Origin: a phage
Sequence record: NC_135729.1
Direction: 5' to 3' (one strand)
DNA length: 64,000 nt
Part shown: positions 1 through 64,000 of the stretch, one piece after another
Layout of the letters: the number at the start of each line of letters is the position of its first letter
Position numbering within the stretch: the stretch's first letter is position 1
The notes under the pieces: generated by a model
Told to the model about the DNA's origin: nothing
The model's input: the letters and a program-made list of their open reading frames with translations, nothing else
Database searches by the model: none
Program-made: the position numbers and the translations under genes

Positions 1-344
1 CCAGCCTCAATAACAAACTGGATAGCTTTGGCCCCTGTGTCCCCCATCTGCTTAAGAATAGCCTCTGCACTTGATCCTCTAGCCATAGCTCTCAACAATT
101 TTTCTGTCAAGGTCTGTAGTTGAGTGCTGTGAAATGCAAAAGCTGTCTCCATGAAATTGCGAACAGGCAGCCCGTTCCAACCGAAGTTGTGAATGGCTGC
201 CAATGTTGCCATATTTAAGCCTGACGGGTGAGGTTCGTCATAAAAGCCGTAGGTTATTGTTTTACTTTCAAGTCTCACAAGTTCTTTGTAGAAGCGATCT
301 AAACGCTTTAGGTTGAACTTTGTTTGACATTTAACCTTTAGCAT
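1..344 (-). CDS. hypothetical virion-module protein, partial (C-terminus lies beyond window edge)
   Basis: Minus-strand ORF running off the window edge; ATG at 344 preceded by GAGGGA; absent from ORF track because truncated. Confidence 0.3.
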   Translation of the reverse strand, partial: MLKVKCQTKFNLKRLDRFYKELVRLESKTITYGFYDEPHPSGLNMATLAAIHNFGWNGLPVRNFMETAFAFHSTQLQTLTEKLLRAMARGSSAEAILKQMGDTGAKAIQFVIEA

Positions 345-397
345 TATATCCCTCACTAATGTATTTTACCACAAAGATACATCAAAAGCAACAATTT

Positions 398-1075
398 TTA
401 AAAACTGCGTTTGCGTCTTGGGTGGCGAGGAGGTTGGTTATTTAGACCACTGATAGGTGTAATCCCCTGGACATCGAACGGTCCGTTGCTGTTTTCATTA
501 AATTTAACCCGAATTCCTTCATCTACACGAACACCACCAATGATAATCATTCTGCTGTAAGCATCTAGCTCAGAATCTACATAGTCTGGGTGTGCCAGCA
601 GCCAATCAAGGAAATCTTTCCATTGGGCGTAGGAAGATCCACCACGAATCTCTATGGTCTCATCACCTATTTTTTCCAGACGGGAAGTTATACTTGCATT
701 ACCGCTGGACACTTCCTGCATCATTAGCCACCGCACAAGCTGCACAAGCACATTGTACTTAAGCAGAGGTAGCTTATCAGGGTCTGCCGGATAATTTAGT
801 TTCAACTTCTCCATGTCAAGGAATGTTTTAATTACCTCATCAGGGAGAGTTTCCTCATCAACATTGCCGAGCAACAACCTCATAATATTAATAAGAGGTT
901 GGTCTGGATCAGGTTCCGGAAGTACAGGATCTTCTTTTGGTGGTTCTTCTGGGGTATCGACTACACCATCATGGTTAGGCGGTGACGGGATAATCTCTTC
1001 ATCTTCATACCATGCCATTTGAAAATACCTCGTAAAAATAAAGCCCCATTCCTGATTTGGAAGGGGCCTTAACAA
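398..1075 (-). CDS. hypothetical structural-module protein
   Basis: 225-aa ORF tightly packed in the minus-strand late operon downstream of capsid gene. Confidence 0.45.
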   Translation of the reverse strand: MLRPLPNQEWGFIFTRYFQMAWYEDEEIIPSPPNHDGVVDTPEEPPKEDPVLPEPDPDQPLINIMRLLLGNVDEETLPDEVIKTFLDMEKLKLNYPADPDKLPLLKYNVLVQLVRWLMMQEVSSGNASITSRLEKIGDETIEIRGGSSYAQWKDFLDWLLAHPDYVDSELDAYSRMIIIGGVRVDEGIRVKFNENSNGPFDVQGITPISGLNNQPPRHPRRKRSF

Positions 1076-1077
1076 AA

Positions 1078-1923
1078 TTATGCCAGTGCAGCCTCAAAAT
1101 CTTTCATCATATTTTGGAAAGTTTTTGCCTTACTTAAGGTAACACCGTGCTCTTTGGCGAAGGTTTGGAGTGCATCTTTTGAACCACTTTTGTCATCTTC
1201 GTTGTTAAGAGCTGCGGCCTGCTGCAGTATGGCATCAATATCACTGCGAGAAGATCTTGATTCTTGTGCCTGTTCAGGATCCTGCTCAGTGCCTCCCGGT
1301 GCAGCCGGATCTGGGGATTCTTCACCGTCACCACCAGGTTCAGTAGGACCTACAGGCGGCTCCGGTTCTGGTTCAGGCGGTGGAGCTATCGTAGAAACCA
1401 GTCCAAGATTTACAACCTGAGAACGTTTCTTAGGCCACTCAATGGTGAAAGTTTGGGTATCTTCTTCATAAACAATGTTGCATTGCTCATCGTTTATGGT
1501 CACTTTTTTAGGCATCCCTACAGGGTCCCATAGATGCCCCTCTGCCACGGAAACTTGGAAAGCAGCATCTACCTCTTTAAACACTGACGGGGTGAGGGTG
1601 ATATTGACATCCCCGCTTTGCAGTGTTAAAGTGCTTTCATCAAGGTTCTCTGTGAAGAACAGAAGAATAACACCCATACGGATAGTTGAAATACCAGTAT
1701 CAATTGGCAGGCCTGTATGTTTTGCAATCTTCTCAAAGAAGTCTACAATCGTTCTACATGGATAGTGAACACTGCCAATAACGAATTCTGTTGGTGGCAG
1801 CAGGGCTGATAAACCAACATTGATTTCTGGGTTATATTGTGCTAAAAATTGATAAAAACTTAACTGATTGTTGAAAACTCTTAATAGCGGATCATACTCA
1901 ACTGGATATACGGCTCTCTTCAC
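1078..1923 (-). CDS. hypothetical structural-module protein with Pro/Glu-rich linker
   Basis: 281-aa ORF; PPPEPEPEPP linker between two domains; 3-nt gap to next gene. Confidence 0.45.
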   Translation of the reverse strand: MKRAVYPVEYDPLLRVFNNQLSFYQFLAQYNPEINVGLSALLPPTEFVIGSVHYPCRTIVDFFEKIAKHTGLPIDTGISTIRMGVILLFFTENLDESTLTLQSGDVNITLTPSVFKEVDAAFQVSVAEGHLWDPVGMPKKVTINDEQCNIVYEEDTQTFTIEWPKKRSQVVNLGLVSTIAPPPEPEPEPPVGPTEPGGDGEESPDPAAPGGTEQDPEQAQESRSSRSDIDAILQQAAALNNEDDKSGSKDALQTFAKEHGVTLSKAKTFQNMMKDFEAALA

Positions 1924-1944
1924 GGGACACTCCTGTTAAACCCT

Positions 1945-1979
1945 AATAAATAAAAAGGGGAGGGGAGAACCCCCTCCCC
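1945..1979 (-). terminator. rho-independent terminator after putative capsid gene
   Basis: Perfect GGGGAGGGG / CCCCTCCCC stem followed on minus strand by TTTTTATTTATT. Confidence 0.6.
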
Positions 1980-2003
1980 ATATGGGATGAATCACCTTAG
2001 TGA

Positions 2004-3011
2004 TTATTCACCTTTCAGAGTTGCTTTAACAACCAGCTCTGGACGGGTGTTAACTGCCAGCATGGAAGTTTCAGATTCAATCTTCTCTTCACGCAGGTAT
2101 GCAGAGTGTTTATACCACATATACAGTTCCTGTGCTGGGGTATTTGCTTCGTTAACATCATCTGCCGGAGCAAAGTGCAGCTGGAACATCTGATCAATAC
2201 CCATCGGCAGAATGCGAGCTTCTTTCTTAGGAATATTGCCAGAGATATCTTCGATAAAGGTGATACCTTTATGTTCGAACACACGATAAACGCTGTCCTG
2301 ACCGCCAGCACCCAGACGACGACGCAGAGGTTCCTGAGCAGAGCCGTAGTAGGTGTATGCCAGTTCTACCAGCGGGTGGTGAGTGATTGCACTGAAGAAC
2401 TCAGGAGAGCACAGAGCCACGATACGGTAGCCAGCAGCGTTGTCACCAGCTTGCAGGGCGATATGCAGACGAGCGTCTTCCAGAACTTCCATCGGGTCCT
2501 GATCTGCTTTCGCTGGATCAATTTCTACAGATTTCTGGGACACACCCCACAGAGTGTAGTAATCATACTGACAGGTGGTGTCACCTGGTGCATAGGATTT
2601 ACCCAGAATAGCCTGGAACAGCGCTTTCTCACGCAGTGCTTCATGAGAAACACGGATACGGCGAACAACGCGGGTTACTACGTCCTGAACAGTTTTCGGA
2701 GCATCAGGGGTGAAGTAACGACGGAAGTTCTGAACATCTGCTGCGGTGATGCCTTTGTCCAGAGGGAAGAACGGGATGTTCAGGTTTTTAACCTGAGCAC
2801 GTTCACTACCAACGTAATTACGCTCACCACCACGACGGCGTGCCGGAATGTCGGTTACAACTTCATCAACACGCTCGATCTGAGCAATCGTTGAGGTGCC
2901 GAGACGGGTTTCGAACAGATCCATACCAGTAATCAGTCGGAATTGGCGCGGAACAAGGTCCAGAGTAGCACCTAAATCAACAATGCCAAATTCATCTTTA
3001 CGAGTAATCAT
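2004..3011 (-). CDS. putative major capsid protein
   Basis: 335 aa; sits after portal-scaffold-small protein in lambda-like order; followed by the strongest terminator in the block; no motif-level proof. Confidence 0.5.
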   Translation of the reverse strand: MITRKDEFGIVDLGATLDLVPRQFRLITGMDLFETRLGTSTIAQIERVDEVVTDIPARRRGGERNYVGSERAQVKNLNIPFFPLDKGITAADVQNFRRYFTPDAPKTVQDVVTRVVRRIRVSHEALREKALFQAILGKSYAPGDTTCQYDYYTLWGVSQKSVEIDPAKADQDPMEVLEDARLHIALQAGDNAAGYRIVALCSPEFFSAITHHPLVELAYTYYGSAQEPLRRRLGAGGQDSVYRVFEHKGITFIEDISGNIPKKEARILPMGIDQMFQLHFAPADDVNEANTPAQELYMWYKHSAYLREEKIESETSMLAVNTRPELVVKATLKGE

Positions 3012-3059
3012 TTATTTCTCCAAAGTAAAACTTAAATATTTTCCCGAACAATTTAGGGC

Positions 3060-3449
3060 TTACTCTTCACCAAGAGTCTGGACCTGAACCTTGTTACCCA
3101 GAGCCTCAAGCTTGTCTAACACAGCCTGTTCTGCTTTAGCACCACCAGTTGCCAGCAATTTATCCTTGGCAAAAGTAACACCACGCACAGCAACAACCAG
3201 TTTATATTTCTTTGTGCCAAGAGGTTCAGCGATATGTACTTTACCAGCAGCGTCCGGAATTAAAGCACGATCCACCAGAACGCCATAGGCGTCTGAACCG
3301 TCCTGATTGGCAATGCTACCATCTTTGGTCACAACCGTGCCAGCATGATGGTGCTCTGTCAGTGTAATTTCCATCTCTTTAAAATTGTAGCCAGCATCGC
3401 TAGAATCAACTTTGCCGAGCACGATATCAGAATATTGAGCGGTAATCAT
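3060..3449 (-). CDS. putative head decoration / capsid accessory protein
   Basis: 129-aa ORF between scaffold and capsid genes; assignment by position only. Confidence 0.3.
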   Translation of the reverse strand: MITAQYSDIVLGKVDSSDAGYNFKEMEITLTEHHHAGTVVTKDGSIANQDGSDAYGVLVDRALIPDAAGKVHIAEPLGTKKYKLVVAVRGVTFAKDKLLATGGAKAEQAVLDKLEALGNKVQVQTLGEE

Positions 3450-3469
3450 TTATTTCCCCCGTTAATGTC

Positions 3470-4447
3470 TTATTTGTTAGATTCTGCACGTGCACGAGCA
3501 AGTGCTTTTGCAACGTTTTCAGCAAGAATTTCTTCTGCGGATTTTGCAATATCATCCACAACAGGTTCGCCATCATTACCATGTTCAGTGGTGGCAAACT
3601 CTTCTTTAGTTTTATGCACCTCTGCTTCCAGCTCTTCAATTTTTGCTTGAGCTTTCTCCAGCATAGCTACGATAGGTTCGTTAGCTTTTTCCAGCATGAA
3701 GTCAACCAGTGTTGCGTGATCTTCTTCACCAACAAAGCTTAAAGCTTGAGCCTTAGTCAGCATTTTAGCTTTTTCAACTTCAACCTGGGCCTTGATGATT
3801 TCTTCAGCTTTACTCTGGGTTGCTTTCAGCTCTTCTACTTGCTTCAGCAGATCCAGATACTCTTTAGTTTTGGTTACGTCCACCGGATTCTCCTCGGTAT
3901 TTGCGGATTTTGCAACATCATCCACCTCGGTAGTTTTATCCACCTCAGCAGGTTCCTGTACCGCCTTGATCAGGTTCCCTTCTTTATCGAAGAGATCAGC
4001 GGTTACTTGTTCAAAAATCTGTTGTGTTTTTAACAGACTGTACTGATCTACCACACTAAGCTGCTTGCCTTCTTTTGCAGCCTTATGAATGGTCACGTTA
4101 TCACAACGCTCTTCCAGCCATGCAATACAAGACTCTGCGTCAGCTTGCGCCCATTCCCAATCAGGATGCTCTTTAGCCCAAGCCTCCTCTTCAATCTCAA
4201 AACCAAGCATGTGTGCAAGTGCTTTAGCATCATCATACCACATATCGAAGAAACGACGCAGGTATTCTTCAAAACTAAGCTCCACAGTAACTTGGCGAAG
4301 TGCCTTAACAATATCGTCTGTTAACTGCTCAGGCTTAAGATCACTCTTCATCAAAAGAGATACAGGTCTGTTGTTAGCGCTATAGCCTTGCGCCTTGTGG
4401 CACAGGGCAATCCCCTTCTCTTTAATAGTAATCGTTTTTTCAGACAT
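3470..4447 (-). CDS. putative scaffolding protein
   Basis: 325 aa, strongly acidic, Glu/Lys/Ala-rich predicted coiled coil, between portal and capsid genes. Confidence 0.5.
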   Translation of the reverse strand: MSEKTITIKEKGIALCHKAQGYSANNRPVSLLMKSDLKPEQLTDDIVKALRQVTVELSFEEYLRRFFDMWYDDAKALAHMLGFEIEEEAWAKEHPDWEWAQADAESCIAWLEERCDNVTIHKAAKEGKQLSVVDQYSLLKTQQIFEQVTADLFDKEGNLIKAVQEPAEVDKTTEVDDVAKSANTEENPVDVTKTKEYLDLLKQVEELKATQSKAEEIIKAQVEVEKAKMLTKAQALSFVGEEDHATLVDFMLEKANEPIVAMLEKAQAKIEELEAEVHKTKEEFATTEHGNDGEPVVDDIAKSAEEILAENVAKALARARAESNK

Positions 4448-4866
4448 TATTCATTGCCCTCTTCTACAACACTGATCCCGAAGTTTACGTTGGTAATTTC
4501 ACCAGTTTCTTCATCAACATTACCTGTTGCCTGAATGCTTAGGCCACCAACAATGCCAGCCTTCTTAGCTTCCCATAGTTCAGGATTATTGTATTTAACT
4601 TTAGCAACCCAAGAGCCAGCCTTGATGACCTGCTCAGTGCCAATTACTACAACATCAAACTCTTCTTGAATCCACGTCTTTTCAATGGTGAAAGCATCTG
4701 TAGAGGTCAAGTGGAAAAGGTTCTCAGAAACTAGGCCTGCGGCGTATGCTGCGTCCCAGTTATCTTTGGCCTTTTTGATGGTGTCTTTACTCATCCACTC
4801 ACCGTGAGCATCTTTAGTGTCAGGTTCGTAGATGATTTCGTAGGAAATCATTTCTTCCTGTGGCAT
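4447..4866 (-). CDS. head morphogenesis protein (possible prohead protease)
   Basis: ORF between portal and scaffold; start moved to internal ATG at 4866 with GGGGA Shine-Dalgarno because the track start overlaps the portal gene. Confidence 0.3.
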   Translation of the reverse strand: MPQEEMISYEIIYEPDTKDAHGEWMSKDTIKKAKDNWDAAYAAGLVSENLFHLTSTDAFTIEKTWIQEEFDVVVIGTEQVIKAGSWVAKVKYNNPELWEAKKAGIVGGLSIQATGNVDEETGEITNVNFGISVVEEGNE

Positions 4867-4933
4867 CTTATTCCCCATGTGGATTATTTTATCACGCCAA
4901 AGGAGGTTTTGCAACCCCCTGTGTTGATAATTT

Positions 4934-6490
4934 TTAATTTTCCATGTTGGATATGGAATTATCTCTGGTTGATGACATCTTAGAAGTGCCGTTGCCAGTG
5001 GATCCTGCAGCCATTCCATCACCAGCCCTACTGATGTCCTGGCCCAAGAGCTTCATCAGCTCTTCCTGATCCATGTCCTCGTCAAATCTTTCATCAAACC
5101 CGCCTACTTCAAGAATCTTATTAATTACTGCAGGAGTTTTTGGCAAGTAACCTACAGCACCGATCCTCTGGACAAACTTGGAGAAGCTCTCCATGTCCAC
5201 CTCTTCAATCAGACCAGGTTTCAGTTTAGGCATATCATCATCTTCAAGGATGATACCATTCAATGCCAGAAGCTGTGGAATAAGATCTTTATTGAAGGCC
5301 TCAGTGATAATATCTATATCACGCTGAACAAAATGACCATGGATAGACTGTTTTGACTCAGACAGAGAGAAGGATCCAACGTTATCGTTACCGAGGTTAA
5401 TAAAGCCAGCACCGAAACGGTCAAGAATCGCCTTCTTACGGGCATCAATCAAATCTTTAGTGGAATACTGCTTACCCATACCGTCAACCCCCTTCAGGGT
5501 CATGGAGTAAAGCTCTTTACCAGACTTATCTCTGTCAGACGGAAGTATAAAGAAACTTTGCTCACCACTATGGGCGTTTGCTGCGTCAAGCATAAGGTCT
5601 GCAACCATTCTCCCTTCCATTGAATTCGGGTCAATGCTGGCCTTGTTCAAAATATTGGAAGGAATTTTCAGCTCAAGCACACCACCAAGGTCTTTGGAAC
5701 AGCCAACAACCTCAAGGTTTTCAATCAGAACTTTCTCACGGAAAGATCTGTAGCAACCTATCATCGGTGACACACCTGCAGGGTTAGATTCTGTTCCTGA
5801 CAGGGTCATGAGCATAAGCTTTTTAGCAGGGATGAAAATTTCAGGCTCATTAAAGCCTTTTGAAGGCATTGCAGCAAGAGGTCCAGCCCAGCGTGCATTC
5901 TGAGTGTTTAGAAATGCATTAGGTGACTGATAAATACCTGTCAGTGTTCTACTATTCTTGTCAAAAACAAACGGCTCTGATCTGGACAAACTAGCCTGAG
6001 GTCGGAATGCAATTTTATCAATAAGAAGCATCCCGGCATATTTACCTTCTCTCTCTCTGCGGTATACTTTCTCAAACAGTGAAAAACCATACTCGTTAAA
6101 GGTAGCTGCGCTTCTTGCAATATCTCGAAGAGTTTGTTGGTTTGCCAAATTACGCAAAGAATACTCTATAAGCTCGGCAGCTTTCTTAGAGTCTTCACTT
6201 TTAACATTATAAAGGATCTTAAAATCATTAAATGCTTTCGTGATGAAAACATATTTTGTATCTAAGGCAGTAGCAACTGTGGAATCACATTTCATAGTCT
6301 CCACTGTAGCAATCAGCTGAGGCCAACGCAATTCCTCAACCATCATAGATTGCGACTCTGCCATAATTTGGGAAAGTGCGCCAGAACCGATCTCACTCAT
6401 ACGAACATTATGAGTTGGTGCGCCTGCGTTCCCAGATTTATTCACAGTTTTGGCTGTGGCGTTGTGTTTCCTGCGGTTCTTTTTGGACAC
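4934..6490 (-). CDS. portal protein
   Basis: 518 aa; size and position immediately downstream of large terminase. Confidence 0.65.
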   Translation of the reverse strand: MSKKNRRKHNATAKTVNKSGNAGAPTHNVRMSEIGSGALSQIMAESQSMMVEELRWPQLIATVETMKCDSTVATALDTKYVFITKAFNDFKILYNVKSEDSKKAAELIEYSLRNLANQQTLRDIARSAATFNEYGFSLFEKVYRREREGKYAGMLLIDKIAFRPQASLSRSEPFVFDKNSRTLTGIYQSPNAFLNTQNARWAGPLAAMPSKGFNEPEIFIPAKKLMLMTLSGTESNPAGVSPMIGCYRSFREKVLIENLEVVGCSKDLGGVLELKIPSNILNKASIDPNSMEGRMVADLMLDAANAHSGEQSFFILPSDRDKSGKELYSMTLKGVDGMGKQYSTKDLIDARKKAILDRFGAGFINLGNDNVGSFSLSESKQSIHGHFVQRDIDIITEAFNKDLIPQLLALNGIILEDDDMPKLKPGLIEEVDMESFSKFVQRIGAVGYLPKTPAVINKILEVGGFDERFDEDMDQEELMKLLGQDISRAGDGMAAGSTGNGTSKMSSTRDNSISNMEN

Positions 6491-6592
6491 AAGCTTTACC
6501 CCTCAAAACAGTATAACAAAATAGCCCTCGTGTTAGAGGGCTAGTATCTCCGATTACTCTATTCTACCACATCTAATTAAGATTGGCAACAC

Positions 6593-8140
6593 TTAGATAA
6601 AACGCTTGAACATAGAAGGTGATGAGATTGATGGAATCACACAAGGAAGTGCTACCTCCTCTTTCTCCAGGAAATTAATCGCAGAAGCTACACAGTCGGC
6701 CCAGTCGTCTTTCCTGTTAAATGTTGATCTTTCCCCGTTGAATTTTTCAAGTTCAGTCAGAAATGCTTCCAGAGTATCAGGATGGAAACTGGATTTTACA
6801 ATCCTAACCATTCCTTGTTGGGCAAGATTGGCAAAAGGTGAGAACCTTGTCAGTTTAGATTTGTTGGAAGGCATTGGGTCTTCTTCAACCCTAAACCCTT
6901 CGGCGAGCAAGGATCTGGAGGATGTTAAGAACTCACTCTTACCTGCCTGACCGGGGTCCACAGAGAATACGATTATACAATCATCACCATCAAACTGCGC
7001 CTGTTTCCTGATGATCACATCTCGTTCACCAGCCTTTTTACAGAACTTGCCTTCCAGACCTGTGGAATACCTCCCGTCATCCACGTTCTCAGGACAATAA
7101 TCACCGGACAGGTAATAAAAGCCGTCGCTATCTTTACTTACCTTAACACTGGCGGTAAAGTCAGGAAATTTATTACCGGAAGTTCTCTCGGTTCCTGCCT
7201 TATCCCATGCCCTGCAAGATACTGATCCAAGGGGTACTCTATCGGCATCACGAAGGAAAGATCTTTGAAAATAGTTTGCACCCTCAGGCTTTGCAAACCA
7301 GTTGCCATGAAGAAGCTGGGCTTTTTCAAGCTCGGGCAGACCTTCAAGAAAAGCAAGGTATTCTGGGTTGTCTCTCAAGCAGACAGGATTATCGAAGATT
7401 GTTGCGCCTATAAACGAGAATGACAACGGTCTTGGCTTGATCTCCACACCCAGTCCGTTAACCGTGGTGTATTTCTCTATCAACTCTTCTTTAGAGTCTC
7501 CCCAGATAAATTCACCGTCGCGTCGGATAAAATATCTTTTCTTACCGCATTTCTCCGGATCTGGATACCCTTCATCGTCCAACCACCATCTAACCAGTTT
7601 GGCAAGCATGTGTTCTGAATCTGGGTTACAGCTGATAACCATTCTTGATGGATACTTTGACTGAGATCGCAGACGAGACATCAGATAGTCTATCTGCTCC
7701 CATTCGAACTGCGTTCCCTCATCGAAGCAAACCATGGTGTACTCAAGCCCTTGATGGTTAAGCTTATCTTGTACATACTCCATGTGGCAGTATTTTACAA
7801 CAGCTCCCTTTTTGCTCCTATCCCACTTGCCAGTGTTCGGATCAAACCGTGGAAAAATGAACTTATGATCCTTCTCTCTGAACTTTGGCTTAATGTTTTC
7901 AGGCAGATCACTATAAATAGCTACTGCTTTAGGCCATAGTCCACCCTCACCTTCCAACTGTGGGGTTGTTCTTCGGAACATAACCACAGAGCTGTGGGGG
8001 TCATCAATAATTTTAAGTGGCATCAACTGCAAGAGGAACGACTTGCCAGACCCTGCGGCACCGCCGATTACCAAAATATCTGCATCGTTTTCTAGGATCA
8101 TCTTCTGCTTTTCAGAACACGGTCCGTAAATCTTAGACAT
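6593..8140 (-). CDS. terminase large subunit
   Basis: Walker A GGAAGSGKS near N-terminus; 515 aa; C-terminal nuclease-sized domain. Confidence 0.8.
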   Translation of the reverse strand: MSKIYGPCSEKQKMILENDADILVIGGAAGSGKSFLLQLMPLKIIDDPHSSVVMFRRTTPQLEGEGGLWPKAVAIYSDLPENIKPKFREKDHKFIFPRFDPNTGKWDRSKKGAVVKYCHMEYVQDKLNHQGLEYTMVCFDEGTQFEWEQIDYLMSRLRSQSKYPSRMVISCNPDSEHMLAKLVRWWLDDEGYPDPEKCGKKRYFIRRDGEFIWGDSKEELIEKYTTVNGLGVEIKPRPLSFSFIGATIFDNPVCLRDNPEYLAFLEGLPELEKAQLLHGNWFAKPEGANYFQRSFLRDADRVPLGSVSCRAWDKAGTERTSGNKFPDFTASVKVSKDSDGFYYLSGDYCPENVDDGRYSTGLEGKFCKKAGERDVIIRKQAQFDGDDCIIVFSVDPGQAGKSEFLTSSRSLLAEGFRVEEDPMPSNKSKLTRFSPFANLAQQGMVRIVKSSFHPDTLEAFLTELEKFNGERSTFNRKDDWADCVASAINFLEKEEVALPCVIPSISSPSMFKRFI

Positions 8141-8427
8141 TAACCTCTCTCCTTTGGAAACAGTGTTCTAATATAGTCTTGCAAAATGATCAATTTAGCT
8201 CTATCATTGCTACAAGACAGATTATTATCCCTCATAATGCCAGAGTTCACTGCATCTGGCGCACCTTTCTTCAAAGGCATAGCTTTAGCAGGTGGTTTCA
8301 TGGCACCTTCTGGGGGTTTAACAATCAACCTTCCTACATCTGGAGGGTCAATCTTGTATTCTTTCTCAACACTGGTTGCACACCCACATAATAACAAGCA
8401 CGCAATAAACAGTGTGGCAACTCTCAT
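8140..8427 (-). CDS. o-spanin (Rz1-like outer-membrane lipoprotein)
   Basis: Signal peptide with lipobox-like LLLCGCAT, Pro-rich mature part, 95 aa; overlaps upstream partner by 4 nt. Confidence 0.6.
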   Translation of the reverse strand: MRVATLFIACLLLCGCATSVEKEYKIDPPDVGRLIVKPPEGAMKPPAKAMPLKKGAPDAVNSGIMRDNNLSCSNDRAKLIILQDYIRTLFPKERG

Positions 8428-8822
8428 CGATCCTCCTGATTGATACTCTCATTATAAATATCTATAAGCTGATCAGGAAGTGTTGACTTCTTACCTTCAG
8501 GTGATTGGAGGTAGATAATCTGCTTTTCTCTACCTGCCCTCTCAGCTATATTTAATTTATCCTGCAAATCAGAAAGAGATTTTTCAAGGTTTTTAACCTC
8601 CTCTGCGTGGCCCATTTTAATTTTGTCGGCCTGCTTTTGTTGCTGATCAAGGATCCGTTCCCACTTTAACTCTGTTGCTGACACACCCTCTTGGTAGGCA
8701 TCATTAAGCTTAGAGTTAAACCAATACACGGCCCCAAGATAAGCTGCACCTATAGCCGCTGCAAAAACTAAACCTTTTATGATCCCTCTATACCTACTCA
8801 GCCATGTTAAACCTGAAATCAT
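8424..8822 (-). CDS. i-spanin (Rz-like)
   Basis: N-terminal transmembrane segment then coiled-coil periplasmic domain; 132 aa; coupled to lipoprotein gene. Confidence 0.6.
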   Translation of the reverse strand: MISGLTWLSRYRGIIKGLVFAAAIGAAYLGAVYWFNSKLNDAYQEGVSATELKWERILDQQQKQADKIKMGHAEEVKNLEKSLSDLQDKLNIAERAGREKQIIYLQSPEGKKSTLPDQLIDIYNESINQEDR

Positions 8823-8841
8823 TTTAAGGCTCCAGAAACGA

Positions 8842-8876
8842 AAAAACCCCGCAGCTATACAGCTAACGGGGCGGGT
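8842..8876 (-). terminator. rho-independent terminator
   Basis: CCCCG...CGGGG stem with inner palindrome, followed on minus strand by TTTTTTCG. Confidence 0.55.
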
Positions 8877-8927
8877 TAAAATTGAGTAACCTAAATAGAT
8901 CGAAACTAACTAAAAGGAGACTAATAC

Positions 8928-9197
8928 TTATCGAGGCACTCGGTGGATGATTCTAACAGTAACTGCATTTTCATTCATCAAGTATGCATCTACATCTCTG
9001 TAAATATAAAACTTCTGCTCACTATCAACAACACAAGCTACCGCCCCTTCAGAGTTGTCTTCAAAAAAGACCACCACTGCATCGCAGCTGAGTTCATGAT
9101 ATGACTCTCGAAGATTTACAGCCAGAGGATTGAAATCGTCACGAAAATCTACGGTATGGGTTGGATTTACACGCTCTACAATTTTAAGTGTATACAT
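8928..9197 (-). CDS. hypothetical protein
   Basis: ORF trimmed to ATG at 9197; the track's longer start would run into tRNA-Pro. Confidence 0.4.
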   Translation of the reverse strand: MYTLKIVERVNPTHTVDFRDDFNPLAVNLRESYHELSCDAVVVFFEDNSEGAVACVVDSEQKFYIYRDVDAYLMNENAVTVRIIHRVPR

Positions 9198-9243
9198 TTT
9201 AAAGGTTCCTTTTGTTTGTATATGTTTAAAGTATAACTGAAAG

Positions 9244-9320
9244 TGGTCTCCACGGAGTGATTCGAACACTCGACCTCCTGATCCCAAATCAGGCGCTCTA
9301 CCAAGCTGAGCTACGCGGAG
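9244..9320 (-). tRNA. tRNA-Pro (anticodon UGG)
   Basis: Cloverleaf read by eye on minus strand; anticodon loop UUUGGGA; T-loop TTCGAAT; C1:G72 pair; CCA encoded. Confidence 0.8.
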
Positions 9321-9331
9321 TATCTACTATT

Positions 9332-9406
9332 TGGTGGCCCTGGGTGGAATTGAACCACCGTCTGGCGATTATGAGTCGCTTGCTTGAACCTTCCAGCTAC
9401 AGGGCC
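9332..9406 (-). tRNA. tRNA-Met (anticodon CAU; could be Ile2/lysidine type)
   Basis: Acceptor GGCCCTG/CAGGGCC; anticodon loop CTCATAA; T-arm GGTGG-TTCAATT-CCACC; CCA encoded. Confidence 0.7.
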
Positions 9407-9407
9407 A

Positions 9408-9483
9408 TGGTGCTGATGGCAGGACTTGAACCCGCAACCTATTGATTACAAATCAATTGCACTACCAATTGTGCTACATCAGC
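9408..9483 (-). tRNA. tRNA-Thr (anticodon UGU)
   Basis: Acceptor GCTGATG/CATCAGC; D-arm GCAC-AATTGGTA-GTGC; anticodon loop TTTGTAA; CCA encoded. Confidence 0.8.
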
Positions 9484-9488
9484 AAAAA

Positions 9489-9587
9489 GGTGCTAGGCGG
9501 TGGAATCGAACCACCTATGTATTCAACGACTACCTCGTCTATTTTCAGGATTAAAAATCCTCGCCCTTGCCAAAGGGCTTACCTAGC
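9489..9587 (-). tRNA. atypical tRNA-like element (99 nt; candidate anticodon UUU)
   Basis: Canonical acceptor, D-arm, anticodon-like hairpin and T-arm (GGTGG-TTCGATT-CCACC), but about 29 nt separate anticodon stem and T-stem; ends in CC not CCA. Confidence 0.35.
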
Positions 9588-9685
9588 TCAATATGTTGAC
9601 CATGTTGCTAGTCGGCGATGACGACTGTAACATTTGATAATCCGGTTCTGCTTCCGGCTTTCGCTTAATTGCAAGGTCAACAATG

Positions 9686-9776
9686 TGGCGGAGAGTAATG
9701 GAATCGAACCATCATCGAGTCATCCTCAACGGGACGGTTTTCAAGACCGCTTGAGCACCATTGCTCCCTACCCTCC
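9686..9776 (-). tRNA. tRNA-Ser (anticodon UGA), type II
   Basis: Acceptor GGAGGGT/ACTCTCC; anticodon loop CTTGAAA; long variable arm; 91 nt; CCA encoded. Confidence 0.7.
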
Positions 9777-9891
9777 TTTATAAATTATACTGATAATGAC
9801 ACTGATTTTCGAGCAGTTAGTGACTAGTATAAACGACGATAAATATCAATGCCATTATCTGTATTATTTATGCATCTAAAAAATATAAATT

Positions 9892-9978
9892 TGGTGGGGA
9901 GTGGTGGAGTCGAACCACCCGAGTCGCAATGACAATAGATTTACAGTCTACACCGCTACCTCTACGGGATAACTCCCC
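9892..9978 (-). tRNA. tRNA-Tyr (anticodon GUA), type II
   Basis: Acceptor GGGGAGT/ACTCCCC; anticodon loop CTGTAAA; T-arm GGTGG-TTCGACT-CCACC; 87 nt; CCA encoded. Confidence 0.75.
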
Positions 9979-9982
9979 AATT

Positions 9983-10057
9983 TGGCACCCCGTACTGGAC
10001 TCGAACCAGTGTCAACGGCTTAGAAGGCCGCTGCTTTATCCACTAAGCTAACAGGGC
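9983..10057 (-). tRNA. tRNA-Arg (anticodon UCU)
   Basis: D-arm GCTT-AGTGGATA-AAGC; anticodon loop CTTCTAA; T-arm ACTGG-TTCGAGT-CCAGT; CCA encoded. Confidence 0.75.
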
Positions 10058-10153
10058 ACTGGGTGGCTTTCTTTTACACCTTAGCCGCCAGAAAAGGTGG
10101 GAGACCATGTTTACAATATTACACTGTTAAGCAAAGTTTGTCAAGAAAATATT

Positions 10154-10492
10154 TTAGCTATTGCTAACAGGCTGTATTTCTGTAGTAAATGGCATAAAAG
10201 GTGCTGGTTTTTCAGCCTCTTCCACTACCACCTCTTCCTCTTCACCAAACATCTCATCATATTCTTCCTGCATTCGGTCTGCCTTATCAAGAACATACTC
10301 TGCAATGCTTTGACGAATATTTTGTTTGGTTTTCGGGTCCAACATCAGCTCTCTTAAAACTTTGTGAGCTTCTGGAACCATCGCTATAAAAGATTCCTTC
10401 ATATCAAGGATGTTCTTCTCTAGCTGAATGGCGTTGGACTCCTCTTTCAGAGGTCTGCCTCTACGGCGACGCTTTTTAGTTGTATCCGCCAT
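10154..10492 (-). CDS. hypothetical protein with basic N-terminus and acidic C-terminus
   Basis: Start set at ATG 10492 with GGAGGAAACATG; KKRRRRGRPLK N-terminus; ATCACGTGAT palindrome sits at the start codon. Confidence 0.45.
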   Translation of the reverse strand: MADTTKKRRRRGRPLKEESNAIQLEKNILDMKESFIAMVPEAHKVLRELMLDPKTKQNIRQSIAEYVLDKADRMQEEYDEMFGEEEEVVVEEAEKPAPFMPFTTEIQPVSNS

Positions 10493-10826
10493 GTTTCCTC
10501 CATTATCACGTGATAGGTGGATTTTATCACAGCAAATACTGATTGTCAAGTTCGCCGCAGGGTGGTGTTCCCTGCGACTTGTCCAGCGTCCTGGACCAGC
10601 AAGTTTTCCAGCTATACCCATTACCGCGCTCAGGCTCGACCTTATTACAGGTTGGCTGGGGTCACATCGTCATGTGCTGGCTGCCCCTACCATTTTAAGT
10701 GTGGTGCACTATCAAGCCCTCTAAGGGGAACTCAGTCTTCTCCGAACCCTGTTTCAAAGCATCCGGAGATAAAGCCATCAAATTCATCTTTAAATTGGAT
10801 ATTCATCATGATACACGAAAACAACC

Positions 10827-11069
10827 TCATTGTAAAGCGCAAATAAATAAAACATACTTAATTTGTTTGTTATCAGGCTCAGGGTAGAAGTAGAAGATCT
10901 TGCTATCACCGATCTGAACACCACCATCCCAACAGCATAGCCCATAACCTGTATTCATACAAGCTAGGTCGTTGGCAAAATCTATTGCATCATCCAGTGC
11001 ACGAAATTCACCTTCATCTTCTAAATAATCCTCATTCATGGAACGAAAAACGAGCTTAACCTTAAACAT
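10827..11069 (-). CDS. hypothetical protein
   Basis: 80-aa ORF in the minus-strand operon. Confidence 0.35.
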   Translation of the reverse strand: MFKVKLVFRSMNEDYLEDEGEFRALDDAIDFANDLACMNTGYGLCCWDGGVQIGDSKIFYFYPEPDNKQIKYVLFICALQ

Positions 11070-11145
11070 AGCATTACCTGTAGACCTCGTAAGTTAAAAT
11101 TGCATCACATCATATTGCAGATCTTATCAGGTAACACTATTTTTG

Positions 11146-11355
11146 TCAACAGATTCCGGCCTTATCCTTCCTGTCTGCGTATTCTTTAATCGCAACCTCA
11201 TCTGCATTAGTGACCAGGTATTCAAAGTAACTCTCAAGCTCCTCGTCAATGTCAGGAGACCAGCTCTTTTTCCTGTCAGTGTGAATTGCAGACTTGTTGA
11301 ACTTATTACAGTTCTTTGCTACCGGGTTGTTCATTAAGCGCTCCTCAGCGTTCAT
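11146..11355 (-). CDS. hypothetical protein
   Basis: 69-aa ORF overlapping the upstream gene end by 11 nt. Confidence 0.35.
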   Translation of the reverse strand: MNAEERLMNNPVAKNCNKFNKSAIHTDRKKSWSPDIDEELESYFEYLVTNADEVAIKEYADRKDKAGIC

Positions 11356-11923
11356 AGTAAATTTTATTTAACATTACCTCATCCTTTGCAGAAAGGATAT
11401 CTAGATATGCATCACCGAATCTACCTGCAACAACCTCTGCATGATACATCACTTCGTTAATATCGTCAAGAGTGATAACTGGATGACCGTATCTCTCTGA
11501 GTATTGTCTCAGAGTGCGATGTAGGGAGTCATCATCATAGGCAGACTTTTTAATATCGCAAACACGACGAATAGCCTTGATGTCGAAAAACCCTGTACGA
11601 TACCAACCAAGAAAAAGGTTTCGTGCAGTGTCAACATCTACATCAATACCATTAAGAACCTTATCTACAAGATAGCTGTCATCCTTTGGACCAGCTTCCT
11701 TAGTGCGAATGTAGTTGCCATCTTTTCCAGGTGACATCTCCTTCTCATCACCAACCTGCATGCCATCATTTGGCGGTGTTAGCCACTTATCCGGATGCTT
11801 ACGATCACGAGCGTTAGAATGATTACGCTGGAAACCAGGCTTCCACTTGAAAGTTTTCTCCATCTGTTCTTCATTCTGATAACGTTTTGCAATCTTTTCA
11901 CGGTCATCTTTGCGTGAACCCAT
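11345..11923 (-). CDS. hypothetical protein
   Basis: 192-aa ORF with GAGGAGG Shine-Dalgarno before ATG. Confidence 0.45.
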   Translation of the reverse strand: MGSRKDDREKIAKRYQNEEQMEKTFKWKPGFQRNHSNARDRKHPDKWLTPPNDGMQVGDEKEMSPGKDGNYIRTKEAGPKDDSYLVDKVLNGIDVDVDTARNLFLGWYRTGFFDIKAIRRVCDIKKSAYDDDSLHRTLRQYSERYGHPVITLDDINEVMYHAEVVAGRFGDAYLDILSAKDEVMLNKIYYER

Positions 11924-12039
11924 AGCTGCCTCCTCTTCAAGTTATAGAAAAACTCACTGTATCACTTTGTAACGAGCTTTTCTATCAAACTGGTGCGATT
12001 GCATTACCTGGTATAGTTCATATAGCTGTGGAGCGATTT

Positions 12040-12290
12040 AGGGGCCTTCTTGTCAGTTTCCACACATAAACTTCATCCAAGCTCGCGCGGGAGACTCTCA
12101 ACCGACTCCTTACGGCGCTGGCAAGCTTTCGTCGGTGGTCCACATCAGTGCTCGGCCTTTGGCCTGCGCTATCGCTTCGCTCCCACACATGTTAACAGAC
12201 CTGCATGTATGCACTTCTGTTATTGTGTGCACCAAGGAGGCCCGGCATCTCGCCCCTCGTAGGCGAGTGCCAATGAAGGGCCGACACTAC
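12040..12290. other. GC-rich structured island (candidate ncRNA or DNA structural element)
   Basis: About 250 bp much more GC-rich than flanks; many local hairpins; distal segments GGGGCCTTCTTG and CAAGGAGGCCC are complementary; track ORF 12050-12262 has no RBS. Confidence 0.3.
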
Positions 12291-12426
12291 CTATAGTAAG
12301 TAATAATTTTAAAACATGGTACTTAGGATCTAGTATATTCTACATAAGTTAAGTATATGTACTTAGTACCATAAGTACTAGATCTTTTATTTTTTATTAT
12401 TTAGTTATTTTAGTTATATTCTTTAT

Positions 12427-12509
12427 GTGTCCGTATCACGGACAGTTAGTGTCCGTATTACGGGCAGATGTGTCCGCGTGACGGACAGTAGTGTCCGTAT
12501 CACGGGCAG
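12427..12509. repeat. four tandem 19-bp iterons with internal dyad (GTGTCCGTATCACGGACAG-like), about 21-bp spacing
   Basis: Units start at 12427, 12449, 12470, 12491; each holds the inverted repeat TGTCCGT..ACGGACA. Confidence 0.7.
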
Positions 12510-12583
12510 TTACTGACCTCTGTTCCAGAGCGAACATAAAACATACGAATCCTTATAGTACAGATATTTAAGTTTTTACTGGT

Positions 12584-12934
12584 CTAACCAGTTGTTGACA
12601 TTCGAATAACCTCTTCTGGTGGCAAAACTTTGGAAAATGTACATCTTTTACCTCTCCCTTGTGTGGATATTTCAACCACTCCTGCACATTCTAAAGTTTT
12701 AACGCACGCTGCTGCTTTTGTTTTCTTTATCCCAACATCTGCTGCAATTTTCCTTGTGCTTGGTGTGAAGCGTGAATTTCCTCCAAGCTTATACCAGTTG
12801 TGCAGGTAGCAGTATACGATCTTGTCATATAAGTCAAGAACAACAGCCTCCCCAGTTGTGTCATTCAAAACTTTTGACATAGACAGTATTTCAAGGGGGA
12901 CTTTAAGATATAGCAGCTTATCCCCATCTTTCAT
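12584..12934 (-). CDS. putative winged-helix DNA-binding protein
   Basis: 116 aa; helix-turn-helix-like segment STRKIAADVGIKKTKAAACVKTLECAGVV; lies next to the iteron array. Confidence 0.4.
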   Translation of the reverse strand: MKDGDKLLYLKVPLEILSMSKVLNDTTGEAVVLDLYDKIVYCYLHNWYKLGGNSRFTPSTRKIAADVGIKKTKAAACVKTLECAGVVEISTQGRGKRCTFSKVLPPEEVIRMSTTG

Positions 12935-12981
12935 ATCTCCTGATTCTCCTTGTGTGGCAATTTTCTTTAAAATAGCAGGGA

Positions 12982-13536
12982 TTACTCCCCGCTGTCAATA
13001 GCAAGACTCATTGCAATACGGTATGCCTCTTCTAATGGTAAGAGTCTCCCCCACACATCCCAACCGACATCAAACTGCCTGCCAAACAACTGCTGTGTGG
13101 TTCCGTGAGCATGACCGAACAGTTGGACTGATCCGTGAGGCTTTCTGTTCCACTTTGCAAACTGGTAATGGCTCATACAGATCAAATTCTTGTTGTGGCG
13201 AAGCTCGTAATAATCTACAACCTCATGACCGAACTCTTTCATAATTCTGACAGTCGTCCTTGTGTCATGGTTACCACGAACAAGAATAATATGTCCGTTC
13301 AACATATTTAGAACATCTGGGAGCAATTTGTTGATATTCTTATCATTAGTGCACGCAATATCTCCCAAGTGAAACACAGTGTCTGCAGGTGACACAACAG
13401 AGTTCCACTCGGCGATGATTCCCGCATTCATACTGTCAAGATTGTGATCATACTGAGATCTGTGTTTTTGACATGAATCAAACTCCATGACCCGCTGGTG
13501 GAGAAAGTGTGTGTCGCTTGTTACAAAGTATTTCAT
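12982..13536 (-). CDS. calcineurin-like metallophosphoesterase
   Basis: Motifs SDTHF, GDIACT, GNHD, HAHG; start set at ATG 13536 with GAGGAA. Confidence 0.6.
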   Translation of the reverse strand: MKYFVTSDTHFLHQRVMEFDSCQKHRSQYDHNLDSMNAGIIAEWNSVVSPADTVFHLGDIACTNDKNINKLLPDVLNMLNGHIILVRGNHDTRTTVRIMKEFGHEVVDYYELRHNKNLICMSHYQFAKWNRKPHGSVQLFGHAHGTTQQLFGRQFDVGWDVWGRLLPLEEAYRIAMSLAIDSGE

Positions 13537-13543
13537 ACATTCC

Positions 13544-13953
13544 TCATTTAAGTTTAATGCAGTTTTTAAGCTGGCGTTCCATACGATCCACAACCTTGTC
13601 TGGAACATCATGAATGCTTTTATTACCGTGGCGGTTTTCAACCACGATCACGGTATAACTATACCCGTGACTGATTGCCATGTCAACATATTCCTGCACA
13701 TGTTTTTCTTTTGTAAACGTATTACTTACCACGATACGGTCGTATCCCGTACGCATCATATCTTCTACGTTATCTTTGCACCATTTTGCTGCGAGTGTTA
13801 CTTTACTTGCATCCCAGTTGTAATTGCCGTCATCGTCATACCAGAACATGTCGTTCTCAAAATGTGGATACAGACCTTCTAAAGATAGCGCATTTGCCAG
13901 TGTTGATTTGCCAGACCCTGGCAGACCACGCACGATATATAGCATTTTAGACA
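13544..13953 (-). CDS. P-loop kinase (polynucleotide 5'-kinase-like)
   Basis: Walker A GLPGSGKST eight residues from N-terminus, as in the T4 Pnk kinase domain; start at ATG 13953 with GGAGG. Confidence 0.5.
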
Positions 13954-13982
13954 TAGCAACCCTCCGTTTTAATTTTAATGAT

Positions 13983-14011
13983 AGTATACCTAACTGTTTT
14001 GTTAATTTCAA
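13983..14011 (-). promoter_or_regulatory. sigma70-like promoter for the kinase/phosphoesterase operon
   Basis: TTGAAA - 17 nt - TATACT on minus strand. Confidence 0.5.
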
Positions 14012-14014
14012 GTG

Positions 14015-14045
14015 TTGACACTAGGTTATTTGTGTGGCATGATAG
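14015..14045 (+). promoter_or_regulatory. sigma70-like promoter heading the plus-strand block
   Basis: GTTGACA - 18 nt - ATGATA; the -35 context is shared by other plus-strand promoters. Confidence 0.45.
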
Positions 14046-14072
14046 ACTGACAAAATGACAAATGAGGAACGT

Positions 14073-14990
14073 ATGATGAAGTATTTTAATGCAGATGACC
14101 TAGTAGACAAAGGTCTTGTAACCAGTCGGTATTATCCAGATCTTGGATTAAAGATCTATAAATATGCCAGAAAAGTATTCTACAACAATCTGTGGCATTT
14201 GTCTCCGCGTTTACTGGAGTGCCGAGGTATTGTTGTTGGCAATGAGGGGAATGTTGTGGCATGGCCTTTCACAAAAGTATTCAACTTAGGAGAAAACTCC
14301 ACCAACCTACCGGACAGTAAACTTGTTACTGCGGTAGAGAAAAAGAACGGATTCCTCGGTGTGGTATCATCTCATAAAGGTGAACTATTGTTCTCAACAA
14401 CCGGGTCTCTTGATTCTCCATATTGTAACCTTGCAAAGGAAACCATCCAAGAGCAATGTGGTAATTTAGATCTTATCAAGAAGGTTATGGGCAATGAAAA
14501 CATGACATTCATGTTTGAAATTTGTCACCCTTCAGATCCGCATATTGTTCAGGAAGATCATGGCGCATATTTGATAGGTTGCAGATATAATGATTCTGGA
14601 ATAATGCTACCAGAAGCAGCTTTAGATGGGATTGCCAAATACCTTGGTGCAAAACGTCCTCACACTGTGCGTGAAATTCCGTTCAGCTATGCAAAAGAAT
14701 TAGCTGCAGAAACAAGAGGTGAAGGGTATATGATTCGTAAGCCTTACTACCCTTATGATCTGCAGCTGAAGATCAAGTCTCCATACTATCTGGCACGGAA
14801 GGCCGTAATGAGGGGTAAAGCTTGGAAGATTTGGGATGATGATATCTTTAAACGTGTTGACGAAGAGTTTTACGGCATGGTAAACTTCATTCGTAGCAAT
14901 TACACAGAGGATGTGTGGAACTGCCTCCTGGAGCAGGAACGCCGTGAGATACTTGATTACTATTTCCACAACGAGAACTATATGCAATGA
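14073..14990 (+). CDS. RNA ligase (Rnl1/Trl1-type nucleotidyltransferase)
   Basis: Motif I KKNG (KxNG), motif IV EGYMIRK, motif V LKIKS; start at ATG 14073 with GAGGAA. Confidence 0.55.
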   Translation: MMKYFNADDLVDKGLVTSRYYPDLGLKIYKYARKVFYNNLWHLSPRLLECRGIVVGNEGNVVAWPFTKVFNLGENSTNLPDSKLVTAVEKKNGFLGVVSSHKGELLFSTTGSLDSPYCNLAKETIQEQCGNLDLIKKVMGNENMTFMFEICHPSDPHIVQEDHGAYLIGCRYNDSGIMLPEAALDGIAKYLGAKRPHTVREIPFSYAKELAAETRGEGYMIRKPYYPYDLQLKIKSPYYLARKAVMRGKAWKIWDDDIFKRVDEEFYGMVNFIRSNYTEDVWNCLLEQERREILDYYFHNENYMQ

Positions 14991-15337
14991 AGAAGTTGAT
15001 TGTGTGGCTAGATGACTTAAGAGATCCGTCAAATTACGGGCTCCCAGACGCTGTTTGGCTGAAGAATTCCTCCGAGTTTATGGATTTTATTAACGATAAG
15101 GGAAAGCTCTACAGACGCGTTTCTGAGTGGCATATGGACAACGACCTAGGAGAAGTATTCGAAGGATACGATTGCCTATCCATGTTGGAGGAAAAATTTG
15201 TATTCGGTAAGCCTCCCGTGGTTGACAACGTGAAGATTTTCGTACATACTTCTAATCCATCAGCGGCTCGTAAATTCATGCTTGCAGCTGACTCGTTTAA
15301 AAAGTTTGGAATAGAGATTAAACAAAACATCTACTGA
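14987..15337 (+). CDS. hypothetical flavodoxin-fold (CheY-receiver/TIR-like) protein
   Basis: IVWLDD N-terminus, SEWHMDNDLGE and IFVHTSNP segments resemble receiver-domain landmarks; weak. Confidence 0.3.
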   Translation: MKKLIVWLDDLRDPSNYGLPDAVWLKNSSEFMDFINDKGKLYRRVSEWHMDNDLGEVFEGYDCLSMLEEKFVFGKPPVVDNVKIFVHTSNPSAARKFMLAADSFKKFGIEIKQNIY

Positions 15338-15345
15338 GGGCACTT

Positions 15346-16107
15346 ATGCGACGACTGATTATTATCTCCGGTGCTGGTTTGAGCGCTGAATCTGGTATTC
15401 CCACTTTCCGATCTGGTAGTACTGCAATGTGGGAGAATTTCAGCATAGATGAGGTGTGCAACATCCACACCTTCGCCAAGAACTACTATAAGGTGCATGA
15501 CTTTTACAATGCACGTCGTGTAGCTCTGGGCAGTGTTGATCCTAACCTTGCACATCTCCGGATCGCTGAGTGGTATTCCCGCTGGTCTGGTCGTGTGATC
15601 AACCTGACCACCAATGTAGATGATTTGCTGGAGCGTGCTGGTGTAAAACATGAAGATATTTTACATGTCCACGGGTATTTGCCTGAAATCACCTATGAAG
15701 ATACTGAAGGTAATGATGTAATTAAAAATATAGGGTACACGGAGGTAGATACAGGCAAGTATACCTGGGTTAAGCCCAATGTAGTGTTCTTCGGTGAGGT
15801 TGCTCCTAAGTATACAGACATGTATGACCTGTTGACATCTCTTACCAGCAATGATATGGTGATCCTGGTAGGTTGTTCTAACACAGTTATTAATTTTAAC
15901 TGGGAATTGTTTCCTGCTACTTGTAAAGGCACAAAACTGCTGATTGTAAACAAGTATGATTCGCAGAGTGCAGATGGAAGTGGCATTTCACGTAGCGACC
16001 TTTATCAATATGAGGATCGCGGGATCCCTGTATGGTTTAACGGTGCTGTTGACGCTTTCTCTGATAAAGCATTTATTGAAACTGTAGAAAACTTTATGGA
16101 ACTGTAA
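15346..16107 (+). CDS. Sir2-family NAD-dependent protein (zinc-ribbon-less sirtuin)
   Basis: GAGLSAESGIPTFRS NAD-binding motif, TTNVDDLLERAG, HVHG catalytic His; no Cys tetrad. Confidence 0.7.
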   Translation: MRRLIIISGAGLSAESGIPTFRSGSTAMWENFSIDEVCNIHTFAKNYYKVHDFYNARRVALGSVDPNLAHLRIAEWYSRWSGRVINLTTNVDDLLERAGVKHEDILHVHGYLPEITYEDTEGNDVIKNIGYTEVDTGKYTWVKPNVVFFGEVAPKYTDMYDLLTSLTSNDMVILVGCSNTVINFNWELFPATCKGTKLLIVNKYDSQSADGSGISRSDLYQYEDRGIPVWFNGAVDAFSDKAFIETVENFMEL

Positions 16108-16121
16108 GAGGTGACCTTTTA

Positions 16122-16835
16122 ATGCTAAATACTAAACTGATCGACAACCTGGAAAAACTGTCTCAGCCAGAAAACTACCTTTGGTCTGCCAGTTGGGTGG
16201 AAAATTGGAACCGTGTAGCAGCTAAAGTGAAAAAATCATACACACCATTCGAACTCCAGCTCAGTTTTATTGAAGAAGAGTTTAATGAGGTTCTTGAAGA
16301 GTTGGAGAAAGGTGATGGTGGAGATCACCTGCTAAAAGAGGCCTGTGATCTGCACGTTGTTACAAGTTATGCCGCTTATCTTGTCAACGATAACTACGAA
16401 AAGTGGACAAGTCTGTTTGATAATTCGCGAGATATTAAGTTTAAGATTGGGGAGTTCTATGATACACTGATCGCTGCTAAAAACACACCAAAGCAAAAAG
16501 CGTCTGCTTACCGACTAGCGGAGTTATCAACAGCTTTGCTGTTCCAGCTTAGCGGGGATGTGTGTGGGATGATGCGGAAGGTTCTCAAATCTAATGACAG
16601 TAAGTTTGCGCGGATCAACCATCTACGGCATTCACACGGTGCTAGTGCAGATATGCCTGCTGAACAACTCATAGAGTTGGAGATTAAAGATCTTGAGCGA
16701 CGCTTTGATGGTCGCTACGAAGGTTTTGTTGCTAAGGAAGAGTTCTACAACGGTAATAAAGTTATCATATTCCTTGACAGTAAAGGTAAGATCATGAAGC
16801 CTTCGAGCTTCAAGGATGTAACAGAGTATATTTGA
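16122..16835 (+). CDS. putative MazG-like NTP pyrophosphohydrolase domain protein
   Basis: EEEFNEVLEELEKGDGGDHLLKEACD resembles the EExxE...ExxD metal-binding helices; weak. Confidence 0.3.
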   Translation: MLNTKLIDNLEKLSQPENYLWSASWVENWNRVAAKVKKSYTPFELQLSFIEEEFNEVLEELEKGDGGDHLLKEACDLHVVTSYAAYLVNDNYEKWTSLFDNSRDIKFKIGEFYDTLIAAKNTPKQKASAYRLAELSTALLFQLSGDVCGMMRKVLKSNDSKFARINHLRHSHGASADMPAEQLIELEIKDLERRFDGRYEGFVAKEEFYNGNKVIIFLDSKGKIMKPSSFKDVTEYI

Positions 16836-16841
16836 CAACAT

Positions 16842-16868
16842 AGCCGGGTAATCCCGGCTTTACTTATT
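16842..16868 (+). terminator. putative rho-independent terminator
   Basis: AGCCGGG-taat-CCCGGCT stem followed by TTACTTATT. Confidence 0.4.
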
Positions 16869-16897
16869 ATGGAAAGTATGCAGCGAGGTAGTTAGTT

Positions 16898-17206
16898 ATG
16901 TACAAGCATTCCAGAGATCTTGAAAAAGATGCTGTGTTTGGCGACCAGATGAAGGAGCTGATCAAACTTATAGGTAGAATGGAAGATAAGTTTGACACTA
17001 AAATCTACATCGATAGCAAGATCTTCAACCACAAAATATGGACAAATGTGTGTGTTGGGCTACATGGTGATAAAGATATTGTAAATTTGGTTGTAATAAA
17101 GTTCATAGTGTGGCAGAATAAGACTATACGTTATTCCGATCCACACTTACTTGTTTATCCTATAAAAGACCTACTACAGAAGGAGGACTGCAATGCCGTT
17201 ATTTAA
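16898..17206 (+). CDS. hypothetical protein
   Basis: 102-aa ORF. Confidence 0.35.
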   Translation: MYKHSRDLEKDAVFGDQMKELIKLIGRMEDKFDTKIYIDSKIFNHKIWTNVCVGLHGDKDIVNLVVIKFIVWQNKTIRYSDPHLLVYPIKDLLQKEDCNAVI

Positions 17207-17462
17207 TCTTGCTAAACCTGTAGAAGCCCACCAGTTTGACGGAAGCTCTTCATCAGTATCTGATCTGCAACGGTGGATTGATACAGGTGTGTTTACATCG
17301 TCACCTGTTCGGACCAGAGATCTTCGTCGCATGTGTGAGCTTGTCGAGCCTTTTGGTAACCTTGTCTTGTACCAGGGAGATTGGCTAGTTGACTTTATGG
17401 GAGACTGGTTGGTAATGAGTAAAGAAGAGATGTTTAAAATTTTTAAGGAAGAGGCCGAGTAA
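17193..17462 (+). CDS. hypothetical protein
   Basis: 89-aa ORF; stop overlaps the ligase start. Confidence 0.35.
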   Translation: MPLFNLAKPVEAHQFDGSSSSVSDLQRWIDTGVFTSSPVRTRDLRRMCELVEPFGNLVLYQGDWLVDFMGDWLVMSKEEMFKIFKEEAE

Positions 17463-18745
17463 TGCATCAAATCAAAACAACACTGTACGCACTGAACAAA
17501 GATGGCAGCTACCAACAGTGGAAAGTATTCACTGATGGCGAAAAGGTTATCGTAGAGTTTGGCAAGCTTGACGGTAAATTGCAGTACAAAGAGACGGTAT
17601 GCACACCTAAGAACGTAGGTCGTGCCAATGAGACTACAGCTGAGCAACAGGCCGAGCTTGAGGCTATCAGCAAGTGGGAAAAACAAGTCCGTCTGGGGTA
17701 TGTTGAAAACATGGAAGATTGCGAGCAGGGTGTTGATCTTTTACCCATGCTGGTGCATGACTACCTGAAGCGTGGCAAGGCACTTAAACTACCTTGCTGG
17801 ATCTTGCGTAAGTTAGATGGCCTTCGTCTGCTTGTTGTTTTCCAAAATGGTGAGCCTAAATTTATTTCCCGTGGTAATAAGTCCTACCCTATTCAAGGAA
17901 AGCTTTTAGAGCAACTTCGTTCTTTCCATTCTACCACTGGGATTAAACAACTTGATGGGGAACTATACATTCATGGTCTTCCTTTGCAGAAAATAGTGTC
18001 TCTTGCTAAACGGTGGCGCACACAGGAAGAGATTCAGGCCGAGATCGATAAAGACTATGAGGCAGATAAAAAACGCCGTCATGCCGCAATTAAGTCCGGC
18101 TTATCAACATATAAAAACTTCAACAAGGTAGATATTCCTGTCGATGTTGAGCCTGTTCGTGATGATTTGCGTTACGGTGGGTACTGTAGCTACGATCTGG
18201 AGTATCACATTTTTGATATTCCTAGCGACAAGGTGTGGTGGGATCCCGAAACAGAGTCTGGACGCTGCAAGGATCTTATGGATGCAGAGGATACCGTTAC
18301 CACTCTGATGCTTGACCATATCAAGGTTGTTGACGCAGAGCTTGCGTACACAGTTGATCATTGCGAAGAATCTGTTGGTATATTCATGTCCGAAGGATAT
18401 GAAGGTACCATTATGCGTAACTTCTGTGGTAAATATGAGTACGGTCAGAGAACATCTGAAGCATTGAAATGGAAAAAGTTCAACGACGCAGAGGTGAAAG
18501 TTATTGACGTTGAGAAAGATAAGAATGATGAAGGTGTTCTTATCTGTGTTGACAAGGAAGGTATTGTTGTTAAAATGAAGATGAAAGGTACGCACGAGGA
18601 GCGTAGCTATGACAGAATGCAGGAAATGATCGGCAAGTTTGTCACCTTCAAATATCAAGCAAGGACAGAAGACAACAACTACCAATTCCCTGTCGGTATC
18701 TGCGTCCGAAATGTTAACCCAGACACTTGGGAGGTGCTGGAATAA
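17462..18745 (+). CDS. ATP-dependent DNA ligase
   Basis: Motif I KLDGLR, motif IV EGTIMR, motif V KWKK; 427 aa. Confidence 0.7.
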   Translation: MHQIKTTLYALNKDGSYQQWKVFTDGEKVIVEFGKLDGKLQYKETVCTPKNVGRANETTAEQQAELEAISKWEKQVRLGYVENMEDCEQGVDLLPMLVHDYLKRGKALKLPCWILRKLDGLRLLVVFQNGEPKFISRGNKSYPIQGKLLEQLRSFHSTTGIKQLDGELYIHGLPLQKIVSLAKRWRTQEEIQAEIDKDYEADKKRRHAAIKSGLSTYKNFNKVDIPVDVEPVRDDLRYGGYCSYDLEYHIFDIPSDKVWWDPETESGRCKDLMDAEDTVTTLMLDHIKVVDAELAYTVDHCEESVGIFMSEGYEGTIMRNFCGKYEYGQRTSEALKWKKFNDAEVKVIDVEKDKNDEGVLICVDKEGIVVKMKMKGTHEERSYDRMQEMIGKFVTFKYQARTEDNNYQFPVGICVRNVNPDTWEVLE

Positions 18746-18887
18746 TTTAGGTATGTTTAGTAGCCAATTGAATAAGTGTTTTCAATTTGCACCTACATAT
18801 GCCCTGATGTATGAACTGTGCAACCTAGCCACACCACACAGTGGTGCTGATCGGGGCTCGTTATGAGTGAACTGGAGAGTATGAAAA

Positions 18888-19358
18888 ATGAAACTTGATA
18901 AAAATGTTCAACGAAAGGCTTTCTTGGATATGATCGCATATTCGGAAGGCACAGATAATGGTAGACAACCTACCAAGGATCGGGGATACGATGTCATAGT
19001 CGGAGGCAAGCTGTTCAGCGATTACAGCAAGCATCCCGGTGTTTACGTTAAGCTAAATGCTAAACTTACCTCCTCCGCTGCTGGGCGTTACCAGGTTTTG
19101 GAGAAGTTTGCTAAACACTACATGGAACAGTTAGGATTGCCAGATTTTGGCCCTGCCAGTCAGGACAAGATTGCGTTGCAACTGATCCGTGAGTGCAAGG
19201 CTCTCGCCGACATTGACGAAGGGCGTATCCACGAGGCTATCCATAAATGCCGTTCCCGCTGGGCTTCGTTGCCTGGTGCTGGATATGGTCAGCATGAACA
19301 GAAGATTGAGAAGTTGATCGAGGTGTTTAAAAAGGCAGGCGGTGTTGTCCTTGATTGA
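18888..19358 (+). CDS. endolysin, lambda R-like lytic transglycosylase
   Basis: Near-colinear recalled match to lambda R: QRKAFLDM..SEGTDNGRQ..GYDVIVGG..AGRYQ..WASLPGAGYGQ. Confidence 0.8.
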   Translation: MKLDKNVQRKAFLDMIAYSEGTDNGRQPTKDRGYDVIVGGKLFSDYSKHPGVYVKLNAKLTSSAAGRYQVLEKFAKHYMEQLGLPDFGPASQDKIALQLIRECKALADIDEGRIHEAIHKCRSRWASLPGAGYGQHEQKIEKLIEVFKKAGGVVLD

Positions 19359-19362
19359 TCAT

Positions 19363-19390
19363 TGACATAACCACACGGACGTGGTATTGT
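19363..19390 (+). promoter_or_regulatory. sigma70-like promoter
   Basis: TTGACA - 16 nt - TATTGT. Confidence 0.45.
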
Positions 19391-19421
19391 TACCTCATAA
19401 AATGTTTAGGAGGGTTTAACC

Positions 19422-19628
19422 ATGAAAGACTTTCTGTTGGCAATTTTGTTCATGGCAGCATGTCTGGCCTGTGGTGTCGTGTTTGCAGGTGAAACAGCGT
19501 ATCTTGTCGATGTATATCGGGACAATGGTAAACGTATTTGCCTTTATGAGACAAGTCAAGGTGAGCTCTACGAGCTTGTGAAACAAGGCGAGGCTGGATC
19601 TTGTCCTCGCACCCATTTCTTTGAGTGA
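19422..19628 (+). CDS. small secreted protein
   Basis: Signal peptide with VFA-G cleavage-like site; 68 aa; directly downstream of endolysin. Confidence 0.4.
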   Translation: MKDFLLAILFMAACLACGVVFAGETAYLVDVYRDNGKRICLYETSQGELYELVKQGEAGSCPRTHFFE

Positions 19629-19637
19629 GGAGAATAC

Positions 19638-20102
19638 GTGGAAGACGGACGTTTAATGAAGTCTGAACGCAGGCTTATTGTGCAACTGATCCCAGAAACA
19701 GCTTGGTATAATAACCTCCGAAACGCTGTGAAGAAGAGTGAGTGGGATAAGATCCGCAAGAAGTGCTATAGAGAAGCCAACTACACCTGTGAGGTGTGCG
19801 GCGGTAAAGGCAGCAAACACCCAGTGGAGTGTCATGAACTTTACACTTTCGAAGAGGGAGTGATCCGGCTTGTCGGACTGATAGCGTTGTGCCCAGATTG
19901 TCACACATCAGTGCACCCTGGGTTAGCAAATATCCGTGGAAAGTATGCTCAGGCAGTTAGTCAGTTAGCTAAGGTGAATAAGATCACCAAGGGTATGGCA
20001 GAGGCCTATTACCGAGACTGCTTTGCAGAGTGGCGTGAGCTTAGTAAAGTTCCAGAATGGAAGACTGACTTTTCGTGGATAGAGGGTTACCTTGATGGCT
20101 AA
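19638..20102 (+). CDS. HNH endonuclease
   Basis: CEVCGG...ECHELY...CPDCH arrangement (CxxC...H...CxxCH). Confidence 0.5.
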   Translation: MEDGRLMKSERRLIVQLIPETAWYNNLRNAVKKSEWDKIRKKCYREANYTCEVCGGKGSKHPVECHELYTFEEGVIRLVGLIALCPDCHTSVHPGLANIRGKYAQAVSQLAKVNKITKGMAEAYYRDCFAEWRELSKVPEWKTDFSWIEGYLDG

Positions 20103-20385
20103 GAAACCTGTAAAAGAGAAATTCGATAAGACAGCTTTTGTATTCGATACACCTCTGGACGATATCATCAGAGGTATGCAAGCCTTGTATCGGAAGGCTG
20201 AATCTGAGCAGTTGTCTGAATCAGAACTTTACTGGCTTGGTTGGTGGGAGTTAAACCTGCCTAAAGCTGAAAGTTCTTGTCTGAGAACTGTTAAAACGTG
20301 CGCCCAAGAAAACGCTGCACTTGGAATCTACCACAAAAGGAAAAGATCAACAAAAAGCTCTCCAAGAAAGACTAAAAAGTCTTGA
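20092..20385 (+). CDS. hypothetical protein with basic C-terminus
   Basis: 97-aa ORF; C-terminal HKRKRSTKSSPRKTKKS. Confidence 0.35.
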   Translation: MMAKKPVKEKFDKTAFVFDTPLDDIIRGMQALYRKAESEQLSESELYWLGWWELNLPKAESSCLRTVKTCAQENAALGIYHKRKRSTKSSPRKTKKS

Positions 20386-20411
20386 CAAAAGTGTTATTAA
20401 TCTGATATTAT
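20383..20411 (+). promoter_or_regulatory. sigma70-like promoter
   Basis: TTGACA - 17 nt - TATTAT. Confidence 0.5.
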
Positions 20412-20444
20412 CGGTCAGATATCTATAAACTAGGAGAACTAGAT

Positions 20445-20753
20445 ATGCTTAAAATTTTTATTATTGAAGATAAAGATATTGTCCAGTTGTATGCAAACGA
20501 GAATCATAAAGGTATGATTCTGAAGAAGGCAAGCAACCTTCATGAAAACACAATTCAACCTGGCGATGTAATTAAGATCTGTGGTTATATGATACCAGAC
20601 TCCTTGATGAAAATAACCCACCACTGGGGGTCTAATCCGTTCCTTTTTGAAAAGTATTGGGATGTTGAGTCACTTATTGCAGAGAGTGATGATGCATTCC
20701 ATTACAGCATCCAACCATCTTGCAGAATAACTAACAGGAGGGTCTTTGAGTAG
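20445..20753 (+). CDS. hypothetical protein
   Basis: 102-aa ORF with AGGAGA Shine-Dalgarno. Confidence 0.4.
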   Translation: MLKIFIIEDKDIVQLYANENHKGMILKKASNLHENTIQPGDVIKICGYMIPDSLMKITHHWGSNPFLFEKYWDVESLIAESDDAFHYSIQPSCRITNRRVFE

Positions 20754-21885
20754 AGAATATCCACTTATTGAGTCCATAGATTGTCTGGCTGATCTTCTTG
20801 AACCTGACGCTATAGTTTATTATGACTTCGATCAGGTTGCATATCAAGCTGCAGCAAGTTGTGAAAAAAGGACAATTGAGGTAACACACAAAGCCTCCGG
20901 ACGTAAGAAGATGTTTAAAACACGAACAGAGTTCTGGGGGCGGCAGAAGAACACCGTTGGTGGTTGGTTAAAAGCTGAGAATACCAACCGTGAAGCTGCA
21001 TGTAAAAAGGCTGGCAAGGAGTTTATTCCGTGGACACGAGAAGATTTCGATGTCTTGGATATCCAAACCCCAGATCCTGTAGAGAACTGCTTGCACACAA
21101 TTAAGTGTAAAGCTAATGCAGTCCTTAATTATCTCGGTATTCCGGAAGATCGGTGCGTTGGGGTGCTGGGAGGCACAGGTAACTTCAGACTAGATCTCCC
21201 AATGCCGGAAAGATATAAAGCCAACCGTAACAATACTCTTCGACCACTGCTGCTTGGAGATGCAAGACAGTATCTCCAAAAGCAGTATAATGCTCAAGTG
21301 ATCAACGGTATCGAGGCTGACGACTGGTTAGCTATCCAGCAATTTGAAGGTTGGAACCACTACCAAAAAACAGGTAAGTTCAACAAGTTTATTATCTCTA
21401 TTGATAAGGACCAAAGAACACTACCGGGGCTTGTGTTCGATCCCATGCGAAACGATAAGGGAGATTTTGTAAGGGAAACCCCTATGCTGATCGATAACGG
21501 TATGGGGAACATCTTCATGAAGCCTAATGGAGAGGTTGGTGGTTACGGAATGCTGTTCTTCGGATACCAAATGCTGTGTGGTGACTCTGCCGACAATATT
21601 AAGCCGTATCAAGGACTTATCGGTAAGGGTAAGTTCGGGGATGCCTCAGCATTCTACCTACTGTCTCAGTGCAGCACTCCAAAGGAGATGTGGGTGGCTA
21701 TTATTGATCAGTACAAGAAGTGGTTCCCGAAAGGTGTTGTTAAGTATACTGACTTCAACGGTATTGATCGTAGAATTTCCGTAGGTCAGTGGATGAGTAT
21801 AATTTTTGACTGTTTGTATATGAAGCGAACATTCAATGATCAAACAAAACTTGTTAACGTTCTTAGAAATGTTGGAGCAATTTGA
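20746..21885 (+). CDS. 5'-3' exonuclease / flap endonuclease (T4 RNase H-like)
   Basis: N-terminal YYDFDQVAY, GIEADDWLAI and GDSADNIKPYQGLIGKGKFG resembling the helix-3-turn-helix region of FEN nucleases. Confidence 0.55.
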   Translation: MSREYPLIESIDCLADLLEPDAIVYYDFDQVAYQAAASCEKRTIEVTHKASGRKKMFKTRTEFWGRQKNTVGGWLKAENTNREAACKKAGKEFIPWTREDFDVLDIQTPDPVENCLHTIKCKANAVLNYLGIPEDRCVGVLGGTGNFRLDLPMPERYKANRNNTLRPLLLGDARQYLQKQYNAQVINGIEADDWLAIQQFEGWNHYQKTGKFNKFIISIDKDQRTLPGLVFDPMRNDKGDFVRETPMLIDNGMGNIFMKPNGEVGGYGMLFFGYQMLCGDSADNIKPYQGLIGKGKFGDASAFYLLSQCSTPKEMWVAIIDQYKKWFPKGVVKYTDFNGIDRRISVGQWMSIIFDCLYMKRTFNDQTKLVNVLRNVGAI

Positions 21886-22217
21886 TGACTAAAAATTCTG
21901 TAGATAATGCAATTATGGAAGCTGTTTTTGAGGATGATCATACAACAGGGACCATTAAAACAAAAAATACATTTATTGTTGCCACAGGTATGTGGCGGTT
22001 GTATGAAGATGACACTATTTCATACATCCTGTACACAGATGATTACGCAGATGACCGTGTATGGTCTGCTGTTTTAAAAGAGGATTGTGAGTTGATTGAG
22101 GGCGAGCGGTTATGCATGTTCACCAGTGTGGAAACAGATGTTAAGCTTTGCTCTCTCGTCTTGTTCAAAGATAAGGCTTATGCTCCTGATGAAGGAGAGG
22201 AGGATGAGGAAGCATGA
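21882..22217 (+). CDS. hypothetical acidic protein
   Basis: 111-aa ORF; acidic C-terminus. Confidence 0.4.
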   Translation: MMTKNSVDNAIMEAVFEDDHTTGTIKTKNTFIVATGMWRLYEDDTISYILYTDDYADDRVWSAVLKEDCELIEGERLCMFTSVETDVKLCSLVLFKDKAYAPDEGEEDEEA

Positions 22218-22843
22218 GAGAGCGTCTATTATCCATAGACCAGTCGTTGACACACACAGCTTGCGTTGTATGGGACGATGGAAAGCCTGTTCATAAGGTT
22301 GTGTTACGAACTCAAAGCTCATCTGCAAAAGAGAAGAAACCAGGGACGGTTTCTTTTGCAACAGCTGCTGAGCGTATTGACTGGATCTGCAAACAGGTCA
22401 GATATTATATCCACACGCATCACGTTGACACCGTGGTTATGGAAGGGCTTTCCTTTGGATCACGCGGGGATGCCACACGTGAACTGGCTGGGTTGTTTTA
22501 CGGTCTTGAAATTATGCTTTGGGATGCCTTAGCTGATTGTGAAAATGACGGCCTGTTTAAGGTCCACACAGTGACACCAACAACTGCCAAAAAGTTTGCT
22601 CGTAGTCATCTTCCTGAAGAACTTGCTTTTGAGGAGAAGAAAAAGCTTGACAAAAAGACAGGTAAAGAGCATACTGTGAAGAAACCTGTTACAATGGATA
22701 AAAAGTTGATGGTTAAGGCCTGCGAAGTATCTGAACCTGGGTTCCTAGACGGGATCAATTTGGTACAAGGTAAGGCCGATCTCGCAGATGCTTATTGGAT
22801 AGGCAGGGCTCATCTGGAGGGATTATCGCAAAGCGTAAAATAA
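22214..22843 (+). CDS. RuvC-like Holliday junction resolvase
   Basis: LSIDQS N-terminal Asp, VVMEGL Glu, DLADAYWIG acidic motif in RuvC order. Confidence 0.5.
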   Translation: MRERLLSIDQSLTHTACVVWDDGKPVHKVVLRTQSSSAKEKKPGTVSFATAAERIDWICKQVRYYIHTHHVDTVVMEGLSFGSRGDATRELAGLFYGLEIMLWDALADCENDGLFKVHTVTPTTAKKFARSHLPEELAFEEKKKLDKKTGKEHTVKKPVTMDKKLMVKACEVSEPGFLDGINLVQGKADLADAYWIGRAHLEGLSQSVK

Positions 22844-23400
22844 GAAAGAAAGCTGTCAAAGCCCCAGTTCATAACGGGTGGTTAAAAGATTCTAAGGACA
22901 TAGCCAACTTTCGAAAAGAATTGTCAGAGGAGCAGGATGGTCTTGATCCGATCTTGTGCGAGCCACTTCGTAAGCCTTGTTTAGATCATGATCATCTGAC
23001 TGGTCGTTGCAGGGGTGTTTTGTCTCAATGCACTAATACCTTTGAGGGGTATGTGCTTAAATACTGGATGAAATACTGTAACGAGTATACAGATTGCAGT
23101 TTATCAGAGGCGTTGCGCCGGATGGCTGACTATTTGGAGAAAGACTACAGCGACTTCCCGCTCCACAAAAACTACAGAGATGATATGACAAAGTTCTTGA
23201 GGAGATGCTCTAAAGCTACGATTATTGCACGAGCAGAATCAGATCTCAATCTTGTCATTGATCCGGAGTGCACCAAGCATGAGGCTATTGAGTTCTACAT
23301 GCAAGAGTTTATAAAGAAAACTGAGGAGAGAGATTTCTATGGGGATGAAAAAGGTATTCAATCCTTGCGACTCAGTCCTGATCAGGATGAAATACCGTAA
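22795..23400 (+). CDS. endonuclease VII-like (His-Me finger) resolvase
   Basis: CLDHDHLTGRCRGVLSQCTN matches the T4 endo VII HLDHDH..RGLLC..CN core. Confidence 0.6.
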   Translation: MDRQGSSGGIIAKRKIRKKAVKAPVHNGWLKDSKDIANFRKELSEEQDGLDPILCEPLRKPCLDHDHLTGRCRGVLSQCTNTFEGYVLKYWMKYCNEYTDCSLSEALRRMADYLEKDYSDFPLHKNYRDDMTKFLRRCSKATIIARAESDLNLVIDPECTKHEAIEFYMQEFIKKTEERDFYGDEKGIQSLRLSPDQDEIP

Positions 23401-23560
23401 CTGGAAAGGTGTTGTTGCAGATCGCTGCGTTACTGAGCCTAATTTATGGTTTGGCTCTACAGAGTATCATAAAGAAGAGCAGTGGTTGATGCGTGCCTTC
23501 GATGTAGACAAGGGCGAATATCGTGACTTCGCTTTAAAAGACATTCTTCAGTTTTACTAA
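23339..23560 (+). CDS. hypothetical protein
   Basis: 73-aa ORF; GAGGAGAGAGA precedes ATG; overlaps upstream gene. Confidence 0.35.
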   Translation: MGMKKVFNPCDSVLIRMKYRNWKGVVADRCVTEPNLWFGSTEYHKEEQWLMRAFDVDKGEYRDFALKDILQFY

Positions 23561-23572
23561 GGAATCTTAACG

Positions 23573-24556
23573 ATGATGACAAAGTTAACTCTTGAGCAAA
23601 TTTTAACACTAAAGCAACAAGGATACACTAATAGACAAATTGCTCGTGAATTTTTAGGCCGTGAGTCACGTGAGAGCTGGATCCGACTACAGCTTAAACG
23701 TGCACAAGAGAATATGTCAGAGATTGTAGGAGAAGCAACGGAGCGCTTCCTTGAAGAGCACAAAGGTGCTAAAGTTTGGGTGTATGATACAGAGACATCC
23801 CCAACAAACGGCTGGTTCTTTGGGCACTATAAGACCAACATTCAAACCTGCGGTATTGAAATTATGCCCTACATGCTAACTTTCGCAGGTAAGTGGTTAG
23901 ACAGTCCTAGTGTGGTTGACTGCGCTCTTCCTGATTACAAAATGTGGGATGAGGATATTCACAATGATCTCGAATTGATTCAGGATTTGTGGTATTATCT
24001 GGATAAATGTGATGTCGCAGTAGCCCACAATTCAGGTTTTGACTGTGGGTGGGCCAACCAACGATTTGCATTTCACGGATTGCCTCCAACAAGCCCCTAC
24101 AAAGAGGTTGACACCCTTAAAATGATCAAGAAGGCATTCCGTTTGAATGCAAACACTTTGGAGTATGCATGCAAATACTTCCAACTTGCCCGACAGAAAC
24201 TGATTGACCACACATTTGAAATGTGGATCAAGTGTGTTCACGGTGATCTTGAGGCGTTTAAACAGATGCGGGAGTACAATGTTGGCGATATCCTATCTCT
24301 GGAAGGCCTGTATTTGCTGGCTCGCCCGTTTGCTAAGCAGCACCCCAACATGTCATTGTACTACCAGGATGAGGAGCCAAAAGTTCGTTGCCCACGCTGT
24401 GGTGGAGAACACCTTCACGAGGAAGAAGCTTTGGCGTATACTCAACTGAGTGCATTTAAAACATACCGCTGCGAAGGTTGTGGATCTGTTGTTCGTGACC
24501 GTAACAACATCCGCACCAGAGAAGAAATGAAAAATACCCTGATTCAGATAATCTAA
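23573..24556 (+). CDS. DnaQ-like 3'-5' exonuclease with N-terminal HTH
   Basis: Exo I VYDTETS, Exo II HNSGFD, Exo III YNVGD; C-terminal CPRCGG...CEGCG zinc ribbon. Confidence 0.55.
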   Translation: MMTKLTLEQILTLKQQGYTNRQIAREFLGRESRESWIRLQLKRAQENMSEIVGEATERFLEEHKGAKVWVYDTETSPTNGWFFGHYKTNIQTCGIEIMPYMLTFAGKWLDSPSVVDCALPDYKMWDEDIHNDLELIQDLWYYLDKCDVAVAHNSGFDCGWANQRFAFHGLPPTSPYKEVDTLKMIKKAFRLNANTLEYACKYFQLARQKLIDHTFEMWIKCVHGDLEAFKQMREYNVGDILSLEGLYLLARPFAKQHPNMSLYYQDEEPKVRCPRCGGEHLHEEEALAYTQLSAFKTYRCEGCGSVVRDRNNIRTREEMKNTLIQII

Positions 24557-24564
24557 CAATTATA

Positions 24565-24590
24565 GGGAGGCTTGCGCCTCCCTTTTCCTT
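24565..24590 (+). terminator. rho-independent terminator
   Basis: GGGAGGC-ttgc-GCCTCCC stem followed by TTTTCCTTTT. Confidence 0.6.
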
Positions 24591-25420
24591 TTGGAGGCAC
24601 TTTGAGCAAGAAAGAGTCCAACGACAAATACTACACAAACCCTGAGTATGCAGAATATCTTGTTGGTAAAGTAAAAGATAAGTATGGGAATTGTGCATAC
24701 GTTGAGCCTTCTGCTGGAAGGGGTTCTTTTTCAAAACTATTTTCAGAGATACTGTCGTACGATTTAGTACCAGATCCTGAATTTGAAGGACCAACACCGT
24801 GCATTCAGGCAAACTTCTTGGAGGTGCATCCCAAGGCAGATGTCTTCATAGGTAACCCACCATTTGGCAAGAATTCATCCTTAGCTTGCAAATTCTTTAA
24901 CCATTGTGCATCATTGCTAGAGCTTGGAGGGGCTATAGCCTTCATCTTGCCACGGACATTTGAAAAAATATTTTTTGCAAACAAACTGGACATGTCGATG
25001 CACCTTGTCTACAGCGAAAGGTGCCCTAAGAATTCGTTTTTACTTAATGGCAAACCTTATGACGTGCCATGTGTTTTCCAAATTTGGGAGAAAAAGGCGT
25101 GCAATAGGGATCCTGTAGAGATTGGAGAGAATAAGTTATTTTCTTTTAGCACACCAGATGACTACGACTTCTGTGTAAGACGTGTTGGGTATAATGCTGG
25201 AAAAGTATTGGGGGATGATGACCCAAAATCTGAAGAATCAACATATTTCATAAAATCTTTAGTTAACGGTGTTGACAGAGTGTTTGCTGAATGCTATTCT
25301 TCTTTTCAAGAAGAAGCAGGTAAGACTGCTGGAATGAAGAGTATAGGTAAGAAAGAACTACAATACATTTTGGAGACCAGGTATGATCAAAAGCATAGAC
25401 TTGACCAAAGAACTTACTGA
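24572..25420 (+). CDS. orphan N6-adenine DNA methyltransferase
   Basis: Motif I VEPSAGRGSF then motif IV GNPPFG; true start probably TTG at 24602 after GGAGG, since the track start lies inside the terminator hairpin. Confidence 0.6.
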   Translation: MRLPFPFGGTLSKKESNDKYYTNPEYAEYLVGKVKDKYGNCAYVEPSAGRGSFSKLFSEILSYDLVPDPEFEGPTPCIQANFLEVHPKADVFIGNPPFGKNSSLACKFFNHCASLLELGGAIAFILPRTFEKIFFANKLDMSMHLVYSERCPKNSFLLNGKPYDVPCVFQIWEKKACNRDPVEIGENKLFSFSTPDDYDFCVRRVGYNAGKVLGDDDPKSEESTYFIKSLVNGVDRVFAECYSSFQEEAGKTAGMKSIGKKELQYILETRYDQKHRLDQRTY

Positions 25421-25841
25421 TGCAAAAGCTTTTGGTGAGACAGCGGTACAAAGAGGACAGGCGATGGGACTGGCACTACCTTTCGTCTTAAAAGAGCACT
25501 TTACAGATTTTCAACTTATCAAAGGTGATAAGGGAATGCTTATCCTGGAGCATAAGTTGAGTAAGAAACGCTATAAAGTCGTTTTTAATTCTAAAGCTCC
25601 AACAAAACTGGGATTCAGAACTTACAATCTTAACCCATCCTACACTAAGGGTGTTGGAAGGGTAGAACAACAGCATTTCAGTGCCAGAGCTTCTTTAGCC
25701 CCTTTGATGCTAAATTTCTCAGGGGTGGCTTTAGGATACCTTGATAAGAAAAGGGTTCTTCATGTTCGTTTCACAGACTTTGTAACGCTTTTAGCTAACA
25801 ACGAGGTTGATGAGAAGGGACGTGTAAAAACAAACTTCTAA
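25383..25841 (+). CDS. hypothetical protein
   Basis: 152-aa ORF. Confidence 0.4.
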   Translation: MIKSIDLTKELTDAKAFGETAVQRGQAMGLALPFVLKEHFTDFQLIKGDKGMLILEHKLSKKRYKVVFNSKAPTKLGFRTYNLNPSYTKGVGRVEQQHFSARASLAPLMLNFSGVALGYLDKKRVLHVRFTDFVTLLANNEVDEKGRVKTNF

Positions 25842-25856
25842 TAACGCATAGTATGA

Positions 25857-26060
25857 TTGGAGACCGAAATGACACTAGAGTTAACAATTCCAGACAGCTT
25901 TTCAGAAAACTTTATCCCAGAAATGATGAGTAAGATGCGATCATTGCTTGATCAGATTGAGGAGGCTGTTTGGGAAGACGATGCTGTAGTGGCTAACGAG
26001 CTGGTAGATAAGTGTAAAAGTATTATTGATGCAGTTGAAGAATACCACGGAGGTTTTTAA
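25857..26060 (+). CDS. hypothetical acidic protein
   Basis: 67-aa ORF with GGAGA Shine-Dalgarno. Confidence 0.4.
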   Translation: METEMTLELTIPDSFSENFIPEMMSKMRSLLDQIEEAVWEDDAVVANELVDKCKSIIDAVEEYHGGF

Positions 26061-26674
26061 TGGATATTATTGTTCTTAACGCCCCACCCAGCAGTGGTAA
26101 GGATCACATTGCAGATCTCTTGTTGGAAGCTATTCCTAACTCACACCACCGTGAGGTTAAGGAAATGCTCTTCAGTGTGGCAATTAAGGCAGCTGGTGTA
26201 ACTCCTCAACTCTGGAATGCACTTTATGACCGCCACTACAAAGAAGAGCCTTGCCCTTTCTTAATGATAGACGGCAAGCATGTTTCTCCGCGAGAATGGA
26301 TGATCCATTGTAGTGAAAATCTGATTAAACCTATCTTTGGTGAAGATGCTTTCGGTAAAGCCGCAGTCGCATCTTTGAAGAAAGATTTCCCTGAAGGTAA
26401 AGGGGTTATTGTTTACTCCGATGGGGGATTCAAAGAGGAGCTGGCATGCCTTAGCGAGTACGCATACAGCACAGGTGGAGATCTGTTGTTGTTCCGTATT
26501 CACCGTGTAGGATATGACTGGGGAAATGATTCCAGAACCTATCTAAGTCTGGAAAAGAACGGAATAAAAGGGGTTGAGTTTGATGTTGTAAACCCTGAAG
26601 GTGCACCTTGGGAGTGTGCATCGGAGATTGTGTGCAAGTATATTGATGCTAAAGAGGCCCAAGAAGAATGTTAA
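26060..26674 (+). CDS. putative deoxynucleoside monophosphate kinase
   Basis: N-terminal LNAPPSSGKDHIADLL P-loop-like motif resembling T4 gp1. Confidence 0.4.
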   Translation: MDIIVLNAPPSSGKDHIADLLLEAIPNSHHREVKEMLFSVAIKAAGVTPQLWNALYDRHYKEEPCPFLMIDGKHVSPREWMIHCSENLIKPIFGEDAFGKAAVASLKKDFPEGKGVIVYSDGGFKEELACLSEYAYSTGGDLLLFRIHRVGYDWGNDSRTYLSLEKNGIKGVEFDVVNPEGAPWECASEIVCKYIDAKEAQEEC

Positions 26675-27261
26675 TCGGAATTGATGTAGATCTGACACTG
26701 GTAGATTCAGGAACAGCATGGTGGGAGTGGTTGGAGCGTTTGTATGGTCCAGCCAGTAAGACAGTAGCTAAACCTTCTAATGGGCTAATGTATTACGATC
26801 TGTCAAAGTATTGGCCTGATCGTCCCAAAGAAAACATCATAGGACCTTTTGATTTCTGGAGTGATCCGTTCCTCTACGACTTCCTTAAGCCTGAAGAGGG
26901 GGCTATTGAGGTTATGAAAGATTTGGTGGCTCGTGGTCACAAGCTTGCATTTATCTCGGTATGCAAGAAAGGTCACCTTGCATCTAAATCAAGGTTCTTA
27001 AAGCGTTGGACCAGTGATTTTATGGATCTGGACGATCACACCCAGGGCCACGGCTTCTACGCCACACATTTCAAAGGTAATGTGGCTGTAGATGTTATAA
27101 TTGACGACAGGCATGAATACCTGAACCAATTCGCTTCACGACCTGAAGTTATTAAAATCCTAAAAGACACACCTTATGAGCAATTCGAGGAGTTAAAGGT
27201 CAGTGTTGACTATACCACTAATAGCTGGTATAAAATAGGAAAGTTTTTAGAAGGTATTTGA
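26668..27261 (+). CDS. HAD-superfamily 5'(3')-deoxyribonucleotidase-like phosphatase
   Basis: GIDVDLTLVDS (DxDxT motif I) and IIDDR motif. Confidence 0.5.
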   Translation: MLIGIDVDLTLVDSGTAWWEWLERLYGPASKTVAKPSNGLMYYDLSKYWPDRPKENIIGPFDFWSDPFLYDFLKPEEGAIEVMKDLVARGHKLAFISVCKKGHLASKSRFLKRWTSDFMDLDDHTQGHGFYATHFKGNVAVDVIIDDRHEYLNQFASRPEVIKILKDTPYEQFEELKVSVDYTTNSWYKIGKFLEGI

Positions 27262-27262
27262 A

Positions 27263-27463
27263 ATGGGCAGATGTTCTAAAGGTGGCGATCCTGTAGTCAG
27301 ATACGGTGACTGGCTGGAGGTATATGATCTGGGTGGCAAGCTGGTGTATGCCTCCAGGATCACCCAAGACATGTGCTCCGATATGTTCAACAGATACCTT
27401 GCATTTAAGGCTAACATAAGCCCAGACGAAATTTCCAAAATTAAAACAAGGAGAGCTAAATAA
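27263..27463 (+). CDS. hypothetical protein
   Basis: 66-aa ORF. Confidence 0.35.
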   Translation: MGRCSKGGDPVVRYGDWLEVYDLGGKLVYASRITQDMCSDMFNRYLAFKANISPDEISKIKTRRAK

Positions 27464-28446
27464 TGCTAAAACTGTGCACTGCAAAGATCATTGCTGACAG
27501 CATTTCCGAGAAAGGTAAGCGTATCACCACTTTTGAGCTAGAGTATCCTCGAATTATTCACTCAGAGCTTATGACACATCGAGTGTTCAGCCGAAACGCC
27601 ATGTCTTCCCGTGCAGTGCCTGTCGGCAAGATGCTGCAACAGATTGTGGAGAATCCGGCAATGCCAGTTCGCTTCGGTGTAAATAAGCGAGGGATGGAAG
27701 ATGGTGGAGAACACGATCAAAAGATCCGTGTAGAGTACACTGACATGGAGTTAACTCCTGAAGAATTTTGGAAAGAAGCTGCAAAAAACGCCGCTTGGCA
27801 TGCAGAGAAGTTCGCCCTTGCTGGTTACCATAAGCAAGTATGTAACCGCTTAGTGGAGCCTTTTCAACGCATGAAAACAGTTGTAACAAGCACCGAGTGG
27901 AATAATTTTTTCCACCTCCGTTGCTGGCACGATGCGGATCCTACGATTCAGATGTTGGCTAATTGCATGTGGGAAGCTCTTGTGAATAGCACCCCTGAGA
28001 TCCTTAAACCGGGTCAATGGCACACCCCATATGTAGAGCACGTTTATTTGGACGGAGAGTTTAACTACGCTGTACGTGACACAGAAGGAAAGCTCTGCAT
28101 CCTCGATACTAAAGAAGCTCTGTCTATCAGTGCTAGTTGCTGTGCACAAGTATCTTATCGAAATATTGACAGCACGTTTGAAAAGGCAGACAGTGTGGCT
28201 AAAAAATTGATTGGTGGGGATCGTATTCATGCAAGCCCTTACGAGCACCAGGCAACACCTATGGATCACGATAACGCAATGGAACGTTTAAACTACTACC
28301 TGTCTTCATGTGAAATCACACAAGACATCAGTACTTGGCAGGAAGGTGTAACCCATCAAGATCGTGATGGTAAATTCTGGTCTGCCAACTTTTGTGGGTG
28401 GATTCAGCACAGACAACTGCTTAATAACCACTTCGTGAAAGGTTAA
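27463..28446 (+). CDS. thyX: flavin-dependent thymidylate synthase
   Basis: ThyX signature HRVFSRNAMSSRA (RHRx7SxR-type); 327 aa. Confidence 0.8.
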   Translation: MLKLCTAKIIADSISEKGKRITTFELEYPRIIHSELMTHRVFSRNAMSSRAVPVGKMLQQIVENPAMPVRFGVNKRGMEDGGEHDQKIRVEYTDMELTPEEFWKEAAKNAAWHAEKFALAGYHKQVCNRLVEPFQRMKTVVTSTEWNNFFHLRCWHDADPTIQMLANCMWEALVNSTPEILKPGQWHTPYVEHVYLDGEFNYAVRDTEGKLCILDTKEALSISASCCAQVSYRNIDSTFEKADSVAKKLIGGDRIHASPYEHQATPMDHDNAMERLNYYLSSCEITQDISTWQEGVTHQDRDGKFWSANFCGWIQHRQLLNNHFVKG

Positions 28447-28475
28447 TCCTATCACAGCGATAGGTAATTTTTGTG

Positions 28476-28504
28476 TTGACTAATAGTATTAGATAATCTA
28501 TAAT
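28476..28504 (+). promoter_or_regulatory. sigma70-like promoter followed by 5' stem-loop
   Basis: TTGACT - 17 nt - TATAAT, then hairpin GGCTCACT-ttgt-AGTGAGCC at 28508-28528. Confidence 0.55.
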
Positions 28505-28544
28505 AATGGCTCACTTTGTTAGTGAGCCAGAAATGGAGACAGAT

Positions 28545-29006
28545 ATGAGTAATGTTATGATTCCTAAAAAGACATTTATTTCAGTTACTTTGGATTTCCT
28601 ATCTACTGTTCCCGGGTTTAACGTTCGCACACGAAACGGTCTCCGAGCTGCACTCTTTGCCGTAGGGTTTGATTTAAAAAGTATTGATGTTCTTCGTGGA
28701 AAAAACGTTCGATGCAGAAATAAGCCAACACATTATCGAAAGGCAGATGTATTTGCTGGTGTTATGCGTGCAGACTTTAGATACCCGCAAATGTATAACG
28801 GTGTAGATATTTTAGATGTGGATAAAGCACCCGGTGAGGCAATGCTTGTTCAAGATCTTCCGTATGATATCCCTGTAGAGGATCGTGTTAATGTAAGAAA
28901 GTATACAAAACAATCTGAAAAGGCTGAAGATATTCATATTGTTGATGAACCTTTCAATTTTGAAGATCTGCATCGCCTGGAAAAATTATTCGGTATTGAA
29001 AGCTAA
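28545..29006 (+). CDS. hypothetical protein
   Basis: Start moved to ATG 28545 because the track start lies inside the leader hairpin. Confidence 0.4.
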   Translation: MSNVMIPKKTFISVTLDFLSTVPGFNVRTRNGLRAALFAVGFDLKSIDVLRGKNVRCRNKPTHYRKADVFAGVMRADFRYPQMYNGVDILDVDKAPGEAMLVQDLPYDIPVEDRVNVRKYTKQSEKAEDIHIVDEPFNFEDLHRLEKLFGIES

Positions 29007-29017
29007 GGTGGTGAAGA

Positions 29018-29247
29018 TGAGCCATAACTCCAAGTGGAAGGATCTTGGTTTTGCAAGTCGGGCAGAATATGTTGGTTGGCTTTGGTTCAACGGCCTGACA
29101 AACGATATTAAAATGTATGATGATGTTTATTATGACGAGTATACAGGTAAAATTATAAATATCTCTGTAGAAGAGGATACTTTTATCCAGCAAGATACTG
29201 ATACCTGCCTTGATAAATACGTTAGTGAAGTGGAGGAAGCAAATTGA
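29018..29247 (+). CDS. hypothetical protein
   Basis: ATG 29018 preceded by AAGGTGGTGAAG; stop overlaps nrdA start. Confidence 0.4.
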
Positions 29248-31559
29248 TCACCAAGGTAATTAAAAGCAACGGATGTGAAGTGGCATTCGATCCAGAACGT
29301 TTAAATAAGGCAGCTATTTTCGGTGACGACGGTAACGGCAATTGGTCACACATTGCACTGGATGCATACAAACGACTGTATGATGGATGTACAACCAAAG
29401 AAGTTAACCAAGCTATCATAGACTCCTGTGTTAGCCGTAAAGACGAAGAACATTCCCGTATGGCTGGTCGTGTTCTTATTGGTCAGATTTATAAAGAGGC
29501 TTTTGGAGGGTTTACAAAGATCCCTTCCTTACCATCATTTTACAATACCATGGTTGAGAAATGGTATTGGGAGGATATGGGCTATAGCTTTACCGAGCTA
29601 AACACTTTAGACGCTGTTATTGACCACAGTAAAGATCTCGGTTATGGCTATGCAGTCCTTAAACAGTTTCGCGACAAATACGGGATCAAGGATACTCTTA
29701 AAGACACCTTGTTTGAATCTCCCCAGATGATGTTTATGGGGATAGCAATGGCTGTCATGAAGAATATGCCGAAAGAACGTCGTATCAACGATGTTGTAAA
29801 ATTATACACTTATCTGTCCGACTTAAAGATCAATGCCCCGACACCGTACTTAAACGGGCTGCGCACAGGTAAGACAGGGTATGCATCTTGTTGTGTAATA
29901 AAAGCTGATGATACAGCAAAATCTATTGGTGTGGCACGTGAAGTTGCGTACACAATGACGGTTAACCAAGCAGGTATCGGCTACTATTTATCATCAAGAT
30001 CTGCAGGCGATGGTGTTCGTGGTAACACTATTAAACACATGGGTAAGATTCCATATTATCGAGGTATTGATGCTGGGGTTAAGGAGAACAGACAACAATC
30101 ACGTGGCGGTTCTGCAACAGTATCATTCCTTGCACTAGACCCGCAGATTGATGAGCTAATCCGTTTGAGAAACCCTATGACTGTTGCTTCAAAAAGAATC
30201 AACACCATGGACTACTCTATAGGTATTAATAGGTCGTTTATCAACCGTGTGGCTAAGAATTTAGATTGGATGCTTGTTTCTTATAAGCACGCGCCTCAAC
30301 TGCATGAAGGTATCTTCACCATGCCTATGGAGGAGTTTGATGCAGAGGTTGATCGTATCGCTAAAGATGACAGTATTCCTAAAACATGGATCCGAGCTAG
30401 AGATCTTGCTGTTGAACTGCTCACGCAGCGTATTGAGGTTGGAAGGCTGTTCGTATACTGGACAGACGAGATGAATAGACATACACCTTTTAAAGATGTG
30501 ATCTATTCAAGTAACCTGTGTGCAGAAATAGCCCTCCCGACAAAAGGCTATTCAGATATGCGTAATATCTTCAAGCACGATGTTGATGATGGCGAAGTTG
30601 CATTGTGCTTCCTGTCATCACTTGTAGCTGGAAGGGTTACCCCAGAGGAGTATGAGGATGTTGCATATTACACGGTGCTTATGATTGACAATGTTATGGA
30701 AATCATGACATATCCGTATGAAAATATGGAGAGCACTGTTAAAAAACGCAGATCCATCGGAGTTGGCCTTACCAATGTTGCACATTTTATTGCCAGCCAC
30801 AAGGTTACTTACGGATCTCCTGAAAGTAAACAGCTTGTTCACGATCTTGCAGAACTTCACAGCTACAGCTTGCATAAGGCAAGTTTACGGTTGGCAAAAG
30901 AGCGTGGTGTCTGCGAGTGGATGCATAAAACAAAATATCCAGAAGGTTGGTTACCAATCGACACCTATAACAAAGAGGTCGATAGCGTGGTGAAAGATCC
31001 TTCTCTTAAACAGGATTGGGAAGGGTTACGTAAAGAAATCATTGAAAATGGTGGGCTACGTAATAGCGTTCTTGAAGCATATATGCCTAATGAAAGCTCT
31101 TCGCTGGCAACAAACACCACTAATGGGGTTTATCCTGTCCGTGAGCACATTATCTTTAAAAAATCGCCACAAGGGCAGGTGCTGTTTATCGTTCCTGACT
31201 ATGATGAGTTGAAAGAGTATTACACCTCGGCTTGGGACGTTGATACTAACGACATGATCGATATGTATGCTGTGATTCAAAAATTCACAGGTCAGGCAAT
31301 CAGCGCGGATTTATACATAGACTACACCAAGTTGAAAGATGGTAAAATTTCAATGAAGGAGCAGCTAGGGTACCTTATCCGTGCCACTAAATTCGGGATG
31401 AAGACATGGTATTATTTAAACTCCAGGGTTGGTGCTGGTGACTCCTTGGCAGAGGAACTTCATGCCAAGAAACAGGCTGAAGATGAAACCAGAAAGAACT
31501 ATCCTTTGATTGCAGATAGTTCAGTTGAAGATCCGTATTGCGAAAGCTGTGCACTATAA
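29244..31559 (+). CDS. nrdA: ribonucleoside-diphosphate reductase alpha subunit (class Ia)
   Basis: 771 aa; ATP-cone-like N-terminus VIKSNGCEVAFDPERL; upstream of nrdB; TTG start. Confidence 0.85.
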   Translation: MITKVIKSNGCEVAFDPERLNKAAIFGDDGNGNWSHIALDAYKRLYDGCTTKEVNQAIIDSCVSRKDEEHSRMAGRVLIGQIYKEAFGGFTKIPSLPSFYNTMVEKWYWEDMGYSFTELNTLDAVIDHSKDLGYGYAVLKQFRDKYGIKDTLKDTLFESPQMMFMGIAMAVMKNMPKERRINDVVKLYTYLSDLKINAPTPYLNGLRTGKTGYASCCVIKADDTAKSIGVAREVAYTMTVNQAGIGYYLSSRSAGDGVRGNTIKHMGKIPYYRGIDAGVKENRQQSRGGSATVSFLALDPQIDELIRLRNPMTVASKRINTMDYSIGINRSFINRVAKNLDWMLVSYKHAPQLHEGIFTMPMEEFDAEVDRIAKDDSIPKTWIRARDLAVELLTQRIEVGRLFVYWTDEMNRHTPFKDVIYSSNLCAEIALPTKGYSDMRNIFKHDVDDGEVALCFLSSLVAGRVTPEEYEDVAYYTVLMIDNVMEIMTYPYENMESTVKKRRSIGVGLTNVAHFIASHKVTYGSPESKQLVHDLAELHSYSLHKASLRLAKERGVCEWMHKTKYPEGWLPIDTYNKEVDSVVKDPSLKQDWEGLRKEIIENGGLRNSVLEAYMPNESSSLATNTTNGVYPVREHIIFKKSPQGQVLFIVPDYDELKEYYTSAWDVDTNDMIDMYAVIQKFTGQAISADLYIDYTKLKDGKISMKEQLGYLIRATKFGMKTWYYLNSRVGAGDSLAEELHAKKQAEDETRKNYPLIADSSVEDPYCESCAL

Positions 31560-31565
31560 TTTTAA

Positions 31566-31588
31566 AGGGGCTTCGGCCCCATTTTAGA
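31566..31588 (+). terminator. weak terminator-like hairpin
   Basis: GGGGC-ttcg-GCCCC followed by ATTTTA. Confidence 0.3.
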
Positions 31589-31598
31589 GGTTAGAATA

Positions 31599-32687
31599 AT
31601 GGCTGTATTTAATGCTGAGAACACCGCTCATAAAACTGGTGACTATCCGCTGTTTCTGGGACAGCAAATGGGTATGTACGACTCTATCAACAAAAAATAT
31701 CCACAACTGTTTGAACTATACAAAAAACAAAAAGAACAAGACTGGGCAGAGGATGAAGTGGATTTGTCGCAATCTATTTCAGATTTTGTAACATGCTCAA
31801 AGTCAACTTATGACGTGATGGTGCAGACCTTGATGTGGCAATGGGAGGCTGATAGCGTTGCGGCAAGATCTATCATTTGTCTGTTTTCACCATTTATCAC
31901 CAATAGTGAGCTTTTCACTCTATTGATGAAACAGTCAGAGATTGAAGTTCTTCACGCACTAACTTACTCAGAGATTGTTAGACAATGCCTCCCCAATGCC
32001 CGTGAGATTATAGAAGAGATTCAGGAAAACCAAAACGTTCTGAGCAGATCCGGCGTTATTGTCAAATATATGCAAGAGCTTGAGGTTATTGGTGCAAAAT
32101 ACCGACTGGATCCTTCTAGTGTTGAAGAAGATGTTGTGCGGAAATGCATTCTTAGAGCGCTTTTTGCACTTTTAGCTCTGGAGAGTATTGAGTTTATTGC
32201 AAGTTTTGCATGCACTTTCGCAGTAGCTGAACAGGGTATCTTTGTTCAGGTGGCGCAGCTTGTTCAAAAAATCATGCTTGACGAAATGCTACATTCGAAA
32301 GGTGATTTTGCCATCATTGATATCCTGCTTAATGATCCCGCATGGGAGAAAAGCTTCCTTGAGATAAAAGGGGAGTTAAAAGAGATTCTTGATGAAGTAC
32401 GAACCAAAGAGTACGGTTGGAGTGACTATATTTTCAGCGAAGGAAGAGCGATTATAGGTCTTAACTCACCGTTGCTTAAAGAATGGGTTGACTATAACTG
32501 CTCACCGATTTATGATTACTACGACATCGACAAAGACTTTGTGCCGCCAACAAAGGACCCTCTACCGTTTATGCAGGTGTGGATGAAACCTTCATTGCAA
32601 CAGACGGCTAACCAGGAAATGTCGAACACTGACTACCGAGTCAACACAACTGTTAACGACGCTGAAGAAGAAATTTGGGAGTTTTAA
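31599..32687 (+). CDS. nrdB: ribonucleoside-diphosphate reductase beta subunit
   Basis: 362 aa directly after nrdA; ferritin-like helical protein with conserved Glu/His-containing helices. Confidence 0.8.
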   Translation: MAVFNAENTAHKTGDYPLFLGQQMGMYDSINKKYPQLFELYKKQKEQDWAEDEVDLSQSISDFVTCSKSTYDVMVQTLMWQWEADSVAARSIICLFSPFITNSELFTLLMKQSEIEVLHALTYSEIVRQCLPNAREIIEEIQENQNVLSRSGVIVKYMQELEVIGAKYRLDPSSVEEDVVRKCILRALFALLALESIEFIASFACTFAVAEQGIFVQVAQLVQKIMLDEMLHSKGDFAIIDILLNDPAWEKSFLEIKGELKEILDEVRTKEYGWSDYIFSEGRAIIGLNSPLLKEWVDYNCSPIYDYYDIDKDFVPPTKDPLPFMQVWMKPSLQQTANQEMSNTDYRVNTTVNDAEEEIWEF

Positions 32688-32690
32688 TAC

Positions 32691-32969
32691 ATGAGCTGTG
32701 AAAAATCTTTTTTCTTTATTATTTACGGTAAAGATAACTGCCCACATTGTGTAAGAGCAAAAGAATTTGCAGTCAGTAAAGGTCTGCCTTTTGTATATAA
32801 GACACTTGGAGAGGGATACACAAAAGAAGAGCTTATTGAGAAGTGTAGTCCAATCGTCCCAAGAACGTTACCGCAGATCTTCTTAGAAAGCGATCTTGAT
32901 AGTGTCCATGTAGGTGGTGCCGACGATTTCATCTCTTTTGTTAAGAATGATTTTGGAGAGAAAAAGTGA
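32691..32969 (+). CDS. glutaredoxin/NrdH-like redoxin
   Basis: CPHC active site (YGKDNCPHCVRAK); 92 aa; between nrdB and nrdD. Confidence 0.65.
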   Translation: MSCEKSFFFIIYGKDNCPHCVRAKEFAVSKGLPFVYKTLGEGYTKEELIEKCSPIVPRTLPQIFLESDLDSVHVGGADDFISFVKNDFGEKK

Positions 32970-35089
32970 AAGTTGTAAAACGGGACGGCAGAGAAGAGGT
33001 CTATAACGGAATTAAGGTGATCAAGGCGGCAGAGTCCGCCTTACTTGAGTCTGGACATACTGAAGAAGAAGCTTACCGGATCTCCTGTGCGGTTAATGAA
33101 GTTGTTGCTAACAATCTACCAACCGATCAGTGCACGATCTCTGTAAAAAATATCCATATCCTTGTTGAAGATGCTCTTATGGATATGGGTTTAAAATGTG
33201 CAGCCAGAGAATACATCCAGTATAGGCAGACAAGAGATAATAACAGAGAGGCAGGTGGAAAACTGCTTGCAGATATTAGTGGCTTCTTGGATCGCACTTG
33301 TGATGAATTTACAAAAGAAAACGCAAATAAGCCTACCAATCATGTACACACTCATCGTGACCTGCTTGCAGGCATCCTTAGCAAACACCTTGCATCAACA
33401 CAGATCCTGCCAGACCGTGTCTCAGAAGAGCACAATAAAGGCTTCATCCATGTGCATGATCTTGACTACTTGATCAGTCCGTTAACAAACTGTTGTTTGG
33501 TAAATTATCCAGATATGTTGGAAAACGGATTCAACATTGGCAACGCCCATGTCAGTAAGCCGAAGTCAATAGGGGTTGCAACAACAATCCTTAGCCAAAT
33601 CTCTAGTGCAGTAGCTAGTGCTCAATATGGAGGTCAGACTATGAGCCATATTGATCATTATCTGGCACAGTATGCTGAGGCGACCTATGAGAAGAATCTT
33701 AAATTTTGCCAGGAACACTGGTTGCCAGATGCTGAGACTGTTGCAATGCAAATGACAGATAAAGACGTATTTGACAGCATGCAGACTTTGCTCTATCAAA
33801 TCAATACGTTAACCTCTGTCAACGGGCAAACTCCATTCATCACATTAAGTTTAGGACTGGATACCTCGGTCTTTGGTAGAATGATTACCAAAAACTACTT
33901 GAAAGTCCACAAAATGGGTCTTGGTGAAGAACGTATCACACCTGTGTTCCCTAAAGTGCTGTTCTTCCTAGAAGAGGGTGTCAACATGAGCCCTGGAGAT
34001 CCCAACTATGATTTGAAACGATTAGCTCTGGAATGCTCTGCAGAGCGGATTTATCCTGACTTTGTTTCTGTTCCACTAAATCGTAAAGTGACAGGCTCGA
34101 CAGATGGCAAAGTAACGAGCATGGGTTGCCGGAGTTTTCTTAGCAAATACAATGACTTGGAAACAGGCGAGGAGAAATACCTTGGTAGATTTAACTTAGG
34201 CGTTGTTAGCCTTAACCTGCCAATGATTGCGGCAAAAGCTAAAACGGAAGGTGTTGATTTCTTTGCAGTTCTTGACGAATACCTGGATCTTGCATACGAG
34301 GCTCACCTTGTAAGGGTTAACCGTCTAAAAGGAACAAAGGCAGGGCAGAACCCTATCATGTGGTGTGAAGGCGCTCTTGCTCGCCTGGATCCTGAAGAGA
34401 GTATTGATAAACTCTTCTATGACGGGTACGCTTCCATCAGTATTGGGTATATTGGTGTGTATGAAACCTGTCAGATTTTGGGCAGAGAGGGTGACAAGGC
34501 TTTAGCTCTTGGAATCCTTCAGCACATGAAAGATGCTTGTGAGAGATATAAGAAGGAAAGTGGACTAGCATTTAGCTTGTACGGCACCCCTTCTGAGAGT
34601 TTATGCTATAAAGCTGCAACCTGTCTGGATCGTGAATATCCAGAAGTGTTGAAGCACGAGCATGAATACCTCACCAACAGTTTCCATCAGCCAGTATGGA
34701 TCAATAGTTCACCTTTTGATAAGTGGAAGTATGAAGAAGGTTTTGCTATGATCTCTTCTGGTGGCAACATTGGATATATAGAGACACCTAACCTGAAAAA
34801 CAACCTGGATGCTTTAGAGGCTCTTGTTGACTTCGGGTATAAACACATTATGTATTTTGGTATTAACCAACCTGTGGATAAATGTCTCAAGTGTGGTTTC
34901 TCTGGTGAGTTCAGTGCAACAGCTAAAGGCTTTGTATGCCCAGAGTGTGGAAACCATGAGGAGGGAACGATCAGTGTAATTAGACGTGTGTCTGGATACC
35001 TTTCCAGTCCTAACTCCCGTCCTTACAATAAAGGTAAGCAAGCGGAAGTTATAGAACGGGTTAAGCACTATGGAAGTTGTAGTTGCTGA
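32966..35089 (+). CDS. nrdD: anaerobic ribonucleoside-triphosphate reductase (class III)
   Basis: 707 aa; C-terminal zinc ribbon CLKCGF..CPECG and glycyl-radical motif RRVSGYL. Confidence 0.85.
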   Translation: MKVVKRDGREEVYNGIKVIKAAESALLESGHTEEEAYRISCAVNEVVANNLPTDQCTISVKNIHILVEDALMDMGLKCAAREYIQYRQTRDNNREAGGKLLADISGFLDRTCDEFTKENANKPTNHVHTHRDLLAGILSKHLASTQILPDRVSEEHNKGFIHVHDLDYLISPLTNCCLVNYPDMLENGFNIGNAHVSKPKSIGVATTILSQISSAVASAQYGGQTMSHIDHYLAQYAEATYEKNLKFCQEHWLPDAETVAMQMTDKDVFDSMQTLLYQINTLTSVNGQTPFITLSLGLDTSVFGRMITKNYLKVHKMGLGEERITPVFPKVLFFLEEGVNMSPGDPNYDLKRLALECSAERIYPDFVSVPLNRKVTGSTDGKVTSMGCRSFLSKYNDLETGEEKYLGRFNLGVVSLNLPMIAAKAKTEGVDFFAVLDEYLDLAYEAHLVRVNRLKGTKAGQNPIMWCEGALARLDPEESIDKLFYDGYASISIGYIGVYETCQILGREGDKALALGILQHMKDACERYKKESGLAFSLYGTPSESLCYKAATCLDREYPEVLKHEHEYLTNSFHQPVWINSSPFDKWKYEEGFAMISSGGNIGYIETPNLKNNLDALEALVDFGYKHIMYFGINQPVDKCLKCGFSGEFSATAKGFVCPECGNHEEGTISVIRRVSGYLSSPNSRPYNKGKQAEVIERVKHYGSCSC

Positions 35090-35092
35090 TAC

Positions 35093-36112
35093 TTGACAGA
35101 AGCCACAAGGATGTGGCATACTTGGCTAATCTATGAGAACCAAGAGGGATCAAAGATGCCTAGAGGAAAACAACTTACAACTGAAGAATTTACAAAAAGA
35201 GCTAGAGAAGTACATGGCGATAAATATGACTATTCAAAAACCGTATATAAAACTGCTAAAAGTAAGGTTGTAATTGTATGCCCTGTTCATGGTGAGTTTA
35301 CGCAGATCGCTGGACATCATATCCTTGACGGTAGTGGGTGTCCTAAGTGTGGTAGAGTGCCAGTAGGCAATAAGCTTAGAAACGATTCTAGTGATATTAT
35401 CAAAAAATTTGTAAAAATCCACGGTGACACCTATGATTATTCTAAGGTTGAATATGTTAACTATAAAACTCCTGTAAAAATTGTATGCCCTGAGCACGGA
35501 GTGTTCTTGCAATCCCCATCTAACCATTTGAAAGGCCAAGGGTGCCCTGAGTGTAGTAAACTCATTAGCGCAGCAAAAAGGAATAAAGGCCCTGAATTCA
35601 TAGAAAGAGCCAAAGAAATCCATGGCGATAAATATGACTACTCTTTTGTAGATTATATGACTTGCGAAGATAAGGTAGAGATAATCTGCAACACTTGTGG
35701 AAATCACTTCACCCAGACACCTTCTTGCCACCTGTCTGGTCGTGGATGCCCTAAATGTGCCAAAAACGGTTTCTTATCTCACAACTATGGGAAGCTTTAC
35801 CTCATGGTTGATAACTTAGAAGCGCCAACACTTATGAAGATCGGTGTGAGCGTCAATGTAGAAGCGAGGAAGGGAAGGATATTAAGAGCATCCAAGAAGG
35901 CTGGTGCAGGTATTTATGATCTCCACATAGTAAAAACATGGGGCGGATCGACTGAAAACATGCTGAGTGTAGAAAAATCTGTGCATGAAGCCTTCAATAA
36001 GTATAAAATAAACTTCTCTAAAGTATTTAGTGGAAGCACTGAATTCTTTCACTACAGACCTGAAGTGTTTAGCATAGTGGAAGCAGTATACAAAGAGATC
36101 TGTGGTAAATGA
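35093..36112 (+). CDS. homing-endonuclease-like protein (repeated Zn-ribbon modules)
   Basis: Four repeats of HGDKYDYSK..V.CP.HG.F.Q..H..G.GCP.C; C-terminal EFFHY segment; inserted between nrdD and nrdG; probable start ATG 35156. Confidence 0.45.
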   Translation: MTEATRMWHTWLIYENQEGSKMPRGKQLTTEEFTKRAREVHGDKYDYSKTVYKTAKSKVVIVCPVHGEFTQIAGHHILDGSGCPKCGRVPVGNKLRNDSSDIIKKFVKIHGDTYDYSKVEYVNYKTPVKIVCPEHGVFLQSPSNHLKGQGCPECSKLISAAKRNKGPEFIERAKEIHGDKYDYSFVDYMTCEDKVEIICNTCGNHFTQTPSCHLSGRGCPKCAKNGFLSHNYGKLYLMVDNLEAPTLMKIGVSVNVEARKGRILRASKKAGAGIYDLHIVKTWGGSTENMLSVEKSVHEAFNKYKINFSKVFSGSTEFFHYRPEVFSIVEAVYKEICGK

Positions 36113-36164
36113 TCGTAGAAAGATACACATGTCTTAAATATGCTATTAACTAAGGAGGTGCAGT

Positions 36165-36281
36165 ATGTCATCGGGTATCTATAAAATCTGCAAGTGCGGT
36201 TGTCATTGTAATCTTCGTTGGTGCAAGGCACTGGACGATTTTATTTGGCATTGCCCTAAATGTGATGCGGAGTATCTATGA
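36165..36281 (+). CDS. small zinc-ribbon protein (38 aa)
   Basis: TAAGGAGGTG before ATG; CKCGCHC and CPKC pairs; stop overlaps nrdG ATG; below ORF-track size cutoff. Confidence 0.35.
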   Translation: MSSGIYKICKCGCHCNLRWCKALDDFIWHCPKCDAEYL

Positions 36282-36751
36282 ATATTGCCGGATACACAGA
36301 AATATCTTACACCGAAGGGCCAGGTATTAGAACTGCCTTATGGGTATCTGGGTGCCCACACGCTTGCCCTGGTTGCTTTAATCAGGCATTTTGGTCAAAA
36401 GATAAGGGGAGAGAGTTTACTGAAGAAGACTTGCAAAAAATCTTGTCAGATTTAGATAACCCGTCTGTGTGCGGTATCTCTCTGCTGGGTGGAGAACCCT
36501 TAGCATACTATAATGAGCCAGATATTATTAGCCTGATGGAGAAAATTAAGGAAAAATTTGGTGACAAGAAAACTATTCTTGTATATACTGGGTTCACATT
36601 TGACCATATCTCTAGTGATGTTCTTAAACTGGCTGATATCATCATTGACGGTAAGTATGTAAAAGATTTACCAACCAAGAAACCGTTCCGAGGTAGCGAT
36701 AACCAAAGAATGTTTAAAAAAGTAGCAGGCGGTTGGGTCCAGGTAGACTAG
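36278..36751 (+). CDS. nrdG: anaerobic ribonucleotide reductase activating protein (radical SAM)
   Basis: CPHACPGCFN radical-SAM cysteine motif; 157 aa. Confidence 0.8.
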   Translation: MNIAGYTEISYTEGPGIRTALWVSGCPHACPGCFNQAFWSKDKGREFTEEDLQKILSDLDNPSVCGISLLGGEPLAYYNEPDIISLMEKIKEKFGDKKTILVYTGFTFDHISSDVLKLADIIIDGKYVKDLPTKKPFRGSDNQRMFKKVAGGWVQVD

Positions 36752-36754
36752 TTG

Positions 36755-36784
36755 TTGACAAAGCTTTGTTTAGATAGGTATAAT
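36755..36784 (+). promoter_or_regulatory. sigma70-like promoter
   Basis: GTTGTTGACAAA - 18 nt - TATAAT. Confidence 0.6.
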
Positions 36785-36815
36785 TATCGTAAAATGAAAG
36801 CAGAGGAGGTGCCAA

Positions 36816-36929
36816 ATGGCTAAAAAAGCCTTGAAGAAGGCGTACAAGAAAGAGATTGCGCTTGAGCTTAAGAAAAAACACAAGCGTGAAAAGAAACATC
36901 ATGAGGATGAAGAGGGGGTGCAACAGTGA
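36816..36929 (+). CDS. small Lys-rich protein (37 aa)
   Basis: AGAGGAGG Shine-Dalgarno; MAKKALKKAYKK...; below ORF-track size cutoff. Confidence 0.3.
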   Translation: MAKKALKKAYKKEIALELKKKHKREKKHHEDEEGVQQ

Positions 36930-37276
36930 CACAAGAACGTATCGATTTGGCTAATAAGTTTGTAGATCTCATTTTGCCACGGTTAGTTACTCAACATGCA
37001 GATGCTATTTCTACTAATCTTGATGGCTTACGCCTAATGCTGAATCGCACAGATGACCCTCGTATTCGGGCTGATTTAGAAGCCTCTGCCAACAAACTGG
37101 AAAAGTTCTTGCAAGTAGACACGCAAGAAGCCTTGCACAAGATTATGGTGGAAGGTTTCTCTAAAGAATTTACCATTAAAGAGCTTAAGGAGCTGATCCA
37201 CCAAGAAGAGATGAATATCCGAGTTCAGGCTGTTGCAAGCAGCATGGAAGCGGCTATTGAAAAACTGTTGCAGTAA
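36926..37276 (+). CDS. hypothetical protein
   Basis: 116 aa; GTG start after GAGGGGG. Confidence 0.4.
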   Translation: MTQERIDLANKFVDLILPRLVTQHADAISTNLDGLRLMLNRTDDPRIRADLEASANKLEKFLQVDTQEALHKIMVEGFSKEFTIKELKELIHQEEMNIRVQAVASSMEAAIEKLLQ

Positions 37277-37314
37277 AAGTACTTGGCACATCTCAATCTG
37301 AAAGGAGTCCCAAC

Positions 37315-38103
37315 ATGGGTCGAGCTAAAGAAACAAAACGCATGCGTGATGAAGCTAGAGAGGCTCGCAAATCTGATCGCCTGCGTAAGGCTGCTGAGAA
37401 ATTTGCTGACGAAAGAGAGCACACCGCTCCAGCTCTCCGACCAATGAATAAGAAGCAGCAAAAGTATCTTGATTATCTAGGGTCACGTAAGATTATTATT
37501 GTAAACGGTGTGTTTGGATCCGGTAAGACATTCATGGCATCTGCATATGCAGGTGATCTTCTGCGTAAGAACGAGATTGATAAGATTATTGTTGCACGTC
37601 CTTACGTTCAGACAGGAAAGACTTCAGGATTTAAACCTGGAAATGCAATGCAGAAACTGTGGCCCTATCTTCGAAGCATGATGGACACGATTTGTCGTCG
37701 TGTTGGCAAAGGTGCTTTTGCCGCAATGCTGGGAGACGGTCAGAACAGCCGTATCGAGATTTGTGAAGTTGAAAGCATTCGTGGTCGTAGTTTCGATGAG
37801 CGATGCTTTGTCCTGATTGACGAGGCACAGCAAACTAACCCTGAAGAAATGTTGTCAATTATCACAAGGATCTCTGATCAAGCCACCCTTGTAATTATGG
37901 GTGATAATAGCCAACGTGACATCCCTGGTAAATCTGGCCTTGCATGGGTGACGGATTTCTTTACTCGTCATCCAGATCCTGAGGTTGGAATGATCAGCTT
38001 TGATAGTCCAGACGATGTCGTTCGTTCTGGGTTGGGTCGTCAGATCGCACTCAATCTTATTGAGGATCGTGCAAATCATATTTGGACCCCTGTTTCCGAG
38101 TAA
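37315..38103 (+). CDS. phoH: PhoH-like ATPase
   Basis: Walker A GVFGSGKT, Walker B-like VLIDEAQ; 262 aa. Confidence 0.75.
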   Translation: MGRAKETKRMRDEAREARKSDRLRKAAEKFADEREHTAPALRPMNKKQQKYLDYLGSRKIIIVNGVFGSGKTFMASAYAGDLLRKNEIDKIIVARPYVQTGKTSGFKPGNAMQKLWPYLRSMMDTICRRVGKGAFAAMLGDGQNSRIEICEVESIRGRSFDERCFVLIDEAQQTNPEEMLSIITRISDQATLVIMGDNSQRDIPGKSGLAWVTDFFTRHPDPEVGMISFDSPDDVVRSGLGRQIALNLIEDRANHIWTPVSE

Positions 38104-38147
38104 TACAGAAGGGTGGTTATTCCACCCTTAAATATCTAAAACAGTTG

Positions 38148-38176
38148 TTGACAAATAGGTAAGCTTTAGATATTAT
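38148..38176 (+). promoter_or_regulatory. sigma70-like promoter
   Basis: GTTGTTGACAAA - 17 nt - TATTAT. Confidence 0.6.
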
Positions 38177-38204
38177 TATCGGACAAAACAGAGAGAAGGA
38201 CAGT

Positions 38205-38516
38205 ATGGCTACAATACAAGAGAAACTGAATAAAATATACTGCCTGTTTGTCTATAACGGCGAGACAATTTTGGCAAATAAGGGATCCAAGAATGTGTGG
38301 ACCAAGGACAGCGGTGGTAATATAATTAACTTAGCGTTGCTACGTGAGCGCCGACACAGATTCTTTATCGAGTCTCGAATTATTGAAAGCAGCACTTGCT
38401 ACAGAACAGGCGATAAAGTAATTGTTGACAATGATACGTGGTATGTGGTAGACTGGCAATCATTGAGCTGTGATGCTTCTGACAATCGTAAGTATTCCAT
38501 AGTGATTGCTAAATAA
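38205..38516 (+). CDS. hypothetical protein
   Basis: 103-aa ORF with GAGAGAAGGA Shine-Dalgarno. Confidence 0.4.
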   Translation: MATIQEKLNKIYCLFVYNGETILANKGSKNVWTKDSGGNIINLALLRERRHRFFIESRIIESSTCYRTGDKVIVDNDTWYVVDWQSLSCDASDNRKYSIVIAK

Positions 38517-38576
38517 AGGTAAATGTGAATCAGGTTTAAATAAATAGCTTTCAACTTCCAATATTAAGGATTTCTC

Positions 38577-39626
38577 ATGAATTTAACACCTCGCAGCACC
38601 ATGGTACACGGCATGAAAGAAAAACAGAACGGTTTCGAACCTATGAGTAATAAAATGTTTGGTATGCCGGGTGGTATTATGGAAACATACAGCTACCCAA
38701 CACCTGTTGTTGACCACGTTCTTTATATCGACGATTTGGAAGACTTACAAGATCATATGTCTCGTCTGCAGACGATCCGTATGGCTCAGCCGGAAGAAAG
38801 CATTCGGGTGATCATCAATAGCCCTGGGGGTTGCGTGCACATTGCAATGGCCTATCTGCAGGCATTCCGCGAGTCTCAGGCAAGCGTTGTTGCACATGCT
38901 GAAGGGATGTGCTGCTCTGCTGGAACAATCTTATGGCTTGGTTGTAAAGAACGTACTGTGGCTCCGGACACAGAGTTTATGTTCCACTACTATCAAGGTG
39001 GCACTTATGGTAACGGTGTGAACATGAATACTCAGGTCAGCTACTGGAAAAAACGTTTTGAACGCCTGATCGAAAAATACTACGGTGGGGTGCTAACAGA
39101 AGATGAGATCGCATCCATCACAGCTGGTGGCGAAGTGTGGTTGGACGGAGAAGAGCTGGCAGCACGCACTGGAGCTATTATTCTGGATGAAGGCAACATA
39201 CAACGCATCCAGAACGGACAAAAACCGAAAAAGCTTCTGGCAAAAGGTGATGAAGAAGGCGTGTTAGGTGAAGCAGGTCTTCCGGAGATTCACCAGTGCA
39301 CATCTTTAGATGAGTTAGTTCATGCTGTTGAATCTGCAAAAGCGGGTGGTTCGAAAGGTGATGTTCACACTGTGCTCCTGAATCTGCAGATGGAGAGTGG
39401 CGAGACCGTCAGAATTGCCCTGGGTGAGATTACTTCAGAAGATCTGCAGAGATTCTCTGTCGTTGAACTTCAGGATATTCTGTCTCAATTGAAGACTACT
39501 CTGAACGGCGGTGAAGAGGTTAAGGTGAAAGATAAGACGCGCAAGCGTCTGGTGGACAATATTATTAAAACAGCAAAAGAGCTCAATGAAAAAATCCTGG
39601 GTGCAGGAATTGTCGAAGAAGCTTAA
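38577..39626 (+). CDS. ClpP-like serine protease with C-terminal extension
   Basis: IINSPGG hallmark, Ser-containing GMCCSAGT, His-containing FMFHYYQG; 349 aa. Confidence 0.5.
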   Translation: MNLTPRSTMVHGMKEKQNGFEPMSNKMFGMPGGIMETYSYPTPVVDHVLYIDDLEDLQDHMSRLQTIRMAQPEESIRVIINSPGGCVHIAMAYLQAFRESQASVVAHAEGMCCSAGTILWLGCKERTVAPDTEFMFHYYQGGTYGNGVNMNTQVSYWKKRFERLIEKYYGGVLTEDEIASITAGGEVWLDGEELAARTGAIILDEGNIQRIQNGQKPKKLLAKGDEEGVLGEAGLPEIHQCTSLDELVHAVESAKAGGSKGDVHTVLLNLQMESGETVRIALGEITSEDLQRFSVVELQDILSQLKTTLNGGEEVKVKDKTRKRLVDNIIKTAKELNEKILGAGIVEEA

Positions 39627-39637
39627 ACATTAATTCT

Positions 39638-39662
39638 AAAGCCCTCTTCGGAGGGCTTTTAC
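39638..39662 (+). terminator. rho-independent terminator
   Basis: AAAGCCCTC-ttcg-GAGGGCTTT followed by T. Confidence 0.6.
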
Positions 39663-39677
39663 GATCTGGAGATTTGC

Positions 39678-40211
39678 ATGACTTGTGCTAGAAAACCTGA
39701 TGAACAACGTAACGCCTACGATGAGTATGTGACACCGGAGTGGTGTGCAGAAGGGCTGTATGACCTTATTCCGTTCCCAGAAGACTGGACCTACTTAGAG
39801 CCTTGCAGGAATAGTGCCTCAGGTGTGTTCTACTCCCGTATGCCGTTAGGATCTGCATGGGGAGAAATACAAGAAGGTGTTGACTATCTGAATACAGAAT
39901 ACAACCATGTTGACTGTATTATCACCAACCCACCATACAGCCTGGCTCGTGAGTTTGTAGACAAGGCGTTGAAAGATGCTGACGTAGTTATTATGCTTTT
40001 GCGTCTTAATTTTCTGGAAAGCAAAGCCAGATTTGAATGGTGGCTTGATAATGCACCTACTACTGTGATCACAATATCTAAGCGTCCATCATTTCAATCA
40101 AACGGCAGAACTGACGGGCAAGCATATGCATATTTTGTGTGGGATAAGAAAAACCGTTTAGACTTGCCGCCGTTTATGTGGTTGGCACCCCCAGAGGTAG
40201 ACCTGAAATGA
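39678..40211 (+). CDS. small N6-adenine DNA methyltransferase (phage Dam-like)
   Basis: ITNPPY motif IV; 177 aa. Confidence 0.55.
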   Translation: MTCARKPDEQRNAYDEYVTPEWCAEGLYDLIPFPEDWTYLEPCRNSASGVFYSRMPLGSAWGEIQEGVDYLNTEYNHVDCIITNPPYSLAREFVDKALKDADVVIMLLRLNFLESKARFEWWLDNAPTTVITISKRPSFQSNGRTDGQAYAYFVWDKKNRLDLPPFMWLAPPEVDLK

Positions 40212-40492
40212 AAATGAGTGCTAAGGACAAATTACACCAGCTGGCGCTAAAACGCCCTGTAACGCTCCCTGACGAGCTTAACTCCATTTATGATGCGATT
40301 GTAGGGGAGATACAAAATAAAGCGTTAGCAGGCTTTCTGGGGTGCGGATTTTCGATAAATCTACCCTCGCATTTCTCAGATTACTTCCCGCACATTGTTG
40401 GAGATTTAAGGGCAGGAGGTCTGCAGGTAGATGTTGTTGGCATCTCCCCAGAGAAAAATAATACGGTTGCCTACTTGACAGTAACCTGGTAG
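40208..40492 (+). CDS. hypothetical protein
   Basis: ATGA overlap with upstream gene; start at internal ATG of track ORF. Confidence 0.4.
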   Translation: MKMSAKDKLHQLALKRPVTLPDELNSIYDAIVGEIQNKALAGFLGCGFSINLPSHFSDYFPHIVGDLRAGGLQVDVVGISPEKNNTVAYLTVTW

Positions 40493-40528
40493 TTGTGTAT
40501 TGTTGTTTTCAACAAGAGGGGGTCATTT

Positions 40529-40768
40529 ATGTACAAGTCATTTTCAATCTACTCAAGACAGGCGAAACACTACACAGAGATCCTGATCACTCAGAAAAAA
40601 TCTGTAGAAGGTGAGTGGGAATATCACCATAAAATGTTGCGTCCAGACTGGGTTTTTGATAGACTTATTGCTATGATCCCTCTCGGAGAAGTATACCCTC
40701 TGACAGCCCATCGCGATGCTTGGGATTTAATTGATTACATAGATTCATTTAAGGAGCCTAGATTATGA
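40529..40768 (+). CDS. hypothetical protein
   Basis: ATG after GAGGGGG. Confidence 0.4.
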   Translation: MYKSFSIYSRQAKHYTEILITQKKSVEGEWEYHHKMLRPDWVFDRLIAMIPLGEVYPLTAHRDAWDLIDYIDSFKEPRL

Positions 40769-41163
40769 AGATTGAGATTACTAAAGAAGGTAAGAAAGTG
40801 TCCGGCAACTATGCAACAGTAATTCGGGATTTAATGTTTGAAGCCACCAAGATCGGTACATCTAAAGTTGGTCAAACTGTTAGTGTGAAAAGTAATATCT
40901 CCACAGGAGAGAAGGTATTCATTGTGGTCAAAGGGCAGGATCCCGTGGAAGGAACAGTGGGCCGAGGTGGCTACCTGTGCATTTCTGAAGAGCCGCGTAT
41001 GTTAGTGGCTGACGCTACTATGGGTGGGAAACGTGTGTGCGAGGCGGATGAGGTAATGATTATCCAACCTGTTGATCCAGATGACCCAGCAACTTGGGTG
41101 GTAGGAAATGAAATCTTCTCTTTAGAAGAGTTATCCTTCCCAGCACCGCGCTCTGTTCAGTAA
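40765..41163 (+). CDS. hypothetical protein
   Basis: 132-aa ORF; ATGA overlap. Confidence 0.4.
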   Translation: MKIEITKEGKKVSGNYATVIRDLMFEATKIGTSKVGQTVSVKSNISTGEKVFIVVKGQDPVEGTVGRGGYLCISEEPRMLVADATMGGKRVCEADEVMIIQPVDPDDPATWVVGNEIFSLEELSFPAPRSVQ

Positions 41164-41200
41164 TAATTTATCTTACCAGGGACGGTAGGTAGGAGGTAGC

Positions 41201-41434
41201 ATGAAAGTTAAATTTCTTACAGATTTAGGGTACCCTTCCTTGGTTGACTGTGTTGGTAAAATTGTGGAAGCAAAACGGCTATCTGCAAACGAGAATGTTG
41301 TCCTGGTTAAAGGGAAGGATTTACTAGCTGCAGGTGCAGAGTCTGGCAGGATCTCTCCTGATTATATGTATTACCTATCTTTAAGTAATCTGCCAGAGCG
41401 AGGCGGTAAAGGCCTTGAAGTTGTGGAGGAGTGA
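41201..41434 (+). CDS. small acidic protein, MKVK paralogue family
   Basis: MKVKFL N-terminus, VKGKDLLAAGA, C-terminal LEVVEE; GGAGG Shine-Dalgarno. Confidence 0.45.
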   Translation: MKVKFLTDLGYPSLVDCVGKIVEAKRLSANENVVLVKGKDLLAAGAESGRISPDYMYYLSLSNLPERGGKGLEVVEE

Positions 41435-41964
41435 CAGGTATGCTTCTGATTAACTGGGAAGACCTCTATGGGGACAAAGACCCTGTTGCGTTTGTTGATC
41501 GTAGGTGGAGATACACTGAAGAACAACTGGCGGCAAAAAATTTAACTGCAAAACGCAGAAAGATCATCCAGTGCAAGTACAAATACGCACAGTTTGCTGC
41601 AAAAGTGTCTCCACAAATCGAGAGCTTTGTGCTTAAATTGTATGACGAGTACCTCAAATTCAAATTGGATTTTGTGCAGGTGTACCGTGCACAGGTACGA
41701 CCAGATACCAACATATGTAGATGGAAGGTTGTTTGTGAAGGTAAAGATTTGCCGCTCAGCTTGACAATTGAGTGGCGTTATGGGTATCATGAGTGTGGTC
41801 TGTATGATATTTGGGATGTCATTGTAGATCCTGCTAAGCATCTGAACACAGAGGAGCTGGAATATATCAATAAGGTTATTCTCGATATGTTTTTCAGCTA
41901 CACACATGAAAACTCTGAGAAAGAACGGGATAATTTTCTTGACACCCTCAGCGACCATTTGTAG
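41431..41964 (+). CDS. hypothetical protein
   Basis: 177-aa ORF. Confidence 0.4.
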   Translation: MTGMLLINWEDLYGDKDPVAFVDRRWRYTEEQLAAKNLTAKRRKIIQCKYKYAQFAAKVSPQIESFVLKLYDEYLKFKLDFVQVYRAQVRPDTNICRWKVVCEGKDLPLSLTIEWRYGYHECGLYDIWDVIVDPAKHLNTEELEYINKVILDMFFSYTHENSEKERDNFLDTLSDHL

Positions 41965-41994
41965 TATACAATTTAACCTACAAAGGGAGGACCA

Positions 41995-42222
41995 ATGAGT
42001 ATAAATGTTGTGCTAATAGGTTACCTGGTAATGTCCGTTATAACAGCGGTATTCTTGACAGGTGTATGCATCGTGTCCAGACGAAGGGTGAAGTTTGATG
42101 ATTTTATCACCATCATCACTGCTGCACCTTTTTGGCCTGTTGTTATCTTCATCGTAATAATGTGCCTAGTTGATTACTACAAGAATATCAGGAAGGAGAG
42201 TAGGGATGGAGACCGCACCTAA
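41995..42222 (+). CDS. small membrane protein with two predicted TM helices
   Basis: Two hydrophobic stretches, charged C-terminus; GGAGGA Shine-Dalgarno. Confidence 0.4.
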   Translation: MSINVVLIGYLVMSVITAVFLTGVCIVSRRRVKFDDFITIITAAPFWPVVIFIVIMCLVDYYKNIRKESRDGDRT

Positions 42223-42358
42223 AACTATCTATACTGTTCTTAAAGAGATTGCGTTCTACGCAGATCTTAGCCAGGCACCTTTATGGGAAAAGAGCATGTA
42301 TTTAAAATGGTGCGTTAATTTAGGGAGACCTTCCAGTGTTTCAAGCCATGTTTATTGA
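42206..42358 (+). CDS. hypothetical protein
   Basis: Internal ATG with AGGAAGGAG Shine-Dalgarno. Confidence 0.35.
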   Translation: METAPKTIYTVLKEIAFYADLSQAPLWEKSMYLKWCVNLGRPSSVSSHVY

Positions 42359-42441
42359 GATGCTATCTGGGATATTGTTACTGGTAGCCATCTTAGGTGG
42401 TGCAGTTCTGATGTATAACTATCTTGAAAAAGGAGACAGCA

Positions 42442-42627
42442 ATGGTAAAAAATAAATCTTTAGAGCAGGCTGAAAACCTTCTCCACGAGCTGGTAAAGGA
42501 GTGGAAAGTTGAATACTCAGATTTTAATGCACGAGAGGGTGAAGATTATTGGCCTACGGAGCGCTCAGAGGGCGAATGGTATCAAGATTTTATAGAGTGG
42601 TTATATCAGACGTGCGATGAGGGGTGA
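42442..42627 (+). CDS. hypothetical protein
   Basis: ATG with AAGGAGA Shine-Dalgarno. Confidence 0.4.
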   Translation: MVKNKSLEQAENLLHELVKEWKVEYSDFNAREGEDYWPTERSEGEWYQDFIEWLYQTCDEG

Positions 42628-42629
42628 CG

Positions 42630-43094
42630 ATGTTTGTTAAATATGTAAAAACGTGCCTCAACAGTCTTGGCAGAGAGCATTGGTACACCTTGCTTGAAAA
42701 AGGGGAAATTTTAACAAAATCTGGAAAGATAACTTTGATACCTCTTGATAGTAAAGGTAAAGACCCGTCACGACTTGTTATAGATGATTACGTTACAGGT
42801 GTGACGTTCGAGGTCTCTGTGGATAGGTTAATACGCAGAGCTGGCGGCCCTTATGACCGAAGAGAGTATGTTTTCGATTCCGTTACAGAGATGGGGGAGC
42901 CTCCGTCTTTAATGTTCAGGATGGTAATCAGAGATATGAGGTCATCTATAGATAGGATCGTAAAGGACATTAAGGAACCTTTTAGAGTAAAAGTTAAGAA
43001 GTTTTTCGATTCTAAGATTAACATACTCGCCGTTGCACTAGGTGTAGTTCAACTTCTGTTAATTTTGCACTATTTTGAACTACTATTTAAGTAG
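42630..43094 (+). CDS. hypothetical protein
   Basis: ATG after GAGGGG. Confidence 0.4.
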   Translation: MFVKYVKTCLNSLGREHWYTLLEKGEILTKSGKITLIPLDSKGKDPSRLVIDDYVTGVTFEVSVDRLIRRAGGPYDRREYVFDSVTEMGEPPSLMFRMVIRDMRSSIDRIVKDIKEPFRVKVKKFFDSKINILAVALGVVQLLLILHYFELLFK

Positions 43095-43156
43095 TAGTTG
43101 AGATATGGCACAAAGGATGTGCCATAGTGAAATAAACTAAGAAAGAGGTAGAGAGA

Positions 43157-43504
43157 ATGCCAAAGATTAAAACGTTATTACTGTGGGTAGCTGTTTTAGC
43201 TTTTATAGGGTACTGGACTTGGGAAACTGAATTAAAAGATATCGGATATACCAGTCTTGAGAGCAAGGCGTGCATTGGCATAACCGATGCGTTCAGGCAA
43301 AATGCTATGGATCACGAATGTGTTGATGCAGATATAGATGAGAAACTGTCTAAGGACAAAGATTTTTACCATGGGCATGCTTTACTTGATAGTGGTGACA
43401 CTGTAGAGTTCTGGTCGTGGTTTCGTGAAGATGGAACAATAAAAACAGCAGTAAAGATCTCTAACAAAGAGTTAATGCTGTTGCAGCAAAAGGAGGCTCA
43501 ATGA
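43157..43504 (+). CDS. hypothetical protein with N-terminal signal anchor
   Basis: Hydrophobic N-terminus; leader hairpin ATGGCACA..TGTGCCAT at 43105-43127. Confidence 0.4.
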   Translation: MPKIKTLLLWVAVLAFIGYWTWETELKDIGYTSLESKACIGITDAFRQNAMDHECVDADIDEKLSKDKDFYHGHALLDSGDTVEFWSWFREDGTIKTAVKISNKELMLLQQKEAQ

Positions 43505-43788
43505 TCTGGATATCCTATGCTGATGGCACCATGCTGTATACTGCAGGTACCAGATATGAAGTTCAGGAGAACGATAAAAAATTTATCGTAAAAACATTTG
43601 ACAAGGACGACAACCTTTTGCTAGAATTGACTTACAAAGTTGGAGAGGTATCCAATATCCAGTTGGATTGTGGTCATAAAGATAATCCACTCAAAAAACC
43701 TGGAGTAGGTAAGGCTTCAGAAGAACGTCTGTCTCGTATTGCAGAAAGCGTTTCTCCCCAAAAATCTAAGAAGAGGACTAGAAAATGA
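43501..43788 (+). CDS. hypothetical protein
   Basis: 95-aa ORF; ATGA overlap. Confidence 0.4.
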   Translation: MIWISYADGTMLYTAGTRYEVQENDKKFIVKTFDKDDNLLLELTYKVGEVSNIQLDCGHKDNPLKKPGVGKASEERLSRIAESVSPQKSKKRTRK

Positions 43789-43979
43789 AAAACTTACGTT
43801 TTAACACTTATTACTACAACACATTGAATGATTTGTATTATATTGTTCGAAGTAAAAGTCCTGAAACAGTCCTATTCTGCCGCGAACCTTTCAAAGGGGA
43901 GGAAGTAGAGTCTGAGATGAATGTTAGCCAGATCACCTCTTTGTTGCTCTCAGGCGCAATGGAAGAAGCAATATTCTAA
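43785..43979 (+). CDS. hypothetical protein
   Basis: 64-aa ORF; ATGA overlap. Confidence 0.35.
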   Translation: MKNLRFNTYYYNTLNDLYYIVRSKSPETVLFCREPFKGEEVESEMNVSQITSLLLSGAMEEAIF

Positions 43980-43997
43980 ACCAGGCAGGAGGGTTTT

Positions 43998-44186
43998 ATG
44001 AAGCACTATTGCCTGTCTGGTAGAATGGGTGCAGATTGTGATTGGGTTTTCTTAAAACTTGTCAGCATTCGAGAGTTCATCCCAGAGGAAGAGCAAGAAA
44101 GCGAGCTGATGTCATGGATCAACCATTACGGTAACACTTTTCGGCATGTTAAGGTAGAAGAGTTGCCAAGCGAGGCTGAATTATGA
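43998..44186 (+). CDS. hypothetical protein
   Basis: 62-aa ORF with AGGAGG Shine-Dalgarno. Confidence 0.4.
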   Translation: MKHYCLSGRMGADCDWVFLKLVSIREFIPEEEQESELMSWINHYGNTFRHVKVEELPSEAEL

Positions 44187-44479
44187 AACTTTTTGAGTGG
44201 TTTAAAAAGTTTAAATATAAAGCTGTAGCCATCGTGCCGTGGTCCATTCAGTGGGTTGATGAAGGTGGTCTACCGATACCTGGTGACAAAGATACTGGGT
44301 ACTGGATTATGATGGAGAACGGGTTTGGAAAGCGAAAGTATACGTGCACAAACTCTACTCGATCTGCACTTAATAGAGTGCCTGGTTACAAACTTATGGT
44401 TGTGTGGAAAATGTCAGGCGTGCCTCCAGCCAATGCTCAATTTCTTACTGACAATCCGACCACGGTAGAGGGAGATTGA
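44183..44479 (+). CDS. hypothetical protein
   Basis: 98-aa ORF; ATGA overlap. Confidence 0.4.
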   Translation: MKLFEWFKKFKYKAVAIVPWSIQWVDEGGLPIPGDKDTGYWIMMENGFGKRKYTCTNSTRSALNRVPGYKLMVVWKMSGVPPANAQFLTDNPTTVEGD

Positions 44480-44481
44480 TA

Positions 44482-44763
44482 ATGAAAAAGATTAACAGTA
44501 GTGAAGTAGAGTTTAAACTTGTCGGAAAAGGCACTTACTGGGAAGTTCGTCAAAAGGTATATTTGTTCGGTCTTATTCCCTACTGGTCTAAATTCTACTG
44601 GGGAGCTAACGAGTTGGGAAGATACGCCACCAAATCAATGGCACTTATTGGTATAGCAGAGTACATTGCAGCCCGAGACAGGGTTGGAACCACTTATTAC
44701 TACACTGCTGACGATATTCGTAACAGTGTTTACGTCCCACAACCACCTGATGGAGACCGTTGA
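44482..44763 (+). CDS. hypothetical protein
   Basis: ATG after GGAGA. Confidence 0.4.
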   Translation: MKKINSSEVEFKLVGKGTYWEVRQKVYLFGLIPYWSKFYWGANELGRYATKSMALIGIAEYIAARDRVGTTYYYTADDIRNSVYVPQPPDGDR

Positions 44764-44987
44764 TGAAAGTTAAAGTTTTAGATTCAAGCTTCTATATTGG
44801 TCAGGAGCCTTTAGTAGGAAAAGTGTTTACTGCTGTCCCTAACGAAGATTACCCTGACCTTTTAAAAATAAAAGGAGCAGATCTTATTGCCGCTGGTGCA
44901 TCTCAGGAATGCTTTGACAGTCAGTGGACCTATAACTTTGCCCTAGGTGAGGATGTAGAGGTAGTGGAGGACGATCATGAAGGTTAA
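44763..44987 (+). CDS. small acidic protein, MKVK paralogue family
   Basis: MKVKVLD, KIKGADLIAAGA, C-terminal VEVVEDD. Confidence 0.45.
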   Translation: MKVKVLDSSFYIGQEPLVGKVFTAVPNEDYPDLLKIKGADLIAAGASQECFDSQWTYNFALGEDVEVVEDDHEG

Positions 44988-45231
44988 AATTCTTGATTCT
45001 AACGTCTACTTGGGACAATCCTTCCTGAATGGAAAGGTCGTTCCTGCGGTATACTTTGAAGGGTTGCCGTGGGATGATCCTGTGCGGCAACATCACAGTT
45101 ATGTAGGCCACAACGTGGTGTTTATCTTGGGATCAGACCTGATCACCGCTGGTGCACCTGAATATTATTTCGGGGAAGAGTCCTACTATGCCTTTGGGGT
45201 AGGGTCAGATGCAGATATTGTAGAGCTGTGA
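44977..45231 (+). CDS. small acidic protein, MKVK paralogue family
   Basis: MKVKILD, ILGSDLITAGA, C-terminal DIVEL. Confidence 0.45.
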   Translation: MKVKILDSNVYLGQSFLNGKVVPAVYFEGLPWDDPVRQHHSYVGHNVVFILGSDLITAGAPEYYFGEESYYAFGVGSDADIVEL

Positions 45232-45243
45232 TGGGTAACCGTT

Positions 45244-45642
45244 GTGAAAAATAAACTGTTCAAAGTTACAATGAAAATTCGCGGAGCTTGGAGCGTAAAG
45301 CAAGGGCGTATCCCAGAATTTGAGAAAGACTTCTACGTAGTCTCCACCTCGGAGGAGGCTGCATGCTGGCAGGCTGGCTATGCCTATGCAAGAACCTGGT
45401 ACGAAGGATACCAGACTGGGGGCTATGACGGAGAAATTGTCAGCAAGGGTGTAGAAGAAATTAATGTGTTGACAAGTGAAAAAGTTTTTGTTATAGTGCA
45501 TCCAGATTCCAGAGTGAAGCATTACTGGAATGCCAGAACAAAAACTTGGACACCGTTTGCAGATTCTGCTACTCCACTTTTAAACCAGAAAGCTCTTGAC
45601 TCTGCCCCAAGTTATGGGGTTGTTGAAGAAAAGCTAAACTGA
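45244..45642 (+). CDS. hypothetical protein (paralogue of 47457-47852)
   Basis: HPDSRVKHYWNARTKTWTP segment echoed by HPHSNIAYYWDVLNNEWTP in 47457-47852. Confidence 0.45.
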   Translation: MKNKLFKVTMKIRGAWSVKQGRIPEFEKDFYVVSTSEEAACWQAGYAYARTWYEGYQTGGYDGEIVSKGVEEINVLTSEKVFVIVHPDSRVKHYWNARTKTWTPFADSATPLLNQKALDSAPSYGVVEEKLN

Positions 45643-45659
45643 AACAGTGAGGTGTCACC

Positions 45660-45950
45660 ATGATGGATTTAATTCTAAATATTGATAACGCAGGAGAGTT
45701 TAAAGACGATGGTGTAACAAGCATGGACAAACCCTGCTCTGCTAAGGTTGACTCAAAATGGACCTATAAGTTTGATGGAGAGATCTTCGCAAATGATGAG
45801 AAGGTTGTAGATGCTGCAGCCATTTTGAACGCTCTAGGTTACGACCCTGTGAATTCTTTGATCAAGGATCCTGTTGAGTTTGCGGAGTATGTTCGAAAAA
45901 TGGCAGATCTTGCTGTAGATATTTTAAAAACTATCGACAACAAGCTATAA
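45660..45950 (+). CDS. hypothetical acidic protein
   Basis: 96-aa ORF. Confidence 0.4.
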   Translation: MMDLILNIDNAGEFKDDGVTSMDKPCSAKVDSKWTYKFDGEIFANDEKVVDAAAILNALGYDPVNSLIKDPVEFAEYVRKMADLAVDILKTIDNKL

Positions 45951-45955
45951 AACTG

Positions 45956-45984
45956 TTGACACAATGCTTCAGCTATAGTATTAT
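45956..45984 (+). promoter_or_regulatory. sigma70-like promoter with 5' leader stem-loop
   Basis: TTGACA - 17 nt - TATTAT, then hairpin AAAGAGAGA..TCTCTCTT at 45991-46018. Confidence 0.55.
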
Positions 45985-46036
45985 TGTTTTCAAAGAGAGA
46001 TGGTTGTTACTCTCTCTTCCTTAAAAGGAGCACGTT

Positions 46037-46354
46037 ATGCAAATTGAAATCACTGGCAACGTAGAAATCACTGAAGGTATGGTGTCTTTCATTTCCCACA
46101 AAATGTCTAAGCTGGAGCGTTTGCACCCATCTGCCAACTATGCACGTGTGAGTGTAAAAGTTGAAAATGATCACCAGGAAGTCATGGCGTTCATTTTTGA
46201 CACTTCCGGAAAAGAAGTTATTGCCAAAGCTAAAGGTAGTGACGCTTACGAGGCAACTGACCGTATGGTAGATGTTGCAGCACGTCAGCTGGCTAAATGC
46301 GGTGGAAAGAAAGGTAAGGGGAAAGGCAAAGTAAAGATTGACTTTGGAGAATGA
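46037..46354 (+). CDS. hpf: ribosome hibernation promoting factor homologue (HPF/RaiA family)
   Basis: MQIEITGNVEITEGM...KLERL...VKVEN...AKGSDAYEATDRMVDVAARQL colinear with recalled E. coli HPF; Lys/Gly-rich tail. Confidence 0.6.
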   Translation: MQIEITGNVEITEGMVSFISHKMSKLERLHPSANYARVSVKVENDHQEVMAFIFDTSGKEVIAKAKGSDAYEATDRMVDVAARQLAKCGGKKGKGKGKVKIDFGE

Positions 46355-46491
46355 GGTGCTACAATGGGCGTGATTAAGAAATTAGTCCCAAATGTAGAGA
46401 TTGCATGCTTTGAAATTATGTTTGCAATCGCAGTTGTAGTTAATGTGTTAGGTTACGGCTATTAATATCAAATAATTGAGGAGACCTCTAA

Positions 46492-46761
46492 ATGAAAATT
46501 AAATTATTCAAAACTGAGCTGGCAGACAAAAACTGTGGACTGGTTGAAGGCATGATCGTTGAAGCACAACCAGTGGACTACATGAAGGTAGTTCGTGATG
46601 CACTGGGTGAAGGCTTTGATCTGATGGAGCCAGCTCTGCGAGAAGATGTTATCGAGATGGCTAAAAAGCACACACCTGAAGGCTTGGTGGTGTTTGTTGC
46701 ACCGGGTAACGGAGAAGAGTTGATTGTAACTCCTGATGTGTATGAGATTGTAGAAGAGTAA
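46492..46761 (+). CDS. small acidic protein (MKIK subfamily)
   Basis: MKIKLF, IVEAQP, C-terminal YEIVEE. Confidence 0.45.
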   Translation: MKIKLFKTELADKNCGLVEGMIVEAQPVDYMKVVRDALGEGFDLMEPALREDVIEMAKKHTPEGLVVFVAPGNGEELIVTPDVYEIVEE

Positions 46762-46856
46762 TCCTGCTTGGATTAGCATACTTCTCTCAATAAAAAGAAA
46801 AGTTTGTAATTATTTGTGGGAAAGGAATCCCCATCTCTTGCCAGAGGTGATACTAT

Positions 46857-47120
46857 ATGATTGTTTATTTTAAAACTTCAGGTGGATACCCTGATTCTCA
46901 AAGCTTGATCGGAAAAACGTGCACAGCATACTCACCTTTTGATGAGGAGGTAAGCGATATCCTACGAGATATGTATCGGATTGATCCCCAAGAAGCTTTT
47001 GATCAAAACCTTGTATTTGTCAAGGGCTCAGACATGAAGTCTTTGGGAGCATTCCCTGAAGCAGATGATGATGCTGTTTATTCGTTCATGACTCCTTTTG
47101 AAGCTATGGTTGTTGGGTGA
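46857..47120 (+). CDS. small acidic protein, MKVK paralogue family
   Basis: FVKGSDMKSLGA; 87 aa. Confidence 0.4.
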   Translation: MIVYFKTSGGYPDSQSLIGKTCTAYSPFDEEVSDILRDMYRIDPQEAFDQNLVFVKGSDMKSLGAFPEADDDAVYSFMTPFEAMVVG

Positions 47121-47124
47121 GAAT

Positions 47125-47457
47125 ATGAAAGTACGATTTATTGGTGAAACAATTCCTGTGCATCTCCGGTCGCCTGAAGATTCTGCAGATCTTGCATCTC
47201 AGAAGGCGAGAGGTTATGATAAGAAAGTAATCTCAACCGATGTAGAGCTTGAGGCTACCAGTCTACCTGACCCTGCTGCATTCTTTAATCATTATGGGTA
47301 CTATTTCAGCAATCTGATGAATATAGGGGAGCTTGTGTTTATTAGTGGTGGAGAAATTGTTAGCAAGCTTGGCGGCGATCCGGATGTCTTTCATGAAACC
47401 TGTCCTTTTGCATTTGTGGTTGGTTCAGATGTGGAAGTTATTGAGGAGGTGCGGTAA
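47125..47457 (+). CDS. small acidic protein, MKVK paralogue family
   Basis: MKVRFIGE, C-terminal VGSDVEVIEE; ATG after GGGTGA. Confidence 0.45.
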   Translation: MKVRFIGETIPVHLRSPEDSADLASQKARGYDKKVISTDVELEATSLPDPAAFFNHYGYYFSNLMNIGELVFISGGEIVSKLGGDPDVFHETCPFAFVVGSDVEVIEEVR

Positions 47458-47852
47458 TGGTAAGCCTATACCGTGTTGAGTATAGCTCAGATACTGTGTA
47501 CAACGTAAGAAGTAAAGATCGCAGCGACAGAGTGCAAGAAATGTATGTTCTTGCCGACAGTCCGTTATCTGCAGCGTTCAAGGCAGGGGCTCTTGCATCT
47601 CGTTGGAAATTTGAAGGCGGATCTTTCTATGAAGAAACCCTTGAAGATTCTGTTGTTATTTCTTCTGTAGAGGTTTCAGATGACTACGAAGGGAAAAAGT
47701 TCGTAATGCGGCACCCACACAGCAACATTGCGTACTACTGGGATGTTCTGAACAACGAGTGGACCCCAGATCTTCAGAAGGCTACTGTGCTAACACCGTT
47801 TTTGGCAGATAAGTTCCCACCAGAAGGTAATTTATCCGCATTGTTTCAGTGA
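47457..47852 (+). CDS. hypothetical protein (paralogue of 45244-45642)
   Basis: Shared HPxS..YYW....WTP segment. Confidence 0.45.
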   Translation: MVSLYRVEYSSDTVYNVRSKDRSDRVQEMYVLADSPLSAAFKAGALASRWKFEGGSFYEETLEDSVVISSVEVSDDYEGKKFVMRHPHSNIAYYWDVLNNEWTPDLQKATVLTPFLADKFPPEGNLSALFQ

Positions 47853-47932
47853 TTTTCTTGCACACAGGTATTGACAACGCCAACCCTGTGTGCAATAATA
47901 CACCCATCTTAACAAAACAGGAGATTTTAATA

Positions 47933-48181
47933 ATGAAAATTAAACTTAAGAATATTGATGAGGCCGCTTTAGAAGGTATCGATTTCGATTTCCCATTTAA
48001 AAACGGGGATATCATTGAAGCACAAATTCCTACCCGAGAAATGGTAAATAGTTTTGCAGAAGATGGTGCGGCAACAATGATTATGCTAATTATGGACGGC
48101 ACTCTCTTCATTGGGGAAGAGGACGATCCAATCATGATTCCTGGTCATTTTTATGAATTAGTTGACGAAGAGGTGCTGTAA
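47933..48181 (+). CDS. small acidic protein (MKIK subfamily)
   Basis: MKIKLKNID, IIEAQIP, C-terminal YELVDEE; ATG after ACAGGAGA. Confidence 0.45.
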   Translation: MKIKLKNIDEAALEGIDFDFPFKNGDIIEAQIPTREMVNSFAEDGAATMIMLIMDGTLFIGEEDDPIMIPGHFYELVDEEVL

Positions 48182-48532
48182 ATGAAAGTAGAAATTACCG
48201 GTTTTGATGTGAATGTGGTTCCGGAAGATATTTTAGCTAAACTTCCGGAAGGTTTTGGTAACGGCGTTGTGGTGGATGCTGTTCCTCCTACCAAAGACAT
48301 TCTGCTGCAGTATGGTGTAGCAGAGGAAGATGTCGATAAAGTTCTTACAATGATGGCAATCGATCGTGTTGTCGTTGTTAAGGGTCTCGATAATTTTGAG
48401 AGTGATCCCCTGATTATTCGTGGAGATGACTACAAAATCATCGATAATGAAGGCCAAGAGTTCTATGAACCTTGTGCAGAAGATATTCTTAACTTATTAC
48501 TGGAAGCAGGCACCGAAGAGGAGGACGAATAA
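48182..48532 (+). CDS. small acidic protein
   Basis: 116-aa ORF; acidic C-terminus. Confidence 0.4.
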   Translation: MKVEITGFDVNVVPEDILAKLPEGFGNGVVVDAVPPTKDILLQYGVAEEDVDKVLTMMAIDRVVVVKGLDNFESDPLIIRGDDYKIIDNEGQEFYEPCAEDILNLLLEAGTEEEDE

Positions 48533-48861
48533 TGAAGATTGACCCGTTACTGAAGGCTCGTGCAGAAAAAGCGTACACCATTAAGCTGACCAACCTGGTT
48601 CCTACTTGTCATCCGGATGTAGGTTGGCCCGAAGGTTTGGTGGAGGGAACTGTAACAGCTGCATACCTTCCTAACATCAAATACCTTATGGAAATCTTAG
48701 AGATGGATGAGGAAACTGCAGAACAGTTCCAGTTGGATATGAAACAGAGTGGAACTCTGGTTATTCACGGGTGGTATAATACTAAAGATGCAGAAGACCC
48801 TCTGGTAACTTCTAATCTGGCATATGAAATCTTAGGGCCTTTGAACCTGGAGGAAGACTAA
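48532..48861 (+). CDS. small acidic protein
   Basis: 109-aa ORF; ATGA overlap. Confidence 0.4.
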   Translation: MKIDPLLKARAEKAYTIKLTNLVPTCHPDVGWPEGLVEGTVTAAYLPNIKYLMEILEMDEETAEQFQLDMKQSGTLVIHGWYNTKDAEDPLVTSNLAYEILGPLNLEED

Positions 48862-49148
48862 TGAAAGATCTGGTTAAGATTAAGATTAAAGATACCAATG
48901 GGGAGCTCAGCCATTTTGGAATTAATGATGGTGACGAGCTGATCGCACACCTGCCTACCAAGGAGGTTGTAAGCAAAGCAGTTGCCGGAGAAGAAGCTGC
49001 AATGCAGGCTGCAGGTGTGGATGAAAACTATGTAGCTATGTGCATGTGCCGAGATCAGGTTGTTCTGTATAAAGCGTATCGACCAAACGGAGCCACGGAG
49101 TGGCTTGTATTCCGACCCGAAGGATATGAAATCTTAGAGGCAATATGA
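48861..49148 (+). CDS. small acidic protein (MKIK subfamily-like)
   Basis: C-terminal YEILEAI. Confidence 0.4.
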   Translation: MKDLVKIKIKDTNGELSHFGINDGDELIAHLPTKEVVSKAVAGEEAAMQAAGVDENYVAMCMCRDQVVLYKAYRPNGATEWLVFRPEGYEILEAI

Positions 49149-49237
49149 TAAATATTGCCAAGGTTGCAACGGCACTGTTAATTATTTGCTGGTCAGTAAC
49201 CTTAACACTGTGTCTTGTATTTCAGTGAGGTGCTTGT

Positions 49238-49501
49238 ATGAACATCCTGATGTGGGTTATAGCAGTGGCGTTTGTTGCATGTTTTTGCTGCTGGGTTGCG
49301 GTGAGGATTTCTGTAGCTACCCTTCGGAAGTTGGGGTTCTCAGAATGGGATATTAATATCCTTTCTTTTCGCAATGAGACAATATCAGCCGCCCTGCTTT
49401 GTAAGAAATTCAAGTGGGAACCTTGTGAGGTCATGAACTATCTAAGAACGGGAGATATCCCTGAAAGATTTAAAAAAGTTCTTGACGGTAAGGATAAATG
49501 A
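49238..49501 (+). CDS. small membrane protein
   Basis: N-terminal TM helix MNILMWVIAVAFVACFCCWVAV. Confidence 0.4.
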   Translation: MNILMWVIAVAFVACFCCWVAVRISVATLRKLGFSEWDINILSFRNETISAALLCKKFKWEPCEVMNYLRTGDIPERFKKVLDGKDK

Positions 49502-49529
49502 TAGTATAGTGACTAACAAGAGGTGAGGA

Positions 49530-49670
49530 ATGACCGATTTTACTGAAGCTTTAATGATGGCCTTGTCTGTTTTAGCGCTATCGGTGTGTTTTGGGGCGTT
49601 ATTCACATCTCTGGTTAAAGTTTTACATACAGTATTATTACCCAAGGAGCGCAGTAATGACGAAGATTGA
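49530..49670 (+). CDS. small membrane peptide (46 aa)
   Basis: GAGGTGAGG before ATG; single TM helix; below ORF-track size cutoff. Confidence 0.3.
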   Translation: MTDFTEALMMALSVLALSVCFGALFTSLVKVLHTVLLPKERSNDED

Positions 49671-49908
49671 CTTGAATGCTGGCGACCATGTTGTTGTCAA
49701 ATGCATCGGAGATTATCTTGGATTCACAATCGGCAATACTTACGAGGCGGTAGTGGCGAAGGTTTATCATGATAAAGTCCTCAGTCTTGTATTTGACTGT
49801 GATGATGACGGAGATGACCGTTACGTCTGTGAGGTGCTGGCTCGTGACGATAGTGAAGACCAGAAATTCCTGGTTATTGAACTGAACGGTATTTTTGTAG
49901 AACGTTAA
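49657..49908 (+). CDS. hypothetical acidic protein
   Basis: ATG with AAGGAG Shine-Dalgarno inside the track ORF. Confidence 0.4.
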   Translation: MTKIDLNAGDHVVVKCIGDYLGFTIGNTYEAVVAKVYHDKVLSLVFDCDDDGDDRYVCEVLARDDSEDQKFLVIELNGIFVER

Positions 49909-49936
49909 TTTAAAACAACATAAGGAGACTCTTACT

Positions 49937-50242
49937 ATGGCTAAATCTAAAGTTGAACTGTTCACCTCTCTTCCTTCTGACACTGCAGAGCGTGATCGCC
50001 TTCGCAAAACAATCGAAGAACTGGTGGAACTCCAACTTCAGATTAAAGATCTGAAAGATGCCATTAAGGATATCATTCTCGTTGAGAAGCAGGATCACCT
50101 GTATTCTCCTAAATTCATCAAATCTCTGGTTGCTACCGAGTTTGATATTCGCTATGAGGCTGAAAAGCGTCGAGCTAAAATCGAAGAAGAGGTTGAGCAC
50201 ATGTCCGAGGCAGACATTCTGTTCAAACGCTCTGTAGAATAA
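49937..50242 (+). CDS. hypothetical coiled-coil protein
   Basis: 101-aa ORF with AAGGAGA Shine-Dalgarno; followed by terminator. Confidence 0.45.
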   Translation: MAKSKVELFTSLPSDTAERDRLRKTIEELVELQLQIKDLKDAIKDIILVEKQDHLYSPKFIKSLVATEFDIRYEAEKRRAKIEEEVEHMSEADILFKRSVE

Positions 50243-50248
50243 TGACAA

Positions 50249-50276
50249 AGAGGGGGGGCTTGGGCCCCTCTTTTTA
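50249..50276 (+). terminator. rho-independent terminator
   Basis: AGAGGGGGG-cttg-GGCCCCTCT followed by TTTTT. Confidence 0.6.
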
Positions 50277-50298
50277 CTATCTATGGAGGAGATTTGAG

Positions 50299-50631
50299 AT
50301 GGGTATACCGATCACTGTAAAAGAATTGAATGAACGTGATGCAGGTGGTCTATGGCCTGCACGAAAAATACGCTGCATCCGTATGAAAGAGAACCTTGAG
50401 CATCTTGAGCAACAGAAACGGATTGAGGTTGGCGATATTTTCGAAGTATTTTATTCTGATCGCCGTAACTGGGAAACCATTCAACCTTCCGGTTTTGTTC
50501 TTGCTAAGCTTGACACTGGAGAAGCGATTGTTCCTGGGTTGGATATTGTCTTCGAAATTATACAGGAGTGGGATCCGGACAAGATTAGATACGAAGAGCT
50601 ATTCGGTGAAGGTATTATCAAACCTGTGTGA
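50299..50631 (+). CDS. hypothetical protein
   Basis: ATG after GGAGGAG. Confidence 0.4.
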   Translation: MGIPITVKELNERDAGGLWPARKIRCIRMKENLEHLEQQKRIEVGDIFEVFYSDRRNWETIQPSGFVLAKLDTGEAIVPGLDIVFEIIQEWDPDKIRYEELFGEGIIKPV

Positions 50632-50639
50632 GGTGGATT

Positions 50640-50939
50640 ATGTCTACAAAGGCGGCTAAATACTCCTATATGCCATCAACCTCTGCAGAGGTAGACTTTA
50701 GTTTCGATGTGTTTCCACTGTTTGAGGTGGTTCTGGCATACCCAACAATACTATCTACTCCTGAATCACTTGTGCCTGTTAAGTTGCAGAACGCTATGCA
50801 TTCCATGCACTACAACAACAAATGTAGGCACAGATGGTGTCAGGACGAGGAAAAAGATTTGGATAGTTTGAGAGATTTTGACAGTCACCTTTTGACACCT
50901 TTCAGCTACTCCAACCTTGATAAGCCCTCGTGGGTATAG
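50640..50939 (+). CDS. hypothetical protein
   Basis: ATG after GAGGTGG. Confidence 0.4.
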   Translation: MSTKAAKYSYMPSTSAEVDFSFDVFPLFEVVLAYPTILSTPESLVPVKLQNAMHSMHYNNKCRHRWCQDEEKDLDSLRDFDSHLLTPFSYSNLDKPSWV

Positions 50940-50963
50940 CAAAATATCAAATTTAAGACACCT

Positions 50964-50990
50964 AGGACGCTCTGTGGCGTCCTTTTCTTT
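50964..50990 (+). terminator. rho-independent terminator
   Basis: AGGACGC-tctgtg-GCGTCCT followed by TTTCTTT. Confidence 0.55.
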
Positions 50991-51154
50991 ATCTGGTGCA
51001 CGATTGCATACCTTGGGTAGTTAATCTCATTACAGAGCGTTTAAGAGCTCCCTACAAACAACTCCATATTTCGAGCGTAGCGAGAACGCACGTCCGTTTT
51101 GACCCAAATCACCATACGCTCGGATTTTAACCAAACCCTCGCGGCGTTTCTGTT

Positions 51155-51183
51155 GACACATTGCCGCTCCAGTGATAGTATCC
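51155..51183 (+). promoter_or_regulatory. sigma70-like promoter
   Basis: TTGACA - 17 nt - TAGTAT upstream of small ORFs. Confidence 0.45.
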
Positions 51184-51201
51184 ACACATCGTTTGGAGAA
51201 T

Positions 51202-51303
51202 ATGGAATACACAATGAAAACATTGTCAGAGGTTTTGGTGGTGATCCTGATGATCATTACGTCCATAGTGGCTGTTGCCGGAATACTCACGGGTGGAACA
51301 TGA
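51202..51303 (+). CDS. small membrane peptide (33 aa)
   Basis: GGAGA Shine-Dalgarno; hydrophobic LVVILMIITSIVAVAGIL; below ORF-track size cutoff. Confidence 0.3.
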   Translation: MEYTMKTLSEVLVVILMIITSIVAVAGILTGGT

Positions 51304-51512
51304 TAAACACACATGCATCTGAAGAGACATCCAAAGGAGTGACTATATGTCCCTTGACTGAGCCAGTGCAAGAGGAAAACTTCGATTCTGAAGATTCTCC
51401 ATCTTCGCTCCAGGTAGACCCTGAGGCTGATGACCTAACGTGGGAAGACATCGTAGATATCTGGTTCTCTATTATGCCTGAGCACGAAGAGTTCAGAGGT
51501 GGTAGACTATGA
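51300..51512 (+). CDS. small acidic protein
   Basis: ATG after GGGTGG; 70 aa. Confidence 0.35.
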   Translation: MINTHASEETSKGVTICPLTEPVQEENFDSEDSPSSLQVDPEADDLTWEDIVDIWFSIMPEHEEFRGGRL

Positions 51513-51632
51513 AGCACCGAGCCCACACAGGTTCCTCATGCTAAAGCATGGCCTGAAGAGGCAAACGTGCATAATTCCAGTGCATTGGAACATATAAACC
51601 CTGTTCACATTCTCATTTCCAGAGGAGATTTC

Positions 51633-51848
51633 ATGAAGATAGAAATATTTGGTGGAGCTGACAACACTCGTGGCCTGATTTACCTTGAATTCGATGAATC
51701 ATACCTGCCAGAGGTGTTAAATATAGACTCTGTTGCTGAGGCTTTGGGAGTAAGTCCTAAAGATCTCTACTCTGGTGCTGAGATTGATGGTTGGGAGGAG
51801 ACCATGAACATTGATTTCAGTGAAGTAGGTGATGAACCACTGGACTGA
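51633..51848 (+). CDS. small acidic protein
   Basis: ATG after AGAGGAGA; last plus-strand gene before the non-coding region. Confidence 0.4.
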   Translation: MKIEIFGGADNTRGLIYLEFDESYLPEVLNIDSVAEALGVSPKDLYSGAEIDGWEETMNIDFSEVGDEPLD

Positions 51849-52023
51849 CACACAATTAGCTACCCGGCTAAAGTGCTGGGAGCACCTATAACACATCTTT
51901 CAACTAAATTTCCTACCACCACAATCACTTACCTCCCACACATGACTGTTTGCTTGTTTAGTGAGCAGTCATGCCTTGACATTCTTGCCTATCCTGATAA
52001 AATTAAGTTCTTCTCTTTTCTTT

Positions 52024-52050
52024 TACCGAGTAATTCGGGTTTTCTGTTCT
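52024..52050 (+). terminator. putative terminator closing the plus-strand block
   Basis: CCGAG-taat-TCGGG followed by TTTTCTGTTCTCTT. Confidence 0.35.
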
Positions 52051-53381
52051 CTTCGGTTTGAAGGGGTATAGAGATACACCTGAGTGAACAGGGTGAACAA
52101 CCGAACCATTAGCTATGGCATTAGCATGGCGAAGCGGACGGGTGACGAAAGAGGGGCCGGAGGACACCAGTCACTGCCATATGATATATGGGTGATAACC
52201 TGAAGAGTCTGAATAAGTGTTTAAGTACCAGTCAGAGGAAAAGGTGAATGGTAGCCGAAGGGGGGAGGGGGGTTTCTTGTATCTTTAATTTGTATATTAT
52301 GTATACACTTGTAAACCAATCTAATCTGAATCTGTTTACCACGCAAAGCGGATAGAGACAAATATTGCCTATTAAACTTGAATTATTTATAGAAAATACC
52401 ACAACACCCCTTAAGTCTTTGATTTTACACACAAATCCTACAGATATTCAACCTCCATATTTAACATACTTGTAACATATTCCATACTCTACCTGTCTGA
52501 TCAACTCACCCAACTACATCCTCCATATTTCCCCTGTCTGTACTACCCCTGCCCCGCCTGGAGTCCCGTCATATCTGGCTTTCCAGCAAATATCCCACCC
52601 ACAAATATCATTGCCTGAAGAGGGTTTCCTCCCATAATACATGCCTTACCTGAAGAGCGCTTCATATACCCCGTAAATTTTTTAATTGACACCCTCCCCG
52701 CCGCCGGAGGGGGTTGGCTTTTCCCACACAGACCTGAAGAGCCAGCCAGAAATATCTGAACAGGTCCAGTTATACCACGATTTTGACCTGACCGACAGGA
52801 GTGCTGCCAGGCGGACGAAATGGGAATACTTCTCATTCTTATAACAATTCTCAAATATCGAGGCAGTGAGGCAAATTAATAGGTGAGGCCGTTCACATAG
52901 TGGCACAACATTTGCAATCTATTTTGTGTGGGGAATGAGAATACATATCATTGTGAGAACCATTATCATTACGGGCAATTTAACATAATACCCATTATGC
53001 GCACCACTGGCGATCCATACAGGGATTGATAACATGAGTTACTGTTTACACACATAACAATTATATTTCTTACTATTTGTGTGGGATATAGTTAGCAGCC
53101 GATAGATTAGATATTGACCTGTGGACTTCCAACAGTCTAGACGTCTAAGCGCCCACACAACAAGGCTTATACATACACAACTGAATGTAAACAGGGCCGC
53201 AAAAATGCTACCATACCAGCTTGTAAATTTTTCATACAGCACTTGACAAAGAGGAGAAAAACTTGTCTGACACTTTAGACACCTTTGACACACTGGGCAT
53301 ACTAAACACTGGATATAATAACAATTGTTACTATTGCATGCCTCACTGTTCACGTATAGACTATTTGCTCAAAAATTATAA

Positions 53382-53669
53382 GCCATGCCATTCGTTTGCA
53401 TGATAACGATTAGCAAGTTAATAATCTTTCACTGGCTATGCCAGGTGACCTTTGGTCACCCCTTCGGGTGTTTCTATGACATAATATAAAAGCAGGGCAA
53501 CTATTAGAAGATCTATAGTTGCCTTGCTTGTTATGTCATGATTAACTAAATACAAGGCAACTATGATCTGATTAATAGTTTGCAGGCAAACTATCACGGG
53601 GGTGATGGTTACTGCTTTTATATTATGTCGCGACTCCGTCGCGCCATGCCATTCGTTTGCATAGTTGCC
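53382..53669. repeat. iteron / inverted-repeat array (GGCAACTAT x6, 18-bp inverted repeat, 20-bp direct repeat)
   Basis: GGCAACTAT at 53496, 53556, 53585 (GGCAAACTAT) and inverted at 53515, 53575, 53661; inverted repeat 53478-53495 / 53612-53629; direct repeat GCCATGCCATTCGTTTGCAT at 53382 and 53643. Confidence 0.7.
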
Positions 53670-54278
53670 TTATTGTTACAGGTAAAATAATCACATTATT
53701 AATTATTTCTTATCTTTCTCTTAGTCATCTAATGATTCCAGTCAGTATAGTAATGTACAGTAGACATTAGACGACTAAAGATTTCTCTGTTTATGATAAC
53801 TCATCGTGATAATTTCGGACTGTTTACGAAAAATGTTGACACCTGAGCTGATTTATGTTATGCAGTTTACACGAATAATTATTTTATGCAGGTATTGACT
53901 ATTCCGTTATTCTGTGGTTGGAATAAATACTTTGCAGGCTATAGAATGGCGTGCGTACGTGAATTCTTAGATCTGGCGGCTATAGTTATACTCGATTTTT
54001 CGCGTAGGACACGCTTTCTATGTTGTGTAAGTGTATGACTTATAAAGATTTTTAGTTGTTGACAAGATATTGGAGATGTGCATCAGGTTAAAATTTGTGC
54101 AATAGCGGCATTACGTGCACTTTTGGGAGAGAAAACGGGTAAAAATGGCCCTGCTACCACACAGTGAAAGATTATGCAATAGTTATTTTATATGTATATT
54201 TGTACAGTGTGTGGGATTAATGGCTAGTCAATTATTCCACTTGCCGGGTAGGGCCGTTTATGGTAGGAGAAGAGCAGA

Positions 54279-54305
54279 CAAAAAGAAAGGGGCCTTTAAG
54301 CCCCT
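54279..54305 (-). terminator. rho-independent terminator closing the minus-strand block
   Basis: AGGGGCC-tttaa-GCCCCT stem followed on minus strand by TTTCTTTTT. Confidence 0.55.
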
Positions 54306-54324
54306 TGATAATTCAGTTAAGAAA

Positions 54325-54744
54325 TTATAATGATTCGTATATTTCAAAAATCCGATTTGCCAGGTCGTTACGGTAGCGGAATTTTTCATCACGTTTGATC
54401 ATCAGATCTTTAAAGCCGTATTCTTTAAGCACTTCATTAACTTTATGGCGGCACACCTTCATATTGTCCTGAGCGTCACCAATAAACCTGTTGCTATGGT
54501 GCATGGCTTTAATTTCTTCTTCCAGGACCAGGGCAACTATGCGGACCGGATCAAGCTGATAGGCGGTAACATCAATGCGGCATTGTAAACGGCTTTTTAC
54601 GTCTGCCACCGGATATACTGCAACCTCTTCCCCGTCAACATTGACAATAATTAGTTTACCATCGATTTCGAATCCTTTCGCCGCCGGACCGTGACAAAAA
54701 GCGTTATCAAAGCTATATGCCGGATTATCAGATTTAATGTTCAT
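54325..54744 (-). CDS. hypothetical protein
   Basis: 139-aa ORF; AAGAGG Shine-Dalgarno; own promoter at 54794-54822. Confidence 0.45.
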   Translation of the reverse strand: MNIKSDNPAYSFDNAFCHGPAAKGFEIDGKLIIVNVDGEEVAVYPVADVKSRLQCRIDVTAYQLDPVRIVALVLEEEIKAMHHSNRFIGDAQDNMKVCRHKVNEVLKEYGFKDLMIKRDEKFRYRNDLANRIFEIYESL

Positions 54745-54793
54745 GGTGTTTTTACCTCTTAGTTAATTTTCTTACAACTTCCCTTCAAAAAAG

Positions 54794-54822
54794 AATATAG
54801 CAAAACTGCCGATCCCTGTCAA
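54794..54822 (-). promoter_or_regulatory. sigma70-like promoter overlapped by dyad
   Basis: TTGACA - 17 nt - TATATT on minus strand; -35 lies inside TCCCT..AGGGA inverted repeat. Confidence 0.5.
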
Positions 54823-54888
54823 CAAGGGATAGCATAATTTTTATGTGATCAAGGGGCTTTATTGCCCCTGACCATGTAACTTGTTGTA

Positions 54889-55151
54889 TTATTTGTTGCT
54901 CATCCAGTTTTCCCAAGCTGCCTGATAATCTGCCTCACTACGGCGGATCTCTTCTTGTTCTTCAAGCCGGATCTCTTCTTCCAGGTACCCCAAGATGTCA
55001 GCCTTTTTAGTCTGGCGTAACATCCAATCGTCTTTTTTGCGAGTAAAGATCTTGTACGCTTTCTCGCAAACTTCTTTTTTGCTACCTTTTTGGACTTCAA
55101 GAATTCTGTAAGCCATGTACTGAACTAGTTTGAGCTGGTCAAGACGTTTCA
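54889..55151 (-). CDS. hypothetical protein
   Basis: Start ATG 55151 after AAAGAGGAAAACATC; leader hairpin GGGCC..GGCCC at 55185-55198. Confidence 0.4.
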
Positions 55152-55213
55152 TGATGTTTTCCTCTTTATGTGGTCCTGGTTTAGTGGGCCTTTTGGCCCG
55201 TGTCATTATCTTA

Positions 55214-55486
55214 TTACTTACGGCGGCAGAATTCAAGCGTTTTTAATTGATAATCTTCCTCAGCCTGGAGTACAACCGCCTCGATCATTTCGTTGGCATT
55301 GTTGAAGCCATACCCTTTAGCGAACTCGTCCGCACCACCTTCGTGATCATGTTCTGCGTTCATCGCTTCCACAAAATGGAATTCAAGATTATTGAGGTAA
55401 GGGCTTGATGTTCCGTCCTCTTTTTCGATGAGATCCCATATAGCATTAAAACGTGATTCGACCTCTTGATTAATCCAGCTTGACAT
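55214..55486 (-). CDS. hypothetical acidic protein
   Basis: Start ATG 55486 after AGAGAGGAAAACATC; leader hairpin at 55516-55534. Confidence 0.4.
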   Translation of the reverse strand: MSSWINQEVESRFNAIWDLIEKEDGTSSPYLNNLEFHFVEAMNAEHDHEGGADEFAKGYGFNNANEMIEAVVLQAEEDYQLKTLEFCRRK

Positions 55487-55544
55487 GATGTTTTCCTCTC
55501 TTCTGGTTGTTGTGTGGGGCAAACGTCTTGCCCCTTCAAGATAA

Positions 55545-55573
55545 ATGTTACCCCACCCCATGGCAGATGTCAA
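55545..55573 (-). promoter_or_regulatory. sigma70-like promoter plus 5' stem-loop cassette
   Basis: TTGACA - 17 nt - TAACAT, then GGGGCAAGACGTTTGCCCC hairpin and CA-rich leader. Confidence 0.45.
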
Positions 55574-55655
55574 CGGTTTTTATAGTTCTTATATGACAGG
55601 CAGGCCCGGTGATTGTCTCCCCCCGTCGCCAGGTGCCTGCCGTGGAATAAGTATA

Positions 55656-55686
55656 ACAAAAAACAGGACCATTGCAAGCCCTGTTT
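55656..55686 (-). terminator. rho-independent terminator
   Basis: AACAGG..CCTGTT stem followed on minus strand by TTTTTGTTAT. Confidence 0.5.
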
Positions 55687-55701
55687 TGTAGTTTATAAAT
55701 A

Positions 55702-55893
55702 TTATATTTTTTCGCCTATGTAGTCCGGTCGGTTTTTCTCTGTCATGCGCTTTAGCAATTCTTGCATGTTACTTATGGCTTGTAGTGTATCCTCTTCCAG
55801 GCTTGAATCAACATAATCAGGATCGTCTATGACCTTTCTATGATTATGATAACGCAGTACCGCTAATACCTTTCTAACTTGTTCGATATTCAT
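55702..55893 (-). CDS. hypothetical protein
   Basis: 63-aa ORF. Confidence 0.4.
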   Translation of the reverse strand: MNIEQVRKVLAVLRYHNHRKVIDDPDYVDSSLEEDTLQAISNMQELLKRMTEKNRPDYIGEKI

Positions 55894-55905
55894 TTTTATC
55901 GCTCT

Positions 55906-56040
55906 TTAAAACAAGGTGCCAACCGTTTCCAATAGATCACTGACTATCAGGACAACACTGATCAGCACATACCTAACCATAAGGGGAAAGAGCGCCAGTA
56001 TTGCTACCACAATCCCCAAGGTGATGGTTATCTTTCTCAT
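55906..56040 (-). CDS. small membrane peptide (44 aa)
   Basis: Hydrophobic ORF MRKITITLGIVVAILALFPLMV...; start 3 nt after upstream stop; below ORF-track size cutoff. Confidence 0.3.
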   Translation of the reverse strand: MRKITITLGIVVAILALFPLMVRYVLISVVLIVSDLLETVGTLF

Positions 56041-56042
56041 GG

Positions 56043-56327
56043 TTAACGGTTTACGTAAGCTTTACCGTTTACGGTGATGGGTAGATCTTCCAGATCTGGA
56101 TCTTCCTTAAGGTCGCGAGCAAGCTCACCGCACCGGATACCCTCGAATCCGTAGTACTCTGTCGTGCCGTCCTGGAAAGTTTTAGCGGCAAGGCATAAGC
56201 GATAAGTAACCCCGATTTGATTGACGGCATGAATATCCGTTAGATTAACCTCTTTTGCCAGCTCTTTAGCCATTACAGGCGCATTAAGTCCAACAACCAG
56301 GGCAACCACTGCGATCATCTTTTTCAT
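56043..56327 (-). CDS. secreted protein with signal peptide
   Basis: MKKMIAVVALVVGLNAPVMA then KE; 94 aa; AGAGGA Shine-Dalgarno. Confidence 0.45.
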   Translation of the reverse strand: MKKMIAVVALVVGLNAPVMAKELAKEVNLTDIHAVNQIGVTYRLCLAAKTFQDGTTEYYGFEGIRCGELARDLKEDPDLEDLPITVNGKAYVNR

Positions 56328-56418
56328 TGTGTCTATCCTCTTTCTGCTACGTTTAAGGCGGCGGTAACCGCCTGTTTATGCTTTGTTGGTTAATTTTCGG
56401 GTATCGGTATAAATTAAA

Positions 56419-56634
56419 CTATGCTGTACGCTCAACTATAACAACGGTTTGGGGGATCTCACCTTCCACCACTAATAAGGCCTTTTTCTGCGTGATGGAT
56501 ATCTTTACCCGTTGCAGCGTGGCGGTGAAGTCTTTCATTTCGTCACGTGGTGTTTTAGTGCAATACCAGATCTCAGGCTTGCCGATCTGTAAGTTGCGTA
56601 AAAATTCTGTTTTGCCTGTTTTGTTAGTGATCAT
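56419..56634 (-). CDS. hypothetical protein
   Basis: 71-aa ORF. Confidence 0.35.
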   Translation of the reverse strand: MITNKTGKTEFLRNLQIGKPEIWYCTKTPRDEMKDFTATLQRVKISITQKKALLVVEGEIPQTVVIVERTA

Positions 56635-56643
56635 TTGCCAACC

Positions 56644-56748
56644 TCACCCGATACCGTTGGAAGACAAGATCATATTAGACATGGTTGCAATCAGGCCAAT
56701 ACCCAGGGCAATAACCAGGATCACCGCATCAATTAATTTCTGTTTCAT
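56644..56748 (-). CDS. small membrane peptide (34 aa)
   Basis: MKQKLIDAVILVIALGIGLIATMSNMILSSNGIG; AGAGGAAAACAAG before ATG; leader hairpin 56781-56802. Confidence 0.3.
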   Translation of the reverse strand: MKQKLIDAVILVIALGIGLIATMSNMILSSNGIG

Positions 56749-56838
56749 CTTGTTTTCCTCTTCTTGTTCCAGGTGGCGGACCATTCCACCGCCTTATGTA
56801 TTATGCTTTGTTAGATGGTTGTTCGTTGTCAAGCTATT

Positions 56839-57018
56839 TTAACGATAATCATCGTACGCTTTATTAACCTGGCGAATATAACATTCAAAAGCCAGATCAA
56901 TAGATTTATATTCACGGATATATTCACCATAGGAAACCACATACATTTCTATAGCTTCCTCATATGCGAGGAGAATAGAATCTAAGCCTACGATCTCAGT
57001 CTTTGCAATAATAGCCAT
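56839..57018 (-). CDS. hypothetical acidic protein (59 aa)
   Basis: AAAGAGGAT before ATG; promoter plus hairpin cassette upstream; below ORF-track size cutoff. Confidence 0.35.
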   Translation of the reverse strand: MAIIAKTEIVGLDSILLAYEEAIEMYVVSYGEYIREYKSIDLAFECYIRQVNKAYDDYR

Positions 57019-57070
57019 GATTTTTTATCCTCTTTGTGGTTGGTGGGGCTTGTTGCCCCCTTTGATTTAT

Positions 57071-57099
57071 ATTCTACAGTCTTATAAGGCCATGTCAAC
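57071..57099 (-). promoter_or_regulatory. sigma70-like promoter plus 5' stem-loop cassette
   Basis: TTGACA - 16 nt - TAGAAT, then GGGGGCAACAAGCCCC hairpin at 57045-57060 and CA-rich leader. Confidence 0.55.
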
Positions 57100-57329
57100 T
57101 ATTTTTCAAAAAATTTTTCTGCTGTGATATTCTTCCCGGTAGGGTTCGCTACTTTCAAAATTTTATCATGCACTGGACGCCCAAAAGAGTAAGCGCCGTA
57201 CACAGTAAACCAATAATCGCCGTCAGGCTGTACTATTACCGCCGCATATGGTACGCCTTTTTCGTTATTGCTGACAAAATAGATCACGTTGCCATTAATA
57301 GCCTCGGCGCGTTTAATTTGTTCCATCAT
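57099..57329 (-). CDS. hypothetical protein
   Basis: 76-aa ORF; intercistronic hairpin GGGGGGCC..GGCCCC at 57361-57379. Confidence 0.4.
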   Translation of the reverse strand: MMEQIKRAEAINGNVIYFVSNNEKGVPYAAVIVQPDGDYWFTVYGAYSFGRPVHDKILKVANPTGKNITAEKFFEK

Positions 57330-57385
57330 GATGATTTGCCTCTCTTTATTTTCATAATTGGGGGGCCTTTTCGGCCCCGCCAGGT

Positions 57386-57670
57386 TTATTTATTGATAGC
57401 GTGTAGCGGGAAAGGTACGCCAGGTTGATAGATAACTTTTACAACTTCATCCGGGCAAAAGAAGTTGCAGAACTCACCGCAATAAGCCTCATCCTCTTTT
57501 AATTCTTCATCAACATACTGGAAAAAGTAGTCAACGCTAGGATAATCCTGCCCAGGATTATAGTCAACCATAGTCAGCAACATTTCTTGATCGTTCCGAA
57601 GGATATGCATACCCGCTTTTAAGTATTTTGCTTCCATTTCCACTACATCGCCAACGGTAACAATAGCCAT
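57386..57670 (-). CDS. hypothetical acidic protein
   Basis: 94-aa ORF with GGAG Shine-Dalgarno. Confidence 0.4.
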   Translation of the reverse strand: MAIVTVGDVVEMEAKYLKAGMHILRNDQEMLLTMVDYNPGQDYPSVDYFFQYVDEELKEDEAYCGEFCNFFCPDEVVKVIYQPGVPFPLHAINK

Positions 57671-57727
57671 GGTTTTAACTCCTATCTATCCGGTTAATGA
57701 TTGGGGGCCGCCCCCCTGATGCGTCCT

Positions 57728-57755
57728 ATTATCCATATTGTCAGGAATGATGCAA
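57728..57755 (-). promoter_or_regulatory. sigma70-like promoter plus 5' stem-loop cassette
   Basis: TTGCAT - 16 nt - GATAAT, then GGGGGCGGCCCCC hairpin at 57703-57715. Confidence 0.5.
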
Positions 57756-57870
57756 GTACTTTTTAAAAATTTTTAAGCGCCCCGTATGCCGTTGTAACGC
57801 CAAAATAATAAAGGCCATGCAACCGCATAGCCTTTATGTGATTATATTGCTGCAGGCCCTGCTAGGGGCC

Positions 57871-58221
57871 TTATTTTGCATTCTTGCCTGTATTGCCGCC
57901 ACGGTACCAGCGTCTGCGGTGAAAATGGTAATAATCACCCTCGGCATTAAACATCAGATGATTTTCAATAACCAGCTTACGAAGGTAGGCCGGATCTTGT
58001 TCCATTCTTGCCAGATTCCAGCGGCTGTTACGTAAGCGTATAAATTCCATATTCAGGCCGTTGATTGCAGTATGGATGTCAAAGTAACCACCTTTGAGAC
58101 GTTCACGCATGGCGTTAAGCTCAACACAATATACAGATTTCTCACAAATCAAGGTATTAGCTATGGCGCGGACCTGGGCAAGGGGGTTAAGCTCATTAAG
58201 GTAATATAGTTTTACTTTCAT
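57871..58221 (-). CDS. hypothetical protein
   Basis: 116-aa ORF. Confidence 0.4.
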   Translation of the reverse strand: MKVKLYYLNELNPLAQVRAIANTLICEKSVYCVELNAMRERLKGGYFDIHTAINGLNMEFIRLRNSRWNLARMEQDPAYLRKLVIENHLMFNAEGDYYHFHRRRWYRGGNTGKNAK

Positions 58222-58238
58222 AAAATCACCTGCTGAAA

Positions 58239-58537
58239 TTAGTTTGAGAAAACATCGTTCACAATAGCGATCACAATGCCGCCCACCTTGTCACGGTCAA
58301 CAACGCACAAATCACCATAGATCATGTGGTAGTCTGGATGATCTTTCACAGAATAGTCGATAAGTGTTTTCTTGTCATCCAGCTTACTAACTTCCATTCT
58401 CATAACGATATGAGAATCATCAAAGGCATTATTCCGAAAAGTCATAACCTGACCGCCAGGGCACCCGGTGATTTCCACCTCCACGCCGTCTACGATCTGA
58501 CCATCAAAGAAATAAAGATTATTAGCCTGGATAAACA
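58239..58537 (-). CDS. hypothetical protein
   Basis: Start ATG 58537 with GGAG 8 nt upstream; conserved 60-bp element lies upstream. Confidence 0.4.
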
Positions 58538-58566
58538 TGATCATTACTCCTTTTTGCACTGATTAT

Positions 58567-58626
58567 TTTAACAGGGTTTAAATTTACTTTATTGATGGCC
58601 CTAGAGTCAAGGCCATCTAAAAATAA
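58567..58626. repeat. conserved 60-bp element, copy 1 (hairpin GATGGCC..GGCCATC with U-rich and A-rich arms)
   Basis: Near-identical to 62313-62370; hairpin core 58593-58616. Confidence 0.6.
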
Positions 58627-58629
58627 ATT

Positions 58630-58830
58630 TTACAGGCCTACAATCTCTTTGATTCGTTTAACCGCCGCCTCAGCGCCTTGGGGGTAAAAATTATGGTAAC
58701 CAATCACGCGAGTGATACTAATCGCCGTTTGATGATCTTCATAGTCGCCCTTGAAGATTTCTTGACCGTCAATCAGCACGGCAATTTTTTCTTCTTTTTT
58801 GAAGTTAATAACGCGGATATTGTTGCTCAT
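58630..58830 (-). CDS. hypothetical protein
   Basis: 66-aa ORF with AAAGGAGAAACAAAA leader. Confidence 0.4.
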   Translation of the reverse strand: MSNNIRVINFKKEEKIAVLIDGQEIFKGDYEDHQTAISITRVIGYHNFYPQGAEAAVKRIKEIVGL

Positions 58831-58886
58831 TTTTGTTTCTCCTTTCTGGTTTTTGTGTTGGTGGGGATGTTTCCCCGTTGATTGTT

Positions 58887-58914
58887 ATTATCCATATTCC
58901 GGACCGGATTGCAA
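58887..58914 (-). promoter_or_regulatory. sigma70-like promoter plus 5' stem-loop cassette
   Basis: TTGCAA - 16 nt - GATAAT, then GGGGAAACATCCCC hairpin at 58863-58876 and CA-rich leader. Confidence 0.55.
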
Positions 58915-58970
58915 CACCCGGGAAGAAAAATTTTTGAAAAAGTTAAGCCCCCAGGGATTGGGGGCCGTTA

Positions 58971-59090
58971 TCAGTTACTTACAGCGATAAAGTACATCCC
59001 TACGCCTAACAATATTTCAAGGGCGATGATCTCAAGCCATACCATAACACGGCGCACCTTATCGGTGCGGGGCTTATCCTTGGTTGTCAT
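58971..59090 (-). CDS. small membrane peptide (39 aa)
   Basis: MTTKDKPRTDKVRRVMVWLEIIALEILLGVGMYFIAVSN; terminator-like hairpin downstream at 58928-58952. Confidence 0.3.
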   Translation of the reverse strand: MTTKDKPRTDKVRRVMVWLEIIALEILLGVGMYFIAVSN

Positions 59091-59110
59091 CGTCTCCCCC
59101 TCCCCTCCTG

Positions 59111-59332
59111 TTAGCAGTGACGTGGTTTGCAATGGCCCCCAGGAGTATTATCACCACGCACATTACAAGAAAAATTATCTCTGTCGTTGTTCGATCCATT
59201 GTTATAAAATTCCTTAAGATCAGGCCTGAAAATAAAGCTTTCGTTATTGAATCCATCGCGCCAGGCGGCTGGCTTCAAATCTTCACTAAAGGGATTAATT
59301 AACGTGGCATTATTTAAACGGCTGGTCCACAT
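59111..59332 (-). CDS. hypothetical Asn/Gly-rich protein
   Basis: Start ATG 59332 with GAGAGG Shine-Dalgarno; competes with overlapping frame 59074-59256. Confidence 0.3.
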   Translation of the reverse strand: MWTSRLNNATLINPFSEDLKPAAWRDGFNNESFIFRPDLKEFYNNGSNNDRDNFSCNVRGDNTPGGHCKPRHC

Positions 59333-59681
59333 ATTTTCTATTCCTCTCAAATAGGCGATCCGCCTCAGTCAAACAAATCTCATGGGCGTGATCTCTGGTT
59401 TTAGCTTCATCGAAAACCTGTTGTGCAAGGCTGCAACGTAGGGAGACTGGAAGATCGCTGTAGTAGGCGTTGACAAATGTTTGAGCGTCGTACAGGTCTG
59501 AAAATACTTTACCCTTTCTATTATTCCCCTTGTCAACAATTGCAAGGATAACCAATACAATAGTTGCAACCACTCCCAGGAAAATAGATATAATAAACCA
59601 TAAAAAGGCGGATCTGCCCATCTTGCCAGCGATCCAGGCGTTAAACAAGGCAACTAATATAGCCAAAATAATAAATTCCAT
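59310..59681 (-). CDS. membrane protein with two predicted TM helices
   Basis: Start ATG 59681 with AGAGG; two hydrophobic helices then a soluble C-terminal domain. Confidence 0.4.
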   Translation of the reverse strand: MEFIILAILVALFNAWIAGKMGRSAFLWFIISIFLGVVATIVLVILAIVDKGNNRKGKVFSDLYDAQTFVNAYYSDLPVSLRCSLAQQVFDEAKTRDHAHEICLTEADRLFERNRKYVDQPFK

Positions 59682-59748
59682 TCTATGTACCTCTTTTACA
59701 GTTCTGATTAACAATAAGGCGGCAAATATGCCGCCGCCTGTTACCTGA

Positions 59749-60129
59749 TTAAAAATTATCGCCGTAAATCTTTCCGCTTTCTACCCATACCACCACGCGG
59801 GGCATACTATCCCACACATCTTGTTTTAGATTGAGCGCGTGCAATTCTTCGGTGGTGCTCATACCAGGCACGGGCTGATTGTATACTGCAAAACGACCAC
59901 CTGCATAATCATAGGCCAGAGTTAAATCACACTGAATCATCTTTTTGATCATGGCGTTAAGCATAGCGTTAGCCGCATATTGGTCACGTTTTAAAGGCAA
60001 CTCTTTGATTAGTTTGCGATAGTTTTCGATATGGTCGCACACAGTTTCACGTGGAAGATCTTTCATATCTTCACGGAATGTAACCAGGTTAAACATAACG
60101 GTGTCAATAGCCTTGGTGGTGTTTTTCAT
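59749..60129 (-). CDS. hypothetical protein
   Basis: Start ATG 60129 after AAAGAGGAAAACATC; hairpin 60154-60173. Confidence 0.4.
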   Translation of the reverse strand: MKNTTKAIDTVMFNLVTFREDMKDLPRETVCDHIENYRKLIKELPLKRDQYAANAMLNAMIKKMIQCDLTLAYDYAGGRFAVYNQPVPGMSTTEELHALNLKQDVWDSMPRVVVWVESGKIYGDNF

Positions 60130-60182
60130 GATGTTTTCCTCTTTGTTTTGTGTGGGGCAAGTCATCTCGCCCCTTGAGTTTT

Positions 60183-60210
60183 AATATAGCAGGTTTTTAG
60201 ATTATTGCAA
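60183..60210 (-). promoter_or_regulatory. sigma70-like promoter plus 5' stem-loop cassette
   Basis: TTGCAA - 16 nt - TATATT, then GGGGCGAGATGACTTGCCCC hairpin. Confidence 0.55.
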
Positions 60211-60218
60211 CACTTTAT

Positions 60219-60842
60219 TTATGAAAAACTCATCTCCCCATATTCATCCACATTAAACCGCCAATCATTGGCTTCAATAAGGCCGATCAGGTTTTCGGTA
60301 GTAAACTGTTCAAGATAGGCCTCCTCCAGGTCTACATAAACCTTGCGGGATAGCTCCCGTACCGTCTCGGTGATCAGCTCTTCCAGCTCTTCAACCTTAC
60401 TTTCTTGCTTGGCTGTCAGGTCTAGCCATGTAGTATCGATGTACCCGCTTACAGTGTTTTCGTGACTATAGCGGCTATATGGATCACGCTCAACACTTGC
60501 GGATAGCTCGCCATCGTGCATTGTGCCGAACAAGTGACGAATTGAGCGGAATTTAGTCAGAGACTTGACTTTACGCAAGAATTTTTCTAAATCCACGTTT
60601 TCCGCACTGATTGACGCGCCGTCGCCCTGGCACCAAAAGCCGGACCAATGTACCTTGGTATCTTCAAGGCCATACTCTGGAAAGATATGTTCTTTATAGT
60701 CTTCAATTACACTTTCTGCAAAAAAGTTATCCCCGCTGTGTTCTTCTCTTTCGCGGACCATTTCAATAGCTTTTTCTTTTTGTTCATCGGTCAGCACGTC
60801 GAAAGATAAATTGTAACCTGTGGTAATGTTAACGGTGGTCAT
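60219..60842 (-). CDS. hypothetical acidic protein
   Basis: 207-aa ORF; AATAGGAGAAAATATC leader. Confidence 0.45.
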   Translation of the reverse strand: MTTVNITTGYNLSFDVLTDEQKEKAIEMVREREEHSGDNFFAESVIEDYKEHIFPEYGLEDTKVHWSGFWCQGDGASISAENVDLEKFLRKVKSLTKFRSIRHLFGTMHDGELSASVERDPYSRYSHENTVSGYIDTTWLDLTAKQESKVEELEELITETVRELSRKVYVDLEEAYLEQFTTENLIGLIEANDWRFNVDEYGEMSFS

Positions 60843-60899
60843 GATATTTTCTCCTATTTTCTTTGTTAGTGGCGGGAAGTTTTCCCGCCTGTGTGTTTA

Positions 60900-60927
60900 A
60901 GTATACTTATCGAGATTTACTTGTCAA
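60900..60927 (-). promoter_or_regulatory. sigma70-like promoter plus 5' stem-loop cassette
   Basis: TTGACA - 16 nt - TATACT, then GGCGGGAAAACTTCCCGCC hairpin at 60871-60889. Confidence 0.6.
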
Positions 60928-61177
60928 CACTATTTTTTAAATTATTGTGGCGCAAAATGCTTAAAATCTCTTCAACGTCATCAACACGGCGGCAATTTTT
61001 AAACGCTACCAATTGCCCCATGATTTTAATCACTGGACGGCCTTGCCAGTGCCCTTGGAGAAAGCGCGCCTTAACTTTATCGGTGGAACTATCACGCCAC
61101 CAAACGGCTTTATTATTGCAGTAGTAAAAATTATTCAGTACTACATCTACCTTATCAAAATTTTTCAATTTACGCAT
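60917..61177 (-). CDS. hypothetical protein
   Basis: 86-aa ORF; GGAAGGAG Shine-Dalgarno; its stop abuts the next promoter. Confidence 0.4.
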   Translation of the reverse strand: MRKLKNFDKVDVVLNNFYYCNNKAVWWRDSSTDKVKARFLQGHWQGRPVIKIMGQLVAFKNCRRVDDVEEILSILRHNNLKNSVDK

Positions 61178-61212
61178 GGCGTTTACTCCTTCCTTCTTGC
61201 TTTGATGTGGTC

Positions 61213-61241
61213 AGTATATCCGGACTATTCCAAGGTGTCAA
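61213..61241 (-). promoter_or_regulatory. sigma70-like promoter
   Basis: TTGACA - 17 nt - TATACT. Confidence 0.55.
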
Positions 61242-61385
61242 GCTTTAAATAAAATCACTGTCAATAACATTTTTAACGCCATAAAACGGCCCTAGACGCT
61301 GTTTTCAGGTTAAGAAAGGGGATTGCATAGGTAGGGGCTTTTATGGCGCTTGTGGGGCCAACCGTGGGCGCTATTCGTAGGATAG

Positions 61386-61412
61386 AAATAAAAACCCCGC
61401 ACAATGGCGGGG
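61386..61412 (-). terminator. rho-independent terminator
   Basis: CCCCGC-cattgt-GCGGGG stem followed on minus strand by TTTTTATTTC. Confidence 0.55.
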
Positions 61413-61421
61413 CGTTGGTTG

Positions 61422-61619
61422 CTATTTGTCTTTGTGGCGGTATCGTTCCGCTTGTCGTTCACGTTCCAAAAGCAGGCTGGGTAATTTGCGATCATAGTGA
61501 TTTCGCCAGATCTTCCCAAATCTTTTCGGCTTATTCAGTTTATTGTTACGCTGGCGTCGTTCCGGCAGCTCTTTGGAATCATGAGATCGCTTTACAATCT
61601 TCTCAAAATTAATCTTCAT
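61422..61619 (-). CDS. small highly basic protein
   Basis: Start ATG 61619 with AGGGGGGAATAT upstream, overlapping the upstream stop (ATGAAGATTAA); Lys/Arg-rich. Confidence 0.4.
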   Translation of the reverse strand: MKINFEKIVKRSHDSKELPERRQRNNKLNKPKRFGKIWRNHYDRKLPSLLLERERQAERYRHKDK

Positions 61620-61962
61620 ATATTCCCCCCTTGCTAACTTCAATATTGGCCTGAATAGCCCGGATACGGCGCTTTATAACCTCCTGATCCTTGCAATCAT
61701 ATCCCCAAAAGTCTACGATTTTTGCGCCTCCAGCCTTTAGGCGGTATAGTGTTTCTTGCATCTTGTAAGCTGGGATCGGTCGCGGTGTTACCTGGTCGCC
61801 CTTCTCATTCTTGTACTTGATAATGTAGTCTTCATTGTCGTTGAATACCCAAAATGGGTATTCTGTGAGCGCGTTGCTCTCTTTTTCGTTTTTAGATTGG
61901 ATCTTGTTTACAATTAAAGCCGTAGCAATAGCGCCAATAATAAAACTTGCCCCGCTGATCAT
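61609..61962 (-). CDS. membrane-anchored protein
   Basis: Start ATG 61962 with AAAGGAGAAAGTA; N-terminal TM helix. Confidence 0.4.
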   Translation of the reverse strand: MISGASFIIGAIATALIVNKIQSKNEKESNALTEYPFWVFNDNEDYIIKYKNEKGDQVTPRPIPAYKMQETLYRLKAGGAKIVDFWGYDCKDQEVIKRRIRAIQANIEVSKGGIYED

Positions 61963-62037
61963 GTACTTTCTCCTTTCATTGTGTTGATAAACTGTCTTTA
62001 TAGATGGCCCTGCTACCAGGACCACCGAAAAAACAGC

Positions 62038-62283
62038 TTATTTGACGATACCGACAAAACAGATCCCGCCTTCCCCTATATAGGCAATGTCGGTAATTTT
62101 ATAATTTGTCAAGATCCGCGTGTTCAGATCATTAATAAAATCGGTCATCGCGTTGGTGTAGTTGTCTTCCGTGTCTAAGGCATAATCCCAGGTGTAAACC
62201 TTTTTACGTCCGAAGCCTTTTACCATGATACGGGCGCTTTTGGTGTTGGTAGGGGCATAATATTTGGTGATTAGTGCTGCCAT
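62038..62283 (-). CDS. hypothetical protein
   Basis: 81-aa ORF with GAGGAG Shine-Dalgarno; conserved 60-bp element upstream. Confidence 0.4.
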   Translation of the reverse strand: MAALITKYYAPTNTKSARIMVKGFGRKKVYTWDYALDTEDNYTNAMTDFINDLNTRILTNYKITDIAYIGEGGICFVGIVK

Positions 62284-62312
62284 GGTTTTAACTCCTCTGA
62301 ATTAGTTCAGTG

Positions 62313-62370
62313 TTAACAGTACAAAGTTTACTTTATTGATGGCCCTGAAGTCAAGGCCATCTAAAAATAA
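62313..62370. repeat. conserved 60-bp element, copy 2
   Basis: Hairpin core 62338-62361; near-identical to 58567-58626. Confidence 0.6.
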
Positions 62371-62372
62371 AC

Positions 62373-62777
62373 TTAGTAAGTTTTCAGTACTTTACCGTCC
62401 AACCTGTCAAGCTGGATCTCGATAGCTGCAGAAAACCTATTGTAAACCACATCGCCCATAGAATCCAACCAGTCTATGATATTATACACTTGCTCTTTGT
62501 TCTTGCAGGTCCGGATCCGTTTCATGATGTAAGCCGGATCAATATTGGTACTCTCGTTGGTGTTCCCCTGTACCTGGTTTGCCGTATTAGTTACATCTTT
62601 AATGGCCTTTACCACCACCTGGAATGGCTTTAAGGTACCTTTTGCGTTCATCTCACGCGCTTTTGCGGCGCGGTTGTTATATGTTACACAACGGCGGCAA
62701 ATGTTGATCAAATGCATGTCAATAATTTTTTCATCGTTTGCCAGCTCGTTCATGATGCGGCGTACGTTCTTATTCAT
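62373..62777 (-). CDS. hypothetical protein
   Basis: 134-aa ORF; AAAGGAAAAAGAT leader. Confidence 0.45.
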   Translation of the reverse strand: MNKNVRRIMNELANDEKIIDMHLINICRRCVTYNNRAAKAREMNAKGTLKPFQVVVKAIKDVTNTANQVQGNTNESTNIDPAYIMKRIRTCKNKEQVYNIIDWLDSMGDVVYNRFSAAIEIQLDRLDGKVLKTY

Positions 62778-62825
62778 GATCTTTTTCCTTTGTGCTGGCG
62801 GGAAACATTCCCGCCTTTTGTGTCT

Positions 62826-62853
62826 AGTTTACTTGAATTTTGCAGCGTGTCAA
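62826..62853 (-). promoter_or_regulatory. sigma70-like promoter plus 5' stem-loop cassette
   Basis: TTGACA - 16 nt - TAAACT, then GGCGGGAATGTTTCCCGCC hairpin at 62798-62816. Confidence 0.55.
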
Positions 62854-62864
62854 TAATTTTTTTT

Positions 62865-63263
62865 TTATTCGTGGGCACATGTTACAATGTGCTTTTTATA
62901 GCCTAGGTGGTCAGCAAGTGCTGACAAAAACTCTTCTTCGTAGATCCAGCCGTTGGCAGTGATCCCCATAGCATTTAATGCGCTCTCAAGTGCTGCGTTA
63001 GCTTTATCATAACCGTGACCGCTCGCCTTGCCGCCAGTATAGCCGTACTTATTGTTCTTGTTGTCGTGTATCCAAAAAACGCAGTAGTAAGTGTTCCCGC
63101 TGGCGGCGGCATAATACCGGATCTCAGCTACTTCGTGCAAATTATTGTCATCGTCCAGGCCCACCAGATTATAAGCCTTGTAAAATCCACGATCACGGCG
63201 GCAGTTCTTGACATCAGAAAAAGAAAAGTCTGCATTATCAAAATTAAAGGTAGTGGTTTTCAT
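62865..63263 (-). CDS. hypothetical protein
   Basis: 132-aa ORF with AAGAGGAT Shine-Dalgarno. Confidence 0.45.
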   Translation of the reverse strand: MKTTTFNFDNADFSFSDVKNCRRDRGFYKAYNLVGLDDDNNLHEVAEIRYYAAASGNTYYCVFWIHDNKNNKYGYTGGKASGHGYDKANAALESALNAMGITANGWIYEEEFLSALADHLGYKKHIVTCAHE

Positions 63264-63295
63264 GATTTTATCCTCTTAGTGTCTTTTGTGCTTTT

Positions 63296-63325
63296 AGTGT
63301 ATTTGGTGTCGGACTATATGTCAAT
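63296..63325 (-). promoter_or_regulatory. sigma70-like promoter
   Basis: TTGACA - 17 nt - TACACT, CA-rich leader. Confidence 0.5.
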
Positions 63326-63327
63326 AC

Positions 63328-63525
63328 TTATTTTTTATTAAACCAGTGGTTGATCTGACCTTTTGTCAGGGCGCAACGATTAAGCTGTTGCAGGGTATAG
63401 CTATGACCGCGACGAAATTTATAAAGGCCTTGCCCGTTGTTGATGGTTACATCCACCCGGCAAATCACTTGATTGGTGACCACCTGGCGAGTGTTGCGAC
63501 GTACTTTGATCCCGTATGCGTTCAT
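63328..63525 (-). CDS. small basic protein
   Basis: Start ATG 63525 with AAAGAGGATAAATTT leader. Confidence 0.35.
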   Translation of the reverse strand: MNAYGIKVRRNTRQVVTNQVICRVDVTINNGQGLYKFRRGHSYTLQQLNRCALTKGQINHWFNKK

Positions 63526-63575
63526 AAATTTATCCTCTTTACTGGTTAGTGCGGTGTTGTTCACCTTGTAGGGTA

Positions 63576-63603
63576 ATAATACCATGATTAACCTTGTTGT
63601 CAA
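63576..63603 (-). promoter_or_regulatory. sigma70-like promoter
   Basis: TTGACA - 16 nt - TATTAT. Confidence 0.5.
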
Positions 63604-63611
63604 CGACTATT

Positions 63612-63893
63612 TTAAATTATTTTTATGATAGAATCCACCTGCCGCCGCCCTGCCAGGTTAACCATCATTTTTTCGTACTCTTCTTTATGTTCCAACGCTC
63701 CCGCCATGGCCTTTTCAACCAGGGCGATAGCCTCAGCGTCATTAATAGCTACATTTTCCAGGCTGGCCCCGCCAGGTGGCACAATATACCTATCGAAAGG
63801 ACGGCAGGCACCGGTGACGGGGGAGACAACCACCGGGGATGGGCGCTGCATAAAATGAGAACGGTTATCATTATCATTTAAAAATTTATGCAA
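63612..63893 (-). CDS. hypothetical protein
   Basis: 93-aa ORF; upstream region continues past the window edge. Confidence 0.35.
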   Translation of the reverse strand: MHKFLNDNDNRSHFMQRPSPVVVSPVTGACRPFDRYIVPPGGASLENVAINDAEAIALVEKAMAGALEHKEEYEKMMVNLAGRRQVDSIIKII

Positions 63894-64000
63894 AAAATCC
63901 TTGCTTTCTTTGTCCTGTGTGATACTATAATAACAAGCCGGGGCAACAGGGGCCGGGAGACAATCACCGGGCCTGCCCGTTATTCTGCAAACGAGAATGA

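Follow-up and report, generated by a model that had tools for sequence, protein, structure and literature searches.

A Replaceable Iteron Cassette and a Structured GC-Rich Island Shared with Circular Plasmids in an Intergenic Region of a Vequintavirus

Organization of the Locus

The window, which is the whole stretch of 64,000 nucleotides of phage DNA analyzed here (NC_135729.1), belongs to Vequintavirus (rV5-like phages) and is 99.4% identical to phage PDX. The 138-kb genome of PDX was used as the whole-genome reference for the extremes of base composition and for the uniqueness of dyads. The interval under study lies between two genes for proteins of 192 aa and 116 aa. The features on the 192-aa gene side, with the strand where one is assigned, are as follows.

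11345-11923, minus strand: gene for a 192-aa protein (PHROG 12226), confined to the genus; 67% of substitutions are synonymous
11944-11985: 12-nt inverted repeat (I6; 92% complementarity), immediately before the ribosome-binding site of the 192-aa gene
11990-12018: box CTGGTGCGATTGCATTACCTGGTATAGTT; a similar box lies at 50976-51005 of the window, and it is inverted in the plasmids described below (12289-12308 in plasmid L004)

By sequence comparison, the interval is two separate functional units, a GC-rich island (12040-12295) and a cassette (12286-12971). They are arranged without gaps: the iterons of the cassette touch the lowest-GC 125 bp, which touches the highest-GC 250 bp (57%).

ARAGORN detected neither tRNA nor tmRNA in the interval, and no sigma-70-like promoter was found between the two flanking genes on either strand. 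Two promoter-like strings were discarded. The extended -10 promoter guess TGGTATAGT (12009-12017, plus strand) is not kept in several phages or in L009, a related metagenomic contig. A string resembling a T7 promoter (minus strand, ~12288-12310; 16 of 23 matches) was put down to chance; it falls within the swapped cassette, and no single-subunit RNA polymerase is known in these phages. In the preliminary description, made from the letters of the window, neither the separateness of the island from the iteron cassette nor its presence in satellite-like plasmids had been noticed.

The Iteron Cassette

The cassette contains the following features.

12286-12971: replaceable cassette, composed of the AT-rich stretch, the iterons, the winged-helix gene and its promoter; homology with L009 ends at 12285 and resumes at 12972
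12296-12424: AT-rich stretch, candidate DNA-unwinding element; 20% GC, highly conserved (pi 0.017)
12316-12384: interlocked palindromes, including two GATC sites
12427-12509: four iterons with the 7-3-7 dyad TGTCCGyrTnACGGrCA (17 bp), spaced 21-22 bp
12512-12545: decayed fifth iteron unit, hypervariable (pi 0.20 versus 0.016 in the iterons), its variants still iteron-like
12584-12934, minus strand: gene for a 116-aa winged-helix protein (rV5 gp075), presumed to bind the iterons; PHROG 12838 at 1.4e-79
12969-12998, minus strand: sigma-70-like promoter upstream of the winged-helix gene, TTGACA-18-TATTTT after TG, 10 of 12 matches; it corresponds to P76 in the rV5 record

The AT-rich stretch with interlocking palindromes is confirmed. 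No other 125-bp segment of the window or of the entire PDX genome is as poor in GC (~19-20%); the next lowest has 24.8%. The arms ATGGTACTTAG (12316) and CTTAGTACCAT (12362) interlock with the arms GATCTAGTA (12327) and TACTAGATC (12376). A T-rich tract at 12385-12424 abuts the first iteron. The candidate origin has no exact DnaA box and one single-mismatch site, against 0.8 expected, and the IHF consensus is absent from it. The assignment of CCCACACA, a motif of the island, as DnaA boxes was unsupported by this count of DnaA sites against chance.

The four iterons of about 19 bp at a spacing of about 21 bp, each with its own dyad, are present as first described. They start at 12427, 12449, 12470 and 12491 (spacing of 22, 21 and 21 bp), with dyads at 12428-12444, 12450-12466, 12471-12487 and 12492-12508. 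They are above chance: the pattern TGTCCGN5CGGRCA with at most one mismatch gave eight strand-hits, all in the array, while 0.16 are expected in 64 kb. The dyad pattern is absent elsewhere in the 138-kb PDX genome. Close relatives keep the repeats in 2, 3, 4 or 6 copies, in units of 21-22 bp. Another AT-rich non-coding region of the window contains a second iteron-like cluster, GGCAACTAT, at 53487-53680.

The helix-turn-helix-like segment noticed in the adjacent gene belongs to a winged-helix protein, based on profile, PDB and model matches. In Pfam, the protein scores 24.5 bits for HTH_36 (PF13730; E 2.3e-5), slightly under the gathering cut-off of 25 bits, and 24 bits for DUF6945. PF13730 is given in the precomputed annotation of a 97%-identical cluster, and distant relatives match HTH_36 clearly. 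PDB entry 4RO3 is matched at E 5.5e-6. The structure model has winged-helix secondary structure with a pLDDT of only 59, and this poor model ruled out a fold search. HTH_36/DUF6945 is a DNA-binding domain family found also in Rep-like proteins. No match to Phage_rep_O was obtained in Pfam; the protein has a single winged-helix domain and no helicase-recruiting part. Few homologues were found, and 59% of the substitutions in the gene are synonymous. In most records the protein is called a "putative transcriptional regulator", and the label "replication initiation protein" comes solely from a PHROG name. The proposed adjacency of iterons and gene holds. As the gene is on the minus strand, however, the array is located 3' of it, 75 bp downstream of the stop codon, and not at its promoter.

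In contig L009/L016, both flanks of the cassette are kept, at 83% and 89% identity, and the cassette is replaced with a different 853-bp segment of the same layout. The winged-helix protein of L009 has 143 aa, is only 26% identical to that of the window (E 2e-6) and has no homologues in sequenced phages. Its dyad repeats are of the ATCTGATGCAAATATGTATC type, unlike the iterons of the window. The 192-aa gene is within the block homologous to L009 and is linked to the GC island despite the swap. The comparison of these two alleles supports that protein and repeats change together. The suggested link between protein and iterons is backed to this extent, by comparison of sequences.

The cassette could also be an operator array, a reading we consider unlikely. 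Here, a winged-helix transcription factor and the four dyads would govern a promoter located within the AT-rich stretch or close to it. The promoter would drive a minus-strand operon of the 192-aa gene, small genes and the tRNA cluster, and the island would be a structured 5' leader or an internal mRNA element. This is consistent with the minus-strand orientation of both flanking genes and of the downstream tRNA cluster, and with the regulator annotation in most records. A dimeric repressor would suit palindromic sites, and its exchange has a precedent, as repressor and operator are swapped together also in the immunity regions of lambdoid phages. Against it, the interval lacks a sigma-70-like promoter on either strand, and the dyads are found nowhere else in the genome and are 500 bp from the supposed target gene. 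The most extreme AT tract of the genome, beside the array, would be left unexplained.

The GC-Rich Island

The island includes the following features, none of which is assigned to a strand.

12026-12084: left, more variable part (pi 0.095), with a ATTTAGGGGCC motif common to the plasmids
12085-12145: module A, the conserved core common to the plasmids; helices P1 (12093-96/12137-40) and P2 (12101-06/12131-36)
12147-12170: module B, hairpin AGUGC..GGCC-UUU-GGCC..GCGCU, present in predicted folds and conserved (pi 0.025)
12181-12232: variable hairpin starting with CCCACACA (inverted repeat I1)
12236-12288: module D, three-helix hairpin (12239-43/12278-82, 12244-47/12268-71 and 12249-54/12262-67)

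The description of a GC-rich island of about 250 bp full of local hairpins proved correct. At 56-57% GC, the island is richer in GC than any other 250 bp of the genome, and on either strand its folding is more stable than that of shuffled sequence (z -2.6 and -2.7). Its ends had been described as complementary. GGCCUUC and GAAGGGCC indeed pair with a bulge in this sequence, but the pairing is unused in stable folds and is not kept in L009. A global fold was likewise rejected: its consensus shifts with the boundaries chosen, and L009 does not preserve the long-range helix GGAGCGA/TCGCTCC. Our claims are confined to the local helices.

Protein coding in the island, whether by rV5 ORF78 or by the small annotated ORFs, is excluded by the substitution pattern. 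The synonymous fraction is 0.18-0.29, compared with a neutral expectation of 0.22-0.26 and with 0.59 and 0.67 in the flanking genes.

The helix P2 of module A encloses an invariant loop of 24 nt. Four pairs of the module are changed on both sides, and 96.9% of the cells are paired; the observed values were reached in 0-4 of 500 shuffles. The lineages behind this covariation are few, namely the phage genus, L009 and a single family of plasmids. With the covariance model, each phage genome and each plasmid yields one copy of module A. On its own, the module is thermodynamically ordinary (z +0.4 to +1.3). Module D has the same minimum-energy fold in the phage and in plasmid L004 (-28.1 and -25.2 kcal/mol, z -3.7), with two compensatory pairs from G-C to U-A, one in each of two helices. 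Covariance analysis across homologues, proposed as a check, thus revealed compensatory stem changes in modules A and D. The mimicry of a CRISPR repeat by helix P2 was rejected by eye, since the loop spans 24 nt and the phage has a different stem.

In four phages, one of them rV5, the variable hairpin has lost 18 nt; the deletion is flanked by 9-nt direct repeats, and the CACACA/TGTGTG base of the stem is kept. Both indels in the island are multiples of three, and the island ORFs are open in all 15 variants.

It is likely that the hairpins, not the duplex sequence, are under selection, and that the island acts as a single-stranded nucleic acid, either DNA or RNA. The structure part of the earlier structured-RNA suggestion stands, based on the compensatory changes and the exclusion of coding; RNA and single-stranded DNA are both possible. 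The assignment of a strand from G-U versus C-A pairs was abandoned, as the signals conflict. Helix P2 pairs 100% on the minus strand, in line with the leader of a minus-strand operon under an operator array; helix P1 fits the plus strand only, which is against it. In Rfam 15, only tRNAs pass in the window, and the best match in the region is rli43 (22.9 bits versus 100). Nor was there any Rfam match in the second non-coding region, plasmid L004 or L009.

Circular Plasmids Sharing the Island

Homologues of the island (~85% identity in module A) are present in circular E. coli "plasmids" of 13.2-13.9 kb, of the type of NZ_CP020521. Distant copies of module A were found only in Vequintavirus contigs and in this same plasmid family. 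The search yielded one hit in viral contigs and 87 in metagenomes, six of which are real (L015, L016, L019, L030, L032 and L038). All 22 hits in GTDB genomes were attributed to chance.

The plasmids encode capsid, tape-measure and baseplate-like proteins related to those of Vequintavirus, and no fuller virion set. These proteins are 48-54% identical to the PDX virion proteins, and the shared proteins overall are 25-54% identical. One criterion for satellites, a partial complement of virion genes that includes some homologues of helper virion proteins, applies to the plasmids. They look like phage satellites, a lifestyle that we infer from their sequences. No paper on Vequintavirus satellites, or on the cassette and island locus, was found in the literature.

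The plasmids also encode an O-like Rep of 303 aa and have six 19-bp iterons at 23-bp spacing, located 550-800 bp beyond module A. The polarity of the element relative to the iterons is the same in phage and plasmids, and the minus-strand order of iterons, island, box and first gene is identical. This order would suit an operator array as well. The 192-aa gene is absent from the plasmids, however, and an operator array leaves unexplained why the island is beside their origin region. Since the plasmids replicate autonomously, their sole large non-coding region, which holds the island homologue, must contain an origin.

As an improbable alternative, the island would be an independent structured non-coding RNA that works in the interplay between helper and satellite, and its position beside iterons would be incidental. 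Such an RNA might have a regulatory or decoy role, its invariant 24-nt loop contacting either a shared protein or the RNA, homologous or complementary, of the other element. Covarying helices around an invariant loop are the usual signature of functional RNA. The single copy per genome, the separability of the island from the iteron cassette, and its ~85% nucleotide identity compared with 25-54% for the shared proteins also agree with this explanation. So do the extra hairpin modules in the plasmids, which are punctuated by CCCACACA. On the other hand, there is no recognizable promoter or terminator, conservation of the box upstream of the island is poor, Rfam gives no match, and the signals of P1 and P2 indicate no single strand. 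That the island keeps one polarity beside iterons in three independent contexts speaks against its position being incidental.

A packaging signal is very improbable. The island would be a pac-like site of the Vequintavirus terminase, and the 13-kb elements would be packaged in helper capsids, possibly as concatemers. The island is indeed the main nucleotide-level likeness between phage and plasmids. The plasmid annotation lists no terminase, and ten ORFs compared with PHROG gave no terminase match. One plasmid record is a trimer, and ten plasmid units are, arithmetically, about one helper genome length. Sites recognized as duplex, however, need no compensatory changes in stems, and a long distance separates the locus from the genes for the terminase and the structural proteins. 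Assembled genomes have no consistent end here: record starts are scattered, and the single break here is one of several permutations of identical length.

A Candidate Replication Origin

The preferred reading, to which we assign a nearly even chance, is that the cassette is a theta origin in the style of lambda and iteron plasmids, with its origin-binding protein, plus an origin-proximal single-stranded element. The preliminary description had offered an origin with its initiator or an operator array. The origin gains support from the unique array, the adjoining AT extreme, the position relative to the GC skew, and the same layout in plasmids with an O-like Rep; the operator array also stands. 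The locus is 1.5-2 kb from the minimum of cumulative GC skew and from the point of transcription divergence, at ~14.0 kb. The skew is weak evidence for an origin, because it follows the direction of transcription in this genome. In the paper on rV5, a change in skew was reported at the same point as the skew minimum of the window, and the origin was not definable (PMC3606486). Against a canonical initiator stands the size of the protein, which is 116 aa with a single DNA-binding domain and no helicase-recruiting part. The second iteron-like cluster, at 53487-53680, could be the real origin or an additional one.

In the proposed mechanism, we infer protein binding, DNA unwinding, replication start and any transcript. 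Dimers of the winged-helix protein would bind the dyads, all on one face of the helix, given that 21-22 bp correspond to two helical turns. Cooperative binding to the iterons would distort the DNA and open the adjacent AT tract, allowing entry of the phage's own T7 gp4-like helicase-primase and polymerase; a gp4-like helicase-primase is encoded by the rV5-like phage (PMC3606486). The island would be an origin-proximal accessory, such as a signal for single-strand initiation or for loading of the helicase-primase, exposed after the AT tract opens. Alternatively, it may be a structured transcript directed into the origin. An accessory is suggested because the island has the same polarity to the AT-rich and iteron region in the phage, in the relative with the swapped cassette and in the plasmids. 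The plasmids would share the island through the use of the same phage factor.

The proposed origin resembles known systems in part. In ori-lambda, four dyad iterons of ~18-19 bp are bound by the dimeric winged-helix N-terminal domain of O, and a strand-biased AT-rich region is beside the array. Initiator and iteron specificity are exchanged together among lambdoid phages. The window likewise has four dyad iterons in tandem, a T-rich tract abutting them, as the composition indicates, and a cassette whose protein and repeats are exchanged together. Unlike lambda, this is a virulent phage, equipped with a gp4-like helicase-primase of its own (PMC3606486). The 116-aa protein, unlike lambda O, is not a Phage_rep_O protein and has no C-terminal domain recruiting a helicase loader. 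The iterons are outside and downstream of the gene, whereas ori-lambda is inside gene O.

The row of iterons, AT-rich stretch and GC-rich segment is also similar to iteron plasmids. The oriV of RK2 contains iterons, an AT-rich region and a GC-rich region. The oriV of the IncQ plasmid RSF1010 contains iterons and GC-rich and AT-rich segments, and its single-strand hairpins ssiA and ssiB, beside the opened region, are priming signals for the plasmid's own primase. The hairpin-rich GC island with covarying stems, beyond the AT tract, is comparable to those of IncQ, and by analogy alone it might serve in priming. There is no sequence similarity to iteron plasmids, and the repeats of the window are palindromic, not asymmetric direct repeats. 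Unlike RK2, pPS10, R6K and IncQ plasmids, the candidate origin has no DnaA boxes above chance and no IHF consensus. Its protein is a single winged helix, unlike RepC or the WH1-WH2 Rep of iteron plasmids, a tandem winged-helix protein that binds its asymmetric repeats as a monomer.

Among phage satellites, the PLEs of Vibrio phage ICP1 have a RepA_N initiator and semi-palindromic iterons in a non-coding region and depend on the replisome of their helper, a virulent myovirus (PMC7145576). The polymerase of rV5 has ICP1 among its closest relatives (PMC3606486). The 13-kb plasmids are similar to PLEs in having their own Rep and iterons, together with homologues of Vequintavirus virion proteins, their link to a helper being putative. 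PLEs reside in the chromosome as islands and need the phage to replicate; the 13-kb elements, in contrast, are autonomous circular plasmids with capsid and tape-measure genes. No structured non-coding element shared between ICP1 and PLE was found in the parts of PMC7145576 consulted.

The island, non-coding, hairpin-rich and a few kb from the tRNA cluster, is also reminiscent of the GOLLD and ROOL RNAs, which are found near tRNA genes. It is far smaller (~250 nt), and it has no Rfam 15 match in the phage, L009 or the plasmid. The conserved loops with covarying stems are similar to the kissing-loop antisense RNAs of plasmid copy control.

Implications

It is possible, though somewhat doubtful, that the island represents an undescribed class of structured single-stranded element. 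It would be a common "socket" for the phage replication or priming machinery, used by the virulent myovirus and by a family of 13-kb plasmid-borne satellites that is apparently undescribed as well, each with its own interchangeable specificity cassette of iterons and winged-helix protein. If so, the island would be a cis-acting element through which satellites exploit their helper.

The rV5-like phages are widely used for typing and therapy, and to our knowledge their replication origin has never been located. The locus described here provides a concrete origin candidate with a natural swap of specificity. If it contains only a regulator and its operators, it would still offer a well-defined repressor/operator pair in a group of phages for which hardly any regulation is known. 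If the plasmids are satellites of a virulent coliphage, they would constitute a new experimental system in phages compatible with E. coli K-12, and the structured element that they share with the phage would offer the first way into the question of how such satellites engage their helper.

Genomic context of the interval

The phage is a Vequintavirus, an rV5-like myovirus. Over positions 11300-13700 it shares 99.4% identity with Escherichia phage PDX, and another 117 records match there at 90-99%. The interval lies between two minus-strand genes, for a winged-helix protein and a 192-aa protein. In 50,697 phage records, none of the three is found outside the genus Vequintavirus.

Genes around the interval
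9244-10057, minus strand, cluster of seven tRNA genes, further along the strand with small genes
11923-11345, minus strand, gene for the 192-aa protein
12934-12584, minus strand, winged-helix gene (rV5 gp075), 116 aa
12998-12969, sigma-70-like promoter upstream of the winged-helix gene
14055, divergent orientation, RNA ligase gene

Genes for a phosphoesterase and a polynucleotide-kinase-like ATPase are located upstream of the winged-helix gene. Positions 12982-14990 constitute an RNA-repair-type set (metallophosphoesterase, polynucleotide-kinase-like P-loop protein and divergent T4-type RNA ligase), 3-4 kb from the tRNA cluster. Inside that cluster is a 99-nt tRNA-like gene (9489-9587, minus strand), for which ARAGORN called a 4-base anticodon. 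It is annotated in relatives as tRNA-OTHER or tRNA-Lys, and is unreported by the Rfam tRNA model at the gathering threshold.

Eighteen UNVERIFIED records (MG0656xx, "Campylobacter phage ...") are 97-99% identical to E. coli Vequintavirus over the locus, and their host label is doubtful. CP057073.1, filed as an E. coli plasmid, is as large as a Vequintavirus genome (137,565 bp) and contains a 98.9% match to the GC island (12040-12295); it is probably a phage genome assembled together with its host.

The winged-helix protein

The gene at 12584-12934, previously noted for a helix-turn-helix-like segment, codes for a single winged-helix domain. Pfam scores are 24.5 bits for HTH_36 (cut-off 25) and 24 bits for DUF6945, and the match to PDB 4RO3, a hypothetical protein, has an E-value of 5.5e-6. 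The AlphaFold model shows the expected helices and wing with a pLDDT of only 59. Exhaustive searches turned up very few related proteins, the distant ones being larger HTH_36 proteins and a single GIY-YIG nuclease-DUF6945 fusion. The protein is annotated as either "putative transcriptional regulator" or "replication initiation protein", the latter being a PHROG family name and not an experimentally based label.

Iterons and the AT-rich stretch

The iterons and interlocking palindromes of the preliminary description are both real.

Elements between the GC island and the winged-helix gene
12296-12424, AT-rich stretch, 20% GC
12316/12362 and 12327/12376, interlocked palindromes, the second pair with two GATC sites
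12427, 12449, 12470 and 12491, starts of four iterons, spaced by 22, 21 and 21 bp

Each iteron contains a 7-3-7 dyad, TGTCCGyrTnACGGrCA. Matches to this degenerate pattern are confined to the iteron array in the 64 kb, where 0.16 would be expected by chance, and in the complete 138,427-bp PDX genome. The AT-rich stretch is the lowest-GC 125-bp window of PDX (19.2%; next locus, 24.8%) and the GC island is its highest-GC 250-bp window (57.2%); thus, the two compositional extremes of the genome are adjacent.

Fifteen distinct versions of the interval were aligned. There are two iterons in phage navn, three in two sequences, six in O157 typing phage 14 and four in most; their number varies only by whole 21-22-bp units. 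Positions 12512-12545 are a decayed fifth unit and are hypervariable (nucleotide diversity pi 0.20). The iterons, together with the AT stretch and the central GC island, show the lowest diversity of the interval in related genomes (pi 0.016-0.029).

Iteron origins and regulator/operator cassettes are known kinds of elements. As the winged-helix gene is on the minus strand, the iterons lie downstream of it, away from its promoter. The main rival to an origin is that the protein is a regulator, as some annotations have it, and the iterons an operator array controlling the downstream minus-strand operon, with the GC island as a structured leader. This is considered rather unlikely.

On the minus strand at 12288-12310, AATTATTACTTACTATAGGTAGT agrees with the T7 class III promoter consensus at 16 of 23 positions, and its end coincides with the edge of the GC island. 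To our knowledge these phages have no phage RNA polymerase, and the sequence is not kept in a divergent Vequintavirus-like metagenomic contig (L009); the match is therefore judged to be chance.

The GC island is non-coding and structured

Small ORFs in the island are annotated in several records (rV5 ORF78 and others) and are open in all variants. The synonymous fraction in every frame is 0.18-0.29, against a neutral expectation of 0.22-0.26, and is 0.59 and 0.67 in the flanking genes. Protein coding is thus ruled out. Both strands of the island give better folds than shuffled sequence (z about -2.6), and compensatory pairs in modules A and D bear out its hairpin-rich character. The complementary ends noted earlier are present, with a bulge only, but they are unused in stable folds and lost in the divergent relative. 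Global folds were unstable and no claim is made on them. The region shared with plasmids (see below) is modular.

Modules of the GC island
12085-12145, module A, with invariant 24-nt loop TCCTTMCGGCGCTGGCAAGCTTTC
12186-12229, central hairpin, partly dispensable
12236-12288, module D, three-helix hairpin

Covariance analysis of module A with 10 distinct sequences revealed four pairs with two-sided changes, with 96.9% of cells paired. Only 0-4 of 500 shuffles reached the observed values, and sliding the 3' partners lowered pairing to 17-59%. Helix P2, around the loop, is ACCGAC/GUCGGU in phages and GCUGCC/GGCAGC in plasmids, so three of its six pairs have two-sided changes; among phages, an A-U, G-U, G-C series is seen in the outer helix P1. 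Module D has an identical fold in the phage and plasmid NZ_CP020521 (-28.1 and -25.2 kcal/mol, z -3.7) with two compensatory changes, G-C to U-A. The central hairpin lacks 18 nt in rV5 and three other phages, which retain the stem base.

P1 pairing fits the plus strand only (95% paired vs 65%), and P2 pairing fits the minus strand slightly better (100% vs 96.7%). Each phage genome and each plasmid has a single match to the module A covariance model, which finds none among the chance 18-mer hits from metagenomes and GTDB genomes. The island has no match in Rfam. A stand-alone RNA acting between helper and satellite would be structured and shared in this manner; it is judged improbable.

Exchange of the cassette

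L009 (also L016; IMG/VR UViG_3300010279_000001) is one metagenomic phage contig from a more distant relative. It matches 11331-12285 at 83%, covering the 192-aa gene and the whole island through the end of module D, and resumes from 12972 at 89% in the phosphoesterase. Between these blocks is a different 853-bp segment (L009 1954-2806) with the same layout as in the window: a T-rich tract, then ATCTGATGCAAATATGTATC-type dyad repeats, four or more of them at 21-55 bp, and a 143-aa protein. The latter is distantly homologous to the window's winged-helix protein (26% identity, E 2e-6), has weak HTH_36/DUF6945 signals, and has no match in sequenced phages.

Such an arrangement shows that 12286-12971 (the cassette) is replaceable as a unit, its protein and repeats changing jointly, and that the island is a unit of its own. 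The joint change, seen in two alleles only, is the best available support for iteron binding by the winged-helix protein. Three unrelated iteron sets thus have the island as a neighbour, and the order never varies: a box (11990-12018 here), module A, further hairpins, and AT-rich or iteron DNA.

Island homologues in 13-kb plasmids

Sensitive blastn against E. coli genomes and plasmids found island homologues, about 85% identical, in non-coding DNA of 13.2-13.7-kb circular plasmids (NZ_CP020521, NZ_CP178698, NZ_CP035869 and CP148565). NZ_CP043822 (39.6 kb) is a trimer with three island copies, and two metagenome contigs, of 13.9 and 15.5 kb, can be assigned to the same family. Its members (L004, which is NZ_CP020521.1, L005-L008, L030 and L038) are 13.2-13.9 kb, circular, non-mobilisable and from E. 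coli.

The plasmids code for major capsid, tape-measure and baseplate-like proteins related to Vequintavirus. Identity to proteins of the PDX virion-gene region is 52-54% for the baseplate-like protein and 48% for a neighbouring ORF. The plasmids are probably Vequintavirus satellites. Ten plasmid units approximate one helper genome length. A shared packaging signal would also place the island in both, and is highly improbable. The plasmids also encode a 303-aa winged-helix protein (the O-like Rep) with weak matches to "replication initiation O-like" PHROGs. Their repeat-rich non-coding DNA, about 2.9 kb long, has six iterons of 19 bp, CGGAAATATTTACCGGGGT, spaced by 23 bp, along with three AT-rich repeats of 36 nt. 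No paper on the plasmid family or the island was found in the searchable literature.

A second AT-rich region

Positions 50950-54300 (with islands to about 55650) form a second long ORF-poor region, which probably corresponds to the "non-coding" box in the rV5 paper. The region starts with a box resembling 11990-12018 and has many hairpins, with CCCACACA and CCTGAAGAG as recurring motifs. Among the lowest-GC loci of the genome, those ranked second and fifth fall within it. Similar sequence is found in 229 phage records, other genera included; Rfam gave no match. A 50-nt hairpin element, ACACCCGAAGGGGTGACC..GGTCACCTGGC.TAGCCAGTGAAAG, is 88% identical between 53425-53475 and L004 10884-10934, the latter in the linker-coding part of the O-like Rep gene. 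A second iteron-like cluster (53382-53680) has GGCAACTAT / ATAGTTGCC units in both orientations. Two perfect repeats frame the cluster, one direct and 20 nt long (53382, 53643), the other inverted and 18 nt long (53478/53612). It could be another origin or a partition-like site.

A candidate replication origin

A replication origin is the favoured, though tentative, reading of the cassette. The dyad iteron array at two-turn spacing is unique in the genome, and the most meltable DNA of the genome adjoins it. Protein and repeats are exchanged jointly, as in lambdoid O/ori modules, and the same architecture is present in plasmids that must hold their origin in that region. The cassette is also 1.5-2 kb from the cumulative GC-skew minimum and the transcription divergence point, the skew being confounded with transcription. 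The same skew change was reported for rV5, with no origin (PMC3606486).

Other weak points of the origin reading are that the winged-helix protein is too small for a complete initiator, that no host-factor sites are present in the interval, and that a second iteron-like cluster exists at 53.5 kb in the other AT-rich non-coding region.

At such an origin, the island may act as single-stranded nucleic acid beside the opened DNA. Possible roles are a signal for priming or helicase loading, comparable to the IncQ oriV ssi hairpins, and a structured transcript that runs into the origin. The plasmids would share it because they use the same phage factor.

What is new here is that, in a virulent myovirus, palindromic iterons follow a minimal winged-helix gene on its downstream side. 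Of all the leads, the role of the island as an element common to a phage and to satellite-like plasmids is the most interesting and also the most uncertain.

Follow-up and report, generated by a model that had tools for sequence, protein, structure and literature searches.

A compact group of genes on both strands of a phage genome raises the question of whether the phage encodes its own RNA repair system and, if so, whether that system follows the T4 type of chemistry. The window, which is the whole stretch of 64,000 nucleotides analysed (sequence record NC_135729.1), belongs to a Vequintavirus; it is 98% identical to phage PDX and 90-98% identical to the sequenced members of the genus, and the phage is an rV5-like E. 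coli phage. An earlier note on this DNA had proposed a split RNA repair module composed of a P-loop kinase, a metallophosphoesterase and an RNA ligase around a divergent promoter. We put at about 0.72 the probability that the phage uses the cluster to heal and seal RNA ends; its kinase, phosphoesterase and ligase very probably mend broken RNA, for instance tRNA. The features of the locus are collected in Table 1, and all six cluster proteins (12982-16835) have Pfam and/or PHROG matches. The profile searches suggested in the earlier note were carried out together with fold and active-site tests, and the identity of each of the three proteins was upheld; the profile matches have E-values far below chance and are not coincidences of short motifs.

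Table 1. Genes and control elements of the cluster (positions in the window).
Feature	Position	Strand	Length	Basis
Metallophosphoesterase, calcineurin-type (binuclear)	12982..13536	-	184 aa	Pfam, PHROG, motifs, linkage
P-loop polynucleotide-kinase-like protein, stand-alone	13544..13954	-	136 aa	profile, hhalign, AF2 fold
Compact RNA ligase, Rnl1/Trl1 adenylyltransferase type, ATP-dependent	14073..14990	+	~304 aa	
cREC (cyclic-phosphate-processing receiver-like)	14987..15337	+	116 aa	PF20274, phrog_1479
Sir2-family protein, class III (CobB/SIRT5-like)	15346..16107	+	253 aa	PF02146, phrog_2162
MazG-like nucleotide pyrophosphohydrolase	16122..16835	+	237 aa	phrog_671
Divergent control region between kinase and ligase	13955..14072	.		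consensus scan, direct reading, L003 conservation
Terminator-like hairpin, end of leftward two-gene unit	12974..12993	-		direct reading of sequence
Intrinsic-terminator-like hairpin closing the ligase-cREC-Sir2-MazG operon	16842..16859	+		scan

The three reading frames are present on the strands claimed for them. The P-loop frame is real, but its end had been set one base short, at 13953, which gives stop codons, and the correct frame runs to 13954. The ligase starts at 14073 or 14076, since a GAGG lies at 14064 and its homologues begin with 'MKF'; a start at 14055 was rejected because the 89%-identical relative L003 does not keep that ATG. The same GAGG is the Shine-Dalgarno sequence of the ligase, while that of the kinase is GGAGGG. 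The divergent promoter that had been proposed was recovered by the consensus scan as back-to-back sigma-70-like sites in a 100-nt spacer. The rightward site consists of a -35 TTGACA (14015-14020), 17 nt and an extended -10 TG-n-CATGAT (14035-14043), and the leftward site, on the - strand, of a -35 TTGAAA (14006-14011), 17 nt and a -10 TATACT (13983-13988). In L003, the rightward -35 and extended -10 are kept, while the flanks have diverged.

The leftward unit ends in a hairpin, AGCGGGGA-GTAA-TCCCTGCT followed by ATTTT, that overlaps the phosphoesterase stop codon; it was not called by the consensus terminator scan, its T-run being too short. The rightward hairpin found by the scan has a 7-bp stem with 6 GC pairs and then a T-rich tail, and phage Murica has annotated terminators at the positions equivalent to both hairpins. 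As consensus matches, these promoters and terminators appear to bracket two short operons. The start of cREC overlaps the stop of the ligase (ATGA), and the idea of a three-gene module was right about its genes but too narrow about the unit, in which the ligase is probably co-transcribed with cREC, Sir2 and the MazG-like gene up to the rightward terminator. The tRNA cluster, said to lie 3 kb away, was found at 9244-10057, 2.9 kb from the module, and includes a tRNA-Lys(UUU)-like gene.

The kinase has the Walker A motif GLPGSGKST, as first noticed, at residues 10-18 (13901-13927). It belongs to a very large family of at least 8000 relatives and matches AAA_33 (1.4e-10), phrog_2071 (9e-58) and phrog_505 'polynucleotide kinase' (5e-10), and it aligns with residues 1-142 of T4 PseT at an hhalign probability of 96.3% (E=1.7e-9). 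The general base of these enzymes is a catalytic Asp, Asp35 in T4 Pnk and Asp38 in Clostridium Pnk, and the invariant Asp35 of the phage kinase (13850-13852) aligns with that of T4. The best TM-scores of its AF2 model (pLDDT 91.8), normalised to the query, are 0.72-0.76, obtained with the Clostridium and T4 polynucleotide kinases (4JT2/4GP6 and 1LY1/2IA5) and the tRNA kinase PSTK (3ADC); the Clostridium enzyme superimposes best (0.76), whereas UMP-CMP, adenylate, shikimate and gluconate kinases reach only 0.45-0.60. By this model, the kinase fold resembles polynucleotide kinases more than it does nucleotide kinases. Arg38 and Arg126 of T4 Pnk contact the acceptor and the phosphate, and neither has a counterpart in the phage kinase: Trp38 stands at the first position and a variable Lys112, in a low-confidence alignment segment, at the second. 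The invariant R108 of the family motif ENRHG aligns with T4 Arg122, likewise in a low-confidence segment. The top PDB sequence-profile match is a stand-alone Mucorales RNA 5'-OH kinase (identity from PMC11571804), and the phage protein is predicted to be a 5'-OH kinase, a role backed indirectly by its fusion to the RNA ligase in some phages and by its linkage to RNA ligases.

The calcineurin-type assignment of the phosphoesterase is borne out by profile matches above cut-off and by invariant signature motifs. The Pfam scores are 29 bits for Metallophos_2 (cut-off 27) and 28.2 bits for Metallophos (cut-off 21.5), and phrog_547 'phosphoesterase' matches at 3e-51. The metallophosphoesterase motifs DxH, GD, GNH[DE], H, GH and GHxH bind two metals; these six signature positions are invariant in 30 homologues, with D8, H10, G58-D59, G88-N89-H90, H123, G141-H142 and H144 as the residues in the phage protein. 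A weak match to NCBIfam PdeM, a ligase-associated DNA-damage endonuclease, is far below cut-off (E=2.4e-4). In a profile search of PDB, the closest solved relative is aq_1665 (1XM7, E=1e-23), for which we know of no function, followed by GpdQ-type and YfcE-type enzymes; neither the Clostridium Pnkp phosphatase nor lambda phosphatase was among the matches at E up to 1 in the same search. Binuclear metallophosphoesterases are known to heal 2',3'-cyclic phosphate ends, as described for Clostridium thermocellum Pnkp and lambda phosphatase, and the Clostridium precedent applies to the phage activity at superfamily level only (PMC2190708). The phosphoesterase is predicted to be the 3'-end healer, a 2',3'-cyclic phosphodiesterase and/or a 2'/3'-phosphatase. 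The earlier note had stressed a split healing enzyme with a calcineurin-type phosphatase; the use of this phosphatase type for healing is not a new twist, since these two enzymes precede it (PMC2190708).

The third protein had been described as an Rnl1/Trl1-type ligase with motifs I (KKNG), IV (EGY) and V (KIKS). These motifs are present, and their key residues do not vary among 37 homologues. In profile, fold and motif tests, the ligase falls between T4 Rnl1 and fungal Trl1. It scores 55.5 bits against Pfam RNA_lig_T4_1 (PF09511; 9e-15, cut-off 28.3) and matches phrog_562 at 4e-66 with an alignment reaching only position 322 of 377, while the NCBIfam equivalog TIGR02308 gives 38.1 bits against a cut-off of 242. 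By these profiles, it is a member of the broad PF09511 family and not a T4 RnlA equivalog. Motif I (K96-G99, 14340-14351) contains the nucleophile Lys96, motif III has Glu155 and is followed by a DPH with His163 (14541-14543), motif IV has Glu223-Gly224, and motif V has Lys239/Lys241 (14769-14777), followed by Arg253 (14811-14813). K96/G99, E155, E223/G224 and K239/K241 align with T4 K99/G102, E159, E227/G228 and K240/K242, and the invariant R57, K74 and F76 of the N-terminal sub-domain align with T4 Arg54, Lys75 and Phe77. All RNA ligase catalytic residues are invariant, which suggests selection for enzymatic activity. Compared with T4 Rnl1, the ligase is shorter by about 70 aa; the profile and hhalign alignments end at T4 248-249, the C-terminal all-helical tRNA-specificity domain of T4 (residues ~255-374) is absent, and an invariant Thr116 replaces T4 Lys119. 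Specificity for tRNA is therefore not supported by homology.

The adenylyltransferase fold is common to the ligase, Rnl1 and Trl1-LIG, and only about 257 of 383 residues superimpose on Trl1-LIG. In the ligase family, Asn98 in motif I (KxNG), His163 eight residues past motif III and Arg253 12 residues past motif V are all invariant, and this Asn/His/Arg pattern is found in 75 of 80 ligase-seeded loci. At these positions T4 Rnl1 has Asp101, Ile167 and Ser254; in the T4-like long ligases, Asp and Ile likewise stand at the first two, and the third holds Ser or no Arg. In Chaetomium Trl1-LIG, Asn150, His227, Arg334 and Arg337, said to be unique to the clade, hold a sulfate that was proposed as a 2'-phosphate mimic (PMC6379707). 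The yeast Trl1 sequence used for comparison was checked against the published residue numbers, with which K114, H148, H193, K284, K286, R295 and R298 are in accord. With this sequence, hhalign pairs His163 with yeast His193 (E=2.9e-6), and N98, H163 and R253 are in register with yeast N116, H193 and R298, R253 being counted from motif V. No ligase residue is in register with the first Arg of the Trl1 RxxR, and K249 sits one helical turn before R253. As a lead, Asn98, His163 and Arg253 are thus Trl1-like residues at the proposed 2'-phosphate-binding positions of a putative pocket, by which the chemistry may be Trl1/Tpt1-like rather than T4-like. The analogy with T4 Pnk and Rnl1 may fail in this chemical detail.

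The other three genes of the rightward operon encode cREC, Sir2 and MazG-like proteins. cREC matches PF20274 (1.5e-14) and phrog_1479 (5e-35), and its receiver-type acidic residues D9, D10 and D51/D53, together with S89 and K96, are invariant; its activity as a metal-independent cyclic phosphodiesterase is a published prediction only (PMC7824862; PMC9503650). Sir2 matches PF02146 (7e-28) and phrog_2162 (1e-108), and its nearest solved structure is E. coli CobB (1S5P, 3e-21), with the catalytic His aligned; zinc-binding cysteines were not found, there being no Cys in the zinc-module segment. The MazG-like protein matches phrog_671 (4.8e-21) and has no match in Pfam or NCBIfam. These genes were already annotated and their neighbourhood already described, so that the six-gene cluster is known as a prediction. 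Iyer, Burroughs, Anand, de Souza and Aravind interpreted the neighbourhood of phage V5, in which MazG is listed, as a predicted NAD+-dependent RNA repair system (Viruses 14:1977, 2022; PMC9503650, section 3.7.3). Their type 2 sirtuin-linked neighbourhood, with Escherichia phage V5 and Proteus phage Mydo as prototypes, has the same set as the present cluster: a T4-like tRNA ligase, cREC, a nucleotide kinase, a sirtuin, MazG and an optional calcineurin-like phosphoesterase. The sirtuin was proposed as an NAD+-dependent analogue of RNA 2'-phosphotransferase, and the claim was made as a prediction without experiments (PMC9503650). In the literature, no experiment was found on the enzymes of the cluster or their close homologues.

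A possible, though unlikely, refinement of RNA repair, not a denial of it, is that the cluster uses Trl1/Tpt1-type instead of T4-type chemistry. The cREC or the phosphoesterase would heal the 3' end only to a 3'-OH,2'-phosphate, which the ligase would need or tolerate; the zinc-less Sir2 would use NAD+ to take off the 2'-phosphate at the junction, a step left to host KptA in phages without Sir2, and the by-products would be cleared by MazG and the phosphoesterase. The three Trl1-like residues and their register with yeast Trl1, the published proposal for Sir2, and the sharing of the ligase operon by Sir2 and cREC (with the order LIG-cREC-KIN-Sir2 in relatives such as L004) are consistent with this chemistry. 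However, the register with the yeast sequence is a lead only, in which the first Arg of RxxR is out of register and the spatial clustering of Asn98, His163, Lys249 and Arg253 is presumed. In the PDB search, the ligase family profile matched T4 Rnl1 and gave no sequence-profile match to Trl1, and we know of no sirtuin that acts as an RNA 2'-phosphotransferase. Moreover, Sir2 or cREC lies within 8 kb of the ligase in only about 10-13 of the 80 ligase loci, and most loci have a phosphoesterase able to strip the phosphate fully. It is rather doubtful that the ligase seals 3'-OH,2'-phosphate ends with Sir2 as an NAD+-dependent RNA 2'-phosphotransferase and cREC as a new kind of cyclic phosphodiesterase. 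If true, a viral pathway built largely from unrelated enzymes would reproduce the tRNA-splicing chemistry of fungal Trl1/Tpt1, and it might likewise provide a natural substrate for bacterial KptA in the hosts of the many ligase phages that lack Sir2.

That the three proteins act together, as had been claimed, is supported by their linkage in distant phages, by kinase-ligase fusions and by the kinase/phosphoesterase pair keeping company with further families of RNA ligases and not with DNA ligases. Of the ligase-bearing viral loci, 60 after removal of redundancy, 54 have the kinase near, 52 the phosphoesterase and 49 both, in the orders MPE-LIG-KIN (31), KIN-LIG-MPE (13) and LIG-MPE-KIN (4). 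The triad genes are usually co-directional and overlapping (median kinase-ligase gap of -2.5 nt), and some phages have kinase-ligase fusion ORFs of 418-426 aa, for instance L050:7563-8825. A further 80 loci were seeded independently with the kinase, of which 47 have an RNA ligase (Rnl1-type or Rnl5-like) and 40 a phosphoesterase; some have a 'Swiss army knife' RNA-repair HAD phosphatase, and in 23 neither a ligase nor a phosphoesterase was found within 6 kb. Sequenced phages with the triad number at least 662, and their hosts include Escherichia, Salmonella, Klebsiella, Pseudomonas, Vibrio and Streptomyces. These three genes form a widely conserved core, to which cREC, Sir2 and MazG are added in Vequintaviruses and close relatives. 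The published description is centred on the sirtuin with an occasional phosphoesterase (PMC9503650), whereas here the triad is the widespread core (49/60), and sirtuin, cREC and MazG are lineage-restricted.

The linkage also bears on a very unlikely reading, in which the kinase and phosphoesterase serve the phage DNA ligase by healing ends of DNA (nicks with 3'-phosphate and 5'-OH left by host nucleases or replication), and the RNA-ligase-like protein has another purpose, such as the tail-fibre attachment in which T4 gp63 is described. An ATP-dependent DNA ligase is encoded 2.5 kb downstream (17462-18745; Pfam/PHROG), a DNA ligase gene is near the RNA ligase in 30 of the 80 ligase-seeded loci, and the PHROG family of the ligase carries 'tail fiber protein attachment catalyst' in its name. 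T4 Pnkp works on DNA as well as RNA, and the weak PdeM match of the phosphoesterase points in the same direction. Yet a DNA ligase is found in only 5 of the 80 kinase-seeded loci against the 47 with an RNA ligase, the fusions join the kinase to the RNA ligase and not to a DNA ligase, and the invariant catalytic residues argue for an RNA ligase activity under selection. It is still less probable that the cluster mainly counters nucleotide or NAD+ signals, with phosphoesterase, cREC, MazG and Sir2 degrading or consuming cyclic-nucleotide, ADP-ribose-derived or alarmone immune signals, a nucleotide kinase and an incidental ligase. In favour of this, comparative genomics places cREC, Sir2 and MazG in NAD+/ADP-ribose networks (PMC9503650; PMC7824862), phage calcineurin-like phosphodiesterases were suggested as cyclic-nucleotide degraders (PMC7824862) and the neighbouring genes are of nucleotide metabolism (RNR, ThyX, 5'-nucleotidase). 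Against it, phosphoesterase and kinase track RNA ligases in distant phages without Sir2, cREC or MazG, the kinase agrees in fold and catalytic Asp with polynucleotide kinases and not nucleotide kinases, and kinase-ligase fusions exist.

For RNA end healing and sealing, the preferred reading, the following course may be proposed. The cluster would be transcribed early from the two back-to-back sigma-70-type promoters. Metal-independent host ribonucleases would cut tRNA or other RNA and leave ends that carry a 2',3'-cyclic phosphate or a 5'-OH; the 136-aa kinase would phosphorylate the 5'-OH, and the metallophosphoesterase would open or remove the cyclic phosphate, with cREC possibly helping or replacing it. 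The compact Rnl1/Trl1-type ligase would then adenylate the 5'-phosphate and seal the break, while cREC, the zinc-less Sir2 and the MazG-like pyrophosphatase most likely handle 2'-phosphate and NAD+-derived by-products. What was observed is the identity of the proteins, the conservation of their active sites, their folds, the layout of the operons and the linkage, fusions included. We infer RNA as the substrate, this order of steps, a physiological target in tRNA that anticodon nucleases have cut, and a role in counter-defence.

Several known systems resemble the cluster. T4 Pnkp (PseT) and RNA ligase 1 (RnlA) repair tRNA-Lys cut by the anticodon nuclease PrrC. The T4 kinase is fused to a HAD (DxDxT) phosphatase, whereas the phage kinase is stand-alone and the phosphatase candidate is a binuclear metallophosphoesterase. 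Clostridium thermocellum Pnkp of the Pnkp/Hen1 repair system combines an ATP-dependent RNA ligase with the same kinds of P-loop polynucleotide kinase and calcineurin-type phosphoesterase, the latter for 2',3'-cyclic phosphate (PMC2190708), but in one polypeptide, while here there are three genes, no Hen1 methyltransferase and another phosphoesterase subfamily. Stand-alone, split ligase and RNA 5'-OH kinase are also known from Mucorales (PMC10946426; PMC11571804). Fungal and plant Trl1 may share with the phage ligase the putative 2'-phosphate-pocket residues, the Asn of the KxNG motif I, the His after motif III and the Arg after motif V, and an NAD+-using enzyme lies in the phage operon. The Trl1/Tpt1 system differs in having a 2H cyclic phosphodiesterase, where the phage candidate is a metallophosphoesterase or cREC, and Tpt1/KptA as its NAD+ enzyme, where the phage has a sirtuin; the Trl1 C-terminal domain is probably absent from the phage ligase.

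To our knowledge, phage RNA repair belongs to a small number of means of reversing tRNA-cutting host defences instead of evading them, and we know only of the T4 Pnkp/Rnl1 pair as shown to do so. With its presence in so many sequenced phages, the triad may be a commoner solution than the T4 pair. The cluster is also a test bed for three published predictions, namely that cREC acts as a cyclic phosphodiesterase, that a sirtuin works as an RNA 2'-phosphotransferase and that a small metallophosphoesterase heals RNA ends.

The cluster consists of two operons that run away from each other. The leftward unit is composed of the kinase gene followed, after a 7-nt gap, by the metallophosphoesterase gene, with a closing hairpin that overlaps the stop codon; the rightward unit carries the RNA ligase, cREC, Sir2, and MazG-like genes. 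The earlier note had proposed a three-protein RNA heal-and-seal module, and its three ORFs (phosphoesterase, kinase, and ligase) are present, but it gave the module too small an extent by overlooking the cREC, Sir2, and MazG-like genes and the terminator-like hairpin behind them. With these genes and the two end hairpins included, the feature is a cluster of six genes in two operons that extends over 12974-16859. The observation itself is confirmed, and, within the reach of computation, its interpretation as RNA healing and sealing is supported.

Features of the cluster, its surroundings, and loci on related viral contigs (prefix L)
Feature	Position	Strand	Details
tRNA cluster	9244-10057		
Odd tRNA	9489-9587	minus	97-99 nt
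Metallophosphoesterase	12982-13536	minus	184 aa; both Pfam metallophosphoesterase models; phrog_547 3e-51
Kinase	13544-13954	minus	AAA_33 1.4e-10; phrog_2071 9e-58; phrog_505 'polynucleotide kinase' 5e-10
RNA ligase	start 14073 or 14076	plus	Pfam RNA_lig_T4_1 9e-15; phrog_562 4e-66
cREC	14987-15337	plus	start overlaps ligase stop; PF20274 1.5e-14
Sir2	15346-16107	plus	PF02146 7e-28
MazG-like	16122-16835	plus	phrog_671 5e-21
Terminator-like hairpin	16842-16859		strong; 3' of MazG-like gene
ATP-dependent DNA ligase	17462-18745	plus	2.5 kb downstream of RNA ligase
HAD-like gene	26668-27261	plus	Pfam NT5C 7e-06
Kinase-ligase fusion (example)	L050:7563-8825		
412-416-aa protein	L084:7079-8317; L096:7070-8320; L118:7100-8344		

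The divergent promoter of the earlier note was recovered as a 100-nt spacer in which two sigma-70-like promoters are placed back to back, with 3 bp between their -35 elements. The rightward -35 and extended -10 elements form a conserved island, while the rest of the spacer has diverged in L003, an 89%-identical relative. The sign of the GC skew flips at ~14 kb, coinciding with the switch of transcription direction at this promoter, and again at ~50 kb, where the annotated genes of the collinear phage Murica also change strand. Region 12500-16900 shares 98.1% identity over its full length with Escherichia phage PDX and 95-96% with Murica, JES2013, AlexBoehm, and other rV5-like Vequintavirus myoviruses, in whose records the genes are variously labelled 'RNA ligase', 'polynucleotide kinase' or 'ATPase', 'phosphoesterase', 'Sir2', and 'nucleotide pyrophosphohydrolase'. 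In addition, 18 unannotated GenBank records titled 'Campylobacter phage' (within MG065644-MG065690) are 96% identical to this Vequintavirus region and look like mislabelled or contaminating coliphage genomes.

The kinase belongs to a family of at least 8000 relatives of ~130 aa, in which the P-loop, Asp35, Asn78-Thr79, and an ENRHG motif are invariant. The P-loop GLPGSGKST described earlier is present at residues 10-18, but the coordinates proposed for the gene, 13544-13953, were out of frame by one missing base. PDB searches with the single kinase or ligase sequence returned noise only, and family profiles were required for matches. The kinase profile matched the stand-alone RNA 5'-OH kinases of Mucorales (9D8A, 2e-6; PMC11571804), T4 Pnk (7e-5), Pnkp1 of the Pnkp1/Rnl/Hen1 repair complex (1e-4), Clostridium Pnk (5e-4), and the tRNA kinase PSTK. 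hhalign matched the kinase to residues 1-142 of T4 PseT with 96.3% probability and Asp35 on Asp35, which, with the phrog_505 match, bears out the proposed likeness to the T4 Pnk kinase domain. Superposition of the structural model (pLDDT 91.8) was best with Clostridium Pnk, T4 Pnk, and PSTK (TM 0.72-0.76) and clearly poorer with nucleotide kinases. Arg38 of T4 Pnk has no counterpart in the phage kinase.

The start proposed for the ligase was upheld over an ATG at 14055, which has no Shine-Dalgarno sequence, falls 4-5 nt from where the transcript is predicted to begin, and is not conserved in L003. A search of 5.8 billion proteins yielded 1680 relatives, mostly of ~300 aa, and a profile of 37 of them had T4 Rnl1 as its only match among all PDB sequences (E=4.6e-13); together with the Pfam and PHROG matches, this agrees with the Rnl1/Trl1-type identity suggested before. 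The ligase aligns with T4 RnlA, taken from the T4 genome, over T4 residues 33-248 (hhalign, 97.5% probability). Ten residues essential in T4 Rnl1, namely Arg54, Lys75, Phe77, Lys99, Gly102, Glu159, Glu227, Gly228, Lys240, and Lys242, have invariant counterparts in the phage family, while the position of T4 Lys119 is taken by an invariant Thr. The essential residues are restated in part in PMC6379707. Only ~260 residues are superimposable, the short helical C-terminus (~243-306) resembles neither the tRNA-specificity domain of T4 nor the C-domain of Trl1, and the NCBIfam equivalog for T4 RnlA gives 38 bits, far under its cut-off of 242. The protein is most aptly placed in a compact subfamily of its own within the Rnl1/Trl1 adenylyltransferase lineage.

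In the ligase domain of Chaetomium Trl1, Asn150 of motif I, His227, Arg334, and Arg337 bind a sulfate that has been proposed as a mimic of the essential 2'-phosphate, and these residues are said to be unique to the Trl1 clade (PMC6379707). In the phage family, motif I reads KxNG, His163 belongs to an invariant Asp-Pro-His and lies eight residues past motif III, and Arg253, also invariant, lies twelve residues past motif V, whereas T4 Rnl1 has Asp101, Ile167, and Ser254 at the Asn, His, and Arg positions. The pattern occurs in 75 of the 80 ligase-seeded loci; the longer, T4-like ligases that neighbour this kinase family have KMDG and neither the His nor the Arg. Alignment with the ligase domain of yeast Trl1 puts His163 on His193 (hhalign, E=2.9e-6), and Arg253 stands opposite Arg298 when counted from motif V. 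The yeast sequence used in both cases was checked by its K114, H148, H193, K284, K286, R295, and R298, which fit the residue numbers of PMC6379707. Trl1 is absent from the PDB matches of the ligase profile up to E of 10, so the comparison rests on folds and this yeast sequence. The putative Trl1-like pocket signature is offered as a lead: the 3' end may be fully dephosphorylated, as in T4, or may keep a 2'-phosphate for a Trl1-like ligase and lose it afterwards in an NAD+-dependent step.

The calcineurin-type phosphoesterase predicted earlier was borne out by both Pfam models, phrog_547, and its metal-binding motifs: D8, H10, G58-D59, G88-N89-H90, H123, G141-H142, and H144 are invariant in 30 viral-contig homologues. 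The closest relative with a solved structure is Aquifex aq_1665 (1XM7, E=1e-23), a protein without assigned function. The phosphatase of Clostridium Pnkp and lambda phosphatase are binuclear metallophosphoesterases that can open and remove 2',3'-cyclic phosphates (PMC2190708). Specific kinship to either was not detected in the PDB profile search, and the proposed healing role thus rests on superfamily chemistry and gene context. A HAD-like gene of the window was considered as a 'Swiss army knife' RNA repair phosphatase and rejected, being a 5'-deoxynucleotidase; it is 'hypothetical' in the Murica annotation and part of a nucleotide-metabolism block outside the RNA repair system.

An IMG/VR scan seeded with the ligase alignment returned 80 loci (33-89% identity), reduced to 60 clusters at 90% ligase identity, with neighbours counted within 8 kb. 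The kinase was found in 54 of the 60, the phosphoesterase in 52, and both in 49. The gene orders were phosphoesterase-ligase-kinase (31), kinase-ligase-phosphoesterase (13), and ligase-phosphoesterase-kinase (4), with a median kinase-ligase gap of -2.5 nt. The genes are co-directional in all these loci except the window's own lineage, whose divergent arrangement is therefore a derived inversion. About a dozen loci (within L041-L056; two non-redundant clusters) encode single ORFs of 418-426 aa with the kinase N-terminal and the compact RNA ligase C-terminal, and no phosphoesterase lies within 8 kb of these fusions. Of the 80 loci, 30 also have a homologue of the DNA ligase close to the RNA ligase, so RNA and DNA ligase genes tend to share a genomic region.

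With the kinase as an independent seed, 80 other loci were analyzed for neighbours within 6 kb. An RNA ligase, either Rnl1-type or the unrelated Rnl5-like (PF09414/PHA02142), was present in 47, the phosphoesterase in 40, often overlapping the kinase gene, a 'Swiss army knife' RNA-repair HAD phosphatase in six, and a DNA ligase in only five. Since the pair is found with different RNA ligases, it behaves as a portable two-gene end-healing unit. Directly downstream of the pair, where other phages have an RNA ligase, a conserved protein of 412-416 aa was observed, with homologues in eight of the 80 loci. Neither Pfam, PHROG, nor the PDB sequences gave a match for this protein, and it was rejected as an Rnl1-like relative for want of profile similarity to that ligase family; it could be a partner of the healing pair that has escaped recognition.

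Only 10-15 of the 80 ligase-seeded loci have cREC, Sir2, and MazG genes close to the ligase, all of them in relatives with ~145-kb genomes, where the order is ligase-cREC-kinase-Sir2 (e.g., contig L004). The cREC protein retains D9, D10, and D51/D53, the acidic residues of receiver domains, as well as S89 and K96. The nearest relatives of the Sir2 protein are E. coli CobB and SIRT5 (3e-21); it keeps the catalytic His (HVHG), and its segment corresponding to the zinc module, a zinc site in CobB and other sirtuins, has no cysteines. cREC was defined, and its linkage to RNA ligases noted, by Iyer et al. (2021; PMC7824862). The neighbourhood of phage V5 was then predicted by Iyer et al. (2022; PMC9503650, section 3.7.3) to be an NAD+-dependent RNA repair system, with a KptA/Tpt1-like action on 2'-phosphates proposed for the sirtuin.

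The tRNA cluster said to lie nearby was found, and one of its members is unusual. ARAGORN reports this tRNA as of undetermined type with a 4-base anticodon, while in Rfam it matches the tRNA family (31 bits), its anticodon loop being UUUUUAA, read as Lys(UUU); it is annotated as tRNA-Lys in AlexBoehm and 'tRNA-OTHER' in Murica. An intron in need of the ligase was rejected, as Rfam puts the insert of ~27 nt at the variable arm and not in the anticodon loop. PrrC targets tRNA-Lys(UUU), so an unusual phage copy of this target adjoins the repair module.

The literature searched yielded no experiments on these proteins, and the finding is not new, as the genes are annotated and the neighbourhood has been published as a prediction. 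What is added here is that the conserved core is the triad of kinase, phosphoesterase, and ligase, and not the sirtuin, that kinase-ligase fusions exist, and that the ligase appears, from its residues, to carry a Trl1-like pocket signature.
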